DNA from: Ignavibacteriota bacterium
GTDB taxonomy: Bacteria > Bacteroidota > Ignavibacteria > UBA10030
Assembly: GCA_963701295.1 (NCBI GenBank)
Contig: OY969585.1
Coordinates: forward strand, 2,624,001-2,688,000
Direction: 5' to 3'
DNA: 64,000 nucleotides
This document shows, one piece after another, positions 1 through 64,000 of this stretch. A program made the translations under genes and the position numbers. The notes below the pieces were generated by a model. The model ran no database searches and had not been told where the DNA came from. It was given only the letters and a program-made list of their open reading frames with translations. Each line of letters starts with the position of its first letter. Within the stretch, counting starts at the first letter, position 1.

Positions 1-2
1 CT

Positions 3-1004
3 TTGCGAGACAGTTCGCTCGTCTCAAGAGTAGAGTTGACAACGCAGCTTATTCAGCCCTACTTCTTGAATAACAAAACAAGTATCAGCGCCGCATTTTC
101 TGCTATGCTCAATAAACAGACTACGTATTATAATCCAAGTCTGAGCTTTCGTCTTGGTACTCAATCACAGACCGCAACCTACACAAGACTTTTAATAGAT
201 TGGAATCTTCAACTGAGCGATCCAAAAAAAGTCGCAACCCTGCAGGATACCATCAATCAAGAATTAGGCTTTATAAAACAATTCAATTCATTTATTACAG
301 TCACCTTGCAACGCGATAAACGCAATGATATTTTCTATCCGTCAGCTGGTTTTTTCCAATCTATTTCAATCGAAGAAGGCGGGTTATTTCCGCGGACATT
401 TGGCGGAATGCTAGGTTTGGATCTTCCATATTCCCAATATGTCAAAATGACTCTCGATGGACAATGGTATTTGGATCCAAGTAAAAAGCAAAACCTCATC
501 TGGGCATTACGCGCGCAAGCAGGGGCAGCACTTCTCTACGGTCATTCGCCATTGAAGGATATTCCGCTTACACAACGGTTTTATTCGGGGGGGAGTGGAA
601 GTGTTCGTGGCTGGAGGGCAATGGCTCTTGGTACAATGCCGGATACTCTGAGAAATCTGGGAGGGAATGCAATGTTGGAAGGAACCATCGAAGCACGATG
701 GAATCCCCTCAATGAAGCCGGAACATTTTGGTTCCTCGATCTCGAAAAAATTTCATTTGTTTTCTTTTATGACTTGGGCAATCTCTGGACAGCGCCTCAA
801 AAGATGGATTTGAATGAAATTGCTATGGCGTTTGGACTTGGATTGAGATATAACACGATTGCCGGACCTATCCGCATTGACTTTGGTATGAAATTGTATG
901 ATCCTGACGCTCCTACAACAAGAAGATGGGTGACACAAAAAGGATTTTTCTCTGAAACAGTCAAAAACGGTTTTTTCCAACTTGGAGTCGGTCATACATT
1001 CTAA
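3..1004 (+). CDS. Omp85/BamA-TamA family outer membrane protein, C-terminal part (5' truncated by window edge)
   Basis: RFYSGGSGSVRGW motif, GLGLRYNTIAGPIRIDFG strands and C-terminal Phe typical of Omp85 barrels. Confidence 0.9.
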   Translation: MRDSSLVSRVELTTQLIQPYFLNNKTSISAAFSAMLNKQTTYYNPSLSFRLGTQSQTATYTRLLIDWNLQLSDPKKVATLQDTINQELGFIKQFNSFITVTLQRDKRNDIFYPSAGFFQSISIEEGGLFPRTFGGMLGLDLPYSQYVKMTLDGQWYLDPSKKQNLIWALRAQAGAALLYGHSPLKDIPLTQRFYSGGSGSVRGWRAMALGTMPDTLRNLGGNAMLEGTIEARWNPLNEAGTFWFLDLEKISFVFFYDLGNLWTAPQKMDLNEIAMAFGLGLRYNTIAGPIRIDFGMKLYDPDAPTTRRWVTQKGFFSETVKNGFFQLGVGHTF

Positions 1005-1016
1005 GGCACATCAAGT

Positions 1017-2144
1017 ATGAGTTGGTCGTCAATTATAGGACAAGAACGCATCAAAATGCAGCTGAAGCAGACTCTGCAAAACCACCGGATTGCTCATGCG
1101 TATCTTTTCTATGGACCTGAAGGAATCGGAAAAGATGCCCTAGCAATTGAATTCGCAAAAGCTATGAACTGCGAGACTGGGACCGCAGAAGCTTGCGGTA
1201 CATGCAAGAACTGCAGGCGCATGGATACATTTCAACATCCTAATACCAAGCTGGTATTCGCGCTTCCTACCGGGAAAAATGAAAAAACTGGTGACGATCC
1301 GATTACTGTGCTTACCGAAGCGCAGGTTGCTGATGTGCGGGACCAGATCCAACGGAAAGCAAAAGACCCGTACCATCGCATAGAAGTGCAAAAAGCAAAC
1401 TTTATCAAGATTAATAGCGTTCGGGATATCAAGCGTGAGGCGTCTATGAGCCGAGCGGAAGAAGGGAAAAAGATATTCATCGTCCTCAATGCAGATATGA
1501 TGAATGCAGAGGCAAGTAATTCACTTTTAAAGACTTTGGAAGAACCACTGCCCGGAATAATTCTTCTTCTGACAACATCAGTAAAAGACCAATTGCTGCC
1601 AACGATCATTTCTCGCTGTCAATTACTCCAATGTGATTCGTTGCAGGATGCGGAAATTGAAAGTGCTCTCGTCAGCAGAGAAGGAGTTAACCATTCGATT
1701 GCCCGTCTTGCGGCACAACTTTCCCAAGGAAGTTATGGGAATGCTCGGCGCCTGAGTTCATTGAACATGGTAGATGAGCGAAAAGATGTTGTCGAATTCT
1801 TGCGCTTGGTACTTAGCAAGAATAGAGCAACGCTCATCGATGCAATTGATGAACTTGCATCGTCTTCTGATCGTTCCGGTATTGAGCGCTGGCTGAAACT
1901 TCTCCAGTCATGGTTGCGTGATGCGCTCCTTCTGCAGCAAAACGCGCAAGCGCCATTGCTCGACGATGAGAAGAAAAGTATGGATAATTTTGTTGCAAAA
2001 TTTAACCACGCAAATCTTATTGCCTCCATTCAGACTGTCGAGAAGGCGATTGCTCATCTAGACAAAAATGTCTACCTTCATCTAATTCTAACGACGTTAG
2101 CAATTGATCTACGGAAATTTATAACGGAAGCACCATCAGTATGA
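1017..2144 (+). CDS. holB: DNA polymerase III subunit delta'
   Basis: HAYLFYGPEGIGK, Zn motif CGTCKNC, NSLLKTLEEP, LLPTIISRCQ. Confidence 0.92.
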   Translation: MSWSSIIGQERIKMQLKQTLQNHRIAHAYLFYGPEGIGKDALAIEFAKAMNCETGTAEACGTCKNCRRMDTFQHPNTKLVFALPTGKNEKTGDDPITVLTEAQVADVRDQIQRKAKDPYHRIEVQKANFIKINSVRDIKREASMSRAEEGKKIFIVLNADMMNAEASNSLLKTLEEPLPGIILLLTTSVKDQLLPTIISRCQLLQCDSLQDAEIESALVSREGVNHSIARLAAQLSQGSYGNARRLSSLNMVDERKDVVEFLRLVLSKNRATLIDAIDELASSSDRSGIERWLKLLQSWLRDALLLQQNAQAPLLDDEKKSMDNFVAKFNHANLIASIQTVEKAIAHLDKNVYLHLILTTLAIDLRKFITEAPSV

Positions 2145-4210
2145 AATCCCCCTTCAAACGAATCCTTATTACAGCAGCATTGCCGTATGCGAACGGATAT
2201 CTGCACCTTGGTCATCTTGCAGGCGCTTATTTGCCTGCAGATATCTATGCCCGTTATCAACGACTGAAGAAACGTGATGTTCTCTTCCTCTGCGGCTCCG
2301 ATGAACATGGTGTCGCAATTACCGTTTCAGCGGAAAAAGAAAAGACAACGCCAAAGAACATTATCGACCGTTACCATCCGGCCAATAAGGCGGCATTCGA
2401 AGCATTTGAAATGAGTTTTGATAATTACTCGCGTACATCGCTTTCTTTACACCACGAAACAACGAAAGATTTTTTTAGAGAATTCCACAAACGCGGTATT
2501 GTGATCGATAAGAAAGAACAGCAGTTGTATTGTTTAAAAGATTCTATGTTTCTTGCCGACCGTTATGTTGAAGGCACTTGCCCCAAATGTAAATCAACGC
2601 AGGCGCGTGGTGATCAATGCGAGAATTGCGGTACTTGGCTGGATCAAACTGAACTCATTGATCCAAAGTGCAAATTGTGCGGAACGACACCAGTTGTGAG
2701 GGAAACAACCCATTGGTACTTCCCACTCGGAAATTATCAGCTGCGATTGGAATCGTACATCGCTGAACGAAACAAAAGAGATGGCTGGAAAGACAATGTT
2801 CTTCGATATTGCGAAGGATGGTTCAAAGATGGGTTGAAAGACCGTGCAGTGACACGCGATCTGAATTGGGGTGTGCACGTGCCAGTAGCAGGATACGAAG
2901 ATAAAGTCATTTATGTTTGGTTCGATGCGGTGCTTGGCTATATTTCATCTGGTAAAGAATGGGCAACAGCTCACGGAAAACCAGAAGCGTGGAAAGAATA
3001 TTGGCAGAAGGAAGACACAAAGTATGTTGCCTTTATCGGCAAAGACAATGTTGTATTTCATTGCATCGTTTTTCCGGCGATGCTGATGGCTTGGAATGAC
3101 AGCAATACCAATCACTATGTATTGCCGGAGAATGTGCCTGCAAACGAGTTTCTTAATTTTGAAGGCCAAAAGTTTTCTAAGAGCCGCGGATGGGGAATTG
3201 ATGTTCAAGAATTTCTGAAATTCTTTTCTGCAGACATGTTGCGGTATGCTCTTGCTGTCAACCTTCCTGAAACTCGCGACAGTGATTTTTATTTGAAAGA
3301 TTTTCAGGCGCGCATCAATAATGAATTGGCAGATATTACTGGGAACTTTGTTAATCGCACGATTGCATTCATAGATAAGAATTTCGGAGGGATTGTACCA
3401 AAGCTTGGCACGCTCAATAAGCTTGACGAAGAAGTTCTTGCAGCAGTGAAACAAGCACCATATAAAATTGGTGAGCTGTTTGAACATTACAATTTTCGCG
3501 AAGGATTGATGGAAGTGATGAATCTTTCCCGTGCTGCGAACAAGTATTTTAATGACAGCGAGCCATGGAAGACACTAAAGTCGAGTCCGGAACACTGCTC
3601 AACGACTCTTCATATTGCAATCCAAATAGTGAGGTCTCTTGCAATTTTGTTGGAACCTGTCGTACCTGCCACTTCTGGAAAAATTTGGAAACTCCTCAAT
3701 CTCGATATTCCAGTGGGAGAAGATGGGTGGGATTCTGCATCTGAATTCCGATTGAAAGAAGGACATCAACTGAACAAACCAGAAATTCTCATAGCCAAAA
3801 TTGAGGATAAGCAGATCGACGAAATTGTGAAATTCCTTGAAGGTGGAGATAAGCTTGAAGCCGTTCCAGTTTCTCCTCTGAAACCTACGATCACGATTGA
3901 TGATTTTAAAAAAGTCGATCTTCGCGTCGGACGAGTTATCGAAGCAGAAAAAGTACCAAAGTCTGAAAAGCTTATCAAACTGCAAGTTGAAATAGGGAGC
4001 GAAAAGCGTCAGGTAGTTGCAGGCATTGCCCAGCATTACAAACCGGAGGATTTAATCGGAAAGTTGATCGTTGTTGTTGTGAACCTCCAACCAGCAAAGC
4101 TTATGGGGCAGGAATCGCAAGGCATGATTCTTGCCGCTAGCAATGAATCCGGTACATTAACGCTCATTGGTGTACAATCGGAAATATCCACAGGAGCGAT
4201 TGTGAAGTAA
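2141..4210 (+). CDS. metG: methionine--tRNA ligase with C-terminal tRNA-binding domain
   Basis: ALPYANGYLHLGH (HIGH), KFSKS (KMSKS), Zn knuckles, C-terminal OB fold; ATGA overlap with holB. Confidence 0.97.
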   Translation: MKSPFKRILITAALPYANGYLHLGHLAGAYLPADIYARYQRLKKRDVLFLCGSDEHGVAITVSAEKEKTTPKNIIDRYHPANKAAFEAFEMSFDNYSRTSLSLHHETTKDFFREFHKRGIVIDKKEQQLYCLKDSMFLADRYVEGTCPKCKSTQARGDQCENCGTWLDQTELIDPKCKLCGTTPVVRETTHWYFPLGNYQLRLESYIAERNKRDGWKDNVLRYCEGWFKDGLKDRAVTRDLNWGVHVPVAGYEDKVIYVWFDAVLGYISSGKEWATAHGKPEAWKEYWQKEDTKYVAFIGKDNVVFHCIVFPAMLMAWNDSNTNHYVLPENVPANEFLNFEGQKFSKSRGWGIDVQEFLKFFSADMLRYALAVNLPETRDSDFYLKDFQARINNELADITGNFVNRTIAFIDKNFGGIVPKLGTLNKLDEEVLAAVKQAPYKIGELFEHYNFREGLMEVMNLSRAANKYFNDSEPWKTLKSSPEHCSTTLHIAIQIVRSLAILLEPVVPATSGKIWKLLNLDIPVGEDGWDSASEFRLKEGHQLNKPEILIAKIEDKQIDEIVKFLEGGDKLEAVPVSPLKPTITIDDFKKVDLRVGRVIEAEKVPKSEKLIKLQVEIGSEKRQVVAGIAQHYKPEDLIGKLIVVVVNLQPAKLMGQESQGMILAASNESGTLTLIGVQSEISTGAIVK

Positions 4211-4282
4211 AGCGTTGTGCCTGAACACTATGGTTCGGCATTATGATAGAGTGGTAAAATCAATTTTATAGAGGAGTATTGC

Positions 4283-5176
4283 ATGAGTAAAATGAAATCA
4301 CTGCTTGGCCCTATGCGAGTACCGTTTTTGATCCTGGCACCTGCGTGTGTTGCTGTGGGTGCGGGAACGGCCTTCTGGCAAACCCATGCAATAAGCTGGA
4401 TCCAAGTTTTTATTATTATTATAGGCGCGCTTGCAAGTCATATTAGCGTAAATGTATTTAACGAATATTTTGATTTCAAAAGCGGACTTGACGCTAAGAC
4501 TCAACGCACACCCTTCAGCGGCGGCAGCGGCACACTGCCGGCACATCCGGAAATGAAGAAAAGCATTCTTTATCTTGCCATATTCTCTTTTGTTATTACT
4601 GCGATAGTTGGATTTTATTTCATATGGCTGCGAGGTTTCCTCTTGTTGCCACTTGGCACCATTGGATTGATCTTATTGGTAACATATACTATTTGGTGGG
4701 CATATAATCCGATTCTCTGTTTGATAGCGCCGGGATTGGGTTTCGGTGTTCTCATGGTTATGGGGACGCACTTCTGTTTGACAGGTTCATATAGCTGGAT
4801 ATCCTTCGTTGCATCTCTTGTACCTACATTTCTTGTGAGCGACTTGCTACTGCTCAATCAATTTCCTGATGTGGATGCCGATAAAAGCATCGGACGCAAA
4901 CATTTCCCGATTACCATAGGGCGGCAAGCCAGCGCTCTGATATATGGTGCCTTCTTGCTGTTAGCGTATGTTTCGGTAGTGATTGGTGTGTTTTTTGTTT
5001 TACTGCCTCGCTATAGCCTGCTTGCTCTCTTGACAGTTATCCCTGCTTGGAAAGCCTATCGGGGTGCATACCAAAACGCTGAAAATATCCCAGCCCTGAT
5101 TCCCTCGATGGGTCTAAACGTAGTTATCAATTTGACAACGCCGATTTTGCTCGCTGTCGGACTTTTTATCGGATAA
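4283..5176 (+). CDS. UbiA-family prenyltransferase, MenA-like (DHNA polyprenyltransferase)
   Basis: NEYFDFKSGLD, TPFSGGSG and NQFPDVDAD motifs; multiple TM helices; GAGGAG RBS. Confidence 0.85.
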   Translation: MSKMKSLLGPMRVPFLILAPACVAVGAGTAFWQTHAISWIQVFIIIIGALASHISVNVFNEYFDFKSGLDAKTQRTPFSGGSGTLPAHPEMKKSILYLAIFSFVITAIVGFYFIWLRGFLLLPLGTIGLILLVTYTIWWAYNPILCLIAPGLGFGVLMVMGTHFCLTGSYSWISFVASLVPTFLVSDLLLLNQFPDVDADKSIGRKHFPITIGRQASALIYGAFLLLAYVSVVIGVFFVLLPRYSLLALLTVIPAWKAYRGAYQNAENIPALIPSMGLNVVINLTTPILLAVGLFIG

Positions 5177-5238
5177 TAAATTAAACACCTCAAAGGTATG
5201 GCGCATATAGATGTAGTACAGATCTAAAAGTTATTTGT

Positions 5239-5611
5239 GCGACTACAAACTTTGTGGATACGACGAATACGGAAGAATGCAAGGACCTGATAAATGAGTC
5301 GGGGTTTATTCCGGCGAAGCGTATAACCTTATACGAACTTGCCATTCGTGTTTGCAGTGTGGGCAGTTCAAAAAACTATGTCTCAAGAAAAGAAAAATGA
5401 ACTCCATGAAATTATACAGCATTCACTTGCGCATGCTGAGGAAGATTATTCCTTAGCGGGGATAATGCATGCAAAGCGAATACATCTCACACGTGATGAA
5501 TCGGTGGACTATCTCGCAGGTTTCAACTTCCGCATGGGCGTACGGGAATGAGCGGCGATTAAAAAATTTCAAGGTCTGCTATTAGAAATTGAAAAATTGG
5601 AGCGTGTATAA
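5239..5611 (+). pseudogene. chimeric remnant: 3' end of an mqnC-like gene joined to the 3' part of mqnA (chorismate dehydratase), with internal TGA
   Basis: 5239-5340 encodes ATTNFVDTTNTEECKDLINESGFIPAKRITLYEL, matching the MqnC C-terminus at ~7470-7570; from 5339 another frame reads LPFVFAVWA (MqnA signature)...GVRE*AAIKKF; no 5' parts present. Confidence 0.8.
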
Positions 5612-5647
5612 TATTTCTAAGTTGGGGAAATATCTACTGGAAGGGCT

Positions 5648-6496
5648 ATGCCGGAACAATTATTTAAAAAATATGAAGAATTAATAACCAACGGAACTCA
5701 ATTAGCGCCGCAAGGAGGATTCGAAGCCTCCGGGTATAATGCGCGATTACAGAATAAATATATGGATTGGCGCAAAGCATGTCTGGAGGCGCTCGAGTCA
5801 TCTGGGCCGATTGGCTTCCCGTACAAGCAAAAAATTCTCGGCGATAAAAATGGGGGATTCTTTTTTCAACCATCCGCCCAGTTGGTTCTCAACTGTATGC
5901 GTGAATTGTACGAAAAAGTTAAAGCTTCGCCCGATCTCGTATCAGCTCCGGCTGCTCCGGCCATGGATCTTCCGACGCCGACAGTTCAGAATGCAACAGA
6001 CACAGGAGGAGTTCGCGTGCTGAAACCGCCGCCAAAACCATCAGCGGCTCAACCGGCTCCTGCAACGGCGGTGGCCCAGCCTTTCCAACAGCCGCAAACA
6101 GCTGCACAACCTGGCAAAGTATATGTAATAGGAGAAGCGGATGATCCTTTGTACGCTCAATTATTGCAATTTCTCAGAGAAGTCGGATTAGAAGAAATCA
6201 ATCTGGAACGTCAACACGGGCAAATGCTTTCCCTCGAAACACTTCAAATGGATGCCGGCGTAAAATTTGCATTTTTTGTTATCAATTCGGATGACCTCAC
6301 ATATGCAATGTTCGAGATTGGACATTTCGTAGGGAAACTGGGAAAGAACCGTGTCTGTGTTCTCCATATGTCGGATGTAAGTTTTCCAAAAAACGTGCCA
6401 GGAGTGATTGCGAAACCGATTGTTGTCAAGTTGGAAGAAGCAAGCTTAGGATTATTGCGGGAACTCAAAGCCGCAGGATGTCAAATAAATTTGTAG
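5648..6496 (+). CDS. protein with C-terminal TIR-like (CAP12/PF10137-type) domain and Pro/Ala/Gln-rich linker
   Basis: FEIGHFVGKLGKNRVCVL and terminal RELKAAG resemble the PF10137 consensus (FELGYFIGKLGR..VC; KELKAAG). Confidence 0.7.
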   Translation: MPEQLFKKYEELITNGTQLAPQGGFEASGYNARLQNKYMDWRKACLEALESSGPIGFPYKQKILGDKNGGFFFQPSAQLVLNCMRELYEKVKASPDLVSAPAAPAMDLPTPTVQNATDTGGVRVLKPPPKPSAAQPAPATAVAQPFQQPQTAAQPGKVYVIGEADDPLYAQLLQFLREVGLEEINLERQHGQMLSLETLQMDAGVKFAFFVINSDDLTYAMFEIGHFVGKLGKNRVCVLHMSDVSFPKNVPGVIAKPIVVKLEEASLGLLRELKAAGCQINL

Positions 6497-6506
6497 GATA
6501 TGTTCC

Positions 6507-7603
6507 ATGACGCTGGAAGAAATTTATCAGAAGGTTCGGGAAGGTGTTCGTATATCGCGGGAAGCAGGATTGTTTCTGTTAAGGAATGCGGAGTTATTAG
6601 ACCTTGGCGACATAGCAAATGAAATCCAATTTCAAAAAAATCCGAAACAATGGATAACTTATTTGCTCGATACCAATCCGAATTATTCAAATGTCTGCAA
6701 CGTCGATTGTATCTTCTGCGCATTCTACCGGCATCCGGGCGAAGAAGGCGCGTACCGTCTATCGAGTGATGAATTAATAAAGAAATTCAAGGAAGCGGTA
6801 TCGCAAGGTATCACGACCGTGCTTCTCCAGGGCGGAGTTGACCCTGCAATTCCATTTGAATATTATCTCGAACTTGTCGAACGCACAGTGAAGGAAGTTC
6901 CGAAGATTTATCCGCATTTCTTTTCCACATCAGAAATTATTGTGATGTCGCAAGTCTCCGGCTTATCGATTCAGGGTGTGCTGGAGAAATTATGGGAAAA
7001 AGGATTACGGTCTATTCCTGGCGGCGGTGCCGAAATTCTCTCAGACCGCGTAAGAAAGAAGATTAGCAGTAAAAAAGATTCTTCCGCCGATTGGCTGAAT
7101 GTCATGCGTATTGCCCAGAAGATTGGTTATAAAACAACGGCAACAATGATGTACGGCCATCTGGAGACAGACGAAGATATCGTTGAGCATCTCGAAAGTG
7201 TCCGACAGCTGCAGGATGAGACCGGCGGGTTCACTGCCTTCATTCCGTGGTCATTTAAGCCCGGTAACACGCCTTTAGAGAAGATTATTCCGCATTATGC
7301 TACCTCTTCCTGCGGTATCTGCAGATGATCGCCTTCTCACGCGTTTATTTAGACAATTTTCATTATATCCAGGCGTTGTGGTTCTCAGAAGGGAAGAAGA
7401 TCGGCCAGATTGCTTTGCACTTTGGCGCCGATGATTTTGGCGGAATATTGCTTGAAGAGAATGTACATGCGGCTGCTAATTTCATCAACACAACCAATGC
7501 CGAAGAGTGCAAGAACCTGATACGGGAATCAGGATTTATTCCAGTGCAGCGTACAACACTGTACGAAATTATCAAAGTAGAAGAAAAATCTGTTGCAGCA
7601 TAA
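6507..7603 (+). pseudogene. mqnC: cyclic dehypoxanthinyl futalosine synthase (radical SAM), split by a frameshift near 7310
   Basis: CNVDCIFC, LLQGG, PGGGAEIL, TATMMYGH, FTAFIPWSF in ORF 6507-7328; continuation RYLQMIAFSR...DDFGG..EENV in the -1 frame to 7603. Confidence 0.88.
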
Positions 7604-7623
7604 CATCCTCAATGAACGGATGA

Positions 7624-8217
7624 ATGTCAAAACGTTTTCTTATACTATTCTTTTTAGCGCCTTATATTTTTGGGTTCGCTCCGCAGGATTCTTCTTATAC
7701 TGAATGCCACATCGGTGCGGGGAGCGGACAATATACTTATGAGGATTGTAGCGGTGAGCATACATCACATTTTTATGATGCAGGCTTTCGTGTAACTCAG
7801 AAATTCAAATCTCCATGGAGATTAGGAGCAAGTGTAAGTGCGATACCTTCTAATGAGCATTTAATATTTTTCGGCTATCCGGACTTTGCCTACGACAATG
7901 GAATCTTTTCATTTGGAACAACAGGTTTACGAGCAGGATACTTAGAAAAAACTTTTTTTGAAATCAAATTCTTGGATGAAATTCCTTATGCAACGGGCAG
8001 AGGACTTTTCCGGATAGGAATGGGGACACCGGTATCACAGAATGGCACGCGCCTTTGGATGGGAGCTAATACAGGAATTTACCAAAATTGGGGATTTGGA
8101 ACCAGTCTGGATTTTCCTCTGGAAGCAAACTATTTTCTGTCTCTTACCGGTCGCTACGGTGAATATAAGAGTATTCCGGAATACGGTATCTCACTTGGAT
8201 TAAAGATTCGGCGTTAG
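7624..8217 (+). CDS. hypothetical exported protein, possible small beta-barrel
   Basis: 197 aa ORF, N-terminal signal-like segment, alternating Gly/aromatic strands. Confidence 0.6.
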   Translation: MSKRFLILFFLAPYIFGFAPQDSSYTECHIGAGSGQYTYEDCSGEHTSHFYDAGFRVTQKFKSPWRLGASVSAIPSNEHLIFFGYPDFAYDNGIFSFGTTGLRAGYLEKTFFEIKFLDEIPYATGRGLFRIGMGTPVSQNGTRLWMGANTGIYQNWGFGTSLDFPLEANYFLSLTGRYGEYKSIPEYGISLGLKIRR

Positions 8218-8378
8218 AATTTTTTATCTCACGTTTTGCCGGTCATACTATCGCAAAAACGGCATCTTACTTTAATTACCCGCCCATTATTGTTCTGTGG
8301 TATTACTGTAGCAATATTTATGGAGTATTCAGAGAAGAACCGGTGACCGAAAGTCTGATAGTGAACGCATCGTGTAGG

Positions 8379-8416
8379 GCTAAAAAATCCGGTACAGGTG
8401 TACCGGATTTTTTAGC
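8379..8416. terminator. probable bidirectional intrinsic terminator
   Basis: perfect 18-bp inverted repeat gctaaaaaatccggtaca-gg-tgtaccggattttttagc with A6/T6 tracts between convergent genes. Confidence 0.8.
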
Positions 8417-8426
8417 ATGATTTTTC

Positions 8427-10520
8427 CTACTTCGTTTTTCCCTCCAGTTCGTCTGCAAGCTTTCCGGCATCATAGAGTTTCCGTAAAGCTTCGATCATTG
8501 CACCCGAATGGACTGCAACGGCACGATTTGTCTCATCGCTGTAAATAAAATTGCCGACAAGGCTTTCAATATTTCCATCGAAAATCAATCCGACAAGCTC
8601 GCCATCTCTGTTGATGACCGGAGATCCAGAATTGCCGCCGATGATATCGCACGAACAGACAAAGTTCAGCGGGGTCGAAAGATCGAGCTTCTCTTTCCGC
8701 TCAAGATATCGTGCAGGGAGATTGAACGGCTGTTTCATATCGAAACTCGACGCACGATCATATAATCCGTAGAATGTCGTTTTCGCCGGTGCTATCGTGC
8801 CGTTCATTGGATATCCCTTGACAGTGCCGTACGAAAGTCGAAGCGTGAAGGTAGCATCAGGGTGGACGGATTTTCCATAGATTGCAAATCGGGCTTTCCC
8901 GAGTTTTTCCCCGGCAATTTTCATCTGACTATCAAGATGGTCCTCTATCCATTTTTGAAGTTCACGCAGAATCGAATCAACCTTCCGTACCATGATAATT
9001 AAAGGATCGGTTGATTCAGCGACGGCTTTTTCTCCGCCCTCAATAAGCGCATTCCGGACTTTCGGATCGGTGAGTTTCGTGCTGGTGAAAAGATCTTTTG
9101 CAGCCTCTTCGGGTGTTTTGGTTCCAAGAATTATTTTTATAAAAGGGTCATCAGGGCCCAGTTGTTCCAATGATTCCCGCAATGCATCAGCAAGAATTGT
9201 TTCTTCAAGCTGCGGATAGAACGGTGCCGGCGAGAGAAGATCATATCGGAGAGACTCAAGCTGCGAATCATGAAATCCCTCAAGACGCTTTCCATCCGGT
9301 TTTTGTATTTCTGTTCCATACCGGACGATATCCACTGCGAGCAGGGCAAGTCGTGAACCGCGAATCGCACGGTACCGGATTATGTTCATGTTTTCGATAT
9401 GCTTTTTCTGGATCTCTGCGATGGTGTTCCATACGCCGCCAAATTCCGATTTCCATTCAGGTTTGCTGTTGACGCGTGTTTGAAAGTCATTTTCTTCGTT
9501 TTGTTTTTTTGCTATAAGATTTTTATCCAAAAGGCCATTATACTCTCCCGTAAAAGCCTTGACCGAATTCTCAACATAAAAAATCAGGTTGTTCGCCTGC
9601 CTGGCCTGTTCTGGTCCGAGTGCCGCATAGCGTTTTAATACATCAAGACGGCGTTTTAAGACTTTGAGTCTCAACGGATAAATATAATCGCGATCTTTTT
9701 CAATTTCAGCCATTGTGTTCAAACGGCTTGTCGAGCCCGGATGTCCCGACACAAATACCAAATCACCATCGGCAGCGCCTTTAGAGTTCCACTTCAGGTA
9801 CTGGGTGCTCACGACAGGTTTGCCATCTTCATACACCCTGAAAATTGCCATGTCGAGATCGTAACGTGGAAAAGTGAAATTATCCGGATCACCGCCGTAG
9901 AATGCAATCTGCTCTTCAGGGGCAAATACAAGACGAACCTCAGTATACTTCTTGTACCGATACAGCCAGTATTCACCTCCATCATAGAGCGGTACGACAT
10001 CAGACCGAAACGTTGTTTTTTCGAGGCTTTCTTTTTCGATCTTTGCTATTTCAGCTTTTCGTGCGGCATAAATTTCCTGATCGCTCATTCCCTTTTTTAT
10101 TACACTGAAAACCCTGTCGGTAACATTTTCAAGCGACATCAGGACGTTGAGTTCAAGATCAGGGCACCGTAACTCTTCAGCAGGTGTCGCGGCATAAAAG
10201 CCATCTTGGACGTAATCTTTCTGGGATGTTGATACCTTCTGTAATTGATCAAGGGCGACATGGTGGTTCGTCAAGACCAAGCCGGTCGGACTGATAAATG
10301 ATCCCGATCCCCCATCGTTAAAACGGACACTTGAAAGACGTACATGGTCAAGCCATTCCTGTGTCGGAGTGAAGTTATAACGATCTTTAAGCAGCTTCAG
10401 CGGCGGATTATCAAATGTCCACATTCCTTCATGAGGTGCTGAAAAAATTGTACTATGAAATACAAAAAAAACAACACCAAACGTCAGAATACACATTATC
10501 CAATGGGTTTTATTTTTCAT
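8427..10520 (-). CDS. S46 family dipeptidyl peptidase
   Basis: EGMW N-terminus, LTNHH, DIIGGNSGSPV catalytic Ser motif, GLIFDGN; GGAGG RBS before ATG at 10520. Confidence 0.93.
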   Translation of the reverse strand: MKNKTHWIMCILTFGVVFFVFHSTIFSAPHEGMWTFDNPPLKLLKDRYNFTPTQEWLDHVRLSSVRFNDGGSGSFISPTGLVLTNHHVALDQLQKVSTSQKDYVQDGFYAATPAEELRCPDLELNVLMSLENVTDRVFSVIKKGMSDQEIYAARKAEIAKIEKESLEKTTFRSDVVPLYDGGEYWLYRYKKYTEVRLVFAPEEQIAFYGGDPDNFTFPRYDLDMAIFRVYEDGKPVVSTQYLKWNSKGAADGDLVFVSGHPGSTSRLNTMAEIEKDRDYIYPLRLKVLKRRLDVLKRYAALGPEQARQANNLIFYVENSVKAFTGEYNGLLDKNLIAKKQNEENDFQTRVNSKPEWKSEFGGVWNTIAEIQKKHIENMNIIRYRAIRGSRLALLAVDIVRYGTEIQKPDGKRLEGFHDSQLESLRYDLLSPAPFYPQLEETILADALRESLEQLGPDDPFIKIILGTKTPEEAAKDLFTSTKLTDPKVRNALIEGGEKAVAESTDPLIIMVRKVDSILRELQKWIEDHLDSQMKIAGEKLGKARFAIYGKSVHPDATFTLRLSYGTVKGYPMNGTIAPAKTTFYGLYDRASSFDMKQPFNLPARYLERKEKLDLSTPLNFVCSCDIIGGNSGSPVINRDGELVGLIFDGNIESLVGNFIYSDETNRAVAVHSGAMIEALRKLYDAGKLADELEGKTK

Positions 10521-10632
10521 GGGATCCTCCAAAAATGAATATAGGGTTATAATGACCGGATAATATAACGAAACATTTTTTTAAAAAGATACCCATACGT
10601 TTCCGCGTTTTTCTGCTTGCATGTCGGGTTTA

Positions 10633-10900
10633 CCTGCCGACTTGTCCACCAATCTTTTTTGGCGGAAGGATGGCAGGCGGGAAATCTTGATTTATTTAAA
10701 TAATATAAGCTTATCGCTGCTTTTTTTGATTGTGAACTCCCCATGCTAAAAGTGAGTCTGCGTCATTCTGATGTCACGCTGGAGCGCGCCGTTGGAATAC
10801 GCTCTTCATAAAGGGGAGCGAGGGGGAGAATTCTGTAGAGTCCCATTCATAATGGGACGATCACTAAACTTCGCAGCAACTATCTGATACCGTGACAAAT
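10633..10900. repeat. cluster of decayed palindromic elements (cctgcc...ggcagg hairpin; gtcattctga element; aaggggagcgaggggg arm)
   Basis: GC-rich imperfect hairpins in AT-rich intergenic DNA that share motifs with other repeats in the window. Confidence 0.45.
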
Positions 10901-11093
10901 GGGATGTGGTCTGTTTTAGACATCTTCGCCATTGAGATTCCAATTCCTTTTAATTAATTTATTATCAAATGCTGGTTGAAGACTGAGCGCCACATAAGCA
11001 GCATATGAACAAAGATGAATTATAAATGCACCAAAATCGCAGGATCAATCCCTGCAATATTATTTATAGGTCAATTTTATAAAGGATTCTCTG

Positions 11094-12014
11094 ATGGAGT
11101 CTGAATTCAAAAATATTTTTTTTCTTTTCATAACTTTGGTTTTCTATATACATATGTCATGTTCGCAGAACATAGTTCAAGCTGCATCGGTTGAGCGATC
11201 GAACGAGGATCAGTACAAAATATGTTTTAAAGAAGCGGATTTTCATCTGGGCAAGTTCGAATTTAATGAATCGATACAAAGCTGTGAGGCGGCTTTGCGG
11301 TATAAACCGGACGATTTTCTGATTCGGGCGATGATGTGCCTTGATTATTATGAGATAGCTGAAAGACTTGATGTTCATAAATCCGAGGACAAGGATAAAA
11401 AGATTGAGCTCTATAAGAAAATGATTAAGATTGCAGAGGAAGGTATTCGATGCGCTCCTGATAAAGGGGAATGCTATTTTATGCGCGGATTAGCCAATGC
11501 AAGGATGTCCACAACGAAAGGAATCATGTCCCAGCTCTTTACGGCAAAGCAAATTGAGAAAGACTGGCTTGTCGCAGTTGACCGTAAATCCGATTATACA
11601 ACACCAAACGGTGAAAATCTTCAGGCATCAAGCTGTTTAGCATTGGGAGTGTACTATCGGCTTTGCCCAACATTTTTTTTGATAAGATGGTTGTTTGGAA
11701 TCAGCGGAGACCTCAACAAATCAGTGGATTACTGCAGAAGGGCGTATGAACTTGATTCCACACGGATAGAAATTGTAAAAGAGTATGGAGTGGCCCTTAT
11801 TACTTCCGGACTGGACAGAGAGAATAAGAAGGATATTGAAGACGGGAAAGAGTATCTCAGAAAAGTTCCTTTCTTGCCATTGAGACTGCAGACGGATACG
11901 ATCGATATTGGTCACAGTAAAATGCTGCTCAATAACATAAATCTCTGTCCCGGTTATTCGAGGGATGAACAACAAGATGTTTCAGAGGAGTCTTATAAGA
12001 AAACACAGCAGTAG
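11094..12014 (+). CDS. exported TPR-like helical repeat protein
   Basis: hydrophobic N-terminus; TPR-like patterns (AALRYKPDD, RAYELDST). Confidence 0.65.
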   Translation: MESEFKNIFFLFITLVFYIHMSCSQNIVQAASVERSNEDQYKICFKEADFHLGKFEFNESIQSCEAALRYKPDDFLIRAMMCLDYYEIAERLDVHKSEDKDKKIELYKKMIKIAEEGIRCAPDKGECYFMRGLANARMSTTKGIMSQLFTAKQIEKDWLVAVDRKSDYTTPNGENLQASSCLALGVYYRLCPTFFLIRWLFGISGDLNKSVDYCRRAYELDSTRIEIVKEYGVALITSGLDRENKKDIEDGKEYLRKVPFLPLRLQTDTIDIGHSKMLLNNINLCPGYSRDEQQDVSEESYKKTQQ

Positions 12015-12080
12015 GGGATGTGTCGAGTGCGCTCGCAAATCATTTAATTTCAAGGCCGGCATAAGAGACAAAAAAGGAAA

Positions 12081-12132
12081 TGTCATTGCGAGGATCCCGA
12101 ACGGCAAAGTCGATCGGGAGACGATGCAATCT
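12081..12132. repeat. GTCATTGCGAG-family palindromic element (left arm)
   Basis: tgtcattgcgagg-[tcccga...tcggga hairpin]-gacgatgcaatc matches copies at 13379 and 14998. Confidence 0.75.
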
Positions 12133-12279
12133 ACTGAAAAAGGATTATCATAGGAAGACCTTGGCTGGCGGAGAAGCGGTTGGGGTCTGATTCACCGATG
12201 TGTTTTACAAAATTCTCTTCACTAAAATTTCATCCGTTGTAATAGATGTGAGGATTGGCTACATTTTAAATGAACGGTT

Positions 12280-12555
12280 ATGAAAGGTTTAAAAATGAAA
12301 CGGATCGAAGTTCTTGGAATGTTTTCAGGAGTATGCACAACATCAGCATTTGTTCCGCAGGTCTTTACCATATGGAGTATGAGGCCCATACCGGTCGTTT
12401 CCATTTCTCTCTCAATGTACGTGCTTTTTACTGTGGGAGTTATCGGCTGGGCTATTTATGGAATTAAAATTCGCGCACAATCGATTGCAATCATGAACGC
12501 TATCACTTCTGTACTTGCCCTATCCATCCTCGTTTATAAATGCGTGTATGGATAA
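12280..12555 (+). CDS. SemiSWEET / PQ-loop transporter
   Basis: TTSAFVPQV, ISLSMY, GWAIYG; three TM helices, 91 aa. Confidence 0.85.
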   Translation: MKGLKMKRIEVLGMFSGVCTTSAFVPQVFTIWSMRPIPVVSISLSMYVLFTVGVIGWAIYGIKIRAQSIAIMNAITSVLALSILVYKCVYG

Positions 12556-12560
12556 CCCCC

Positions 12561-12588
12561 GTAGAGGTTTAAAATATTGAACCCCTAC
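12561..12588. repeat. single GTAG...CTAC REP-like hairpin
   Basis: gtagaggtttaa-aata-ttgaacccctac imperfect stem immediately after the SemiSWEET stop. Confidence 0.55.
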
Positions 12589-12759
12589 AAAACAAATATC
12601 AATTTAGTATTGTTCATTATTGTGTATTTAATTATGTTAAAGACGACTGGTTACCTACGAAATTATTAATTGTAAAAACCATATTTATTCATTCTATTTT
12701 CCTTGATCCGCGCATAATATTTTCATTTCAATCACATACATTATAGAAGGAAAAACATC

Positions 12760-13281
12760 ATGCGTTATTTGCTTGCACTCATCACAACAGTGTTATTATC
12801 AAGCACTCTAGATGCGCAGGTACGTGTTAATCTCAACATCAATATAAAGAGCCAACCCGTTTGGGGACCGACCGGTTACGATCATGTTGAATATTATTAT
12901 CTGCCTGACATTGAAGTGTATTACTATGTTCCTCAGCATAAGTATTTCTATTATGAACGAGGGCACTGGATTGGCCGATCATCTTTGCCTGCCCGTTATC
13001 GTGATTATAACTTGTATCATTCCTACAAAGTAGTGGTGAATGAGCCGACGCCGTATCTCCATCACAAAATGTATAGAGACAAATATTCCTCGTTTAAAGG
13101 CCGTCACGATCAGGAAGCAATCCGCGATAGCCGTGAAGCAAAATATTTTGTCAATAAAAACCATCCCGAGCATAATAACTGGGTAAGGCAGCAAAGGCAT
13201 GATGAAGGTAATGGCAGAGAAAAGGATCGCGGCAACAAATCTGAAAGAAATAACAGACAAGACAAAGAAGATCGGCATTAG
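12760..13281 (+). CDS. hypothetical exported protein (Bacteroidota-type, Tyr-rich, charged tail)
   Basis: signal peptide, QPVWGPTGYDHVEYYYLPDIE motif, low-complexity C-terminus; GAAGGA RBS. Confidence 0.75.
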   Translation: MRYLLALITTVLLSSTLDAQVRVNLNINIKSQPVWGPTGYDHVEYYYLPDIEVYYYVPQHKYFYYERGHWIGRSSLPARYRDYNLYHSYKVVVNEPTPYLHHKMYRDKYSSFKGRHDQEAIRDSREAKYFVNKNHPEHNNWVRQQRHDEGNGREKDRGNKSERNNRQDKEDRH

Positions 13282-13298
13282 TTGAACTCTCGGTATGC

Positions 13299-13504
13299 GG
13301 ATTGTCCCGCAAGGCGGGATGCATAAAACACACTTCACGCAAAACGCTCGCAATGACAGAAAAGAAAAAAAGAACACTTGTCATTGCGAGGCTTGTCTTG
13401 AACGAAGTGAGGGAACTGACGAAGCAATCCGCAAAAATTGGATTACCATTGGAAAACTTGGTTTGCAGATTACTCCGCAAGGCGGGATGCTAAAATAGCA
13501 CTTC
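13299..13504. repeat. tandem GTCATTGCGAG-family arms (right arm, left arm, partial right arm)
   Basis: ctcgcaatgaca (13347) and tgtcattgcgag (13379) are exact reverse complements; ccgcaaggcgggatgc occurs twice. Confidence 0.8.
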
Positions 13505-13663
13505 GGCTCAACTAACCATTGAGATTCCCATCCCTTTTGCATAACTTCTTAGCAGATGTCCCGTTTACACAATTGTTTCGGCGGGCAGGCGATTGGGGAA
13601 TGAGCGGGTCACCGATGGCACCTAACCGTCGAGTTACCTGATGAGATTTTCAAGGCTCAGATA

Positions 13664-16600
13664 ATGGCAAGTGATAGAATATCAGCACGAAAGCAAGTAG
13701 AAAAACTCGTCAATTTCTTTGAAGAGAACATCTATCAATTCAAATCTACGTCCTTTAACGAAACTCAAGCCCGCCAGCAGTTGATCGATCCATTCTTCGA
13801 AGCTCTTGGATGGGATATGCATAACAGTTTGATGCTGCCGCTATTCCGTCAAGAGGTTGTGCCGGAATCGCGGATGAAGAGCAGCATTGCCAGAGAAGTG
13901 AAAGAACAAGAGCCGCTCTTTCCCCAAAAAGATACGCTCGGTAAAGAGCACAAAGAGTACGCTTCCATTCTGGATTATATTGTCGAAGATGAATACAAAG
14001 CCAATTCTAAAGAGGCAGTTAAAAAACCGGACTACCGATTTCGCATTGGCGGGCAAACGAAATTCTTCGTTGAAGCAAAAAAACCTTACGTCGATCTTGC
14101 GAAAAGCCAATCGTCAATCTTTCAGGTCAAACGATATGGATTTTCCGGTCGTGTGCCGATTGCCATCCTTACAGACTTTGAAGAATTCCGCACATTCGAT
14201 TGCACCCAGCGCCCCGCATTTGAGAAACCAAAATTAGGCATCATCAAAGATTTCGATCTAACGTACAAGCAATACATAGATCACTTCGAGCGTCTCTACG
14301 ATACATTCTCACACGATGCTGTTGCGGGCGGCTCGCTGGAAGCGCTGACAAAAAAGATGATGCTGAAACGCACCGGCGATTTTGCGCTTGACCGTGAATT
14401 CTTAGAAGATTTATCCAGATGGCGCGAAGAGTTAGCACGGGATATTGCAAAACATCCTAAGAACCGGCGGCTTCTGAATGATTACACACTCAATGAAGCG
14501 GTGCAGCGCATTCTCGACCGAATCGTTTTCATTCGTGTGTGCGAAGACAGGGAAATAGAAGTTGAAAATACACTGCTTGCCATTTTGCGGATATGGAAAG
14601 AACGCCAAGGCTTATCGTTGTATTCATTGTTGAATGATTTATTCAAACAGCGTCGTGCGTTGTACAACGGATTACTCTTCAGCCCGCATCCGTGTGAAGA
14701 ATTGGAAATTGGCAACGAGGTGCTGATTAAAATTTTAGAGAATCTGAATTATCCGTTCTCTCCGTATCACTTTAATGAGATCGGCGTTGAGATACTTGGC
14801 AGCATTTATGAAAAGTTCCTCGGCAAGACAATTCATCTGGCGCCTAAGAATGTTGTCATAAAAGAGAAACCGGAAGTTCGGAAAGCAGGTGGAGTCTATT
14901 ACACGCCGCAATACATCGTCAAGTACATTGTGGATAATACGCTGGGGAAATTGTTGTATAAAGAGACTTCTGTCATTGCAAGGAGTGAGGATCCTCAGTC
15001 ATTGCGAAGAAGCGCAGCGACTGAAGCAATCCGACAAACAGAAGAAAAAACAAGATTGCTTCACGATGAAACTGTTCGCAATGACGATAAAGAAGGGATT
15101 GCCCCGCAAAGCGGGATGCAAAAAGATTGCACTTCGCAGAAAACACTCGCGATGACGCCTAAGCAAGTTGCAAAATTAAATATCATCGATATTGCGTGTG
15201 GAAGCGGGTCCTTCCTGCTCGGCGCATTCCAGAAACTGATCGATTACCACATAGAATGGTACACCACGCACCCGGATGATATTAAAATAGAAAATAATGT
15301 GCCGGATGCCTACAAAGACACAGACGGCAATTACCATCTTTCGCCGCGCAAGAAGCGGGATATTTTAGTGAACAATATTTACGGCGTAGATATCGACCGG
15401 CAAGCAGTGGAAGTAACACAGATGTCGTTGTACTTGAAAGTGCTGGAAGGCGAAAATGCCGAAACCCTCAACCCGCAAATGACGCTCGCACTAAAAGAAG
15501 TGTACCTGCCTTCGTTGACGAAAAATATCAAATGCGGCAACTCGCTCATTGGCACAGACTTTACCTCGCAGGGAGAAATGTTCGATGAAGAAGCGAGGCA
15601 CAAAGTAAACCCGTTCGATTGGGAAATGGAGTTTCCGGAAATATTAAAGGCCAAAACTCTCCCCCTCACAGGGGGAGATACAGAGGGGGTCAAAGAACAA
15701 GAAATAATGACCCCAACCCAACCTTCCGCTATGAGGGGAAGGGGTGATAGCTCAGGGAACGGCTTCGATGTCGTGATTGGGAATCCGCCGTATGGTGCGG
15801 AGTTTGATGGAGAAGTTAAAACGTACTTCTTTAGCAAATACATTTTGCAGGATTATCAGCTCGAAAGCTATTTACTATTTTTGGAAAGAGCATTAGGCTT
15901 ATTAAGAAAAAATGGGTTTCTAGGTTATATTATTCCAAACCCATGGTTAACGAATTTATTCCAAATAAAGGTTAGGAAATTCATAGGTCAAAAAATTAAA
16001 GTTCTTGAAATCGTTCATTACCTTCAGAAAGTTTTTCATGAAGCAACGGTTGATACAGAAATAGTGATTCTGCAAAATTCTTTTCCATTGGAAAATGAAA
16101 TACAAGTATCGATCGTTGACGATTCCGCGGGAACAACTTCGAATCAAATTGATCAGAAATTATGGAAAAAAGCTGATGGCAAACCTATTAATATTTTTCT
16201 AAAATCGAAAGAAATTAATCTTATTGAGAAAATTTGCGCTAGAGCAAAAGTGTTAGAGACATTTTGTAAAGTTACTCAAGGGACGAAACCTTATCAAGTA
16301 GGGAAAGGAAATCCTAAGCAAACAAGAATAATAGTTGACGAACATCCATTTGATTCTACAAAAAAGAAAAACAAAACGTTTCGGCCGCTTTTAAGGGGGA
16401 GTAATATTAATCGTTATATAATAAATTGGAACAATGATTATTGGATTAGTTTTGGCGATTGGCTCGCAGAACCGAGATACTCGGCTGATTTTGATGCACG
16501 AGAAAAAATACTAATACGCCAAACAGGCGATAGCCTTATTGCTACTATTGACAGATCACAATTCATTGTTCGAGATAATCTTTATACGATTATAAATAAG

Positions 16601-16972
16601 TCAACATCTCTTGACTTGAGATATGTCTTGGGATTATTAAACTGTGCGCTCTTTAATTTTTATTACGAAACTCAAAATCCTGAAAAAGGCGAAGCGCTCG
16701 CACAGGTAAAAACAACAGTCATTAAGAACCTTCCCATCCGCACAATCGATTTTACGAAACCTGCCGAAAAGAAAATGCACGACGACCTTGTGTCGCTTGT
16801 GGAAAAAATGTTAGAGTTCAACAAGCAATTGCAAAAAGCCCATTTTGACAGCGAGAAAGAACCCATCGAGCGCCAAATCGCCGCCGCAGATAAAAAGATA
16901 GATGAGCTTGTGTATCAATTGTATGGTTTGACGGAGGAAGAAATAAAGATTGTGGAAGGGAAGAATGGTTAG
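13664..16972 (+). CDS. Type IIG restriction-modification enzyme (nuclease + N6-adenine methyltransferase + TaqI/Eco57I-like specificity region)
   Basis: PDY...VEAKKP nuclease motif, GVYYTP, DIACGSGSFL (motif I), GVDID, FDVVIGNPPY (motif IV), C-terminal IDELVYQLYGLTEEEI. Confidence 0.92.
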   Translation: MASDRISARKQVEKLVNFFEENIYQFKSTSFNETQARQQLIDPFFEALGWDMHNSLMLPLFRQEVVPESRMKSSIAREVKEQEPLFPQKDTLGKEHKEYASILDYIVEDEYKANSKEAVKKPDYRFRIGGQTKFFVEAKKPYVDLAKSQSSIFQVKRYGFSGRVPIAILTDFEEFRTFDCTQRPAFEKPKLGIIKDFDLTYKQYIDHFERLYDTFSHDAVAGGSLEALTKKMMLKRTGDFALDREFLEDLSRWREELARDIAKHPKNRRLLNDYTLNEAVQRILDRIVFIRVCEDREIEVENTLLAILRIWKERQGLSLYSLLNDLFKQRRALYNGLLFSPHPCEELEIGNEVLIKILENLNYPFSPYHFNEIGVEILGSIYEKFLGKTIHLAPKNVVIKEKPEVRKAGGVYYTPQYIVKYIVDNTLGKLLYKETSVIARSEDPQSLRRSAATEAIRQTEEKTRLLHDETVRNDDKEGIAPQSGMQKDCTSQKTLAMTPKQVAKLNIIDIACGSGSFLLGAFQKLIDYHIEWYTTHPDDIKIENNVPDAYKDTDGNYHLSPRKKRDILVNNIYGVDIDRQAVEVTQMSLYLKVLEGENAETLNPQMTLALKEVYLPSLTKNIKCGNSLIGTDFTSQGEMFDEEARHKVNPFDWEMEFPEILKAKTLPLTGGDTEGVKEQEIMTPTQPSAMRGRGDSSGNGFDVVIGNPPYGAEFDGEVKTYFFSKYILQDYQLESYLLFLERALGLLRKNGFLGYIIPNPWLTNLFQIKVRKFIGQKIKVLEIVHYLQKVFHEATVDTEIVILQNSFPLENEIQVSIVDDSAGTTSNQIDQKLWKKADGKPINIFLKSKEINLIEKICARAKVLETFCKVTQGTKPYQVGKGNPKQTRIIVDEHPFDSTKKKNKTFRPLLRGSNINRYIINWNNDYWISFGDWLAEPRYSADFDAREKILIRQTGDSLIATIDRSQFIVRDNLYTIINKSTSLDLRYVLGLLNCALFNFYYETQNPEKGEALAQVKTTVIKNLPIRTIDFTKPAEKKMHDDLVSLVEKMLEFNKQLQKAHFDSEKEPIERQIAAADKKIDELVYQLYGLTEEEIKIVEGKNG
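14971..15156. repeat. nested GTCATTGCGA-family palindromic element, in frame within the R-M gene
   Basis: outer gtcattgcaag...ctcgcgatgac enclosing inner gtcattgcgaa...gaagcaatc / gattgcttc...ttcgcaatgac. Confidence 0.85.
15657..15744. repeat. CTCCCCCT/GGGGAG-family palindromic doublet, in frame within the R-M gene
   Basis: ctccccctcacagggggag...agggggtc and gacccc...ccttccgctatgaggggaagggg. Confidence 0.75.
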
Positions 16973-17954
16973 ACAGGGAGAAAATAACGGCGAAATAGTA
17001 ATCTATAAGGCAGAGGATGGAAAGACTGCCATCGATGTAAAGCTTGAACAAGAAACTGTTTGGTTGAACCAATATCAACTTGCCGAATTATTTAAGACAG
17101 ACCGAACTTCAATTCTAAGACACATCAGAAATATCTATAAAACAGGTGAGTTAGAAGAAAAGTCAACTTGTGCAAAAATTGCACAAGTTCAAAAAGAAGG
17201 TGGTCGTCGAATCAGTCGGAACATTCTCACTTATAACCTTGATCTTATTATTTCAGTCGGATACCGTGTTAATTCCAAGCGCGGCACGCAGTTTAGGATA
17301 TGGGCAACCCGCGTATTACGTGATCATCTTGTAAAAGGACTTACGGTTAACGAGAGGCGTTTAAAAGAACTGCAACAGACAGTTCATCTTATCACGGAAA
17401 TTGCAAAGCGTAGGGATTTAACAGGTGACGAAGCAAAAGCGCTCTTGAGCGTTGTGGAAGATTATACATTTGCGTTGAATTTATTGGATGATTATGACCA
17501 CCAGAAGGTGGTTCTTGCAAATACGACCGAACGTAAAGTGTATGCTGTAACGTACGATGAAGCGGTCAGAGCTATTAACCATCTGCGGAAACAATTTAAT
17601 ACTTCCGAATTGTTTGGGCGAGAGAAAGACGAAAGTCTTCGAGGTTCGCTTAATAATGTATTTCAGACATTTGAAGGAAAAGAACTGTATCCAAGTCTGG
17701 AAGAGAAAGCAGCAAATTTGCTTTATTTCCTTGTGAAGGATCACTCTTTTGTGGATGGTAATAAAAGGATTGCAGCAGCACTGTTTCTTTGGTTTCTTGA
17801 AAAGAATCGAATGCTTTATCGCGCAGATGGCACCAAACGAATTGCAGAAAACGCTCTTGTTGCAATGACTCTTCTTATTGCTGAAAGCAAACCGGCTGAT
17901 AAAGAAATCCTCGCTCGAGTTCTTACGAATTTATTGACAAAGAGAAATAAATAG
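16965..17954 (+). CDS. RhuM-family protein with C-terminal Fic/Doc domain
   Basis: ETVWLNQ, YNLDLIISVGYRVNSKRGTQFRIWA (RhuM); HSFVDGNKR (Fic/Doc); start overlaps the R-M stop. Confidence 0.9.
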   Translation: MVRQGENNGEIVIYKAEDGKTAIDVKLEQETVWLNQYQLAELFKTDRTSILRHIRNIYKTGELEEKSTCAKIAQVQKEGGRRISRNILTYNLDLIISVGYRVNSKRGTQFRIWATRVLRDHLVKGLTVNERRLKELQQTVHLITEIAKRRDLTGDEAKALLSVVEDYTFALNLLDDYDHQKVVLANTTERKVYAVTYDEAVRAINHLRKQFNTSELFGREKDESLRGSLNNVFQTFEGKELYPSLEEKAANLLYFLVKDHSFVDGNKRIAAALFLWFLEKNRMLYRADGTKRIAENALVAMTLLIAESKPADKEILARVLTNLLTKRNK

Positions 17955-17968
17955 TTGATGAAAATCTT

Positions 17969-18038
17969 TGTAAGGATTTGATTCATCAAATCTCTAAGAA
18001 AAAGGACGTGATAAATCACGTCCTTACAAAAGCAAAAA
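17969..18038. repeat. REP-like inverted doublet (GTAAGG...CCTTAC)
   Basis: gatttga-ttca-tcaaatc and ggacgtga-taaa-tcacgtcc hairpins; second copy at 21816-21884. Confidence 0.75.
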
Positions 18039-18057
18039 ACAAAACATTGCCACCATA

Positions 18058-18123
18058 GTCATTCCCGCGAACGCGGGAATCTCATGTTGGGAAAAGTAAG
18101 ATACTAGTTGACACGGGCATGAC
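18058..18123. repeat. GTCATTCCCGC-family palindromic element (ATTCCC-N8-GGGAAT core)
   Basis: gtcattcccgcgaacgcgggaatc ... decayed right arm cacgggcatgac. Confidence 0.75.
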
Positions 18124-18136
18124 GGAAAGAGGCAAA

Positions 18137-18997
18137 ATGGAAATAAAAAAAGAGAAAACAGCAACACTGCTCATTGTCGAAGACAGTCCGACGCAATTGC
18201 TCATACTGAAGAATTTACTCGAGAAAAATGGTTTTCATGTCGAGCGAGCGGTAGATGGCGAGGCTGCCCTATCTTGTGCTCGAAATAGTAAACCGGATCT
18301 CATTATTAGTGATATTTTTATGCCAAAGATGAATGGTTATGAACTATGTCAAACTCTCAAGCAGGACTCTAGTCTCAGGTCGATACCGGTTATATTGCTC
18401 ACCACGATGTCAGCTTCAGAGAGTATCGTCAAAGCACTGAATACCGGTGCCGATTATTTTGTCCCAAAACCGTACGATGAGAATTACCTCATTTCAAAAA
18501 TAAGATCCATTCTTGCTACAAAGGATTTGAACGGAAATCTTGATCAAAAAGAAACAATGGAAGTCGTGGTAGATGGTAAACGGTATACCGTTACTTCAAC
18601 CCGTCAGCAGATTTTGAATCTGCTTTTATCCACGTATGATGCCGTGGTTCAAAAAAACAATGAACTCGATGAGACGCAGAAGAAGCTCCGCGAGACGCAG
18701 GATCAATTAATTGAGAGTCAGCGCCTTGCGGCGATTGCAGAAGTTGTGAGTACTATATGCCACGAAATTAATAATCCTCTCACAGCAGTCATGGTACCTC
18801 TGCAATCCCGCTTACGGCATGACCTGCCGGAAAATTATAGAAAGGATTTTGAAGGATGGCTGGAAATGCTTAAGAGAATATCCGTTGCCGTTAAGAAGCT
18901 GTCAGGGTTAAAGGCATCCCAAACGACTTCGGCTGGGGGAGAGTTCAAGATGATCGATCTTTCATTAGAAGAAAATCAACAAAAGAAGAGCTCGTAG
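18137..18997 (+). CDS. response regulator receiver + coiled coil + HisKA-like helix, no ATPase domain
   Basis: IVEDS, DLIISDIFMP, PKPY receiver motifs; HEINNPLT H-box; upstream ATG 18119 lies inside the repeat. Confidence 0.85.
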   Translation: MEIKKEKTATLLIVEDSPTQLLILKNLLEKNGFHVERAVDGEAALSCARNSKPDLIISDIFMPKMNGYELCQTLKQDSSLRSIPVILLTTMSASESIVKALNTGADYFVPKPYDENYLISKIRSILATKDLNGNLDQKETMEVVVDGKRYTVTSTRQQILNLLLSTYDAVVQKNNELDETQKKLRETQDQLIESQRLAAIAEVVSTICHEINNPLTAVMVPLQSRLRHDLPENYRKDFEGWLEMLKRISVAVKKLSGLKASQTTSAGGEFKMIDLSLEENQQKKSS

Positions 18998-19135
18998 AGA
19001 ATAATGTTCAGATAAAAACTGATGCTTGTGAAATAAGAGGTAGGATGCTAAGCGCTGAAAAAAAATCTCTTCTCCTACAGGGGGACAGGTCCAACATAAA
19101 AAGACACATTGACACATAATGACAGGAAGTATATC

Positions 19136-20128
19136 ATGGCAGAAAAGAAAATTAAATGGGGTATTTTAAGCACCGGATGGATAGCACATAAATTTGCGAC
19201 AGCGCTTCAGGTCGCAGCCAATTCTGAACTGTACGCCGTCGGTTCTCGTAATCTCGGCACAGCAAAAAAGTTTGCCAGCGAATTTCATATCCCCAAAGCC
19301 TACGGCAGTTATGAGGAACTTGTCAAAGATCCCGCTGTCGATGTTGTGTATATCGGGACACCGCACAATCTTCATTTAGAGAACACACTGCTTGCTCTCG
19401 ATCATCGGAAACATGTGCTTTGTGAAAAACCATTGGGCGTCAATCGGAAAGAAGCAGTTCAGATGATTGACAAAGCGAAAAAGAAAAATCTCTTTTTGAT
19501 GGAAGCGCTTTGGAGCCGCTTTCTTCCGAACATCATCAAAACAAAAGAGTTGATCGATTCCGGTGAAATCGGAGATGTAAAACTCATGACTGCATTCTTT
19601 TCCATTAAATCCGATAATGGACCGGAACACAGGCATTACAATATCGATCTTTGCGGCGGCACAATCCTGGACACTGGAATCTATAATATCTTTCTCTCGC
19701 TGCTGCTTCTTGGAAAACCAAAAAGCATTTCTGCCATCGCCGGGTTAAGCGAACAGGGCGGCGATAACAGCTGCAGTTACACGTTCAAATATGAGAAGGA
19801 TACTCTTTCAGTCATGTATTCCTCCTTCCTCGCAGATCCGGCTGGTGTTGCCGAGATCCATGGCACAAGAGGAAAAATTATTCTCGATCATTTATGGTTT
19901 TGCCCGGGTAAAGTGAAATTAACGTATCACGACGGCAAAGAAAAAATATTTGAATTTGATTTCAAGGGTAACGGTTATGAGTATGAAGCAGAGGAAACAG
20001 CAAAGTGTATTCTTGCCGGAAAGACTCAAAGCGATTTGTGGAGCTGGAATGACAGCATACAGCTAATAAGTGTTATGGATGCTGTCAGAAAAGAATGCGG
20101 GATTGTGTATCCCAAGCATGATTTATAA
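19136..20128 (+). CDS. Gfo/Idh/MocA family oxidoreductase
   Basis: KWGILSTGWIA, HVLCEKP, FLMEALWSRFLP, GGTILDTGIY. Confidence 0.92.
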   Translation: MAEKKIKWGILSTGWIAHKFATALQVAANSELYAVGSRNLGTAKKFASEFHIPKAYGSYEELVKDPAVDVVYIGTPHNLHLENTLLALDHRKHVLCEKPLGVNRKEAVQMIDKAKKKNLFLMEALWSRFLPNIIKTKELIDSGEIGDVKLMTAFFSIKSDNGPEHRHYNIDLCGGTILDTGIYNIFLSLLLLGKPKSISAIAGLSEQGGDNSCSYTFKYEKDTLSVMYSSFLADPAGVAEIHGTRGKIILDHLWFCPGKVKLTYHDGKEKIFEFDFKGNGYEYEAEETAKCILAGKTQSDLWSWNDSIQLISVMDAVRKECGIVYPKHDL

Positions 20129-20166
20129 AAAGGAATATATCGTCACAATGCCGAGGTAAAAAATAT

Positions 20167-20250
20167 GGTAGCCGCGACTGACTTGCCAGACATGTTGTTT
20201 GGCGGGTGGTGGAGGTCTGCATGATGCAGAGGTCAACGACCTCGGCTATT
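20167..20250. repeat. GTAGCCG...CGGCTAC REP-like doublet, copy 1
   Basis: gtagccgcgac...gaggtcaacgacctcggcta; aligns with 21888-21992. Confidence 0.75.
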
Positions 20251-20310
20251 GAACTTTTAAGATATACGAGAAATAACAAGTTTTTAAAAACTATTTCATC
20301 ATAGGAGGAT

Positions 20311-20706
20311 GTGATTATGGAGAAAATTACAGAACTCTTTGTCGTTGTTGAGAATAGACCCGGTGCACTGGGAGAACTTCTTGGATGTCTTGGTAGGGAG
20401 AAAATTAATATTGAAGCCATCGGGCTTTTCCAGGATACAGCGAAACTTTCTGTTTCGGATGTTGATCGTGCTGCAAAAGTAATGAAACAAAGCAACTACC
20501 AGGTGGAGCAGCGCGAAGTACTCCGGCTTCACCTGGACAACAAACCGGGCTCGTTTGCAATTGTTGTTTCGCGTCTCGGGGCGGCCGGGATCAACATCGA
20601 TTACTGCTATAGTACAGTCGGCAAAGGACAGAAGGATGCGTCCGTCATACTCGATGTCGAAGACATCGATCGTGCTATGTCGGTTCTTCAGGGAGCCGAG
20701 AAGTAA
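20311..20706 (+). CDS. tandem ACT domain protein
   Basis: VENRPGALG..INI and LDNKPGSFA..INIDY repeats; AGGAGG RBS (start may be 20317). Confidence 0.88.
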   Translation: MIMEKITELFVVVENRPGALGELLGCLGREKINIEAIGLFQDTAKLSVSDVDRAAKVMKQSNYQVEQREVLRLHLDNKPGSFAIVVSRLGAAGINIDYCYSTVGKGQKDASVILDVEDIDRAMSVLQGAEK

Positions 20707-20709
20707 AGT

Positions 20710-20888
20710 TGAAGCAGAACGGGGGTGAAAAAGCGGCCTGTAAAATACAGCGGTCAGCGACCTCGTTGAATGTGTTTAAAATTTTGTTACATGTTTTACG
20801 TTTAGCTGTTGCTCCAGCTGCCCAACCCAGCATAAAGAATGGCGGGTAAACAAGATGGCGGACAAGACGACCTCGGCTACAGATGTAC
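20710..20888. repeat. two decayed GTAGCCG-family REP copies
   Basis: ggtcagcgacctcg at ~20752 and gacctcggctacagatgtac at 20869-20888. Confidence 0.65.
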
Positions 20889-20928
20889 ATAGAAATGAAA
20901 ACTGAGAAGATGGAAACAGAAAAACAAT

Positions 20929-21786
20929 ATGAAAGGTAAAAATATGAAAAAGAAAATATTTGTCAGCATCGGAATAGCATTGCTTGTCATCATAATTGGG
21001 GCAATCATCATATTTTATCCGGCAATTCGCTTCATGACACAAAAAGACATTGTCCAGCTTGACTCAAACCTTACACTCATGCTTGGAGGCGGTGGCAACA
21101 GCGGAATCATTATAGGCGATAGTGTTGTGGTCGTAATCGATACAAAGATGATGAGCAGTTCTGAAGATCTGTTCAAACTCGCTAAGGAGAAAGCAGGCCA
21201 AAAACCGATTATCGTGATCAACACGCATTATCACAAAGACCACGTAAATGGAAATAAATTCTTCAAAGGCAGCAGGATCTATATTGGGAGTTATGAAAAA
21301 GAATTTCTTCAAAAGAATATCGATGCAGAAAATCAGCCGACAGATTTTGTAAAGGACAGCCTGTTGATCGATCTTGGTAATGAGAAAGTGCACCTTTATA
21401 ATCTTGGCCAAGCTCATACGTTGAATGATCTCGTTGTTTATCTATCAAGCCATAATGTTTTGTTTACTGGAGATTTGATATTCAATCGGGTCAATCCAGT
21501 GTTAAAGGAAGAGAGTGGGGCAAATGTCTCACAATGGATACGCGCGTTGGATATCATTCTGAGCCGCTGGGGAAACAGCAAGATTGTTCCTGGACACGGA
21601 CAGGTGGGAGATAAAGAAATGGTTGTATCCATGCGTCAATATTTTATTGATATGAAATCTGCCGCCGCAGACCCAAGTAAAGAAAATCAGTTAAAGGATG
21701 CATATAAAGACTGGATGAAATTACCAGGTATGTCGTCACCTGAAAAGACTATCGAATATATAAAAATGTGTGATGTGAAAAAGTAA
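20929..21786 (+). CDS. MBL-fold metallo-hydrolase (cyclase-like) with N-terminal membrane anchor
   Basis: INTHYHKDHVNGN, AHT, LFTGDL, VPGHG. Confidence 0.9.
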   Translation: MKGKNMKKKIFVSIGIALLVIIIGAIIIFYPAIRFMTQKDIVQLDSNLTLMLGGGGNSGIIIGDSVVVVIDTKMMSSSEDLFKLAKEKAGQKPIIVINTHYHKDHVNGNKFFKGSRIYIGSYEKEFLQKNIDAENQPTDFVKDSLLIDLGNEKVHLYNLGQAHTLNDLVVYLSSHNVLFTGDLIFNRVNPVLKEESGANVSQWIRALDIILSRWGNSKIVPGHGQVGDKEMVVSMRQYFIDMKSAAADPSKENQLKDAYKDWMKLPGMSSPEKTIEYIKMCDVKK

Positions 21787-21815
21787 ATGGAATAATGCAG
21801 CTGCGGGAAATTCTC

Positions 21816-21884
21816 GTAGGGATTTAATTCATCAAATCATTGTGGAGGTGAACGTGATAAATCATGTCCCCCCAAAAGCAAAAA
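21816..21884. repeat. second copy of the GTA(A/G)GG...CCTTAC doublet
   Basis: gtagggatttaattcatcaaatc...acgtgataaatcatgtcc...aaaagcaaaaa matches 17969-18038. Confidence 0.72.
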
Positions 21885-21887
21885 TAT

Positions 21888-21992
21888 TGTATCCGCAATT
21901 GGCTTGCCCGGCACATTGTTGGGCGTGTGATCGTGGTCTGCACGATGCTTAGGTCAGGGACAGCAATCCGAGGTCAACGACGTAGGCTACAG
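21888..21992. repeat. GTAGCCG-family REP doublet copy
   Basis: tgtatccgc...ggtctgcacgatgc...ccgaggtcaacgacgtaggctacag. Confidence 0.72.
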
Positions 21993-22024
21993 GTCTAGTG
22001 AAATTTATGAACAGGAGTTGAAAT

Positions 22025-22192
22025 ATGGGTGGTATTATCGATGCAATATTATCAAATAAGCTTTATATGATTTTTGCTGCATGTATAGTAGGCATTATGG
22101 TTTATTATATCATAAAAAAGACGATAAAATTATTTCTATACGCCTTTATTGTACTTATCGTATTTCTAGCATATATTTATATATTCAAATGA
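22025..22192 (+). CDS. small 55-aa membrane protein (not in ORF track)
   Basis: AGGAG RBS; MGGIIDAILSNKLYMIFAACIVGIMVYYIIKKTIKLFLYAFIVLIVFLAYIYIFK, two hydrophobic helices joined by a Lys-rich loop. Confidence 0.65.
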   Translation: MGGIIDAILSNKLYMIFAACIVGIMVYYIIKKTIKLFLYAFIVLIVFLAYIYIFK

Positions 22193-22280
22193 GTCTGTCT
22201 CATCGATTATCGAACCAGTTCAAAAAGCTGGAGAAATCCAGCATCAGAACAATAGGAAAACAATAACAGCAAAGGTAAAC

Positions 22281-22466
22281 ATGGAAGAAGAAAAAAAGGA
22301 AATACACCCGGTCATCGGCGAATATCAGGGCAAACCGATTATCCGCATCCCGACTGTAGATAATCCAAACCCCGATACAACTTGGCACTGGCTCTCGTTT
22401 GGGAAGAACAAAGCGAAGGCGATCGTAAAATACTATGATGCGATAAAGAAGTTTGCAGAAAGTTAG
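22281..22466 (+). CDS. small hypothetical protein (61 aa)
   Basis: AAGG RBS; globular-looking EYQGKPII...SFGKNKAKAIVKYYDAIKKF. Confidence 0.7.
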   Translation: MEEEKKEIHPVIGEYQGKPIIRIPTVDNPNPDTTWHWLSFGKNKAKAIVKYYDAIKKFAES

Positions 22467-22482
22467 GGAAGATAAAATGTTT

Positions 22483-22613
22483 GAGGTCGCCGGCCTTGGA
22501 TACAGTACGTTGTCAAAAGAAAGAAGAAAGATTTTGAAGCCATGATCGGTGAAAGCGATCGTAAGGGAATATAAGGCAAATGCCGACGTCAACAATGTCG
22601 GCTGCAAATGTAC
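22483..22613. repeat. two decayed GTAGCCG-family REP copies
   Basis: gaggtcgccggccttggatacag (22483) and ccgacgtcaacaatgtcggctgcaaatgtac (22583). Confidence 0.6.
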
Positions 22614-22816
22614 GCGAGATGATAATCAATCTTCTATAGGAAATGATCAAAAATAGTAGTATCCTGTACGTAGAGCGATACCTATAGGTCACGTAAAACA
22701 TTAAATAGATCCTGCCAGACAAAGAACTCAAGATAGCACCTCTAGAAAAAATCACTAGCAACGATCACACATCAAACAACAGTACACTATAACAAAGTAT
22801 TCAAAGGAGAAACACC

Positions 22817-23146
22817 ATGAAAATGTACGTCGGTAATCTGTCACGCGATATTACGGAAGACGAATTGAAAAAAGAATTTGCAGCATTCGGAGCCGTTGAT
22901 TCTGTTACTCTCATAAAAGATAAATTTACCGGAACAGCGAAAGGATTTGGATTTGTGGAGATGTCGGTACGTGCGGAAGCAGAAGCGGCTATTGCCGGAT
23001 TGAATGATAAAGAACTCAAGGGGCGTAAAATTGTAGTGAACGAAGCGCGCCCGATGGCCGACCGAAAGTCGAACGATCGTGGACGCGGCGGCAAAGGCGG
23101 CGGTGGAAACAGATCTCAGGTACTAACCACGATGTATTTATTTTGA
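22817..23146 (+). CDS. RRM (RNP-1) RNA-binding protein
   Basis: MYVGNL (RNP2), KGFGFVEM (RNP1), VNEARP, Gly-rich tail; AAGGAG RBS. Confidence 0.93.
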   Translation: MKMYVGNLSRDITEDELKKEFAAFGAVDSVTLIKDKFTGTAKGFGFVEMSVRAEAEAAIAGLNDKELKGRKIVVNEARPMADRKSNDRGRGGKGGGGNRSQVLTTMYLF

Positions 23147-23170
23147 CTCACCTTTTTCACATCTTCGAGG

Positions 23171-23202
23171 GAATTGCACGCTAGAAATGAAGCGTGCAAT
23201 TC
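23171..23202 (+). terminator. stem-loop downstream of RRM gene
   Basis: perfect 12-bp stem gaattgcacgct/agcgtgcaattc; no clear U tract, so function uncertain. Confidence 0.45.
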
Positions 23203-23232
23203 GCGAGACCTCCCGGCCACACGAGAAGATGT

Positions 23233-23298
23233 TGCAGCAGTGACCGATGGTCACGATATGCTCAATACTGACATCACCGACGCTGGCTACAGATGTAC
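23233..23298. repeat. GTAGCCG-family REP doublet, decayed
   Basis: tgcagcagtgaccgatggtcac...accgacgctggctacagatgtac. Confidence 0.65.
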
Positions 23299-23318
23299 CG
23301 AGAGATTATCGGAATTGT

Positions 23319-23539
23319 ATGAAATCTGAACAGCCCAATAATCCGCTCCATGGCAAGACATTGGAAATAATCTTGCATCATTTGGTAGATCAGTATGGTG
23401 GGAACAATTGGGTGCAAGGATTAAAATCAAATGCTTCAATGACAATCCAAGTATACAATCGAGTTTAAAATTTTTACGCAAGACTCCCTGGGCACGCGTA
23501 AAAGTGGAAAACCTGTATCTCGAGAGTATGGAAGATTAA
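23319..23539 (+). pseudogene. VF530/DUF2132 family protein, frameshifted near 23398
   Basis: [18 protein letters not shown] then in shifted frame [41 protein letters not shown]; one base missing. Confidence 0.85.
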
Positions 23540-23609
23540 ATTGCGATATATGTAAGGACACAGAATTGAGAGATTACTATAACGCAACTAACAATTATTG
23601 TGAAAAATA

Positions 23610-24533
23610 TTATCCGTTATCTACCAATCCCGCCATATTTTCGTAGAATATCTTTTTAATGTCAGCTATCGGTAAGCGCATTTCCTGCACCAGCTTCAAC
23701 TGATTATCCACGATGTCATAGCGGTAACCGCGGGGCAGTAATCCGGAATCCGATCCGAACAATATCCTATTGGGCGCAAAGATGTCCAAGAATTTCTGAA
23801 ATACACGGCGCATATCTGGTTTATCTTGGTGTTCGGTGATCCATGAGTTAGATCCGGCAGTGTCAACGTAAACGTTTTTACATTCCTGACCGGTCAATAA
23901 TGTCTCAGCGAGCCTTCCCGCACCGAAATTTGGAATGATGAACTTGATACCGTTAAACATTTTAGCAACCGGAATAAGATCTTTAGGGTTTGAGAATTCT
24001 TCGTTTGTCACCGGAGGAATGCCTGCATAGTCGCGCGGACGCATAAGGAGCTTACCGAAGTGAACAAAGATTATGCCTTTGCATTCTTGGATGAGATTGT
24101 AGAGCGGATAAAGCCATTCGTCGTTGACACTAATGTGGTACAACGAAGGATAGAGCAAGATGCCCTTAAACTTGTCTTCTATCATCCGCTTGGTGGCATT
24201 TTCCATCAAAACATTTGAATTAGGATCAACCGCAAATATTCCTGTAAAACGAGCGGGAAATGCATGCACCGCTTTGACAACGGATTCTTCATCACCGGGG
24301 ATACTACCAAAGAGCATCAACCGCTCCAACTTCCATTTGTCCATGATATCGATCCATCGTTTGGCAAGCTGTTCCGGATCTTCGCCTGGGATTTCAATAT
24401 GTCCCTTGGCTGCTAAGTTTCGCAGTTCAGTATTCATATCAGCTCGGTTCGGCTTCTGCTTTATTAAAAATTTAAAGAAAGAGTTCGAGTAGAAGTGAAC
24501 GTGTGCATCAAATATTTTGAAGAGACCAATCAT
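23610..24533 (-). CDS. amidohydrolase family protein (Amidohydro_2-like TIM barrel)
   Basis: DAHVH, FKGILLYP, VHFG, VYVDTAG, RILFGSD. Confidence 0.85.
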   Translation of the reverse strand: MIGLFKIFDAHVHFYSNSFFKFLIKQKPNRADMNTELRNLAAKGHIEIPGEDPEQLAKRWIDIMDKWKLERLMLFGSIPGDEESVVKAVHAFPARFTGIFAVDPNSNVLMENATKRMIEDKFKGILLYPSLYHISVNDEWLYPLYNLIQECKGIIFVHFGKLLMRPRDYAGIPPVTNEEFSNPKDLIPVAKMFNGIKFIIPNFGAGRLAETLLTGQECKNVYVDTAGSNSWITEHQDKPDMRRVFQKFLDIFAPNRILFGSDSGLLPRGYRYDIVDNQLKLVQEMRLPIADIKKIFYENMAGLVDNG

Positions 24534-24535
24534 TG

Positions 24536-25372
24536 CTAAAACAATTCGATAGTGCCCACAGGAGCAATCAAGGTACGTTCTGCACCGAGGAGGAAGAGTG
24601 TTTCAAGAGCTTTCTTACCGCGTTCTCCCATATCCACCGTTAATTCGCTGACATACATTTTCACAAAACGTTCTCCAAGTGCAATATCGATTCCGCGCCC
24701 ATACTGCAATGCGTACGGAATTGCTTCTGATTGATGCGTGTATCCGTAATGAATACTTTGTTTCAATCCGACAGAAAGTGTGTGAGCCAGCACTTCACCA
24801 AGATCTTTCCGCACGACATCGAGCCCTAAAGGCAGCGGCAAATCGTCAAACCGTGATTTCCACAACTCACCCAAATCGATGATCTTCTTAAAACCTTGAT
24901 CGGCGTATGTAATTTGTTCCTCGTGAATTAACACGCCTGCCGCAAACTCACCTGATTCGACACGGTTCATAATTTGATCAAACGGGATATCTACATTCTC
25001 CAATCCGTCCGTGAAGATTTTGAAAATAAGCGATGCTGTTGTTAGTTTCCCCGGTGTTGCAATCTTCTTGCCCTGAAGTTCCTCTAAAGAATCATAATTC
25101 CTTGATATGAGAACCGGTCCGTAACCTTCGCCCATACTGGCGCCTGTCGCCATAATCCAATAATTATCGGCGACAGAAGGATATGCATGAGCAGAGATGG
25201 CAGTTACTTCCAGTTCATCCTTTAAAGCGCGCATATTTAAGGTTTGAATATCCTCAAGCATATGATCAATGATGATACCGTCGAGTTTCACTTTCCCGGA
25301 CGAGAGGCCGTAGAACATAAATGCATCATCCGGATCTGGGCTATGTCCAATTCTGATAATTCTATCGCTCAT
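24536..25372 (-). CDS. mqnD: 1,4-dihydroxy-6-naphthoate synthase (MqnD family)
   Basis: GHSPDPDDAFMFY, GASMGEGYGP, PGKLTTA, LPLPLG, MYV. Confidence 0.88.
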   Translation of the reverse strand: MSDRIIRIGHSPDPDDAFMFYGLSSGKVKLDGIIIDHMLEDIQTLNMRALKDELEVTAISAHAYPSVADNYWIMATGASMGEGYGPVLISRNYDSLEELQGKKIATPGKLTTASLIFKIFTDGLENVDIPFDQIMNRVESGEFAAGVLIHEEQITYADQGFKKIIDLGELWKSRFDDLPLPLGLDVVRKDLGEVLAHTLSVGLKQSIHYGYTHQSEAIPYALQYGRGIDIALGERFVKMYVSELTVDMGERGKKALETLFLLGAERTLIAPVGTIELF

Positions 25373-25382
25373 AATTTTCTTG

Positions 25383-26108
25383 CTACACTTTCACTGCCAA
25401 ATAGATAGATGCTATGCCGAAGGTTTGCGGATACCATATGGCACTTGAGAACCCGGCATTCATCAGGCAATTGCAAAATTCTTCACCATCCGGAAACTCC
25501 ATAATCGTACTCGGGAGATATTCATACGCCGAACGATTCTTTGAAATAAGACCTCCCAGCAAGGGAAGGAGATATTGAGAATAGAACTGATAGAACTGTT
25601 TTACTGGCGACCGACTCGGCTGTGAAAATTCGAGTATCATTGCTGTTCCACTGCTGCGAAGCACTCGGTAGAATTCACGCAGCCCATGGTCGAGATTCTC
25701 AAAATTTCGTACTCCAAATGCTGTCATAACCACATCGAATGAGCCAGATTCAAATCGAAGATGTTCTGCTTCACCGGATTCAACTGCAATAATGTCTTCA
25801 AGATTCTTCTTAATAATTTTAGCCCGGGCAATTTCAAGCATCTTCGTTGAAATATCCACGCCGATGACTTGCTCCGGATTCAGCCTAGCTGTTTCTATTG
25901 CCAGATCTGCCGTGCCGGTAGCGACATCGAGTATTCGTCTTGGGTGTAATTCCAGGAGCATCCGCACGGCTCGCCGTCGCCAAAGTATATCTATGCCCGA
26001 ACTGAGTGTATGATTCAGAAAATCGTACCGAGAGGCAATAGAATCAAAGAGCGAACGCACATGCTCTTGTCGGTAGATGTGTCGATCACGTTTCTCTTCT
26101 CTGGTCAC
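25383..26108 (-). CDS. ubiE: demethylmenaquinone methyltransferase
   Basis: FDSIASRYDFLNH, LDVATGTADL, AFGVRNF, ILEFSQP, AYEYLP. Confidence 0.93.
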   Translation of the reverse strand: MTREEKRDRHIYRQEHVRSLFDSIASRYDFLNHTLSSGIDILWRRRAVRMLLELHPRRILDVATGTADLAIETARLNPEQVIGVDISTKMLEIARAKIIKKNLEDIIAVESGEAEHLRFESGSFDVVMTAFGVRNFENLDHGLREFYRVLRSSGTAMILEFSQPSRSPVKQFYQFYSQYLLPLLGGLISKNRSAYEYLPSTIMEFPDGEEFCNCLMNAGFSSAIWYPQTFGIASIYLAVKV

Positions 26109-26220
26109 ACTGCCTATCGTTGGTTCACAGGTTCTATATCTTTTTAAAACTCGGAGTAAATATACACAAGAGAGCCAAGAATTCCAACGTTAAATTACGC
26201 ATCTATGGTACCATCGTCTA

Positions 26221-26249
26221 TTGAATCAAATAAAAGATTAACGTACTAT
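26221..26249 (+). promoter_or_regulatory. putative sigma70 promoter of tatD
   Basis: TTGAAT-17 nt-TACTAT. Confidence 0.45.
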
Positions 26250-26272
26250 TTTATCAACAAATTGCTTAGAGG

Positions 26273-27103
26273 ATGCAGACCATGATGCACCAGTATATCG
26301 ATTCTCACGCACACCTCTTCTATGAAGATTACAAGAGAGATCTTGAGAGCGTTCTGGATCGCGCAAAGGATGTAGGCGTGAAATATTGCATCGTACCAGG
26401 AACTGATTTAAAAAACAGTCGGGAAGCGGTCTTACTGGCTGAGCAGCATGAGAATATTTTTGCATGTATCGGTGTCCATCCGCACGAAGCTGGTCAAGCA
26501 ACGGATAAGGATTTCGGGGAAATAGAAGAACTGTGCAACCATCCGAAAGTACTAGCTATCGGTGAGATAGGTTTGGATTACCATTATGACTTTTCTCCCA
26601 AAGATCGGCAGAAAGAAATATTTACAGAACAAATAAGAATTGCCGTCAGGCGAAATCTGCCGCTCGTTGTGCATACACGGGAATCGACACAGGATGCATT
26701 CGCAATTGTCCAAGAGGCAGTGAAAACTTATCCCGATTGGAAAGAGACCAGAACGACACCTCAGCGAGGAGTATTTCATTGTTTTCCTGGGACTGCAAAA
26801 GAAGCAGAATATCTGCGTGGACTCGGATTTTACGTCTCATATCCAGGAATAGTGACATTTAAGAAATCAGAAAGCATGGAGATCGTGAAACAGATCGGAG
26901 TTTATAATATTCTTCTCGAGACGGACTCTCCTTATATGACACCGATTCCCCTCCGGGGAAAACGAAACGAGCCGGCAAACATCGTGTACATCGGTCGGAA
27001 GATAGCAGAAGCGCTTCATATTACCGAAGAAGAGGTGGCGCGGGTGACAACAGAAAATACAATGCATCTGTTCGGATTGCGCGATAACGAAAAAGAATTT
27101 TAA
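26273..27103 (+). CDS. tatD: TatD family deoxyribonuclease
   Basis: DSHAH, GVHPH, IGEIGLDY, VHTRE, FHCF, LETDSPY, RGKRNEP. Confidence 0.93.
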   Translation: MQTMMHQYIDSHAHLFYEDYKRDLESVLDRAKDVGVKYCIVPGTDLKNSREAVLLAEQHENIFACIGVHPHEAGQATDKDFGEIEELCNHPKVLAIGEIGLDYHYDFSPKDRQKEIFTEQIRIAVRRNLPLVVHTRESTQDAFAIVQEAVKTYPDWKETRTTPQRGVFHCFPGTAKEAEYLRGLGFYVSYPGIVTFKKSESMEIVKQIGVYNILLETDSPYMTPIPLRGKRNEPANIVYIGRKIAEALHITEEEVARVTTENTMHLFGLRDNEKEF

Positions 27104-28020
27104 GGTTTTGTCTTCGTTTCCTGGTAGGTAGATCGATGCTCTTCGTCGTAGTTTGAGAGTCTATCGTACACACTACGGTCAGGGTAGGTCTGGAATACTT
27201 CTGCGATTTCCCTGAACTTTGCATCAAAAAACTGCTTCACAATGACGCTGTTACGGCCTTGCCGGTTTCGTACATCGTTGATAGATTCAAGTGCATTTAG
27301 TATATTGTCTTGCGCCTTTTTCGGTTCCGTAGCGAGCAAATCAATTCCGTCATAATGATAGTTATTCAGTGCGCTACGGAAAGAATCATATTTCATATTC
27401 GTTAATTCATCCGAAATGCCGAACTTGCTGTAACTGGCGGAAGTTTGTTTCCAGTCATTCGCTGATGCGGAGTTCGATGCAAGTCGGACAATATTTATCG
27501 CTTTTTGAAAGCATGAATTTCCGGACATGGGAATATATGTTTCCAGATCATATCCAATAATGATATATGCGTAAAAATCAAGAAAACCGGTTAATGGATC
27601 GAAAATCATTTCATCATGATTCATCCGTTGGTTGGGCATGTAAGGGAATTCCCAATTGTTATCCGCTATTCGTAAAATAGGTGTTGTACGATCCGATATT
27701 TCATCTCTGATATAAACAGGGCGCTGACTGGCGATGACGACTTGCACCTGATAGCGATTATCGCTTGTCCCGCTCTTGAAGGAGATTTCCATATTACAAG
27801 AGATTTTTTCTCCATTGAGGTCTTCATTGGTAAAACGTGTGTTGTTCAAGTAGCGTTCAATGTCGGATGTAAAATTGCGCAGATAATCTCTCTGAGAAGA
27901 TTGAATGCTCTCAATATTATTGATTGTCACTTTACAGTTGAGCTCTTGTGAGATAAGACGGGGTGTTGCAATGAACACGAGAGCGAACAAAAAAACAAAT
28001 ATTCGTTTCATAGGAGACAC
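27100..28020 (-). CDS. DUF4835 family protein (PorD-like, Bacteroidota)
   Basis: signal peptide then QELNCKVTIN; FYAYIIIGYD; FFDAK. Confidence 0.8.
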   Translation of the reverse strand: MSPMKRIFVFLFALVFIATPRLISQELNCKVTINNIESIQSSQRDYLRNFTSDIERYLNNTRFTNEDLNGEKISCNMEISFKSGTSDNRYQVQVVIASQRPVYIRDEISDRTTPILRIADNNWEFPYMPNQRMNHDEMIFDPLTGFLDFYAYIIIGYDLETYIPMSGNSCFQKAINIVRLASNSASANDWKQTSASYSKFGISDELTNMKYDSFRSALNNYHYDGIDLLATEPKKAQDNILNALESINDVRNRQGRNSVIVKQFFDAKFREIAEVFQTYPDRSVYDRLSNYDEEHRSTYQETKTKP

Positions 28021-28025
28021 TTTCC

Positions 28026-28892
28026 ATGTATGTGCACAGGAAATATAGCCAATTTCTACTGCCTCAGCAAGGGAAAAGGATAGGTGCTCTATGCTTCATC
28101 TGCTTGCTGGCTGGGACATCATATCTTCATTCAATAGAAAATAATGGTCGAGGCACAAAGGCTGTTGGGATGGCGAACGCCTTCGTCGCAGTCTCGGATA
28201 ATCTTTGGGCAATCAATTACAATCCAGCTGGACTTACCCAAATCGCAGGTATTCAATGCTCTGCTTTTATCATTCCTAATCAATTCGGCTTACCTGAGTT
28301 GCGGACATCAGCTTTTGCAGCGGCTGTGCCATTCTCCTTTGCTACGTTTGCATGTAAAGCGGAGAAATTCGGTTTTGATTTATATAAAGAAACCGAAGTT
28401 GGAATGGCCTGTGCCTTAAAGCTTGATCAAAATATTTCAGGGGGATTAACACTTAATCTTCATCGTCTCGATATTGTTCGCTATGGTAGTACACAAAATG
28501 TCATTCTCAATGGAGGGATCCTTGCCTATGCCCTTAAGAATGTGAAGGTTGGTTTCAATTTCAACAACATGATGGGGGCAACTGTCGGGAAGCTGAGTGA
28601 GAAAATACCACAACTGTTTGCTCTCGGCTCTTGCTGGTCTCCGCTTGATGATTTACTCGTCTCACTGGAGATGGAAAAAGATATCCGCTATCCTGCAAGT
28701 ATAAAATGGGGTATTGAACAAGTGGTGTTTGGTGTGCTGGCGTTTCATGCAGGAGTGGCAAATAATCCGGAGAAGTATTCAGCAGGAATTGGCGTGAAAT
28801 ATTCTTTTTTTGAATTTGGATATGCAGGCTATAGCCACATCGATCTTGGCTGGACTCACCAGATCGAAATATCTTTCAAACTCGACAATTAA
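28026..28892 (+). CDS. PorV/PorQ/FadL-like outer membrane beta-barrel protein
   Basis: GTKAVGMANAFVA...NYNPAGL hatch motif; C-terminal HIDLGWTHQIEISF. Confidence 0.7.
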   Translation: MYVHRKYSQFLLPQQGKRIGALCFICLLAGTSYLHSIENNGRGTKAVGMANAFVAVSDNLWAINYNPAGLTQIAGIQCSAFIIPNQFGLPELRTSAFAAAVPFSFATFACKAEKFGFDLYKETEVGMACALKLDQNISGGLTLNLHRLDIVRYGSTQNVILNGGILAYALKNVKVGFNFNNMMGATVGKLSEKIPQLFALGSCWSPLDDLLVSLEMEKDIRYPASIKWGIEQVVFGVLAFHAGVANNPEKYSAGIGVKYSFFEFGYAGYSHIDLGWTHQIEISFKLDN

Positions 28893-28898
28893 CAAGGC

Positions 28899-30917
28899 AT
28901 GCGTCGCACATTCTTTTTATTCTTAGCCTTTGGTGTCCCCGTGACACTCGGCGCACAAAAGTTGCAATCAGTGGATACTTTGAAAGTTTCAAAAGATGTT
29001 CCATGGGAGAAACTATTTGAGACAGGAACTGAAGACGAAGAAAATTCTTCCGTCGTTGACGAAGCTACAGAGCTTGAAGATAATCCACTTAATCTTAACA
29101 TGGCGCCCTTAGAGGAACTTCATCGTATTCCTTTCATGACCAATGTGGTCGCCTCTCGAATTGTTGTAAGACGAAAGCTTGCACCATTTACTTCTTTAGA
29201 CGAGCTGGCAACCATCGAAGGTGTAACACCGGAAATGCTTTCTTTCATTCGACTATATGCGCAGATATGGAAGATGAAGGAAACATCAAATGTGGCAGGA
29301 GTATTCCTCAGCAGAATGTCGACCGAAATAGAAAAACGAAAAGGATTTGTAAATAATGCATATCTAGGCTCGCCAATTAAAATCCTCAATAAGTTTCGTA
29401 TAGCGGCCGGCGACAAAAAATCTCCGCTGACATCAGCAATATCAACGATAGAGGCCGGAGCCTTAACAGAAAAAGATCCAGGCGAACAAAGTCTCACAAA
29501 TTTTTCAAGCGGTTTTGGATGCATATCTATACCAGAATTCTCAACGCAGTTGATTATTGGCAATTATCAAGTTGAGGCAGCCGAAGGATTAATCTTGTGG
29601 CGCGCATCTGCATTTTCAAAAGGGAGCGACGTTATTGCTCCTACACGTAAAAATGGCAGCGGAATTTATCCATACCTCTCAACTGATGAAAATTCTTTCC
29701 TACGGGGAATCGCAGTGTCCTTGGAATTCGGTTCCGTGCAGTTTCAGATGTTTTATTCGAATAAACCGGTCAATGCGACGATAGATTCACTCGGTCAAAT
29801 ATCCAGTATCGACCAAAGCGGATTGTTCCGAACAGAGAGTGAAGTACGCAAACAGAAATCGACTCGCGAGACCATGATCGGCTGTCGTGCAATTGCACAT
29901 CTTTGTGAAGGATTGAAGATCGGCGCAACGGCTTATCGCACACATTTTAAAAATCCTTTAATACTGAAAAATGAAAATGGTGAGACGACTTCTCGGCTCT
30001 GGATGCAGGGAATGGATATTTCGTACACGAACCGAAAGGTTGATTTGTTCACAGAACTTGCTGTGGATCGGGCACATGAAATTGCGATGATTGGCGGTTT
30101 GACTTATGAACCGATAACGTCGCTCTCGCTTTCATTGGTAGCAAGAAAATATCCATCAGAATTTCAGAGTATTCACGGAAATGCATTTGGTGAATCCGGC
30201 AGGGATGTTCAAAACGAAAATGGTGTGTACGTTGGAGTAAGGTTGCAACCGATTGATTGGATTAGGATCTCAACGTACTACGATCAATTTGATCATCCTC
30301 AACCCACTCAGTTTATTCCCGCTTCATCACATGGCAACGATTTCCTTGCGCTTGCAGAATGTCAAATAACAAATATGTACGAACTTGCATTTCGCTTCAA
30401 AAGAAAAGAATCACCATCTACAATAGATGAGTGCGATTTGTACAGCAGAATGATGAAACAAATTATTCCATGCATTCAGGAAAATTATCGATTGACGAGC
30501 GAATTGATCTCGTCATCTTCTGTCCATTTATCGAACAGAATAGAGTGGGCAAAAGTAACGTACGCCGGGATGAAGAAATCGGAACATGGTTTACTGCTCT
30601 CACAAACTATTCAATCTACATTGTTTCACTCACTGGCACTTCGAGCGAGGGTAGCTATATTCGAGACGGATTCATATGATTCACGGATGTATGAGTACGA
30701 AGACGACCTTCCCTGTGCATCATCCAATCCGGCACTGTATGGCCGCGGCTTACGATGGTATCTTATTCTCCAATATAACATCTTCCTAAAAAGTGATATC
30801 GGCGTAAAATATTCTCAGACTATCAAAGATGGTGTTACGTCTGTGGGTTCTGGCCTTGATGAAATAGAGGGGAATACTCAATCGCTATTGACTATGCAAT
30901 TAGATGTTCGATTCTAA
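28899..30917 (+). CDS. helix-hairpin-helix (ComEA-like) domain fused to outer membrane beta-barrel
   Basis: PLNLNMAPLEELHRIP...FTSLDELATIEGV HhH; EKDPGE; ETDSYDSRMYEYE; terminal QLDVRF. Confidence 0.78.
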   Translation: MRRTFFLFLAFGVPVTLGAQKLQSVDTLKVSKDVPWEKLFETGTEDEENSSVVDEATELEDNPLNLNMAPLEELHRIPFMTNVVASRIVVRRKLAPFTSLDELATIEGVTPEMLSFIRLYAQIWKMKETSNVAGVFLSRMSTEIEKRKGFVNNAYLGSPIKILNKFRIAAGDKKSPLTSAISTIEAGALTEKDPGEQSLTNFSSGFGCISIPEFSTQLIIGNYQVEAAEGLILWRASAFSKGSDVIAPTRKNGSGIYPYLSTDENSFLRGIAVSLEFGSVQFQMFYSNKPVNATIDSLGQISSIDQSGLFRTESEVRKQKSTRETMIGCRAIAHLCEGLKIGATAYRTHFKNPLILKNENGETTSRLWMQGMDISYTNRKVDLFTELAVDRAHEIAMIGGLTYEPITSLSLSLVARKYPSEFQSIHGNAFGESGRDVQNENGVYVGVRLQPIDWIRISTYYDQFDHPQPTQFIPASSHGNDFLALAECQITNMYELAFRFKRKESPSTIDECDLYSRMMKQIIPCIQENYRLTSELISSSSVHLSNRIEWAKVTYAGMKKSEHGLLLSQTIQSTLFHSLALRARVAIFETDSYDSRMYEYEDDLPCASSNPALYGRGLRWYLILQYNIFLKSDIGVKYSQTIKDGVTSVGSGLDEIEGNTQSLLTMQLDVRF

Positions 30918-30988
30918 AGTATTTCAAAGAGAACACTTTTTAAGGATAACCATTCTCGATAATCCTTAAGTATATTGGTTTGCTTACA

Positions 30989-31017
30989 TTGCAATCTCAT
31001 CGAAAAAAGGGTATATT
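30989..31017 (+). promoter_or_regulatory. putative sigma70 promoter of secA
   Basis: TTGCAA-17 nt-TATATT ending 35 nt upstream of the ATG. Confidence 0.5.
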
Positions 31018-31052
31018 TTCACCGAAACTTGTGTAATGATTAAGGTAAAAGT

Positions 31053-34501
<3,449 letters not shown>

Positions 34502-34599
34502 GGGGAATCGGCATCGTTTCATGTATAGTGTGAGTGATATGTAGAAATTATTTTCGGCGTTCTGTCAGTGAAAGACAGAACGCTTTTTTGTCTTGAGAA

Positions 34600-35505
34600 A
34601 TGGAAGAAATTAAAACAAAATATAAAGCGGGGTATGTTGCAATTGTGGGTGAACCCAATGTGGGAAAATCCACGCTTCTCAATGCATTGCTGGATCAAAA
34701 GATTTCGATTGTAACGAACAAACCGCAGACAACGCGTCAGCGTGTTTTGGGCATTCTCAGTCGAGAAGATGTACAAATTATTTTTTTAGATACACCCGGA
34801 CTGCTTAAGCCAAAATATCTTCTGCACAAAGAAATGGTCAAGCATGCTGAAAGCGCTCTTGCAGATGCAGATATTATTCTTGTGATGATCGATGTATCGC
34901 GAAAGACGGACCTGCCGCAAGAAGTGAGTATGCGCGTTCTGCCACTGTGTAAGACCAAACCTGTATTTCTGGTTATAAACAAAGTAGACAAGGCAAACAA
35001 AGTAGAATTGCTGCCCATCATTCAAACATTTGCTCAGGAAAAACAATTCAAGGAAATTATTCCCATCTCCGCTCTCAAACGAGACAATCTTGATGCAATT
35101 CTAAGAATGATTATCCAATATTTACCAGAACACGAAGCATTCTATCCTAAAGATATTGTGAGCGAATATCCTGAACGCTTTTTTGTTGCAGAGTTTATCA
35201 GAGAAAAACTTTTCGAGAAGTTCCGGGAAGAAATTCCTTATTCCACTGCAGTAGAGATTCGTGATTTTAAGGAACGTGAAAAAGGCAAGACACTCATCAA
35301 TGCAGATATTATTGTAGAGCGTGATTCACAAAAAGGTATCGTCATAGGTAAAAAAGGAGAAGCACTCAAGGAAATCGGAACTGAGGCACGCAAAGAAATT
35401 GAGGACTTTTTGCAGCATGAAGTATTCCTTGAGCTTCATGTAAAGGTACGTGAAAAGTGGCGTGAAAATGAGACGATCATTCGTCAACTCGGTTATCACA
35501 GCTAA
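34600..35505 (+). CDS. era: GTPase Era
   Basis: GEPNVGKS, QTTR, DTPG, NKVD, KH domain SQKGIVIGKKG. Confidence 0.96.
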   Translation: MEEIKTKYKAGYVAIVGEPNVGKSTLLNALLDQKISIVTNKPQTTRQRVLGILSREDVQIIFLDTPGLLKPKYLLHKEMVKHAESALADADIILVMIDVSRKTDLPQEVSMRVLPLCKTKPVFLVINKVDKANKVELLPIIQTFAQEKQFKEIIPISALKRDNLDAILRMIIQYLPEHEAFYPKDIVSEYPERFFVAEFIREKLFEKFREEIPYSTAVEIRDFKEREKGKTLINADIIVERDSQKGIVIGKKGEALKEIGTEARKEIEDFLQHEVFLELHVKVREKWRENETIIRQLGYHS

Positions 35506-35524
35506 GATTGAAAGAGTTGGACAG

Positions 35525-36436
35525 ATGTCGCTGCGTTTAAAAATCTATTCTGGCTTTCTTATCATTTGTCTTCTCTGGGGTTCATCCTGGGCAGCGGTGA
35601 AGCTCGGTCTTGAAACTGTTCCGCCATTTCTCTCTCTGGGAGTCAGGTTCTCTATCGCAAGTATTATTCTCGGACTGGTTATTCTCGTGCGGCGTTTAGA
35701 TGTTCCGACAGATAAAAAATTCTGGAAGCTAGTGTTGATTCTTTGTAGTACATCGTTCACCATTCCTTTTGTATTGATTTACTGGGCGCAAATCAAGGTG
35801 AACTCAGGACTTGCGTCTGTTCTCTTCGCTACGTTCCCATTTTGGGTTGCAATCCTTTCACATTTCTTTCTTCCCGATGAACGAATTACGTCTCAACGCA
35901 TCGTGGGAATGGTTCTTGGGTTCCTTGGAGTTATCGTCATCTTCAACAATGGTTTTTCAAGTGTGAGCAGTTCAACGTTTTTAGGTATGATTGCAATCAT
36001 CATTGGAGCAATCATTCAAGCATATGGATTGGTTGCTTTACGACGATTTGGCAAGCAAATGCATCCGGTCATGCTTAATTTTTGGCCGATATTATTGAGT
36101 TCAATCGTTCTGTTTGCCGTCAGTATTGGTAGTGAGGATTATTCCAGAGTTCTATTTGACATGAAGGCAGTAGGATCGATCGTCTATCTTTCCATTTTTT
36201 GCACAGTTGTTACATTTGTTATTTACTTTTGGTTGGTTAAGCACATCGAAGCAGTCATCCTCTCTCTCTCTGCATTCATCACTCCGGTGATAGCGGTATT
36301 CATCGGTGTTATTATGATGGGAGAAGGATTTACATCAACGGCATATATAGGCTCATCGATTGTTCTCATAGGCGTTGCAGTTGCGACCATTGGTGATCTC
36401 GTTGCTGTCTACCGCCGCAAAATGAGTGAAACATAA
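35525..36436 (+). CDS. EamA/DMT family transporter
   Basis: LWGSSW...PPF...RF; about 10 TM helices. Confidence 0.9.
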   Translation: MSLRLKIYSGFLIICLLWGSSWAAVKLGLETVPPFLSLGVRFSIASIILGLVILVRRLDVPTDKKFWKLVLILCSTSFTIPFVLIYWAQIKVNSGLASVLFATFPFWVAILSHFFLPDERITSQRIVGMVLGFLGVIVIFNNGFSSVSSSTFLGMIAIIIGAIIQAYGLVALRRFGKQMHPVMLNFWPILLSSIVLFAVSIGSEDYSRVLFDMKAVGSIVYLSIFCTVVTFVIYFWLVKHIEAVILSLSAFITPVIAVFIGVIMMGEGFTSTAYIGSSIVLIGVAVATIGDLVAVYRRKMSET

Positions 36437-36502
36437 AAAAGAATAATAGTCAAAGTTACACCTATGGTAGCAAAATAGTTTTTATAACATATGCGATGGT
36501 AA

Positions 36503-38398
36503 TTGATAATGAACCCAGTGAATGAAACAACATTCACACTCGCTGTAAAAGATCTTTCCTTAATCGAAAAGCTTGATGCTCTTCCAACCAGACCTGGTGT
36601 GTACCAATTCAAGAACAACGACGGAAAAGTTATTTATATAGGTAAAGCACAGAATTTGCGCAATCGAGTTCGCCAGTACTTCCACAAATCACGAGTAACT
36701 GACACGCGGATTGACGCAATGGTTGACAAAATTGTTGATGTAGAGCTTACTGTCACCGACAGCGAAATTGAAGCGCTTATTCTTGAAGCCAACCTTATCA
36801 AACAGCTGAAACCGCGTTATAATGTCGTACTCAAAGACGATAAGAGCTATCCCTATATCGCTCTTACGAAAGAATTGTATCCTCGTGTGTTTGTTACGAG
36901 AAGGAAAACTCCTGGATATCGTTACTTCGGACCATACACCGATGTGAAAGCGATGCGGAGTGCACTGAAAACTATACGCGATATATTTATGATTCGAAGC
37001 TGTAATTATGATCTCACGGAATCTTCTATTTCACAAAATAAATTCAAAATTTGTCTCGATTATCACATCAAAAAATGTGAAGGACCATGTGAAGGATATG
37101 TAACACGGGACCATTACAATGCATTGATCGATCAGGCGGCACAAGTGCTTCGCGGAAAGACTAAAAGCGTGACAGAAGTATTGAAGAAGGAAATGGTTAT
37201 GCTTGCGGAGCTGACAAAGTATGAAGAAGCTGCATCTGTACGTAACCGCATCAATGCACTCAAAGTGTATTCGGAGAGGCAGAAAATCGTCGATTCAACT
37301 GAAGCGGATCGGGATATTGTCGCACTTGTTTCCAAAGAGGATGATGCATGTGCTGTTATCTTTAAGGTTCGAGATGGAAAGATGATTGGTAGTCAACACA
37401 TCTATCTTTCTAATATTACCGGAAAATATTTTAGTGATCTCCTTGAAGTAGTTCTTGAACGGTACTACCTTGATCAAGAGGATATACCAACCGATTTGTT
37501 CTTATCTGATGAGCTGGAGAACAGAGATATCATTAAAGAATGGCTCCGGAAACAGAGCGGTCATGAGGTCAATGTTGAAATTCCAAAGTCAGGAGATAAG
37601 GCAAAACTTGTAGCACTTGTGCGCGCCAACGCGCAGTTTTGGTTAGATGAATTGGAATTGACAAAAATTAAACGTGGAGATATTCTCCCTCATTCGCTCG
37701 AAGCACTTCAAAGAGATCTTCGACTTCCTTTTCCCCCACGAAGAATCGAATGTTTCGATATATCAAATATCCAAGAAACAGATACCGTTGCCTCTATGGT
37801 GGTCTTTGTGGATGGCAAGCCGAAGAAAAGCGAATATCGGAAATTCAAAATACATTCCATCGAAGTACAAAATGATTTTGCGAGTATGCAGGAAGTAGTA
37901 ACGCATAGGTATGAGAAACTCCTTCGAGAAAACGAAGAACTTCCCAATTTGATTATGGTTGATGGAGGTAAAGGGCAACTCTCAAGTGCAGTGGAAGTAC
38001 TACATTCTTTAGGATTGAAAACTATACCAATACTTGGATTAGCGAAAAAACTTGAAGAGGTGTTCTTGCCCCGTCAGAGCGAACCTGTTCAGCTACCCCG
38101 AACATCATCTGGTCTGCGGCTTTTGCAGCAAATCAGAGACGAAGCACATCGTTTTGCCATAACATATCATAGAGTTGTGCGTTCAAAACGAATACTTCAG
38201 ACAGAGTTAGATTTGATCAAAGGCGTAGGAAAGAAGAGAGCGGGGGAATTGCTTGAAGTATTCGGTTCAGTACAAGGTGTAAAGTTTGCCACAGAGGAAC
38301 AACTTGCAGAAATTGTTGGCGAAGCAGTCGCAAAGAGGATTTTAGAATATTTCGATCTTGCGGAAAAAGGAAAAACAGTGAATGGAACTTTATCATAA
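36503..38398 (+). CDS. uvrC: excinuclease ABC subunit C
   Basis: PGVYQF..IYIGKA (GIY-YIG), KDDKSYPY, ECFDIS, DGGKGQ, RDEAHRFA, HhH tail. Confidence 0.97.
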   Translation: MIMNPVNETTFTLAVKDLSLIEKLDALPTRPGVYQFKNNDGKVIYIGKAQNLRNRVRQYFHKSRVTDTRIDAMVDKIVDVELTVTDSEIEALILEANLIKQLKPRYNVVLKDDKSYPYIALTKELYPRVFVTRRKTPGYRYFGPYTDVKAMRSALKTIRDIFMIRSCNYDLTESSISQNKFKICLDYHIKKCEGPCEGYVTRDHYNALIDQAAQVLRGKTKSVTEVLKKEMVMLAELTKYEEAASVRNRINALKVYSERQKIVDSTEADRDIVALVSKEDDACAVIFKVRDGKMIGSQHIYLSNITGKYFSDLLEVVLERYYLDQEDIPTDLFLSDELENRDIIKEWLRKQSGHEVNVEIPKSGDKAKLVALVRANAQFWLDELELTKIKRGDILPHSLEALQRDLRLPFPPRRIECFDISNIQETDTVASMVVFVDGKPKKSEYRKFKIHSIEVQNDFASMQEVVTHRYEKLLRENEELPNLIMVDGGKGQLSSAVEVLHSLGLKTIPILGLAKKLEEVFLPRQSEPVQLPRTSSGLRLLQQIRDEAHRFAITYHRVVRSKRILQTELDLIKGVGKKRAGELLEVFGSVQGVKFATEEQLAEIVGEAVAKRILEYFDLAEKGKTVNGTLS

Positions 38399-38453
38399 GC
38401 GCGATGAATCATAAATTGCGAATCGAATGAAATAATTGTAAGTTACCACTAGT

Positions 38454-40286
38454 ATGAGTCCATTAAAGACTTTTCTTCGTCTTCTGAAATATTTCCTTAA
38501 GTATAAATGGCGGATTGCAGCCGGTCTTATATCTGTCGCCATCATGAGTTCTTCGGATACAGCGTCGGCATATTTAATTGCGCGACTTTTCGAAACCCTC
38601 CAAACCATTGGTCAACAAGTGCGATCAGGCCAAGAGATTCTCGTACCTATCCCTTTGAAAGTGTTTGATCATCTCATTTATTCCTTCACTGTTCATGGAA
38701 AAGATGAAAGTTTTCAACTTATTTACAGATTTGCTGTTGTCGTTATCGTTATTATTCTTGTAAAGGTGACTTTTGTCTACATTCGCGAATATGTCATGAG
38801 TTCTGTTCAGCAAAAGATATTAGTGCGATTCCGCGTTGATCTCTTCGATCGAATCATTGCTTTACCTATCCGTTATTTTGATGAGAATAAGACGGGCTAT
38901 ATTATGTCGCGCATTACGAATGATGTGAACAATCTCGAGCAATCATTAAATCTCATCATTGAAATCGCTCAAAACCTCGTCTATACATGCGTTTTCGCCA
39001 CTGCGCTTTTTTTCACAAATTGGAAATTGACTGTTGTCACGATAATTATATTCGCGCTTTCTGGAGAAATATCGCGAAAATTTGGTGATCAAATTCGGAA
39101 GCACAGTCATGATCTTACAAATACTCTTGCAGATATTTCGGCATTTTTGCAGGAGCGAATAGCAGCAATACGAATCGTTAAATCATTCACACGAGAAGAG
39201 GAAGAGAAGAGGGTATTCCGAAACAAAGTTGGTAGCAACTATCATTTTTCGATGAAGATTGTACGTGTTATTGCACTCTTAAGTCCAACCAATGAACTGT
39301 TCAATACAACTGCTGCATCATTGCTCGTAATCTTTTCTGGGTACCTTTTTATCACCGGAACGATGACAATAGAAACGATGATCTTTTTTCTTATTCTCAT
39401 GATCAATTTAGCGAAACCGGTGAAAGCATTGGGCGAGAGTGCGGCACGGATTCAAAAGACACTCGTTTCTGCGGGTTATATTTTTGAAATCCTTGATCTG
39501 CCGAAAGAAATGAACCAGAAGTGTGCTCTTTCAATCATCATCACAGAAGGTAAGGTTGAATTTCGAAACGTGTCATTCGCTTATACAGGAGACATTCAAG
39601 CGCTCAAAGAGGTGAATCTGAGTGTTGCTTCAGGTGAAAAAGTTGCACTTGTGGGACCGAGCGGCGGAGGGAAAAGTACATTGGTCAACTTGATCCCACG
39701 GTTCTATGAATTGTCTGAAGGTGCTATCTTTGTTGATGGGATGAATATTCAAGATATCGATCTCTTCGCGCTGAGAAGTCAAATTGCCGTTGTACCGCAA
39801 GATGTCATACTATTTTCGGGTACAATCTTTGAGAATATTCATTATGGCAGACTCGAAGCACAGCACAATGAAGTTATTGAAGCGGCGATGGCTGCCAATG
39901 CACATGTGTTTATCGAGAAACTAGAAAAGGGTTACTATACTGAAGTAGGTGAACGAGGACTTCAACTTTCGGGCGGTCAGAGGCAAAGGATTGCGATTGC
40001 TCGTGCGATTCTTCGTAATCCAAGAATCCTCTTATTGGATGAAGCGACATCTGCACTCGATACTGAGTCCGAACTCATGGTACAAGAAGCACTTGATCGG
40101 CTTATGGAAGGAAGAACTTCGTTCATTATTGCCCATCGGTTATCAACGATTGCACATTGTGACCGCATTGTTGTCATTGATTCGGGCCGGATCGTGGAAG
40201 TCGGAACACATGATGAGCTTCTCAGAATAGAAAGCGGATTGTACCGGCGTTTGCATTCTCTTCAATTTGCCGACAATTCCGCTTGA
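38454..40286 (+). CDS. MsbA-like ABC exporter (permease + ATPase)
   Basis: TM domain; GPSGGGKS, LSGGQRQR, LLLDEATSALD; upstream of LPS genes. Confidence 0.9.
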   Translation: MSPLKTFLRLLKYFLKYKWRIAAGLISVAIMSSSDTASAYLIARLFETLQTIGQQVRSGQEILVPIPLKVFDHLIYSFTVHGKDESFQLIYRFAVVVIVIILVKVTFVYIREYVMSSVQQKILVRFRVDLFDRIIALPIRYFDENKTGYIMSRITNDVNNLEQSLNLIIEIAQNLVYTCVFATALFFTNWKLTVVTIIIFALSGEISRKFGDQIRKHSHDLTNTLADISAFLQERIAAIRIVKSFTREEEEKRVFRNKVGSNYHFSMKIVRVIALLSPTNELFNTTAASLLVIFSGYLFITGTMTIETMIFFLILMINLAKPVKALGESAARIQKTLVSAGYIFEILDLPKEMNQKCALSIIITEGKVEFRNVSFAYTGDIQALKEVNLSVASGEKVALVGPSGGGKSTLVNLIPRFYELSEGAIFVDGMNIQDIDLFALRSQIAVVPQDVILFSGTIFENIHYGRLEAQHNEVIEAAMAANAHVFIEKLEKGYYTEVGERGLQLSGGQRQRIAIARAILRNPRILLLDEATSALDTESELMVQEALDRLMEGRTSFIIAHRLSTIAHCDRIVVIDSGRIVEVGTHDELLRIESGLYRRLHSLQFADNSA

Positions 40287-41395
40287 TGAAAGATCCAATT
40301 TCAAAACGTATCGAACTCTGGTTTCGCAGGCTGATGATTCAATTGCTTGGGCGATTCTTCCAACGAAAGAATACTCTTCAAAGCAATATTGATTTTAATA
40401 CTTGCAAGTTTCTTTTTATGCGTCAGGACAGGATCGGCGACGTTCTGATTTCGACGCCTTTGTTTGGAGTTCTCAAAAAACATTATCCCCTCGCGATAGT
40501 AGACGTGCTCCTCAGTGAAAGCAATCATTTTGTTCTGGAACATAACCCACTGATTCGTAAACGTTGGATGTACAGAAAGAATATAGGAAAAATCATTTCC
40601 TTAATTCGAGCACTGAGAAACGAATCCTATGACTTCATTATCGATCTAATGGATAATCCCTCGACTACTTCAACTATTCTCTGTTTATTCATCAACGCAA
40701 AATGGAATGTGGGAGTTGACAAGGAAAATAGGTTTGTTTATGATATTATCGTGCCTATGCTTTCGCGCCGTGAGACACATATTATCGATAGGATTGCACA
40801 ATTGCTGATCCCTTTTCACATTGATCCTCGTGCAGAAATATTCGATGTTCGGTACTATACATCCTTTGAGTCTGAGGAATTCGTCGATCGTTTTTTGCGG
40901 CAAAACAACATGGTTTCTCATCCAATCATCGGTGTTAATATTTCTGCCGGCGGTAATGTACGATTTTGGGGTGTCAAGAATTTCAAAGAACTTCTGAATC
41001 ACTTACGAAACATGTATCCAGAATATAAGTTATTGTTACTCTATCAACCATCTGACGAGCAGCGTGCCCACTTGATAGCCGAATCTAATCAAAGTGTGAT
41101 ACTCTCACCTGTAACATCATCATTTGATCAATTCGCTGCATTCGTTAAACGATTGTCAATCTTAGTTACTCCAGATACAGCTGCTGTACATTTAGCATCT
41201 GCCTTCAAAGTCAGAACTGTTGTACTTTATATCCAATCAAACAAAGCGTTACGCATCTGGGAACCCTATAGGACTGACTATGAATGTATCGTAACAGATG
41301 TAGATGATCTATCGATGATTCCAGTCACACAAGTTCAAGATGCTTTGGGAAGACTTATTCGACGGCCTCATAAGAAAACTGAAATAGGTGTATAA
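40283..41395 (+). CDS. glycosyltransferase family 9 (heptosyltransferase-like)
   Basis: RQDRIGDVLISTP; VTPDTAAVHLASA. Confidence 0.9.
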   Translation: MMKDPISKRIELWFRRLMIQLLGRFFQRKNTLQSNIDFNTCKFLFMRQDRIGDVLISTPLFGVLKKHYPLAIVDVLLSESNHFVLEHNPLIRKRWMYRKNIGKIISLIRALRNESYDFIIDLMDNPSTTSTILCLFINAKWNVGVDKENRFVYDIIVPMLSRRETHIIDRIAQLLIPFHIDPRAEIFDVRYYTSFESEEFVDRFLRQNNMVSHPIIGVNISAGGNVRFWGVKNFKELLNHLRNMYPEYKLLLLYQPSDEQRAHLIAESNQSVILSPVTSSFDQFAAFVKRLSILVTPDTAAVHLASAFKVRTVVLYIQSNKALRIWEPYRTDYECIVTDVDDLSMIPVTQVQDALGRLIRRPHKKTEIGV

Positions 41396-41405
41396 GAATT
41401 AAAAC

Positions 41406-42569
41406 ATGAAAATGATCATAAAATTGGAATATTGGTGGAGACATCACATTGTCTATCCAGTCCTTCGAGGGATATTCCGTAACCCCGAAAAAAATATCCC
41501 TATTGATATCCAATCGATTAAGAGCATTCTCATTTTACGATATGACCGAATTGGAGATATGATTGTCACAACACCTATCTTCAAGAGTTTGAAAGATGTA
41601 AATCCTCATCTTCGAATCGGTGTCTTGGCGAGTCGGGCAAATGCTGAGATTATACGTCACAATCCTTATGTTGACAAAATCCATATTCTGTCAAAGCATT
41701 GGTGGCAGTTCTGGTGGGAAATCATCCAGGCACGGAAAGAGCAGTATAATGTTGTTCTTAATCTTGTTTTCAATAGAACAACGAGTGGAGGAGTTCTCGC
41801 TAATCTGGTTGCACCCGATGGAATAAAGATAGGGCAGGGGGATATAAAATACAGATTCTATTTCAACATCCTCCTCAAACTCAGTCGTCACAGTGATCAT
41901 ATGGTTGAAACTCTTGTATCGATCATCAAAATGGTGTTCAATGTCCATCTACACCTGGATCAATTAACATATGATATCATCATTGATCATAAGACAAGAG
42001 AGGTTATCCAAGCTTATTGGAAGAAACACAATCTTCAACCTCGTTTTCTTTCCTGGAACATAGGAATGCCCTATATTGTATTCAATCTTTCCGCTAATGA
42101 TTCGGTAAGAAAAATATCAGCTGAACAAGCTTTCTTGATCGGAGAATATCTTAGTTCGAATGCGTCATTTCAAACACTTCTTCTTCATGCTCCGAAGGAT
42201 TCGATTATGACAAAAACGAAGCAACTCCTTGTAGAGAAAACACGCTGTTTACCGTTTCCAGAACAAGGGACTGCTTCTTTGCTTGAAATCGCTGCACTAA
42301 TCAAAGGTGCAGCGGCTGTCATAACACCAGACACATCCATCGTCCACTTCGCATCGGCTGCCCAAACCCCTATCATCGGATTCTATACAAGCATGCAAGA
42401 TGTACACGAATGGCTGCCGTTTCAGGTAAAATATAAGATTGTTTTATCTGATAAAAATCAGGCGACATTTTCGATACCTTTTCAGGATATGAAGGTGGCA
42501 TTGCAAGAATTTATTTCATCGTTGCAATTGAAGAATATAAATATTTTACAGTCACGAGAAGAAGTCTAA
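41406..42569 (+). CDS. glycosyltransferase family 9
   Basis: RYDRIGDMIVTTP; ITPDTSIVHFASA. Confidence 0.9.
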   Translation: MKMIIKLEYWWRHHIVYPVLRGIFRNPEKNIPIDIQSIKSILILRYDRIGDMIVTTPIFKSLKDVNPHLRIGVLASRANAEIIRHNPYVDKIHILSKHWWQFWWEIIQARKEQYNVVLNLVFNRTTSGGVLANLVAPDGIKIGQGDIKYRFYFNILLKLSRHSDHMVETLVSIIKMVFNVHLHLDQLTYDIIIDHKTREVIQAYWKKHNLQPRFLSWNIGMPYIVFNLSANDSVRKISAEQAFLIGEYLSSNASFQTLLLHAPKDSIMTKTKQLLVEKTRCLPFPEQGTASLLEIAALIKGAAAVITPDTSIVHFASAAQTPIIGFYTSMQDVHEWLPFQVKYKIVLSDKNQATFSIPFQDMKVALQEFISSLQLKNINILQSREEV

Positions 42570-42573
42570 TGGT

Positions 42574-43797
42574 ATGAAATCTCCTTTTTCTATTGTTAGA
42601 AATTATTTTAAGGGCATACAACTGACACCGAATGACAAACTACCCATTCTCTGTTTTCACTTGTGTGCTCTTTTTATTATTCTCTCAATTGTGTTAGCAC
42701 AATTGTTTTCGTATCTCATCATCATTCTTGCAATGATTCAATTCATACAAAATCCAAAAAGAGTGAAAACACCATTTGATATTCCTTTTCTTCTATTTAT
42801 TGTCGTCAGAATATTTTCTGTTCTTTTTTCTACTGATATATTTATCAGTCTGCGTACCTTACACACAGAAATACCTTACTATGTTTTATTCTATGCACTT
42901 ACACAGCAGAGATCATTCATGCAAGAACGGTTGGTGCAATCTCTCTTGTGGATGTTCATTTTCGGGGCTGTCATCGGCTCTTGTTATGGAATAATGTCCG
43001 TTTTGTTGGGAATACAGGAGAGGGCGGCATCACTTACTTCAGGTTATTATACTTTTGGTTCATTCCTTACGGCGATCTTGGCAGTAATTTTGATATTGGG
43101 AAAATCGAAAATGTTCGATAAGAAACGATGGATTTGGTATGGTCTTATCATTGTCATTGCTACAGGACTCATTTTGACGCTGAATAGAATTCATTGGGGA
43201 ATTATGATTATTCTTCTTATTGGTATAGGAATTATCCAAGAAAGGAAGCTTTTGATAGCCATGATATTCTTGTTCGGATTTATGTTGTTATTTTCACCAT
43301 CGATCAGTAGGCGACTTGATCAGGTCATACATTTTAGCGAAAACCTCAGTGGGAGAGATGTTCTGTGGAAAGGTGCTTCGATGGTCTGGTTTAACCATCC
43401 TATACTCGGATATGGACCTGGTACTTTTACAGAAGTATTTCCAATTCATAACGATCTCAAGGATGCCAAAGTCGGAGGATGGCATAATGATTACATCCAA
43501 GTGAGCATAGAAAGCGGACTTCTCGGTCTGATGTCCTTTCTTTGGCTTCTCTACACAATCTATAGCAAAGCATTCATCAAATTGCGGAGAATGAGAGGGG
43601 ATAAAGAAAAAAAGAGAATACTGTTTGCACTCTTAGTAGGGATGAGCACAATTTTTATCTCTTCATTGACAGGAAGTGGATTTCTTGACATGCTGATTCG
43701 AATGATGTTTGTATTCCTTTTGGCGATGACAGCGTTCATGATGCAAATAGAAGAAGGTGTTACAGGTAATGCGCATGAGAATGCTGCTGTAATTTAA
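42574..43797 (+). CDS. O-antigen ligase family protein
   Basis: multi-TM; GRDVLW...HPILGYGPG...HNDYIQ..ESGLLG. Confidence 0.88.
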   Translation: MKSPFSIVRNYFKGIQLTPNDKLPILCFHLCALFIILSIVLAQLFSYLIIILAMIQFIQNPKRVKTPFDIPFLLFIVVRIFSVLFSTDIFISLRTLHTEIPYYVLFYALTQQRSFMQERLVQSLLWMFIFGAVIGSCYGIMSVLLGIQERAASLTSGYYTFGSFLTAILAVILILGKSKMFDKKRWIWYGLIIVIATGLILTLNRIHWGIMIILLIGIGIIQERKLLIAMIFLFGFMLLFSPSISRRLDQVIHFSENLSGRDVLWKGASMVWFNHPILGYGPGTFTEVFPIHNDLKDAKVGGWHNDYIQVSIESGLLGLMSFLWLLYTIYSKAFIKLRRMRGDKEKKRILFALLVGMSTIFISSLTGSGFLDMLIRMMFVFLLAMTAFMMQIEEGVTGNAHENAAVI

Positions 43798-44657
43798 ATT
43801 AGTTCATAGTTTTTATATTCTCCGATTCTCCATCCGCATCGCACTTCAATCAGATCAAGCAGTTTTTCCTTTAATGTCTGCTGTACTTTATTGTGTTCAT
43901 AACGAAAATGCCAATTCTGTTTGTGTACACGTTCACTCATCGCTGAAGGATGTATCCCTTCAAACAATTTTAGTTTTCCACCTTGACAATAATCGTATTC
44001 AACTATCTCGCCGATATGTTGATTCACCCACTCGTCTGAGTGCCAAAGTTTGTTGAAATATTTTTGTTTTAACTGCTGAATATCTGGAGGTTTCACCCAT
44101 CCATAGTGATAGACCGTCGCGTCTATCAGCTTTACGCGAAGCTTCCGTCCATCAATCCTAAATCCTTGGGCATCTCCCCACGAACGCACTTTGCTCGATG
44201 GTCGCACAACTCGAATTTCTCTTCGATACCAGCGCCGGGAATCACCGAGGTACTTGTAACTACCGTAAAAATGCTTGTAGTGAAAAAGTAATCCTTCCAC
44301 TTTGTTCATGTTCTGGTAGAGAGTCATTGCATCCTCAATGGTTGGGTAATCTTTTTCGTGCAGCACTTCATCTGCTTGAAGATAAAGAGCCCAATCGCCG
44401 GCGACTTGATCAAGTGCAAGGTTTGTTTGTTGGGAAAGAATTGCCCCGCTTGTACGGAGAGAATCATCCCATACCGTTTCAAGTATTCGGACTTTGGAAG
44501 ATTGAAGAGATTTGATTTGTTCCAGAGTGTTATCATCCGACCGACCAACGGCGACAATCACTTCATCGCATAACGGAAGGAGAGAATTAATGGATTCAAG
44601 AAAAGGATAATCGTAGATCACACCATTACAAACGAATGTGAACCCAACGATCTTCAT
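43794..44657 (-). CDS. glycosyltransferase family 2
   Basis: GFTFV..G..YDYPFLESI, YLQADEV, HYGWVKPP. Confidence 0.85.
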   Translation of the reverse strand: MKIVGFTFVCNGVIYDYPFLESINSLLPLCDEVIVAVGRSDDNTLEQIKSLQSSKVRILETVWDDSLRTSGAILSQQTNLALDQVAGDWALYLQADEVLHEKDYPTIEDAMTLYQNMNKVEGLLFHYKHFYGSYKYLGDSRRWYRREIRVVRPSSKVRSWGDAQGFRIDGRKLRVKLIDATVYHYGWVKPPDIQQLKQKYFNKLWHSDEWVNQHIGEIVEYDYCQGGKLKLFEGIHPSAMSERVHKQNWHFRYEHNKVQQTLKEKLLDLIEVRCGWRIGEYKNYELI

Positions 44658-44670
44658 TGCTCACGTTCCA

Positions 44671-45561
44671 TCAGAGAATGAACCCTATAGAAATAATATG
44701 AGCTGTTCCCATTTGTGATGAAGAGGGAAGAAAAGCGTAATCGATCATGGCTATACTATATCGTAGTCCAACACCGGCAGAGAAACTGCGATACTCATAC
44801 CCTGTTTCATAACCGAAACGAACTGTCATTGCGTCATTGTATGTGGCTTCAGTACCTATACTAATATGACGAACAGATATGCCTAATTCAGAAGAAAAAG
44901 CTGCAGCGGTTCGGAAAGAGACTACATCCAAAGAGAATGAATATGTTCCGCCGAATCGAAGCTGAGAAGGCAAATCTGTTCGTTCGTTTCGGAATGCAGA
45001 AAGAGAACCCAAATTCGTTAGCGCAAATCCAAGAGTGAGCCCCTCAACAGATGGAGCATACAGTGTGCCTATGTCAATTCCCCATCCAGTCGATTCATCT
45101 ATAAAGATTTTTTCATAGATGTACTTTGGAGTGATGCCAAGGCTAATGGTTTCTGTTACTTTGATACCATACGTTAACTGGAAGGATGTGGATTGAGTGT
45201 TGAATGTCCCGATCGGGGGACCAGGGATCGTACGTAATTCGAGCCCATCTACGCTTGTATTCGCTATAGAAAGAGCTAGTGAACCATATCGAAATGGTGC
45301 TGCAATAGATAAAAAGTCTGTACGAACATCTTGGATCCATTCTGTGTGAGAGAACATTATTCCATACGATTCGCATGAAGCGCTATTTGCTGGATTGATT
45401 AAGATAGATTGAAGCGCTGTAGGATCAGCAATAAAGGATTCACCTGTGGCTCCAATGAAAGGAGTTGTCGGTAACTTTAAACTCGCAACACCACGGGAAG
45501 TTCCTTGAGAGAGAACAATCGTTGGAAAAAGAATGAATGCTAAAAGAATTTTTGGCTTCAT
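44671..45561 (-). CDS. PorV/PorQ family outer membrane protein
   Basis: signal peptide, INPA motif, SHTEW, DIGTLY, MIDYAF, C-terminal ISIGF. Confidence 0.78.
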   Translation of the reverse strand: MKPKILLAFILFPTIVLSQGTSRGVASLKLPTTPFIGATGESFIADPTALQSILINPANSASCESYGIMFSHTEWIQDVRTDFLSIAAPFRYGSLALSIANTSVDGLELRTIPGPPIGTFNTQSTSFQLTYGIKVTETISLGITPKYIYEKIFIDESTGWGIDIGTLYAPSVEGLTLGFALTNLGSLSAFRNERTDLPSQLRFGGTYSFSLDVVSFRTAAAFSSELGISVRHISIGTEATYNDAMTVRFGYETGYEYRSFSAGVGLRYSIAMIDYAFLPSSSQMGTAHIISIGFIL

Positions 45562-46532
45562 TAGAATTTCAAAGAAAATGAGAGAATGTGAATGCCGCTT
45601 GGACTATAAGGCTCAAACACATAGGCATATTGAAAAGCAGGTGTCCATGTTGAAAGTTTTGTCTGAATGGATATACCCACTGAAGGTTTTGCAGGCATAT
45701 CTGCGTTCAATGCAATCTGATCTATGCCGCCTCGGATATGGATGCCATCATACACTTCAAGTTCTGAACCGATACGAAAAAATTCTGCGGAGCCGATCGC
45801 CTCGAACTCACCAGACACTAAAAAAGAATATTTTAATGGAGACCAACTTATGCCGATTCGTTTCCTTAGCGGAAATCGTTCCATGCTGGAATTACCGTCT
45901 ATTCCATACAACGGAGAAGTGTCCCATGTATACTTTGCATTGATATCCTGCACAACAGCCCCAAGAGTAAATTCATCAGTGAGGAGATAGAGTACGCCAA
46001 TGTCTAATGCCGCTGTTGTGCTTTTCATACCTTCAACAAAATTGTAATATAAGACTTTTAAAGTAATGCCGAGTGAAAATTTAGGAACAGGCTGCAACCC
46101 GAAGCTAAACATGAACGAGTTCTCTGATGTACTATACGTTTGTGTATGAACGCCATCTTCGTCTCTGCCATCAATGTTTCCAACTCCAGCGTTGATAAGA
46201 GATAATGAAATCCCTGCATTCGGTTTCAAACTTTGTGTATAACTTAGATAGTTCAGTCCTCGATCGAGAGAAAGGACGCCATAAGCTGCAATAGCCGTTG
46301 GTGTAGACTCAAAAGGCAATGCCGCAGGATTGTAGTATGCTTGTATGTCACCATTGATGACAGCAGTCATTGCATTTCCCATTGCAATTCCGCGTGCGCC
46401 AAATCCCATACGCATCGGAGCACCGGCAAGTCCTCCAATGGAAGAACTACTTTGTTGTTGGGTAAAGACGATGTTCCAAAATATTATTGAAAGAATAACA
46501 GTCGATATGCTATATCGGGAAGAGAAGTTCAT
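45561..46532 (-). CDS. PorV/PorQ family outer membrane protein
   Basis: GFGARGIAMGNA...YYNPAAL; terminal SFSLKF; ATGA overlap with upstream gene. Confidence 0.8.
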   Translation of the reverse strand: MNFSSRYSISTVILSIIFWNIVFTQQQSSSSIGGLAGAPMRMGFGARGIAMGNAMTAVINGDIQAYYNPAALPFESTPTAIAAYGVLSLDRGLNYLSYTQSLKPNAGISLSLINAGVGNIDGRDEDGVHTQTYSTSENSFMFSFGLQPVPKFSLGITLKVLYYNFVEGMKSTTAALDIGVLYLLTDEFTLGAVVQDINAKYTWDTSPLYGIDGNSSMERFPLRKRIGISWSPLKYSFLVSGEFEAIGSAEFFRIGSELEVYDGIHIRGGIDQIALNADMPAKPSVGISIQTKLSTWTPAFQYAYVFEPYSPSGIHILSFSLKF

Positions 46533-48079
46533 TTCAACACCAATATTTTTCCCCATATTGGTGCTTGATCAGTTATCTCAACGCGATAAAAATAAACACC
46601 ATTTGCCACTATAGAACGATTATCATTTTTTCCGTCCCAGATTTCGTCATATTCTTTTCCATTCAAACGTGATGCGTTCTGAATAAGTGTGCGAACGGGT
46701 TGCATTGCATAATCAAAAATACGAATAGTTATATTTTTGAATCCAGAATTTGTGGTACCGAGGCTGTAGTGAAGACGAACAGGCTCATTGTTCGGGGAAA
46801 AAGGATTGGGGAATGAATATGTTTTTTTGTTGTTTGCAACTTGTTCCGCTGTGCGGAAGATGCGCCATGTAGAACCAAATGGACGTGAAGGCGAATCGAT
46901 TGTATACGCAATTCCTTCTGGTCCCCCGTACCATACGGTATCTCCCTTAACGCCAACGCCATAGCATTCTGTTGAAACGAAACGCTGCAAGCTGGTTGTA
47001 TCGTAGATAGAGCCGCTTCGAACCCAACTCTCTCCGGAATCAGAAGATCGGAAGAGTCCATTGTCAGTTGCAATATAAACCAAAGAATCTTTGAAAGCGA
47101 TATTATGAGCCCATTCGCCAAGCAATGTGGTTTTCCAAGTTTCGCCGTCATCCTCAGAAAAACTTACACCTTTAATTTCATCGGGGTCGACCGCATTCAA
47201 TGTTGATGCCCAAATAATATTATGCCAGTGCTGCTCCGAAATCGCTGTAACCCAATTGCCTGAGATGGGATGGATCTGGTTTTGATGAGAAAACTTTCGC
47301 CAACTTATTCCACCATCAGTGGATTTGTTAATTCCACCAGCAGTTCCGACCCAAATCGTACTATCGCTGTTTGCATAAACAGAAAAGACTAAATGATTAT
47401 TATTTGCCGTGAGACCCAGACGTCCCGCTGACGGTGATAGATCAAATGCAAAATTAAGTGAATCACTTGGCTTAATAGAATCAAGACTATCTGGAGGAAG
47501 AATAACGCGTGTCCATGTACTGCCAAAATCAGTCGATTTGCGAAGCATGCCAGCCCAGCTTGCGGTCCATACAGTGTTTTTTGTCAAAGCGATGTCGAAG
47601 GTAATGTTTTGCTGTGGCACAGTAATACACATAGCAAGAATTTTGTTGCTTCCATAACTCAATGTATCTACAGTCCCTTGGTCAACAGGTTGAGGAATGA
47701 AAGACCATGTAGTTCCATGATCAGTCGAATAATGTAGTCCACCACCGGTCTGCACATCCTCATCACCTAATTTTGTGGTATACCCTGTAGCAACCCAAAT
47801 GTCGTTATCTTTTATTGCAATTGCAGAGATACCTTTATTATCAAAGGTGGAAGTACCAGAAAAATTCGTCCAGGTTGTTCCTCCGTTGGAGGTAAAGCTT
47901 AACCCTTTTTCCGTTCCGAACCAAACTGTATCTTGTTGAACGAGTATATCATCAACAGAATTTGTGAGTGGTAGTGGACTAGTAGGAATGGAATTAAAGC
48001 GAAAGGTTTTCGGAAGTTGGGCAACAGCACTAACTCCAGAGATGTAAACTCCAAAAAGTATAAAAACGAACTTATTCAA
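46529..48079 (-). CDS. secreted BNR/Asp-box beta-propeller protein with T9SS-like (FlgD-Ig) C-terminal domain
   Basis: repeated S.D.G.TW boxes; YSFPNPF...IFD...VRTL...WDGKND...ANGVYFYRV...KILVLK. Confidence 0.85.
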   Translation of the reverse strand: MNKFVFILFGVYISGVSAVAQLPKTFRFNSIPTSPLPLTNSVDDILVQQDTVWFGTEKGLSFTSNGGTTWTNFSGTSTFDNKGISAIAIKDNDIWVATGYTTKLGDEDVQTGGGLHYSTDHGTTWSFIPQPVDQGTVDTLSYGSNKILAMCITVPQQNITFDIALTKNTVWTASWAGMLRKSTDFGSTWTRVILPPDSLDSIKPSDSLNFAFDLSPSAGRLGLTANNNHLVFSVYANSDSTIWVGTAGGINKSTDGGISWRKFSHQNQIHPISGNWVTAISEQHWHNIIWASTLNAVDPDEIKGVSFSEDDGETWKTTLLGEWAHNIAFKDSLVYIATDNGLFRSSDSGESWVRSGSIYDTTSLQRFVSTECYGVGVKGDTVWYGGPEGIAYTIDSPSRPFGSTWRIFRTAEQVANNKKTYSFPNPFSPNNEPVRLHYSLGTTNSGFKNITIRIFDYAMQPVRTLIQNASRLNGKEYDEIWDGKNDNRSIVANGVYFYRVEITDQAPIWGKILVLK

Positions 48080-48893
48080 TTTGTATCACATTTGTTATCA
48101 CAATGGTCTTTATTAATATATTGCTTGTATCATTTGATCGATCAACCGCACAAAACCGAAATGTATATGGACCAAGACTTGGTGGTGGATTCAGGCTAAC
48201 TTGTTCCGTATAGATACTATCATTTATAGCATATAATTGTAGTTTTTTGCCGCTTGGTGTGAATCTTAAAACAGACTTAATATCACCTTGTCCGTCGGGA
48301 TTGAGAACCTTTAAACTGTTCTCAAATGTGGTCGTAGTCGAAAGATTGATCGTATCTGGAGAAATAAGATCAGAAATGACAGGTGGGTGATTTATTCGTA
48401 CGATCGTTAGAGGCAATAGAATAGTATTGCTTAAATCTCCTGTTTGGTTCTCGCTCCAAAGTGATAATGTCAGTTTCCCTACCAGTACGCGTTCAAACTG
48501 AAATTGAACGTACCCAGAATAAATGCTGTCATCTGCAATTTGATCTGGCGGAATTCCTTCATCATTGAGAAGTCCTGTTCCTAATATGGTCGAAGAATCA
48601 TCAACCATAACAGAGTACTTGACCGCAGATATTGCTTTCTTTCCTTCAAGATGGAAAACTTTTATTGTAACGATTCCTTCAATGGTGAGCAAATCATTTG
48701 CTTTTCGTTCGATTCCAACGTTCATAGTGTCTGTATTGATGATGCTCAGAGAAGATGTGGCATTAGATACAAAAGGTGCGTTGCCAGCTGAATTGATCAC
48801 AGTGTCGTATTTCTTTTCACAACCTGAAAGGAAGATACAGCTGAGACCAACAGCGAAAGGAAATAGAAATATTTTGCGTAGCAACTGACGCAC
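48072..48893 (-). CDS. hypothetical lipoprotein
   Basis: lipobox LSGC; LNDEG..PDQIADDSIYSG motif. Confidence 0.7.
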   Translation of the reverse strand: MRQLLRKIFLFPFAVGLSCIFLSGCEKKYDTVINSAGNAPFVSNATSSLSIINTDTMNVGIERKANDLLTIEGIVTIKVFHLEGKKAISAVKYSVMVDDSSTILGTGLLNDEGIPPDQIADDSIYSGYVQFQFERVLVGKLTLSLWSENQTGDLSNTILLPLTIVRINHPPVISDLISPDTINLSTTTTFENSLKVLNPDGQGDIKSVLRFTPSGKKLQLYAINDSIYTEQVSLNPPPSLGPYTFRFCAVDRSNDTSNILIKTIVITNVIQIE

Positions 48894-49030
48894 TGATTGC
48901 TTTCTTACTGTTCTATGAGCAAAATAAAAATTATAGCAATCGTCTATCAGTCAGCCTTTATAAATGAAGAGATTCAATCAACTACATCTAAGATATAAAA
49001 TAATATTGAAAAATTCAAATATCTAGAAGC

Positions 49031-50089
49031 CTATATAGTGAGTGGATTCAATGAAAAAGAGAGAATAAAAATGACGATACAGAACCATCCGATTGCCATT
49101 CGTTTTGAATCAAGAGGTGTCTCGTCAGATACAGGCGGATGGTACAATTTAATGATGTAGAGCGCAATCATTGCCCAGAAAAACCAAGCGGACCAGCTAT
49201 ATTGAGCGAAGGGTATAATTTGACCAACGTCATGTTTATAAACAAATTCAAATAACGTTCTCAGAATTGTGTCAGAGAGCGATGGTACACTGAATGCAAG
49301 AAGAGCGTAGAATGATATCCGTGCAATTTTCCGATGGAGTTCTCCGAACATTGTGTATATCACATGTCCACCATCGAACTGGCCCATCGGAATGAGATTC
49401 AAAGCTGTAACGAACAGGCCAAACCAGCCGGCGCAAAGAAAAGGATAATGGTACATCTCGCTCATAGGCGGAACGAATTGAAGCGAAGGGTTTGTCAGCA
49501 GGTCTTTCAAACCAGAATAGAGAAGTGTGTTTCCGAATGCAAGCGGCATCCCATGAGCGCCAGCTGATGCATTGATGGCAAAATTATAGTCTGGGTGAAT
49601 AGCAAGTATAAATTCCGGAGATGGCAGATGGAGAAAACCGTAAACGAGAACCAACAGGGAAGCGATGAACCCTGCAATAGGTCCTGCAACGCCGATATCA
49701 AACATTACTTTTTTTGATGGAATGATGGTCTTTGTTCGAATGACTGCGCCAAACGTACCGAAATTCAAGAATAGTTGCAGTAAAACAGGAATGGGCGGAA
49801 AAGGAATGAAATATGGCAATGTTGCGTTCACTTTATGGTATCGAGAAGCAAAGTAGTGCCCGAATTCATGACTGGCAAGGATGAACAAAATGGCGGCAGA
49901 GTAAGGAATGCCGAGATGAAAGTTGCTGAGTTCAAATGGGTCTTGATTCAGCCATAGGACACCGGCAACAGTGGTAGTAAAAAATGTAAGTATAAATAAC
50001 CCAAAGTGAAAGAACCAACGGAACACTATGGCGATTCTCTTACAATTTTCCTTATGGATATTCATTGTTTGATCTTGATGAGAATCCAT
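49031..50089 (-). CDS. site-2 protease (M50) family protein
   Basis: HEFGH, GTFGAVI, AGPIAG, NLIPMGQFDGGH. Confidence 0.92.
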   Translation of the reverse strand: MDSHQDQTMNIHKENCKRIAIVFRWFFHFGLFILTFFTTTVAGVLWLNQDPFELSNFHLGIPYSAAILFILASHEFGHYFASRYHKVNATLPYFIPFPPIPVLLQLFLNFGTFGAVIRTKTIIPSKKVMFDIGVAGPIAGFIASLLVLVYGFLHLPSPEFILAIHPDYNFAINASAGAHGMPLAFGNTLLYSGLKDLLTNPSLQFVPPMSEMYHYPFLCAGWFGLFVTALNLIPMGQFDGGHVIYTMFGELHRKIARISFYALLAFSVPSLSDTILRTLFEFVYKHDVGQIIPFAQYSWSAWFFWAMIALYIIKLYHPPVSDETPLDSKRMAIGWFCIVIFILSFSLNPLTI

Positions 50090-50143
50090 CGTTTCCTTGC
50101 TGTAAATACTTATGAAAGATAAATAAACTTCTTTTCACTTTTA

Positions 50144-51793
50144 TTATCTTGCATGTAAAGCCGGAACTAGCCAAATAGGGTTTGTTAAACAAAAATGAGG
50201 CTGTGCATCATTTGAGTCGGACGACGACGTCCATACCTCTGCGCGGATGTAACTCTTTCTCTTGATCTCTAGTGAAAAATTCCTAGTGATAGTATATTTC
50301 TGAAATAGTTTTTCATAGATGACCACCGTCTCTCTTACACCTGTACTACCCATAAAGACTTTGACAAAATCAATTGAACCATATTCACTTGAAGAGCTGA
50401 CTTCAAGTGAAACCGAGTGTGTATCTCCTGTGATTATTTTTCCGATTGAACTGATTTGATGTGTTGGAGAGTTTATGAACAAATTAATGGCAGGTCCATC
50501 TGTGACAATAGTTTTTCCCGAGTGAATAGCACTCAGGATGTTCTCCTCAGAAAGTGATTCAAGATAGACCCCAGTTCTCATCTTGCCAAACAATTGGTGT
50601 CCAGTTTCTCGAATTTTCAAGAAAGGAATACCAATCTGTCGAAAGCGATTGAAGTTACCATGAGCATCGTCGCCAGCGAGAACAAATATTTGTTTACCCT
50701 CTAACAATGCTTCTATCCATTGGCGATAACCCTCCCAAAAACCGTCAGATACGTATCCATTGACGAACTGAATTCCGGTGAGCTGAGGGTGGATAAAATC
50801 TTGTTGAAGCCATTTACCTCGCCGTAATAACAATCTCTGAAGAAAGGAAATCCGTTCTTTCGGATGAGCCGCAAAAGAAAGCACAGACAGATCGACACTC
50901 TTCATAATTTCATTGACATTGTGTTCGCTGCGTGTTTTAAGCCAAAGTTCAGCCCCATCTCCTGAGCCATAGAAAAATTTTCGATTACCAAGAAGCAGCA
51001 GATGAATATTTTGGTTTTTGGAGTTACGGCAGGTTACTTCTTCGCCGCGGACGATCACAAAGTCCTGATGCTTGGAGTTGTGATTATCTACTTCCTGCTG
51101 TAATAAACTCCATTTGGGCAAATTCGAATCATTCACCAAATAGTTATCGATTGAATCATCCAAATCATATGAATGGTCGGTTACACAAAAAAACGATAAA
51201 CCAAGCGCAAGGCTTAACTGAGTCGAAGCTTCCAGTGGTGCACCAAATTCGACTTGATCGTCTGTATAAGAGGAGTGTGAGTGGCATTCTCCAAAGTGAA
51301 GATGTTCAAATCGCGGCAGAGGAGAAGGTGCAACGAAAATCTTCAATGGCTGATGAGATGAAGTTCGATGGTTGTCATTATGATAAGACAATTGTTTTTT
51401 TCCATCATTGATCTCAAATAGTACATCGCATTCTATAATGCCGCTTATATCTTCTAAAGGAACTTTATATATCCTCCACCAGAGCTTTTCAGTCAATTCA
51501 ACAGGGGATTTCAGCAATTCCTTTTCTATAATTTTTTTCCCAGCTTTTCGAATGACGACGCTCACTTTGTTTAATTTAAGTGGAAATTGGTGTGCATCCT
51601 TCACAAGAACGAGAATAGGCAGAAGTTGATTGGGTTCTATTCGGTGAGGTGCATCAGCAATGATCTCCGGTTCGTGTTTCCGTAAAAAGCTGAAAAAAAA
51701 TCGAAACCGATAATGTGTTTCAGCGTAGAGAAAAACAGGAAGCATTTGCAGTAAGGAGGGAAGAAGGTCAGTCAAAACTCCCGCCCTTTCCAT
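50144..51793 (-). CDS. PHP-domain (CehA/McbA-like) metallohydrolase
   Basis: HSHSSY, VTDH, GEEV, AAHP, GDDAHG; true start may be ~45 nt downstream. Confidence 0.75.
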   Translation of the reverse strand: MERAGVLTDLLPSLLQMLPVFLYAETHYRFRFFFSFLRKHEPEIIADAPHRIEPNQLLPILVLVKDAHQFPLKLNKVSVVIRKAGKKIIEKELLKSPVELTEKLWWRIYKVPLEDISGIIECDVLFEINDGKKQLSYHNDNHRTSSHQPLKIFVAPSPLPRFEHLHFGECHSHSSYTDDQVEFGAPLEASTQLSLALGLSFFCVTDHSYDLDDSIDNYLVNDSNLPKWSLLQQEVDNHNSKHQDFVIVRGEEVTCRNSKNQNIHLLLLGNRKFFYGSGDGAELWLKTRSEHNVNEIMKSVDLSVLSFAAHPKERISFLQRLLLRRGKWLQQDFIHPQLTGIQFVNGYVSDGFWEGYRQWIEALLEGKQIFVLAGDDAHGNFNRFRQIGIPFLKIRETGHQLFGKMRTGVYLESLSEENILSAIHSGKTIVTDGPAINLFINSPTHQISSIGKIITGDTHSVSLEVSSSSEYGSIDFVKVFMGSTGVRETVVIYEKLFQKYTITRNFSLEIKRKSYIRAEVWTSSSDSNDAQPHFCLTNPIWLVPALHAR

Positions 51794-52866
51794 TTTACTT
51801 TTCCTCCGAAAAATACTAAGAATGGAAGGAGCATAACATAGATAATAAAGTATAGTTCAAAGCAGTAAAACCAACGCAATTCATCAGTTCGATCAAGTTG
51901 TTTGAGAATTTTATAAAGAAATATATAGTCAACAATAAACTTGATCATAAACGCTGTCGCAGTTTGCACAATCCCGCCCCAATACAACATAATAAGAGGG
52001 GAAAGATGCATGAAAAAACTGATAACCATGATAGCCAGTCCAGCCGGTTTCATACCAAGTCCGCCTTTGCCCCAACGGTGTTTTTGGCTAAGAAGTGTGA
52101 GTAAGTTTGAACATGGCTTACTTTCTACAAGATGTTTTGGATCGAGCGGATAACAGTATTGCCAATTTTGAGAGCCAACGATTGCTTGAACGACAGTGTA
52201 ATCCTCTGTCACACTGAATTTCAATTTGCGATATCCGCCAATTTGATCATACGCTGACTTTCGAAATGAAAGGTTGTTACCAATACTTCCAAGAGGATGT
52301 TTTAAACTTGCTGCTGCTGCCGCTGTACCAAGAATGAACGCCCAGTCAAGAGACTGCATTCCTTCAAAAGGTGTTGCAGCTTTTTGAAGTGTGAATCCGC
52401 CAATCAGCCCAACTTTGTCACCATATCTCTTTGAAGTTTGTTCAACCCAAGTCGGCGGAACCGTGCAATCAGCATCGGTAATGAGAATTATTTCTCCCTT
52501 GGTCACGTCAATGCCTTGGGCTAATGCGTTTGCCTTGCCTCGCAGGTGTGCATCGTCTTGAATGTGAACTAATTTAATGTGTGGATAACGCTGAATGAAG
52601 TTCTGGCAGATAGCTTCTGTTTTGTCAGTTGATCCGTCGTTGACTACGATAATTTCGTATTGAGACGTCGGATAGGTCTGGTTTGCTACAGATTCAAGAC
52701 AATTCGGAAGGTTTGTCTCTTCATTTCGCGCTGCTATGATAACTGAGACAAAAAGTCCGGATGAATCCACTATATAATCTCGATTACGCCTAAGTCCAAG
52801 GAAAAATATCCCTGCCTGACAGAGATAAAGAGTTGTAACAATTATCAGAAATGTTTCAAAAGTCAT
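51772..52866 (-). CDS. membrane glycosyltransferase family 2
   Basis: AARNEE, DGSTD, TDADC, TED, QKHRW. Confidence 0.9.
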   Translation of the reverse strand: MTFETFLIIVTTLYLCQAGIFFLGLRRNRDYIVDSSGLFVSVIIAARNEETNLPNCLESVANQTYPTSQYEIIVVNDGSTDKTEAICQNFIQRYPHIKLVHIQDDAHLRGKANALAQGIDVTKGEIILITDADCTVPPTWVEQTSKRYGDKVGLIGGFTLQKAATPFEGMQSLDWAFILGTAAAAASLKHPLGSIGNNLSFRKSAYDQIGGYRKLKFSVTEDYTVVQAIVGSQNWQYCYPLDPKHLVESKPCSNLLTLLSQKHRWGKGGLGMKPAGLAIMVISFFMHLSPLIMLYWGGIVQTATAFMIKFIVDYIFLYKILKQLDRTDELRWFYCFELYFIIYVMLLPFLVFFGGKVKWKGREF

Positions 52867-53507
52867 CTTGGCAACGGTTCAAAATTAAATCTCTTCTCCA
52901 GTAATTTATCAAGGAGAACTGGAAGATACGTGTAAAGTTTTTGAGCGGTGTCTTTGTTGTCGTGAAAAAGAAAAATGGAACCATTCGATGGCTGGTGCAG
53001 AACACGTTGTTCAATATCAAATTGTCTCTTCAATCGGTAGTCCTTGCTATCTATACTCCAGAGGACACAGGTTGATCCAATCTCTTTGAGCACATTCAGA
53101 ATTGTTAAATTAAAGTAGCCATAAGGAGGGCGGAAATATCGCGTCCGCTTACCTAAATATGATTCCAAGATATCCTCTGTCTGAATTATTTCATTTCGTA
53201 TAAAAGCTTTGTCCTTAAAGAATAAATTCGTGTGGGTATAGGAATGATTTCCGATATGATGACCTTCTGTAGCGACTTGTCGGGCAATGTCAGGATATTG
53301 TTGAACATTTTGCCCGAGGAAAAAGAAAGTCGCAAGAATATTTCGTTCTCTGAGAATGTTCAGAACGGCCGGTGTTGCTGTCGGATGTGGTCCGTCGTCA
53401 AATGTGAGATGAATCCCTGCAGTGGTTGTCGTGAAGAGAACCGAAGGAAAAAGCAACTGCAAGATTCGCGCATCGCATCTCATCGCCGAATTGTACGTCC
53501 TTTCCAC
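52863..53507 (-). CDS. polysaccharide deacetylase (NodB/CE4)
   Basis: TFDDGP, HSYTH, RPPYG, LFHD. Confidence 0.92.
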   Translation of the reverse strand: MERTYNSAMRCDARILQLLFPSVLFTTTTAGIHLTFDDGPHPTATPAVLNILRERNILATFFFLGQNVQQYPDIARQVATEGHHIGNHSYTHTNLFFKDKAFIRNEIIQTEDILESYLGKRTRYFRPPYGYFNLTILNVLKEIGSTCVLWSIDSKDYRLKRQFDIEQRVLHQPSNGSIFLFHDNKDTAQKLYTYLPVLLDKLLEKRFNFEPLPR

Positions 53508-54610
53508 CGCATTGAAGCAATCTGTCCAACAGCAGCAGCAATGACAATATACGGAACGTGCAAAAACTCTGCAATCAGAAAGTGGAATATGGGAATGCGC
53601 TGTCGAAATAACCGCGCTCCGGAGCGAAGCGCGAAATAATCCACTAATATTTTACAGCCGAATGCTAGGAGAAGCGGTTGGATAAGCTGCGGTTCACGGA
53701 AAAGTAATATCATTGTCAGAAGCATACTTGCAAAAAATATATACAGACCAACGAGCGTGAATAAAATCGATTTATCTTCGTAATGGCCGCGTTTGTTTGC
53801 CCAGCGGATACGCTGACAAAAGAATGTTGATATTGTATTGGATGAGCTTGTCGTTACGACTGCATTTGCTTCTGGAGCAAATACAACTTTGCCAATTTTC
53901 CTATGTACCATTTTATTCATCAGGGATTCGTCATCATTGGAACTGCTCTCTGTGTCAAAACCCTCGATTGTTATAAATGCATCTTTCCGATAGGCAAGAT
54001 TTGCACCATTACAGATAATCGGACGCCCAGAACCGATCAATCCGGCTGCTGTTGTGATGAGTCCAAGAAATTCCAATTGTTCCATCTTTGCAAAAAAAGT
54101 ATTGGTATCGCATTCTGCAACGGGTCCCGCAACAAACACAACGTCTTCTTCAAAGTGATTGGCTATAATTTCAATCCACTTCGGCGGAACGATACAGTCG
54201 GCGTCTGTGGTTAGTATAATTTCTCCGGTTGCATGAGCAATACCTTTCGCAAGAGCGATTGGCTTACGTCCGATTTTTTGTGCAGAATCAAACATCGGAG
54301 AGAGAAGGTGAATGTTGGCGAAACGTTCAGCAAAGGATTTGACGATGGAAGCAGTCTTGTCCGTAGATCCATCGTCAACAATAATAATCTCGTAGCTGTT
54401 GTTGGGATAGGTTTGCTTGAGCAATGATTGAATGCATTTTTCAATATTGTTCTCTTCATTTCTTGCCGCCACTACAATGCTTATACGAGGCTTTATATTT
54501 TTAGGCTGTGCAAACTGAAGAGAAAGCAAACCAATACGCACACGCGTAATAAAATACATGTAATAAATTGAAGACAGCAATAGTACGCCGAGTGTTATAA
54601 TTTCAATCAT
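53480..54610 (-). CDS. membrane glycosyltransferase family 2
   Basis: AARNEE, DDGSTD, TDADC, CNGANLAY, QRIRW. Confidence 0.9.
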   Translation of the reverse strand: MIEIITLGVLLLSSIYYMYFITRVRIGLLSLQFAQPKNIKPRISIVVAARNEENNIEKCIQSLLKQTYPNNSYEIIIVDDGSTDKTASIVKSFAERFANIHLLSPMFDSAQKIGRKPIALAKGIAHATGEIILTTDADCIVPPKWIEIIANHFEEDVVFVAGPVAECDTNTFFAKMEQLEFLGLITTAAGLIGSGRPIICNGANLAYRKDAFITIEGFDTESSSNDDESLMNKMVHRKIGKVVFAPEANAVVTTSSSNTISTFFCQRIRWANKRGHYEDKSILFTLVGLYIFFASMLLTMILLFREPQLIQPLLLAFGCKILVDYFALRSGARLFRQRIPIFHFLIAEFLHVPYIVIAAAVGQIASMRWKGRTIRR

Positions 54611-55616
54611 GGAGATGTGTTTTTGATTGAGAAAATAATGATTGAAACATAGTCCATGCGGTAACGTGTGTGTGCTTCAAGAAGATGGTTCCGCAAATAC
54701 TTGGAAATAATACATTGATAACAAAGAGCAGCAGCGATGCATTTAAAGCAGCCGCTTGTGAAATACCGAACGTCGAAAAAAAGAAAACTGATCCTGCTTC
54801 ACGAATACCAAGGTCTCCCAAAGAAATCGGGATACAAGATTTCACAAACATCATCGCACTTGTTCCTATAAATGCATGGAACAGAGTGATCTCGCCGAAT
54901 GCATGGATGAAATAGAACATTTGTACTACCAGAACCCCGTGAAAAAAAAGTGTGCAGAGGAGTGTCGTAAACAACTGTTGCGGCTTCAAGAGAGTAAATC
55001 CATCAAGCACTCTTGTTACCCATGACTTTTGGAAAAATGAAGCATTGAGACGATGTCCTAATACTGCCAACAGATCCATGCGCATAAAGAATACGAGAGA
55101 AAGAAATACGATAAAAAAAGATAGTGTAACAATGAAGAACGAGTCTCTTGAATATAAAAATAAAAGACTTATCGCACCGGCTGCGCTTGTGACAACAAAT
55201 ATTTGCGCTTTATCGAGAAGAGCCAAACCAACCAAATGAGATTTTCTTGCATCAGCAATATGCAAGGCGCGTCCGGCAAAATCACCAATTTCGCCGGGCG
55301 TAAAGGAACCGAAGGAAATTCCAAGCATCACCGAGCCGAACGCTTCCCAAAATGTAGGCCTATTCTTCACAGAGTGAAGCATAATACGCCACTTCAGAGT
55401 TCTGATACTAAGATTCGCAAAGAGTAAGAGTCCGCCGATAAGGATGTATCTACCATCCGCGGATTGATATGCAGAAAGTACATTCTGCCATGTTACTAAG
55501 GAGACAACAAAGTAGAGAACGATCACACTAATGACGATACGAGTCACTACCGAGATCAATCTTTTCCGGATCTCTCCAGTCCTAATTTTATCTACACTTT
55601 TTAACTTTGTTTCCAT
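54603..55616 (-). CDS. lysylphosphatidylglycerol-synthase TM / flippase-like protein
   Basis: TPGEIGD..GR, PISLGDLGIRE; multi-TM. Confidence 0.85.
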   Translation of the reverse strand: METKLKSVDKIRTGEIRKRLISVVTRIVISVIVLYFVVSLVTWQNVLSAYQSADGRYILIGGLLLFANLSIRTLKWRIMLHSVKNRPTFWEAFGSVMLGISFGSFTPGEIGDFAGRALHIADARKSHLVGLALLDKAQIFVVTSAAGAISLLFLYSRDSFFIVTLSFFIVFLSLVFFMRMDLLAVLGHRLNASFFQKSWVTRVLDGFTLLKPQQLFTTLLCTLFFHGVLVVQMFYFIHAFGEITLFHAFIGTSAMMFVKSCIPISLGDLGIREAGSVFFFSTFGISQAAALNASLLLFVINVLFPSICGTIFLKHTHVTAWTMFQSLFSQSKTHLHD

Positions 55617-56743
55617 TCAAACTTTTTAAAAATACCAAGAGGACCGATGAGTGAATTGTAGAGAACATATAAAGCTTCCATAATAATGAATGAGCGGCTG
55701 TATGTGCTGGCATCGAATGTGCGTGCTGAGAAAAAAAACAATATTGTATCTGCAAAGAGCTTTGTTACAATACACGCAATGACAAACGGAATTGATAACA
55801 TGTGAAACAAAAATAAAAAAGGGGAGAAGAAGAGTAAAAAGTTTGTCAAGTGATAGAAAAAGAAAAACAGCATCATGGGGAATGAAAACACCTTGGATGC
55901 AGAGAAATGTCGCTTGCGTTGCTCGACAAATGAACAGAAATCTGCAGGCGGTACTGTTGGGACAAAACTTTCTCTCGTTTTTACGTAGCGAATTTTCCAA
56001 TTCGTTTGTCTGCGAACGAGCTGCAAGAAGAGATCATCATCGCCACTGATAGACTGTTTGATTTTCTCAAAGCCGCCAACCTCGTCATAAACCTTTCTGC
56101 GGTATGCAAGATTCCTCCCTGTACAAAGCCAACCGAGATTCCAGCCAATAGCACCAGACGACCAAATTGCCGCGCGGAATTCTTCATATGCAATAAACTT
56201 AAAGAACATATTTCTCAAGATTCTGTTCGTTATTGTTTTGCCAGATGGAATTGTATAAGGAGAATAGCCGGCGACTAGTCCAACTTTAAGCTCAAATTGC
56301 TGTACCAATTCTTCTACCCATGTAGAGGGAGGAAAACAATCTGCATCTGTAAAACAAAGAATTTCACCTTTACTTGCATTAATTCCTGCTCTGAGCGCAT
56401 TTTTCTTCGTCGGCATATCGCTCGGAACGGTTGTGATGTCTATTCTCTTGATGGAAGGATTTTCCTTTTGAAAGTCAGCAACGATAGCGGCTGTATTATC
56501 CGTCGAACGGTCATTGATGATAATGAGTTCATAATAAGGATATGTTTGCAGTGACAGACATTCAAGTACACGTTCAATGGTTTTTTCTTCATTGCGCGCC
56601 GCTACAATGACAGAAACAAATGGCTGAAGAGGGCTTTTTGCTTGCTTGCAGCGCCTGAGACCTGTGGTTAAGCCAATATGAACAGCAAGATAAAAAGCCG
56701 CGGCAAGTAGAAGAACCAATTTGATGACTATGAAAATTTCCAT
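55601..56743 (-). CDS. membrane glycosyltransferase family 2
   Basis: AARNEE, DRSTD, TDADC, SGDDDL, QRKRH. Confidence 0.9.
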   Translation of the reverse strand: MEIFIVIKLVLLLAAAFYLAVHIGLTTGLRRCKQAKSPLQPFVSVIVAARNEEKTIERVLECLSLQTYPYYELIIINDRSTDNTAAIVADFQKENPSIKRIDITTVPSDMPTKKNALRAGINASKGEILCFTDADCFPPSTWVEELVQQFELKVGLVAGYSPYTIPSGKTITNRILRNMFFKFIAYEEFRAAIWSSGAIGWNLGWLCTGRNLAYRRKVYDEVGGFEKIKQSISGDDDLFLQLVRRQTNWKIRYVKTRESFVPTVPPADFCSFVEQRKRHFSASKVFSFPMMLFFFFYHLTNFLLFFSPFLFLFHMLSIPFVIACIVTKLFADTILFFFSARTFDASTYSRSFIIMEALYVLYNSLIGPLGIFKKFEWKQS

Positions 56744-56968
56744 TATGTCATAATCGGAAATAATGGGTTCTTTTGCAACGTCTAAAATGAAATCAGGATA
56801 CCCCGGAAATTATTTCACTTTGATTGAAAATCGAATGTCTGCAACCTATAACAAAGAAAGGGCTAATGCAATCCGCTTCCAGATGCTCATATCTCACATG
56901 CAACTCTTTAAGAAAGACCATTGTTTAAAGTATATAATGAGAAACAATGTTTTATAACTCAATCAGAA

Positions 56969-58396
56969 ATGCAAACAACAAATCAAATAGTAAATAAACC
57001 CAGTGGCACAGATCGATCTGAAAAAGAAAAGGAATTCAACTGGCCGCTGTGTTATGACGCGGAACAACTCGTCCTGGAGCGTATCAAAGCGTTTCTTTCA
57101 CGCAACACCTTTGCAGCAAGGTTAGCGGATCGGATGCGCAATGAAACCGGCACGCTGATGATCGATTGGATAGACCACTTAGTTTTATCGGAGCAAGATG
57201 AACCTGCAGTTCGCAAGGTTGGTTTTGCAGAAGACCTCTTAGCTGGACCATCAATCGAAGGCCAAAAATATTTCTATCATCCCGAGGCAATGCTGCCGCG
57301 CATTATTATTGATCAAAATGTCAACAGCAATGAATCCCCAACGACACTGGCGATACACGTGGACAGTATTTCCGATTTTATAGCAGTTCACGGGATCATT
57401 GCCAAGATAGAAGGAGAACCACTCACACGTTTTCGCAGGGTTAGAGCTTCCGCTGAAAACGGTACCAACTTTGATGTCGTAGAACGATGCGGCTATCGCG
57501 GTTATGAGGCGGAGAAACCGAATTCAAGCATAACGAACGACGTGCTTCAAGCGCAGAAACTTTGGAAAGAACGACAAAGGATTTTTACCGATGATGCAGA
57601 TGGATTTCATCAAACACATGCTCTGCTTGATCGTGTGATTGCTTTAGTTGACTGCGACCTCGCGTGCCACATAATGTTTGCTGAGGAGCGGGCTTACTGG
57701 GAACATCGTAACAGCGCGGCACAAATTCAAAAGCGGCGCCAGGATAAACTTGGATTAGGATGGGCAAATCACGATCATCATACATTTCGTAGCTCTCGAG
57801 CCAATTTTGTTGAACTGATACGAGCATTTGAAAAGCTCGGCTTCAAACGGCGTGAGCGTTATTATGCAGGTGCCCAAGCAGGATGGGGAGCACAAATTCT
57901 GGAACAACCTGTGGAAGGAATCGTTGTTTTTTGCGATGTGGATTTAGAACCTGAAGAAACAAAAATTGATTTTTCGCGCAAAACATTGCCAGCATCAAAA
58001 AAATTAGGTACTATCGGATTGTGGGTTGGATTGCACGGCGAAAGTTTTCTTGAAGCAGGCATGCATCATCTGGAGTGCCGCTTTGATTACGGTTTACTGC
58101 GTAAGCAACTCGCGGCAGAAGGCATCAACACGATGGATCCATTTTCAGATTTTCCATTCCTCACGCAGGCGTTTACAGAAGGAGAGCGCTGGCCGGTGAG
58201 ACGCGAAAGTGCGGAAAAACTTTTGCGAGCTGGACTAATCGATGAAAAGCAATACAATCGATTCGTGAGCGAAGGCGCGATTGGAAGCCATCTGGAAAAT
58301 CTGCAGCGCAAAGGCGGATTCAAAGGATTCAACCAAGAGTCGGTCAGTGTGATCATTCGAGAAACAGACCCGCGGAAACAAGGGCACGGTGCTTAA
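56969..58396 (+). CDS. hypothetical protein, putative VOC-fold (HPPD/HglS-like) Fe(II) dioxygenase
   Basis: long clean ORF; DHHTFRS, MHHLE, LENLQRKGGFKGFN motifs. Confidence 0.6.
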   Translation: MQTTNQIVNKPSGTDRSEKEKEFNWPLCYDAEQLVLERIKAFLSRNTFAARLADRMRNETGTLMIDWIDHLVLSEQDEPAVRKVGFAEDLLAGPSIEGQKYFYHPEAMLPRIIIDQNVNSNESPTTLAIHVDSISDFIAVHGIIAKIEGEPLTRFRRVRASAENGTNFDVVERCGYRGYEAEKPNSSITNDVLQAQKLWKERQRIFTDDADGFHQTHALLDRVIALVDCDLACHIMFAEERAYWEHRNSAAQIQKRRQDKLGLGWANHDHHTFRSSRANFVELIRAFEKLGFKRRERYYAGAQAGWGAQILEQPVEGIVVFCDVDLEPEETKIDFSRKTLPASKKLGTIGLWVGLHGESFLEAGMHHLECRFDYGLLRKQLAAEGINTMDPFSDFPFLTQAFTEGERWPVRRESAEKLLRAGLIDEKQYNRFVSEGAIGSHLENLQRKGGFKGFNQESVSVIIRETDPRKQGHGA

Positions 58397-58484
58397 TTTT
58401 TAAAATGTTAAAGTAGATATTCCGAAGAAAAATTCTTCTTTAAACCGGCTTGACACATTCGCAACACACTATTCTTGGCATTTC

Positions 58485-58513
58485 TTGACTCTCCGTCAAA
58501 AATGCAATATCTT
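58485..58513 (+). promoter_or_regulatory. putative sigma70 promoter upstream of M16 peptidase
   Basis: TTGACT-17 nt-TATCTT; favours start at GTG 58568 over TTG 58475. Confidence 0.45.
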
Positions 58514-58567
58514 CATAAAAGAAATATATTTTCATCAAAAACCAAAATTCGTTTTTCATCGGGTTAT

Positions 58568-59896
58568 GTGAATCAAAAGGCAAAGTTGAAAACATTTAAG
58601 AGATTACATTCGTCATCCTCCACTAAAACCGAAGCGACATACCAGAAAACCACCCTTCCGAATGGAGTTCGTGTTGTCACCGAAGCGATTCCGCACGTAC
58701 GTTCTCTATCGCTCGGATTTTGGATTGAAACCGGCTCACGGGACGAATTACCGGCGAAAAACGGCATTTCACATTTCATAGAGCATATGGTATTCAAAGG
58801 CACAAAAAAACGCTCTATCAAAGAAATTGCCCAGAGCATCGAATCCGTCGGTGGATATCTCAATGCATTTACAAGCAAAGAACATACTTGTTTTTATGCA
58901 CGAGTACTTGATGAACATCTGGAGTTGGCAACCGATGTCCTTTCCGATATGGTATTCTCGCCGACATTCCCGGAGAAAGAGCTTCTGAAAGAAAAAAATG
59001 TCGTTCTAGAAGAATTGAAACAAGCGGAAGACGATCCGGATGATATCATACACGATTACTTTGAAAAAGCTATTTTTAAGACGCATCCGCTTGGTATGCC
59101 GGTCATCGGAACGAAAGAATCTATTTCTTCTTTTTTGAGGAAAGATCTCATTCAATATAAATCGGAACAGTACACATCGAATAATCTTGTCATTGCGGCG
59201 GCAGGGAATATTAGGCACGAGATGATTGTTGAATTAGCAAATCGTTATCTCAAAAATATCCTATCGAATACAAAGCAGAAAAGAGCCGGGAAATCCGGTT
59301 CGAATATTGAAGAGCCGAATTATGTTTTGAGTGAGTATTATAAGCCTATTCAACAAGCCCATATTTGTCTTGGCACCATCGGTTGTAGTGTAAAAAATGA
59401 AAAGCGCTTTGCCATGCAAGTACTGAACACACTGCTGGGCGATGGAATGAGTTCTAGATTGTTTCAAAACATTCGGGAGAAATACGGATTTGCTTATGCT
59501 GTCTATAGTTTCAACAATATGATGCAAGATACTGGTTCAGTAGGAGTCTACGTTGGAACGGATGACTCTCATGTTCAACGGTGCATTGATCTTGTGTGGA
59601 AAGAATTGAAATCTGTACGCAAACACGCTATCAAAACACAGGAATTGGAACGAACGAAGGCACAATTGAAAGGGAACCTGATGCTGGGGATGGAAAATAT
59701 TCCTAACCGGATGATACGATTAGGCAGTTCAGAGTTGTATTTTGGAGAATTGATAACACTGGATGCGATCATCGCAAAGATTGATGCAGTGACAAAAGAT
59801 GAAGTTCAGGAAATGGCTGAAGGGTTATTCGTCGAGGATCGTTTCGCGACGGTTATCTTTCATCCGAACGGAAAACACGAAACACAATCTGAATAA
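58568..59896 (+). CDS. M16 (pitrilysin) family zinc peptidase
   Basis: HFIEH (HxxEH), NAFTSKE, SSRLFQNIREKYG; start uncertain. Confidence 0.92.
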   Translation: MNQKAKLKTFKRLHSSSSTKTEATYQKTTLPNGVRVVTEAIPHVRSLSLGFWIETGSRDELPAKNGISHFIEHMVFKGTKKRSIKEIAQSIESVGGYLNAFTSKEHTCFYARVLDEHLELATDVLSDMVFSPTFPEKELLKEKNVVLEELKQAEDDPDDIIHDYFEKAIFKTHPLGMPVIGTKESISSFLRKDLIQYKSEQYTSNNLVIAAAGNIRHEMIVELANRYLKNILSNTKQKRAGKSGSNIEEPNYVLSEYYKPIQQAHICLGTIGCSVKNEKRFAMQVLNTLLGDGMSSRLFQNIREKYGFAYAVYSFNNMMQDTGSVGVYVGTDDSHVQRCIDLVWKELKSVRKHAIKTQELERTKAQLKGNLMLGMENIPNRMIRLGSSELYFGELITLDAIIAKIDAVTKDEVQEMAEGLFVEDRFATVIFHPNGKHETQSE

Positions 59897-59924
59897 TTTG
59901 TGCGTGATAAATGAAACATTCATA

Positions 59925-61157
59925 ATGGATACACCAAATAATAACATTACAGAAAGTTTTGTTAAGATTTCACGAAGAGGGCGAGAGATTCAAGGATCTC
60001 CTATTCGAAAACTTACAGCTATTGCAGAGGCTCGCAAGAAGCAGGGAATCCACGTTTACCATTTGAATATCGGTCAGCCGGATTTACCAACGCCGTTGCC
60101 TGTGCTGGAAGCAGTGCATAAAATTTCACGTCAAACAATTGAGTACGCACCGTCCAATGGTTTACCGGAATCACTCAAAGCATGGAAAAAATATTTTGGA
60201 CATTTTGGGATTCTCTTTGATGAAAGCGAACTTATTGTTACAACCGGCGGATCCGAAGCAATTACGTTAGCTATGTGTGCCGTCTGCGACACAGACGACG
60301 AGATAATAGTTTTCGAACCGACCTATGCAAATTACAATGGTTTTGCAGGTATCGCGAATGTGAAACTCAAGGCGATTCCAACTTCGATAGAAAATGGCTT
60401 CCATCTTCCATCGGAAGAGGTGATAGAATCCTTTGTCACGAACAGGACACGAGCGATCCTTTATTGTAGTCCATCCAATCCTTCTGGAACGATTTATAGC
60501 CGGGAAGAAATGCAACGGCTTGTCAATTTGGCGCTGAAGCATGGATTATTCATTCTCTCCGATGAAACATACCGCGAGTTTGCGTATGAGAAGAAAGCAA
60601 TAAGCATTGCAGATTTTCCTCAGGTACGAGATCGTGCAATTGTGCTCGAAAGCTGTTCAAAGAAATTCAATGTATGCGGCGCTCGTATCGGTGTGCTTGC
60701 GAGTCACAACAAAGAGATTGCTTCTACAACCTTGAAGTTCTGTCAGGCGCGGCTTTCAGTAGCGACGATTGAACAATTAGCAATGGTTCCACTTCTTGAG
60801 AATCCGGAACCTTATACGCGTCCTCTTGTTGAAGAATTTAAAAGACGGCGGAATCTTGTATGCGCAGAATTGAAAACAATTCCAGGTGTTGTCTCTTATA
60901 TACCGGAAGGAGCGTTCTACATTGTTGTGGGTTTGCCGGTTAAAGATGCGGAACATTTTTCTCGGTGGTTGATTGAAAAGTTTGAGTACGAACGTGAAAC
61001 AGTTTTGCTGGCACCGGCACAAGGTTTTTATGTCACTCCGGGCAAAGGCATAAATGAAGTTCGACTGGCGTTTATGCTGAAAATCGATGATCTCAAACGA
61101 TCGCTGAAGATACTCAGGGAAGCACTCAAACTCTATCAGCGGACTTCTACGCAATAG
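59925..61157 (+). CDS. pyridoxal-phosphate class I/II aminotransferase (aspartate aminotransferase-like)
   Basis: NIGQPD, TGGSEA, NPSG, DETY, SKKFNVCGARIG. Confidence 0.92.
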   Translation: MDTPNNNITESFVKISRRGREIQGSPIRKLTAIAEARKKQGIHVYHLNIGQPDLPTPLPVLEAVHKISRQTIEYAPSNGLPESLKAWKKYFGHFGILFDESELIVTTGGSEAITLAMCAVCDTDDEIIVFEPTYANYNGFAGIANVKLKAIPTSIENGFHLPSEEVIESFVTNRTRAILYCSPSNPSGTIYSREEMQRLVNLALKHGLFILSDETYREFAYEKKAISIADFPQVRDRAIVLESCSKKFNVCGARIGVLASHNKEIASTTLKFCQARLSVATIEQLAMVPLLENPEPYTRPLVEEFKRRRNLVCAELKTIPGVVSYIPEGAFYIVVGLPVKDAEHFSRWLIEKFEYERETVLLAPAQGFYVTPGKGINEVRLAFMLKIDDLKRSLKILREALKLYQRTSTQ

Positions 61158-61172
61158 CGGAATACATGTCCC

Positions 61173-62852
61173 ATGGCGAAGATCACGATTGACGGGAAAG
61201 AACTACAAGTCGATCCGAAGCTGACAGTTATTCAAGCAGCGTCACAAAACGGAATTCATATCCCGCATTTCTGCTGGCATCCAAAACTTTCCGTTGCAGG
61301 TAACTGCCGAATTTGTCTGGTGGAAGTCGAGAAAATGCCGAAACTTGTCATTGCGTGTGCCACGCAAGTTGCAGAAGGAATGGTCGTCAAGACTAAGAGC
61401 GAAAAAGTTGTCAAAGCTCGCAATTCTGTGATGGAATTTTTACTCATCAATCATCCACTGGATTGCCCGATCTGCGATGAAGCCGGTGAGTGCAAACTCC
61501 AAAATTATGCTTATAAATACAGCATTGGCACCAGCCGGTTTCAAGAGGATAAAGTTCACAAACCAAAGCGTGTAGAGCTTAGCCCATATGTGTTATTAGA
61601 TGTTGAACGCTGCATTATGTGTTCTCGCTGCATCCGATTCTCTGAAGAAATCGCGCACCAATCTGCACTCACATTTACCGAACGCGGTACCCATGTTGTC
61701 CTGACGACATTTCCCGGCACTCAGTTGGATAATCCATATAGTATGAATATCATCGATATTTGCCCGGTTGGTGCGCTCACAAGCCGCGACTTCCGATTCA
61801 AAGCGCGGGTGTGGGAGATGTCGTCCACAGACAGTATTTGCGTCGGATGTGCACGCGGGTGCAATATACACGTGTGGGTTCGTAATAATGAAATCCTTCG
61901 GCTGACACCTCGAAAAAATGAAGAAGTGAATTCCTGTTGGATGTGCGATGATGGACGATTGAATTCTTTTAAAAGCGTAGCAAGCGAGAAACGACTAAAT
62001 GGTTCTCTCATTAGGAAAGACGGTGTCAAAGTAGAAGTAGGCTGGGATGAAGCTATTTCCAAAGTTGTCTCAGAACTGCGTACTTATCGTAAACATGAAA
62101 TCGCAGGAATCGCATCAGCATACGCAACCAATGAGGACAACTACATCTTCACTCGGTTCATCAAGGAAGTGATCGGAAGTAAGAGCATTGGAGTTCTTTC
62201 TCATGTACAATCCGGCAGCGAAGATGATCTTCTTATTCGAGCCGATAAAACACCAAACAGCCTTGGTGCGTTATCAGTAGGAGCGGCAGGAGAGAATAGG
62301 ACAATTGGAATAGATCATATTCTCAAAGGAATCTCTGAAGGAACTATTAAAGTACTTTATGTTCTGGAAGACAACATCGCAGCTGATCCGAAAATCGCTG
62401 AGACGCTGAAGAATCTTGAAATATTAATTGTGCATTCATCAGTGAGGAATGAAACTACCGCGAAAGCAGACATTGTTCTTTCAGCATCGACATTTGCTGA
62501 AAAACATGGGACGATGACAAATTTCAAAGGACGCGTGCAGCGCATACGGCCCACAGTTGCAATGATTGAACAGGAGCGTACCATGGATGGCATGGCGATG
62601 AGCCGATGGGATAAATTTGCCGCACAAAATGATTCGTGGGGAAAAGGGACAAAACGTGATGCACGTTCATCCTGGAGAATTATTGCCGCCGTTGCTTCTG
62701 CGATGGGCGGAAAAATGAAGTATGCAACAGCAGAAGAAGTTTTCAAAGAAATGTCGGAACGTCTTCCTGCGTTCAAAGGTTTATCCTATGCGAAGGTTGG
62801 AAATCATAGCGCTGTTCTCAAAGAAATAAAATCCGCGTCTGTGAAAAAATAG
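61173..62852 (+). CDS. nuoG: NADH-quinone oxidoreductase subunit G
   Basis: PHFCWH..GNCRICLV, NHPLDCPICDEAGEC, RCIMCSRC, DICPVGAL, CVGCARGC. Confidence 0.9.
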   Translation: MAKITIDGKELQVDPKLTVIQAASQNGIHIPHFCWHPKLSVAGNCRICLVEVEKMPKLVIACATQVAEGMVVKTKSEKVVKARNSVMEFLLINHPLDCPICDEAGECKLQNYAYKYSIGTSRFQEDKVHKPKRVELSPYVLLDVERCIMCSRCIRFSEEIAHQSALTFTERGTHVVLTTFPGTQLDNPYSMNIIDICPVGALTSRDFRFKARVWEMSSTDSICVGCARGCNIHVWVRNNEILRLTPRKNEEVNSCWMCDDGRLNSFKSVASEKRLNGSLIRKDGVKVEVGWDEAISKVVSELRTYRKHEIAGIASAYATNEDNYIFTRFIKEVIGSKSIGVLSHVQSGSEDDLLIRADKTPNSLGALSVGAAGENRTIGIDHILKGISEGTIKVLYVLEDNIAADPKIAETLKNLEILIVHSSVRNETTAKADIVLSASTFAEKHGTMTNFKGRVQRIRPTVAMIEQERTMDGMAMSRWDKFAAQNDSWGKGTKRDARSSWRIIAAVASAMGGKMKYATAEEVFKEMSERLPAFKGLSYAKVGNHSAVLKEIKSASVKK

Positions 62853-62868
62853 AAAAGAAAATATATAG

Positions 62869-63933
62869 ATGGATATCATTTCAGTACTTATTGTTCTCAT
62901 CAAGATACTCATCATTATGTTCGGAGTTCTTGTCCTCGGCGCTGCGATGGCGGTACTAGCAGAACGGCGTGTCAGTGCATTCATACAAGATCGAGTTGGA
63001 CCTAATCGAGTAGGGCCGGGCGGAATTATTCAGCCGTTTGCGGATGTCGTGAAGCTTATGATGAAGGAAGATATTGTTTCGCGACAGGCAAACCGCTTCA
63101 TTCATGATCTCGCACCGATTATTTCTATCACCATCGCTTTGAGCACGTTTGCAATTATTCCGTTTGGAAATTCCATCGAATTGTTCGGACGGCAAATCAA
63201 GCTCATGATTGCAGATGTAGACATCGGTATACTTTATCTTCTTGCACTCACATCTGTCGGTGTGTATGGAGTAAGTCTTGCCGGTTGGTCGTCCAATAAT
63301 AAATATTCGCTTCTTGGCGGATTGCGTTCCTCTGCACAGCTCATTAGTTATGAGCTTTCCATGGGTCTGTCTCTTATCGGTATTATCATGATTTCCGGAA
63401 CATTACGGTTAGATCAAACTGTTCTTCAGCAGACGGCATATTGGTGGGGTATCATTCCCAAATGGAATATTTTTCTTCAGCCGTTGGGATTTATTACATT
63501 TATGATTGCATCGTTCGCTGAAACTAACCGGCTCCCGTTTGATTTGCCCGAAGCGGAACCAGAATTGGTCGGCGGGTACCATACGGAATACACCGGCATG
63601 AAATTCGGATTGTTTTTCCTTGCAGAATACGCCAACGTAATAACATCCAGCGCGGTCACTGTAACGCTGTTCTTTGGCGGATGGCATCTCCCATTTGCAG
63701 AGCAGTGGGGACTTTCGCCATTGATGTTAAATCTTGTACAGATGCTCACGTTTCTCACAAAAGTCATTTTTCTCGTGTTATTCTTTATTATCGTGCGATG
63801 GACGATTCCTCGCTTTAGATACGATCAATTGATGCGGATCGGCTGGAAGGTGATGCTGCCCATGGCTATTGCAAATTTCTTGCTCACTGGTTTAGTTATT
63901 CTCAGTTTACAGTGGTTCGGAGTCATGAGATAG
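62869..63933 (+). CDS. nuoH: NADH-quinone oxidoreductase subunit H
   Basis: QDRVGPNRVG, KYSLLGGLR, ETNRLPFDLPEAE, PRFRYDQLM. Confidence 0.96.
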   Translation: MDIISVLIVLIKILIIMFGVLVLGAAMAVLAERRVSAFIQDRVGPNRVGPGGIIQPFADVVKLMMKEDIVSRQANRFIHDLAPIISITIALSTFAIIPFGNSIELFGRQIKLMIADVDIGILYLLALTSVGVYGVSLAGWSSNNKYSLLGGLRSSAQLISYELSMGLSLIGIIMISGTLRLDQTVLQQTAYWWGIIPKWNIFLQPLGFITFMIASFAETNRLPFDLPEAEPELVGGYHTEYTGMKFGLFFLAEYANVITSSAVTVTLFFGGWHLPFAEQWGLSPLMLNLVQMLTFLTKVIFLVLFFIIVRWTIPRFRYDQLMRIGWKVMLPMAIANFLLTGLVILSLQWFGVMR

Positions 63934-64000
63934 TGGATTCGCCGGATAAAATAATTCGCAAGAAAGATCTTAGCCTGCTGCAGAAGATGTACATCCCGGA
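63933..64000 (+). CDS. probable start of NuoI (truncated by window)
   Basis: GTG overlapping nuoH stop; open frame DSPDKIIRKKDLSLLQKMYIP; canonical nuoH-nuoI order. Confidence 0.5.
   Translation, partial: MDSPDKIIRKKDLSLLQKMYIP

Follow-up and report, generated by a model that had tools for sequence, protein, structure and literature searches.

The window, by which is meant the whole stretch of 64,000 nucleotides that was analysed, contains a Type IIG restriction-modification (R-M) gene with hairpin repeats inserted in frame at two positions, termed here loop 1 and loop 2. The loop-1 element is a nested CGTC-type hairpin repeat that is translated in the host frame. The genome with this R-M gene is designated G000, and C1 is the contig label in its coordinates. 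The features discussed are the following.

12082-12122, + strand: intergenic left arm of the loop-1 repeat family.
13300-13357, + strand: composite right arm between genes, containing the mini-palindrome also seen in the loop-1 element.
13380-13504, + strand: intergenic left arm (13380-13431) and degenerate composite right arm (13467-13504), upstream of the R-M gene.
13664-16972, + strand: Type IIG fusion gene (restriction endonuclease-methyltransferase) that encodes 1102 aa without interruption.
14972-15156, + strand: whole nested hairpin element of loop 1, 185 nt, residues 437-498 of the open reading frame 13664-16972.
14972-14989, + strand: truncated left arm of an older outer doublet; the junction matches the complete arm in the congener allele L021 and in L035.
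14998-15085, + strand: inner head-to-head doublet, complete, with two arms and a 22-nt A-rich spacer.
15097-15156, + strand: composite outer right arm with a mini-palindrome inside; its final ~30 nt match the L021 right arm.
15103-15115: mini-palindrome CCCGC-AAA-GCGGG, lodged in the composite outer right arm.
15658-15746, + strand: second in-frame hairpin insert, in loop 2 before NPPY; resembles the arms flanking G000 DUF559 genes.
18058-18081, + strand: NTS/RPE-4-like hairpin (GTCATTCCCG...GGGAATC), located downstream of the adjacent RhuM/Fic gene.
G000 C1:2938875-2939192: Ssn-like GIY-YIG gene, 105 aa, single-domain, with hairpin arrays on both sides.

The R-M gene encodes a nuclease, an adenine methyltransferase and a specificity domain in a single chain. 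Its identification as Type IIG in the first-pass annotation is borne out by the Pfam domains HSDR_N, Eco57I and TaqI_C and by a PADLOC match to REase_MTase_IIG (E 9.8e-174). The residues D123/E137/K139 belong to the PD-(D/E)xK-type nuclease, and DIACGSG from D509 and NPPY at residues 707-710 are motifs I and IV; all are intact. In an alignment of 101 sequences, D123, E137, K139, the CGSG of motif I and the NPP of motif IV are invariant. The dN/dS of the core is 0.04-0.07 against seven homologs, which indicates that the core is under purifying selection, as had been suspected earlier for the gene. The specificity region is 21-46% identical to the same seven homologs. A RhuM/Fic-family gene (16950-17954; best PADLOC match PDC-S23, E 2.6e-137) overlaps the R-M stop, and downstream in L025 and L027 there are N-termini similar to it. 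A second Type IIG gene of G000, at C1:3615188-3618076, has an empty loop 1.

The loop-1 insert had been described as a nested palindromic element of about 185 nt, read in frame without a stop, and this description holds. The outer GTCATTGC begins at position 14972 of the window, with T14971 just before it, and GCGATGAC finishes at 15156. The host frame across 14972-15157 is stop-free for 62 codons (VIARSE...KTLAMT); three of the other five frames have internal stops, one has a terminal stop only and one is open. Folding of the element is pronounced both as DNA (z = -4.63; 0/200 shuffles equally good) and as RNA (z = -4.47; 1/200), and the motif GTCATTGCRA occurs seven times in the window versus 0.53 expected, with six of the occurrences within 12082-15085. 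A chance palindrome as the origin of the element is ruled out by the shuffle folding together with the motif enrichment.

The internal organization departs in two respects from what was first proposed. The inner doublet is complete as claimed, but the outer element said to enclose it is not: its left arm ends after 18 nt, without the GAAGCAATC half that is retained in L021. The third hairpin does exist as a palindrome; it is not, however, an element on a par with the others: it sits within the outer right arm, and this composite arm also occurs by itself at 13300-13357. Mini-palindromes (CCCGC..GCGGG, CCCGA..TCGGG) are found recurrently lodged inside larger repeat arms, in the window at 13300-13357 and 15103-15115 and in G000 at C1:1685128, 1751803 and 2938777, and appear to be a distinct tiny element.

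Intergenic kin had been placed at 12081 and 13299-13504, and they are indeed present, at 12082, 13300-13357 and 13380-13431, with the degenerate arm at 13467-13504. A search of G000 with a profile of the loop-1 family gave 27 matches, 24 of them outside genes of at least 150 aa. The R-M gene of the window is the only G000 gene with confident intragenic matches (2/27), a third match being weak (E 0.16). The repeat is multi-copy and mostly intergenic, and head-to-head dimers are found. No structured RNA family of Rfam matched over 11500-18500 to E 1, and no RPE peptide model was among the NCBIfam matches to E 1.

Homologs of the R-M gene form an allele series at this site. YYTP and CGSG are 41 aa apart in empty alleles and 104 aa apart in the window gene. 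On a tree built by a quick method without the loop (113 of 120 proteins, seven being left out), where loop labels are the analyst's peptide patterns and some are wrong (e.g. P0003, P0050-P0054), loop 1 is empty in 50 of the 113 homologs, which hold an 8-residue loop. A conserved structural loop at loop 1 is ruled out, as homologs without the repeat are empty and do not carry an equally long conserved loop. A congener allele (L002/L021) has a lone 95-nt outer doublet at identical junctions and is 90 nt shorter than the window allele; L035 carries a doublet related to that of L021. Of the L021-type outer doublet, 18 nt at the start and ~30 nt at the end remain in the window; the inner doublet and the composite right arm take the place of the middle, for a net gain of 90 nt. 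As the congener carries nothing but the outer doublet between these junctions, stepwise growth of the element is likely on comparison of the alleles, which agrees with the successive insertions previously proposed. The composite arm is also found alone at 13300, so local gene conversion may have contributed.

A filter for reading frame had also been suggested, and it is visible in the allele set. There are 117 distinct loop-1 DNA alleles, 63 of them empty-sized and 54 longer; among the longer alleles, some of which are non-repeat loops, 50 of 54 are in frame and stop-free versus about 15% expected, and 40 regions had been chosen by hand, chiefly because their matches were split.

Modelled with AlphaFold, the window protein and an empty allele have the same flanking helix and strand, which are confident with or without the insert. 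The empty-allele model matches Type IIG and gamma-class adenine methyltransferase folds (CamA, MmeI, BpuSI, PglX). Residues 439-490 of the loop-1 insert have pLDDT <50 and no secondary structure in the model of the window protein, and the insert is predicted to sit in a disordered loop. Residues 71-115 (about 13874-14008) are also of low confidence in both models, a property common to the clade.

Loop 2 is extended from 25 to 60 aa by the second insert. This insert has a folding z of -5.13, and residues 663-697 of loop 2 have pLDDT <50 and no secondary structure in the AlphaFold model. The insert can be aligned with the arm that lies upstream of a DUF559 gene of G000; the family call is by alignment only, the link being undetected by blastn or profile search. 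The notion that the DUF559-type repeat has its sole coding copy in the R-M gene was dropped, as the profile missed the loop-2 insert and matched an open reading frame at C1:1902955.

When 68 proteins were compared with the empty protein P0058 as reference at positions under 640, the 93 insertion events of at least 8 aa included 64 in loop 1 and 25 in loop 2. Judged by these alignments, loop 1 is a repeat hotspot refilled by several unrelated families, and loop 2 is a second hotspot, absent from the first-pass annotation. A repeat-targeted hotspot had been proposed there, and the one found is broader, with unrelated families and two loops. Distinct repeat families in congeners were confirmed in DNA (GTCATTGC, GTAG-tagged, AACCTTCCGAAGG and CCCCTCTCC types), and loops of mixed family are found in P0007, L024 and L040. 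By the tree labels described above, the 64-gene clade that includes the window divides into 43 genes with repeat-like loops, 14 whose loops are short and non-repeat, six with empty loops and one unclassified. Loop 1 is empty in 120 of 144 measurable more-distant representatives, and heavy occupancy of the loop is therefore clade-specific. Loop 1 as a general recombination hotspot was rejected, synonymous identity being patchy and without a general peak; the only raised synonymous similarity near loop 1 is between the window and L021, at residues 404-560 (72-84%). Some Type IIG genes have hairpin repeats outside both loops (L068 at 1265, 2112 and 3418; L012 at 2415-2490).

A possible source of the loop-1 repeats is seen beside the small GIY-YIG gene of G000. 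The Ssn-like label of this gene is based on the Pfam GIY-YIG match and on residue spacing, its Y10/Y21/E68 having the spacing of SsnA Y6/Y17/E64. The right arm of the inner doublet is identical at 34/34 positions to C1:2938617-2938650, which lies beside this gene and 300 kb away from the R-M gene. The left-right-right order of arms is common to the loop-1 element and the GIY-YIG arrays, and a doublet without a gene, found to one side of the GIY-YIG gene, is similar to the inner doublet. The loop-1 repeat does not match the published SRM pattern, which has 14 matches in the genome, none of them in the loop-1 region or the GIY-YIG arrays. Other small GIY-YIG genes of G000 (C1:3414933-3415190, 3297511-3297822 and 2356111-2356476) adjoin tRNA-like sequence and have partial duplications of that sequence on the far side. 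Two of these three have a CCCGC...GCGGG mini-palindrome; they appear to be a second type of GIY-YIG cassette.

The reading preferred here, and held to be moderately probable, is that hairpin repeats spread locally as gene-less derivatives of cassettes and nest in earlier arrivals. The loop-1 insert would be a stack of non-coding hairpin repeats related to those around the small GIY-YIG gene of G000, with a newer repeat pair that likely landed inside an older one. Selection on the enzyme would have weeded out the out-of-frame outcomes, and the peptide of the insert would be near-neutral baggage. The parent units were probably hairpin-flanked mini-cassettes, the gene-less derivatives of which spread as doublets. 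Spread was probably begun by single-strand cuts of a cognate Ssn-like nuclease, followed by recombination or gene conversion between arms, and a colonised loop would draw further arrivals as it is eroded and then refilled. Distance counts against the Ssn-like link, as the G000 gene is 300 kb away and Ssn adjoins only 1 of 115 loci. Also, near-neutral tolerance alone leaves the lack of empty alleles among the 12 closest genes unexplained.

The main alternative, which is unlikely, is that an arm-GIY-YIG-arm cassette inserted at the loop-1 codon and lost its gene by deletion in situ, and that repeated cycles of different cassettes make the hotspot. Whole cassettes within R-M genes favour it. A whole Y1_Tnp domain is found in frame in loop 2 of P0142, P0201 and P0216, and a whole DUF559 domain in P0228 and P0265; these amount to 5 of 135 measurable representatives (the P0201 cluster has n = 12) and lie inside the methyltransferase domain. 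Genes for a four-helix bundle (PF05635, an assignment made on L136 and L138) are located in another frame within loop 1, between short-period repeat arms, in L136 (2307-2636), L138 (2301-2675, minus strand) and L132 (2580-2891). Around them the host frame remains open in L136 and in L138, and in L132 it is shifted. Back-translation scores for the bundle in loop 1 are 310 for P0158 versus a null of 168 +/- 13 and 200 for P0181 versus 143 +/- 14. Also consistent with a cassette that lost its gene is the loop-1 doublet of L034, which consists of the upstream and downstream arms of a G000 DUF559 cassette without the gene, and Ssn relatives P0121 and P0125 read through as arm-gene-arm.

Genes of these cassette types also adjoin the R-M gene, which is in favour of the preferred reading. 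DUF559 is at 10, RAYT at 6 and Ssn at 1 of 115 distinct loci, all co-oriented, where about 0.1-0.16 would be expected for each from the density in the single genome G000, the host loci being related and kin not independent. In L068, two intragenic copies are nearly identical to an arm of the adjoining DUF559 gene. In L124 (2-193, minus strand), an Ssn-like GIY-YIG gene and a GTCACCCCG-type hairpin doublet are directly downstream of the Type IIG gene.

Direct examples with the GIY-YIG gene itself were not found, however. None of the 115 distinct loci has GIY-YIG inside loop 1, no R-M protein among the stored proteins was matched by the Ssn query, and GIY-YIG fused to or inside an R-M gene was accordingly rejected for these loci and proteins. 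A weak search for longer forms matched eight of 145 candidates, and a methyltransferase domain was absent from all eight; a further search for GIY-YIG-R-M forms gave one match, the window itself, among an uninformative set of 12 candidates. No nuclease domain is present in loop 1 across the 64-gene clade, where repeats are commonest, and the doublet that the inner one matches, to one side of the G000 GIY-YIG gene, is itself gene-less. The first-pass annotation had offered a cassette scar as one explanation and had looked to homologs for empty, filled and nuclease-containing alleles. Empty and filled alleles were found, as were DUF559 and Y1 domains in loop 2 and four-helix bundles in loop 1 of distant homologs, and DUF559-type doublets that are cassette arms without a gene; neither loop was seen with GIY-YIG. 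Without such an allele, support for the scar idea at the window element is only partial; the idea has good analogues from other cassettes and no direct example.

It is rather improbable that the hairpins or the loop are selected by the host, either as cut or recombination points that tune how R-M alleles and specificity domains are exchanged, or because they alter the mRNA or the enzyme surface. The 12-gene subclade that includes the window (support 97) is filled throughout, by five repeat types, as a benefit to the host would predict, and the RNA hairpin is strong (z -4.47). Loop 2 is just before the point where identity of the R-M protein falls: it is about 90% up to residue 709 and 35-37% beyond. 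Exchange of specificity domains after motif IV is nevertheless usual in Type IIG enzymes in the absence of repeats. In Neisseria, less transforming DNA is integrated when SsnA cuts at its repeats (PMC11893778), which would suit a role in exchange. Opposed to a host benefit are the empty alleles, present within the clade (6/64) and dominant outside it (120/144 measurable representatives), the unconstrained length and sequence of the loop, and synonymous identity without a general peak at loop 1. That the gene is a recently silenced relic, open in frame by luck, is highly improbable given an unbroken 1102-aa frame that runs through both inserts, the invariant catalytic residues, a core dN/dS of about 0.05 and the in-frame bias across alleles, although pairwise dN/dS averages over history and is compatible with a very recent loss.

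The preferred reading, local spread of gene-less repeats, can be extended tentatively. Loops 1 and 2 of Type IIG methyltransferase domains might serve as a common insertion site within the gene for unrelated mini-cassettes with flanking hairpins (Ssn GIY-YIG, DUF559, RAYT/Y1 and IVS four-helix bundle), which would ride with R-M genes, enter the loops, collapse to arms and overwrite each other. The window would be a snapshot of one overwrite, and Ssn nucleases would be the missing mobilisers of CGTC-type repeats. This extension is possible, yet doubtful.

In-frame insertion of REP or RPE sequences is itself ordinary and long published, since the Rickettsia RPEs. That coding insertions of palindromic repeats are known, as the first-pass annotation stated, is evident from RPEs and from intragenic CGTC and GTAG REPs in the accessible parts of two papers (PMC3733652, PMC2229807). 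No report of multi-family repeat hotspots in Type IIG loops was found in the literature, in which subscription papers were thinly covered. What is added here is an allele series at one codon, consisting of empty, single doublet, nested doublet, other families and whole cassette, in genes about 90% identical. The two loops mark positions where Type IIG enzymes appear to accept 60-240 extra residues. CGTC repeats are not known to have a mobiliser (PMC3733652), and the mobility of Ssn is hypothetical only (PMC11893778); the window locus gives a defined enzyme, a donor arm and a natural target for testing Ssn mobility.

Several known systems resemble the window repeat. The loop-1 family has a terminal CGTC/TGTC-type tag, AGTC in some copies, and an AT-starting stem. 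CGTC-tagged REPs, as far as described in the main text of PMC3733652, similarly have a terminal (C/T/A)GTC tag, an AT-starting stem, head-to-head dimers, clusters and in-frame intragenic units. Families 1-4 of these REPs have an 8-9-bp stem, a 4-5-nt loop and a CCA-like tail, whereas the window arms enclose 12-30 nt and the window element is nested (main text of PMC3733652). Compared with that description, the loop-1 repeat is a relative of the CGTC-REP superfamily that is outside the four families. The same text names no mobiliser for CGTC repeats, does not mention 'restriction' and has no multi-family hotspot in R-M enzymes, and a GTAG REP dimer is tabulated in an N-6 DNA methylase of O. terrae (Di Nocera et al. 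2013, PMC3733652).

The SsnA/NTS system (Chenal et al. 2025, PMC11893778) is like that of G000, by the sections available, in its small single-domain GIY-YIG gene, GTC-tagged flanking hairpins and Y-Y-E spacing. It differs in that Ssn-related motifs fit the published SRM pattern, which the window repeat fails. Chenal et al. liken arm-gene-arm to a mobile element, mobility being only a hypothesis, and in those sections R-M genes as targets and the word 'methyltransferase' are absent (PMC11893778).

GTAG-type doublets and Y1 domains are present in the same loops of R-M homologs. The REPIN concept is an established one and pertinent here. REP/REPIN/BIME sequences with RAYT share with the window gene-less doublets of arms that flank a small enzyme gene, and compound clusters, so far as the consulted parts of PMC3733652 and PMC11893778 describe them. 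The partner enzyme differs: it is the RAYT transposase in REP/REPIN and a candidate GIY-YIG nuclease, without known joining activity, in the present case.

Motif order is conserved between the R-M protein and CamA-type gamma-class adenine methyltransferases, and the stretch from YYTP to motif I is short in CamA, as in empty alleles, in the one alignment inspected. An HNH insertion in a phage methylase is reported for ShiLan (PMC11855218). RPEs are, like the loop-1 element, palindromic DNA read in frame inside working proteins and absent from homologs, and guanylate kinase with an RPE remains active, according to the available text of PMC2229807 and PMC3733652. RPEs form single-genus families of 105-146 nt across many genes in these accounts; the window repeat, in contrast, has one confident coding target in its genome, and unrelated families occupy the same loop across its relatives.
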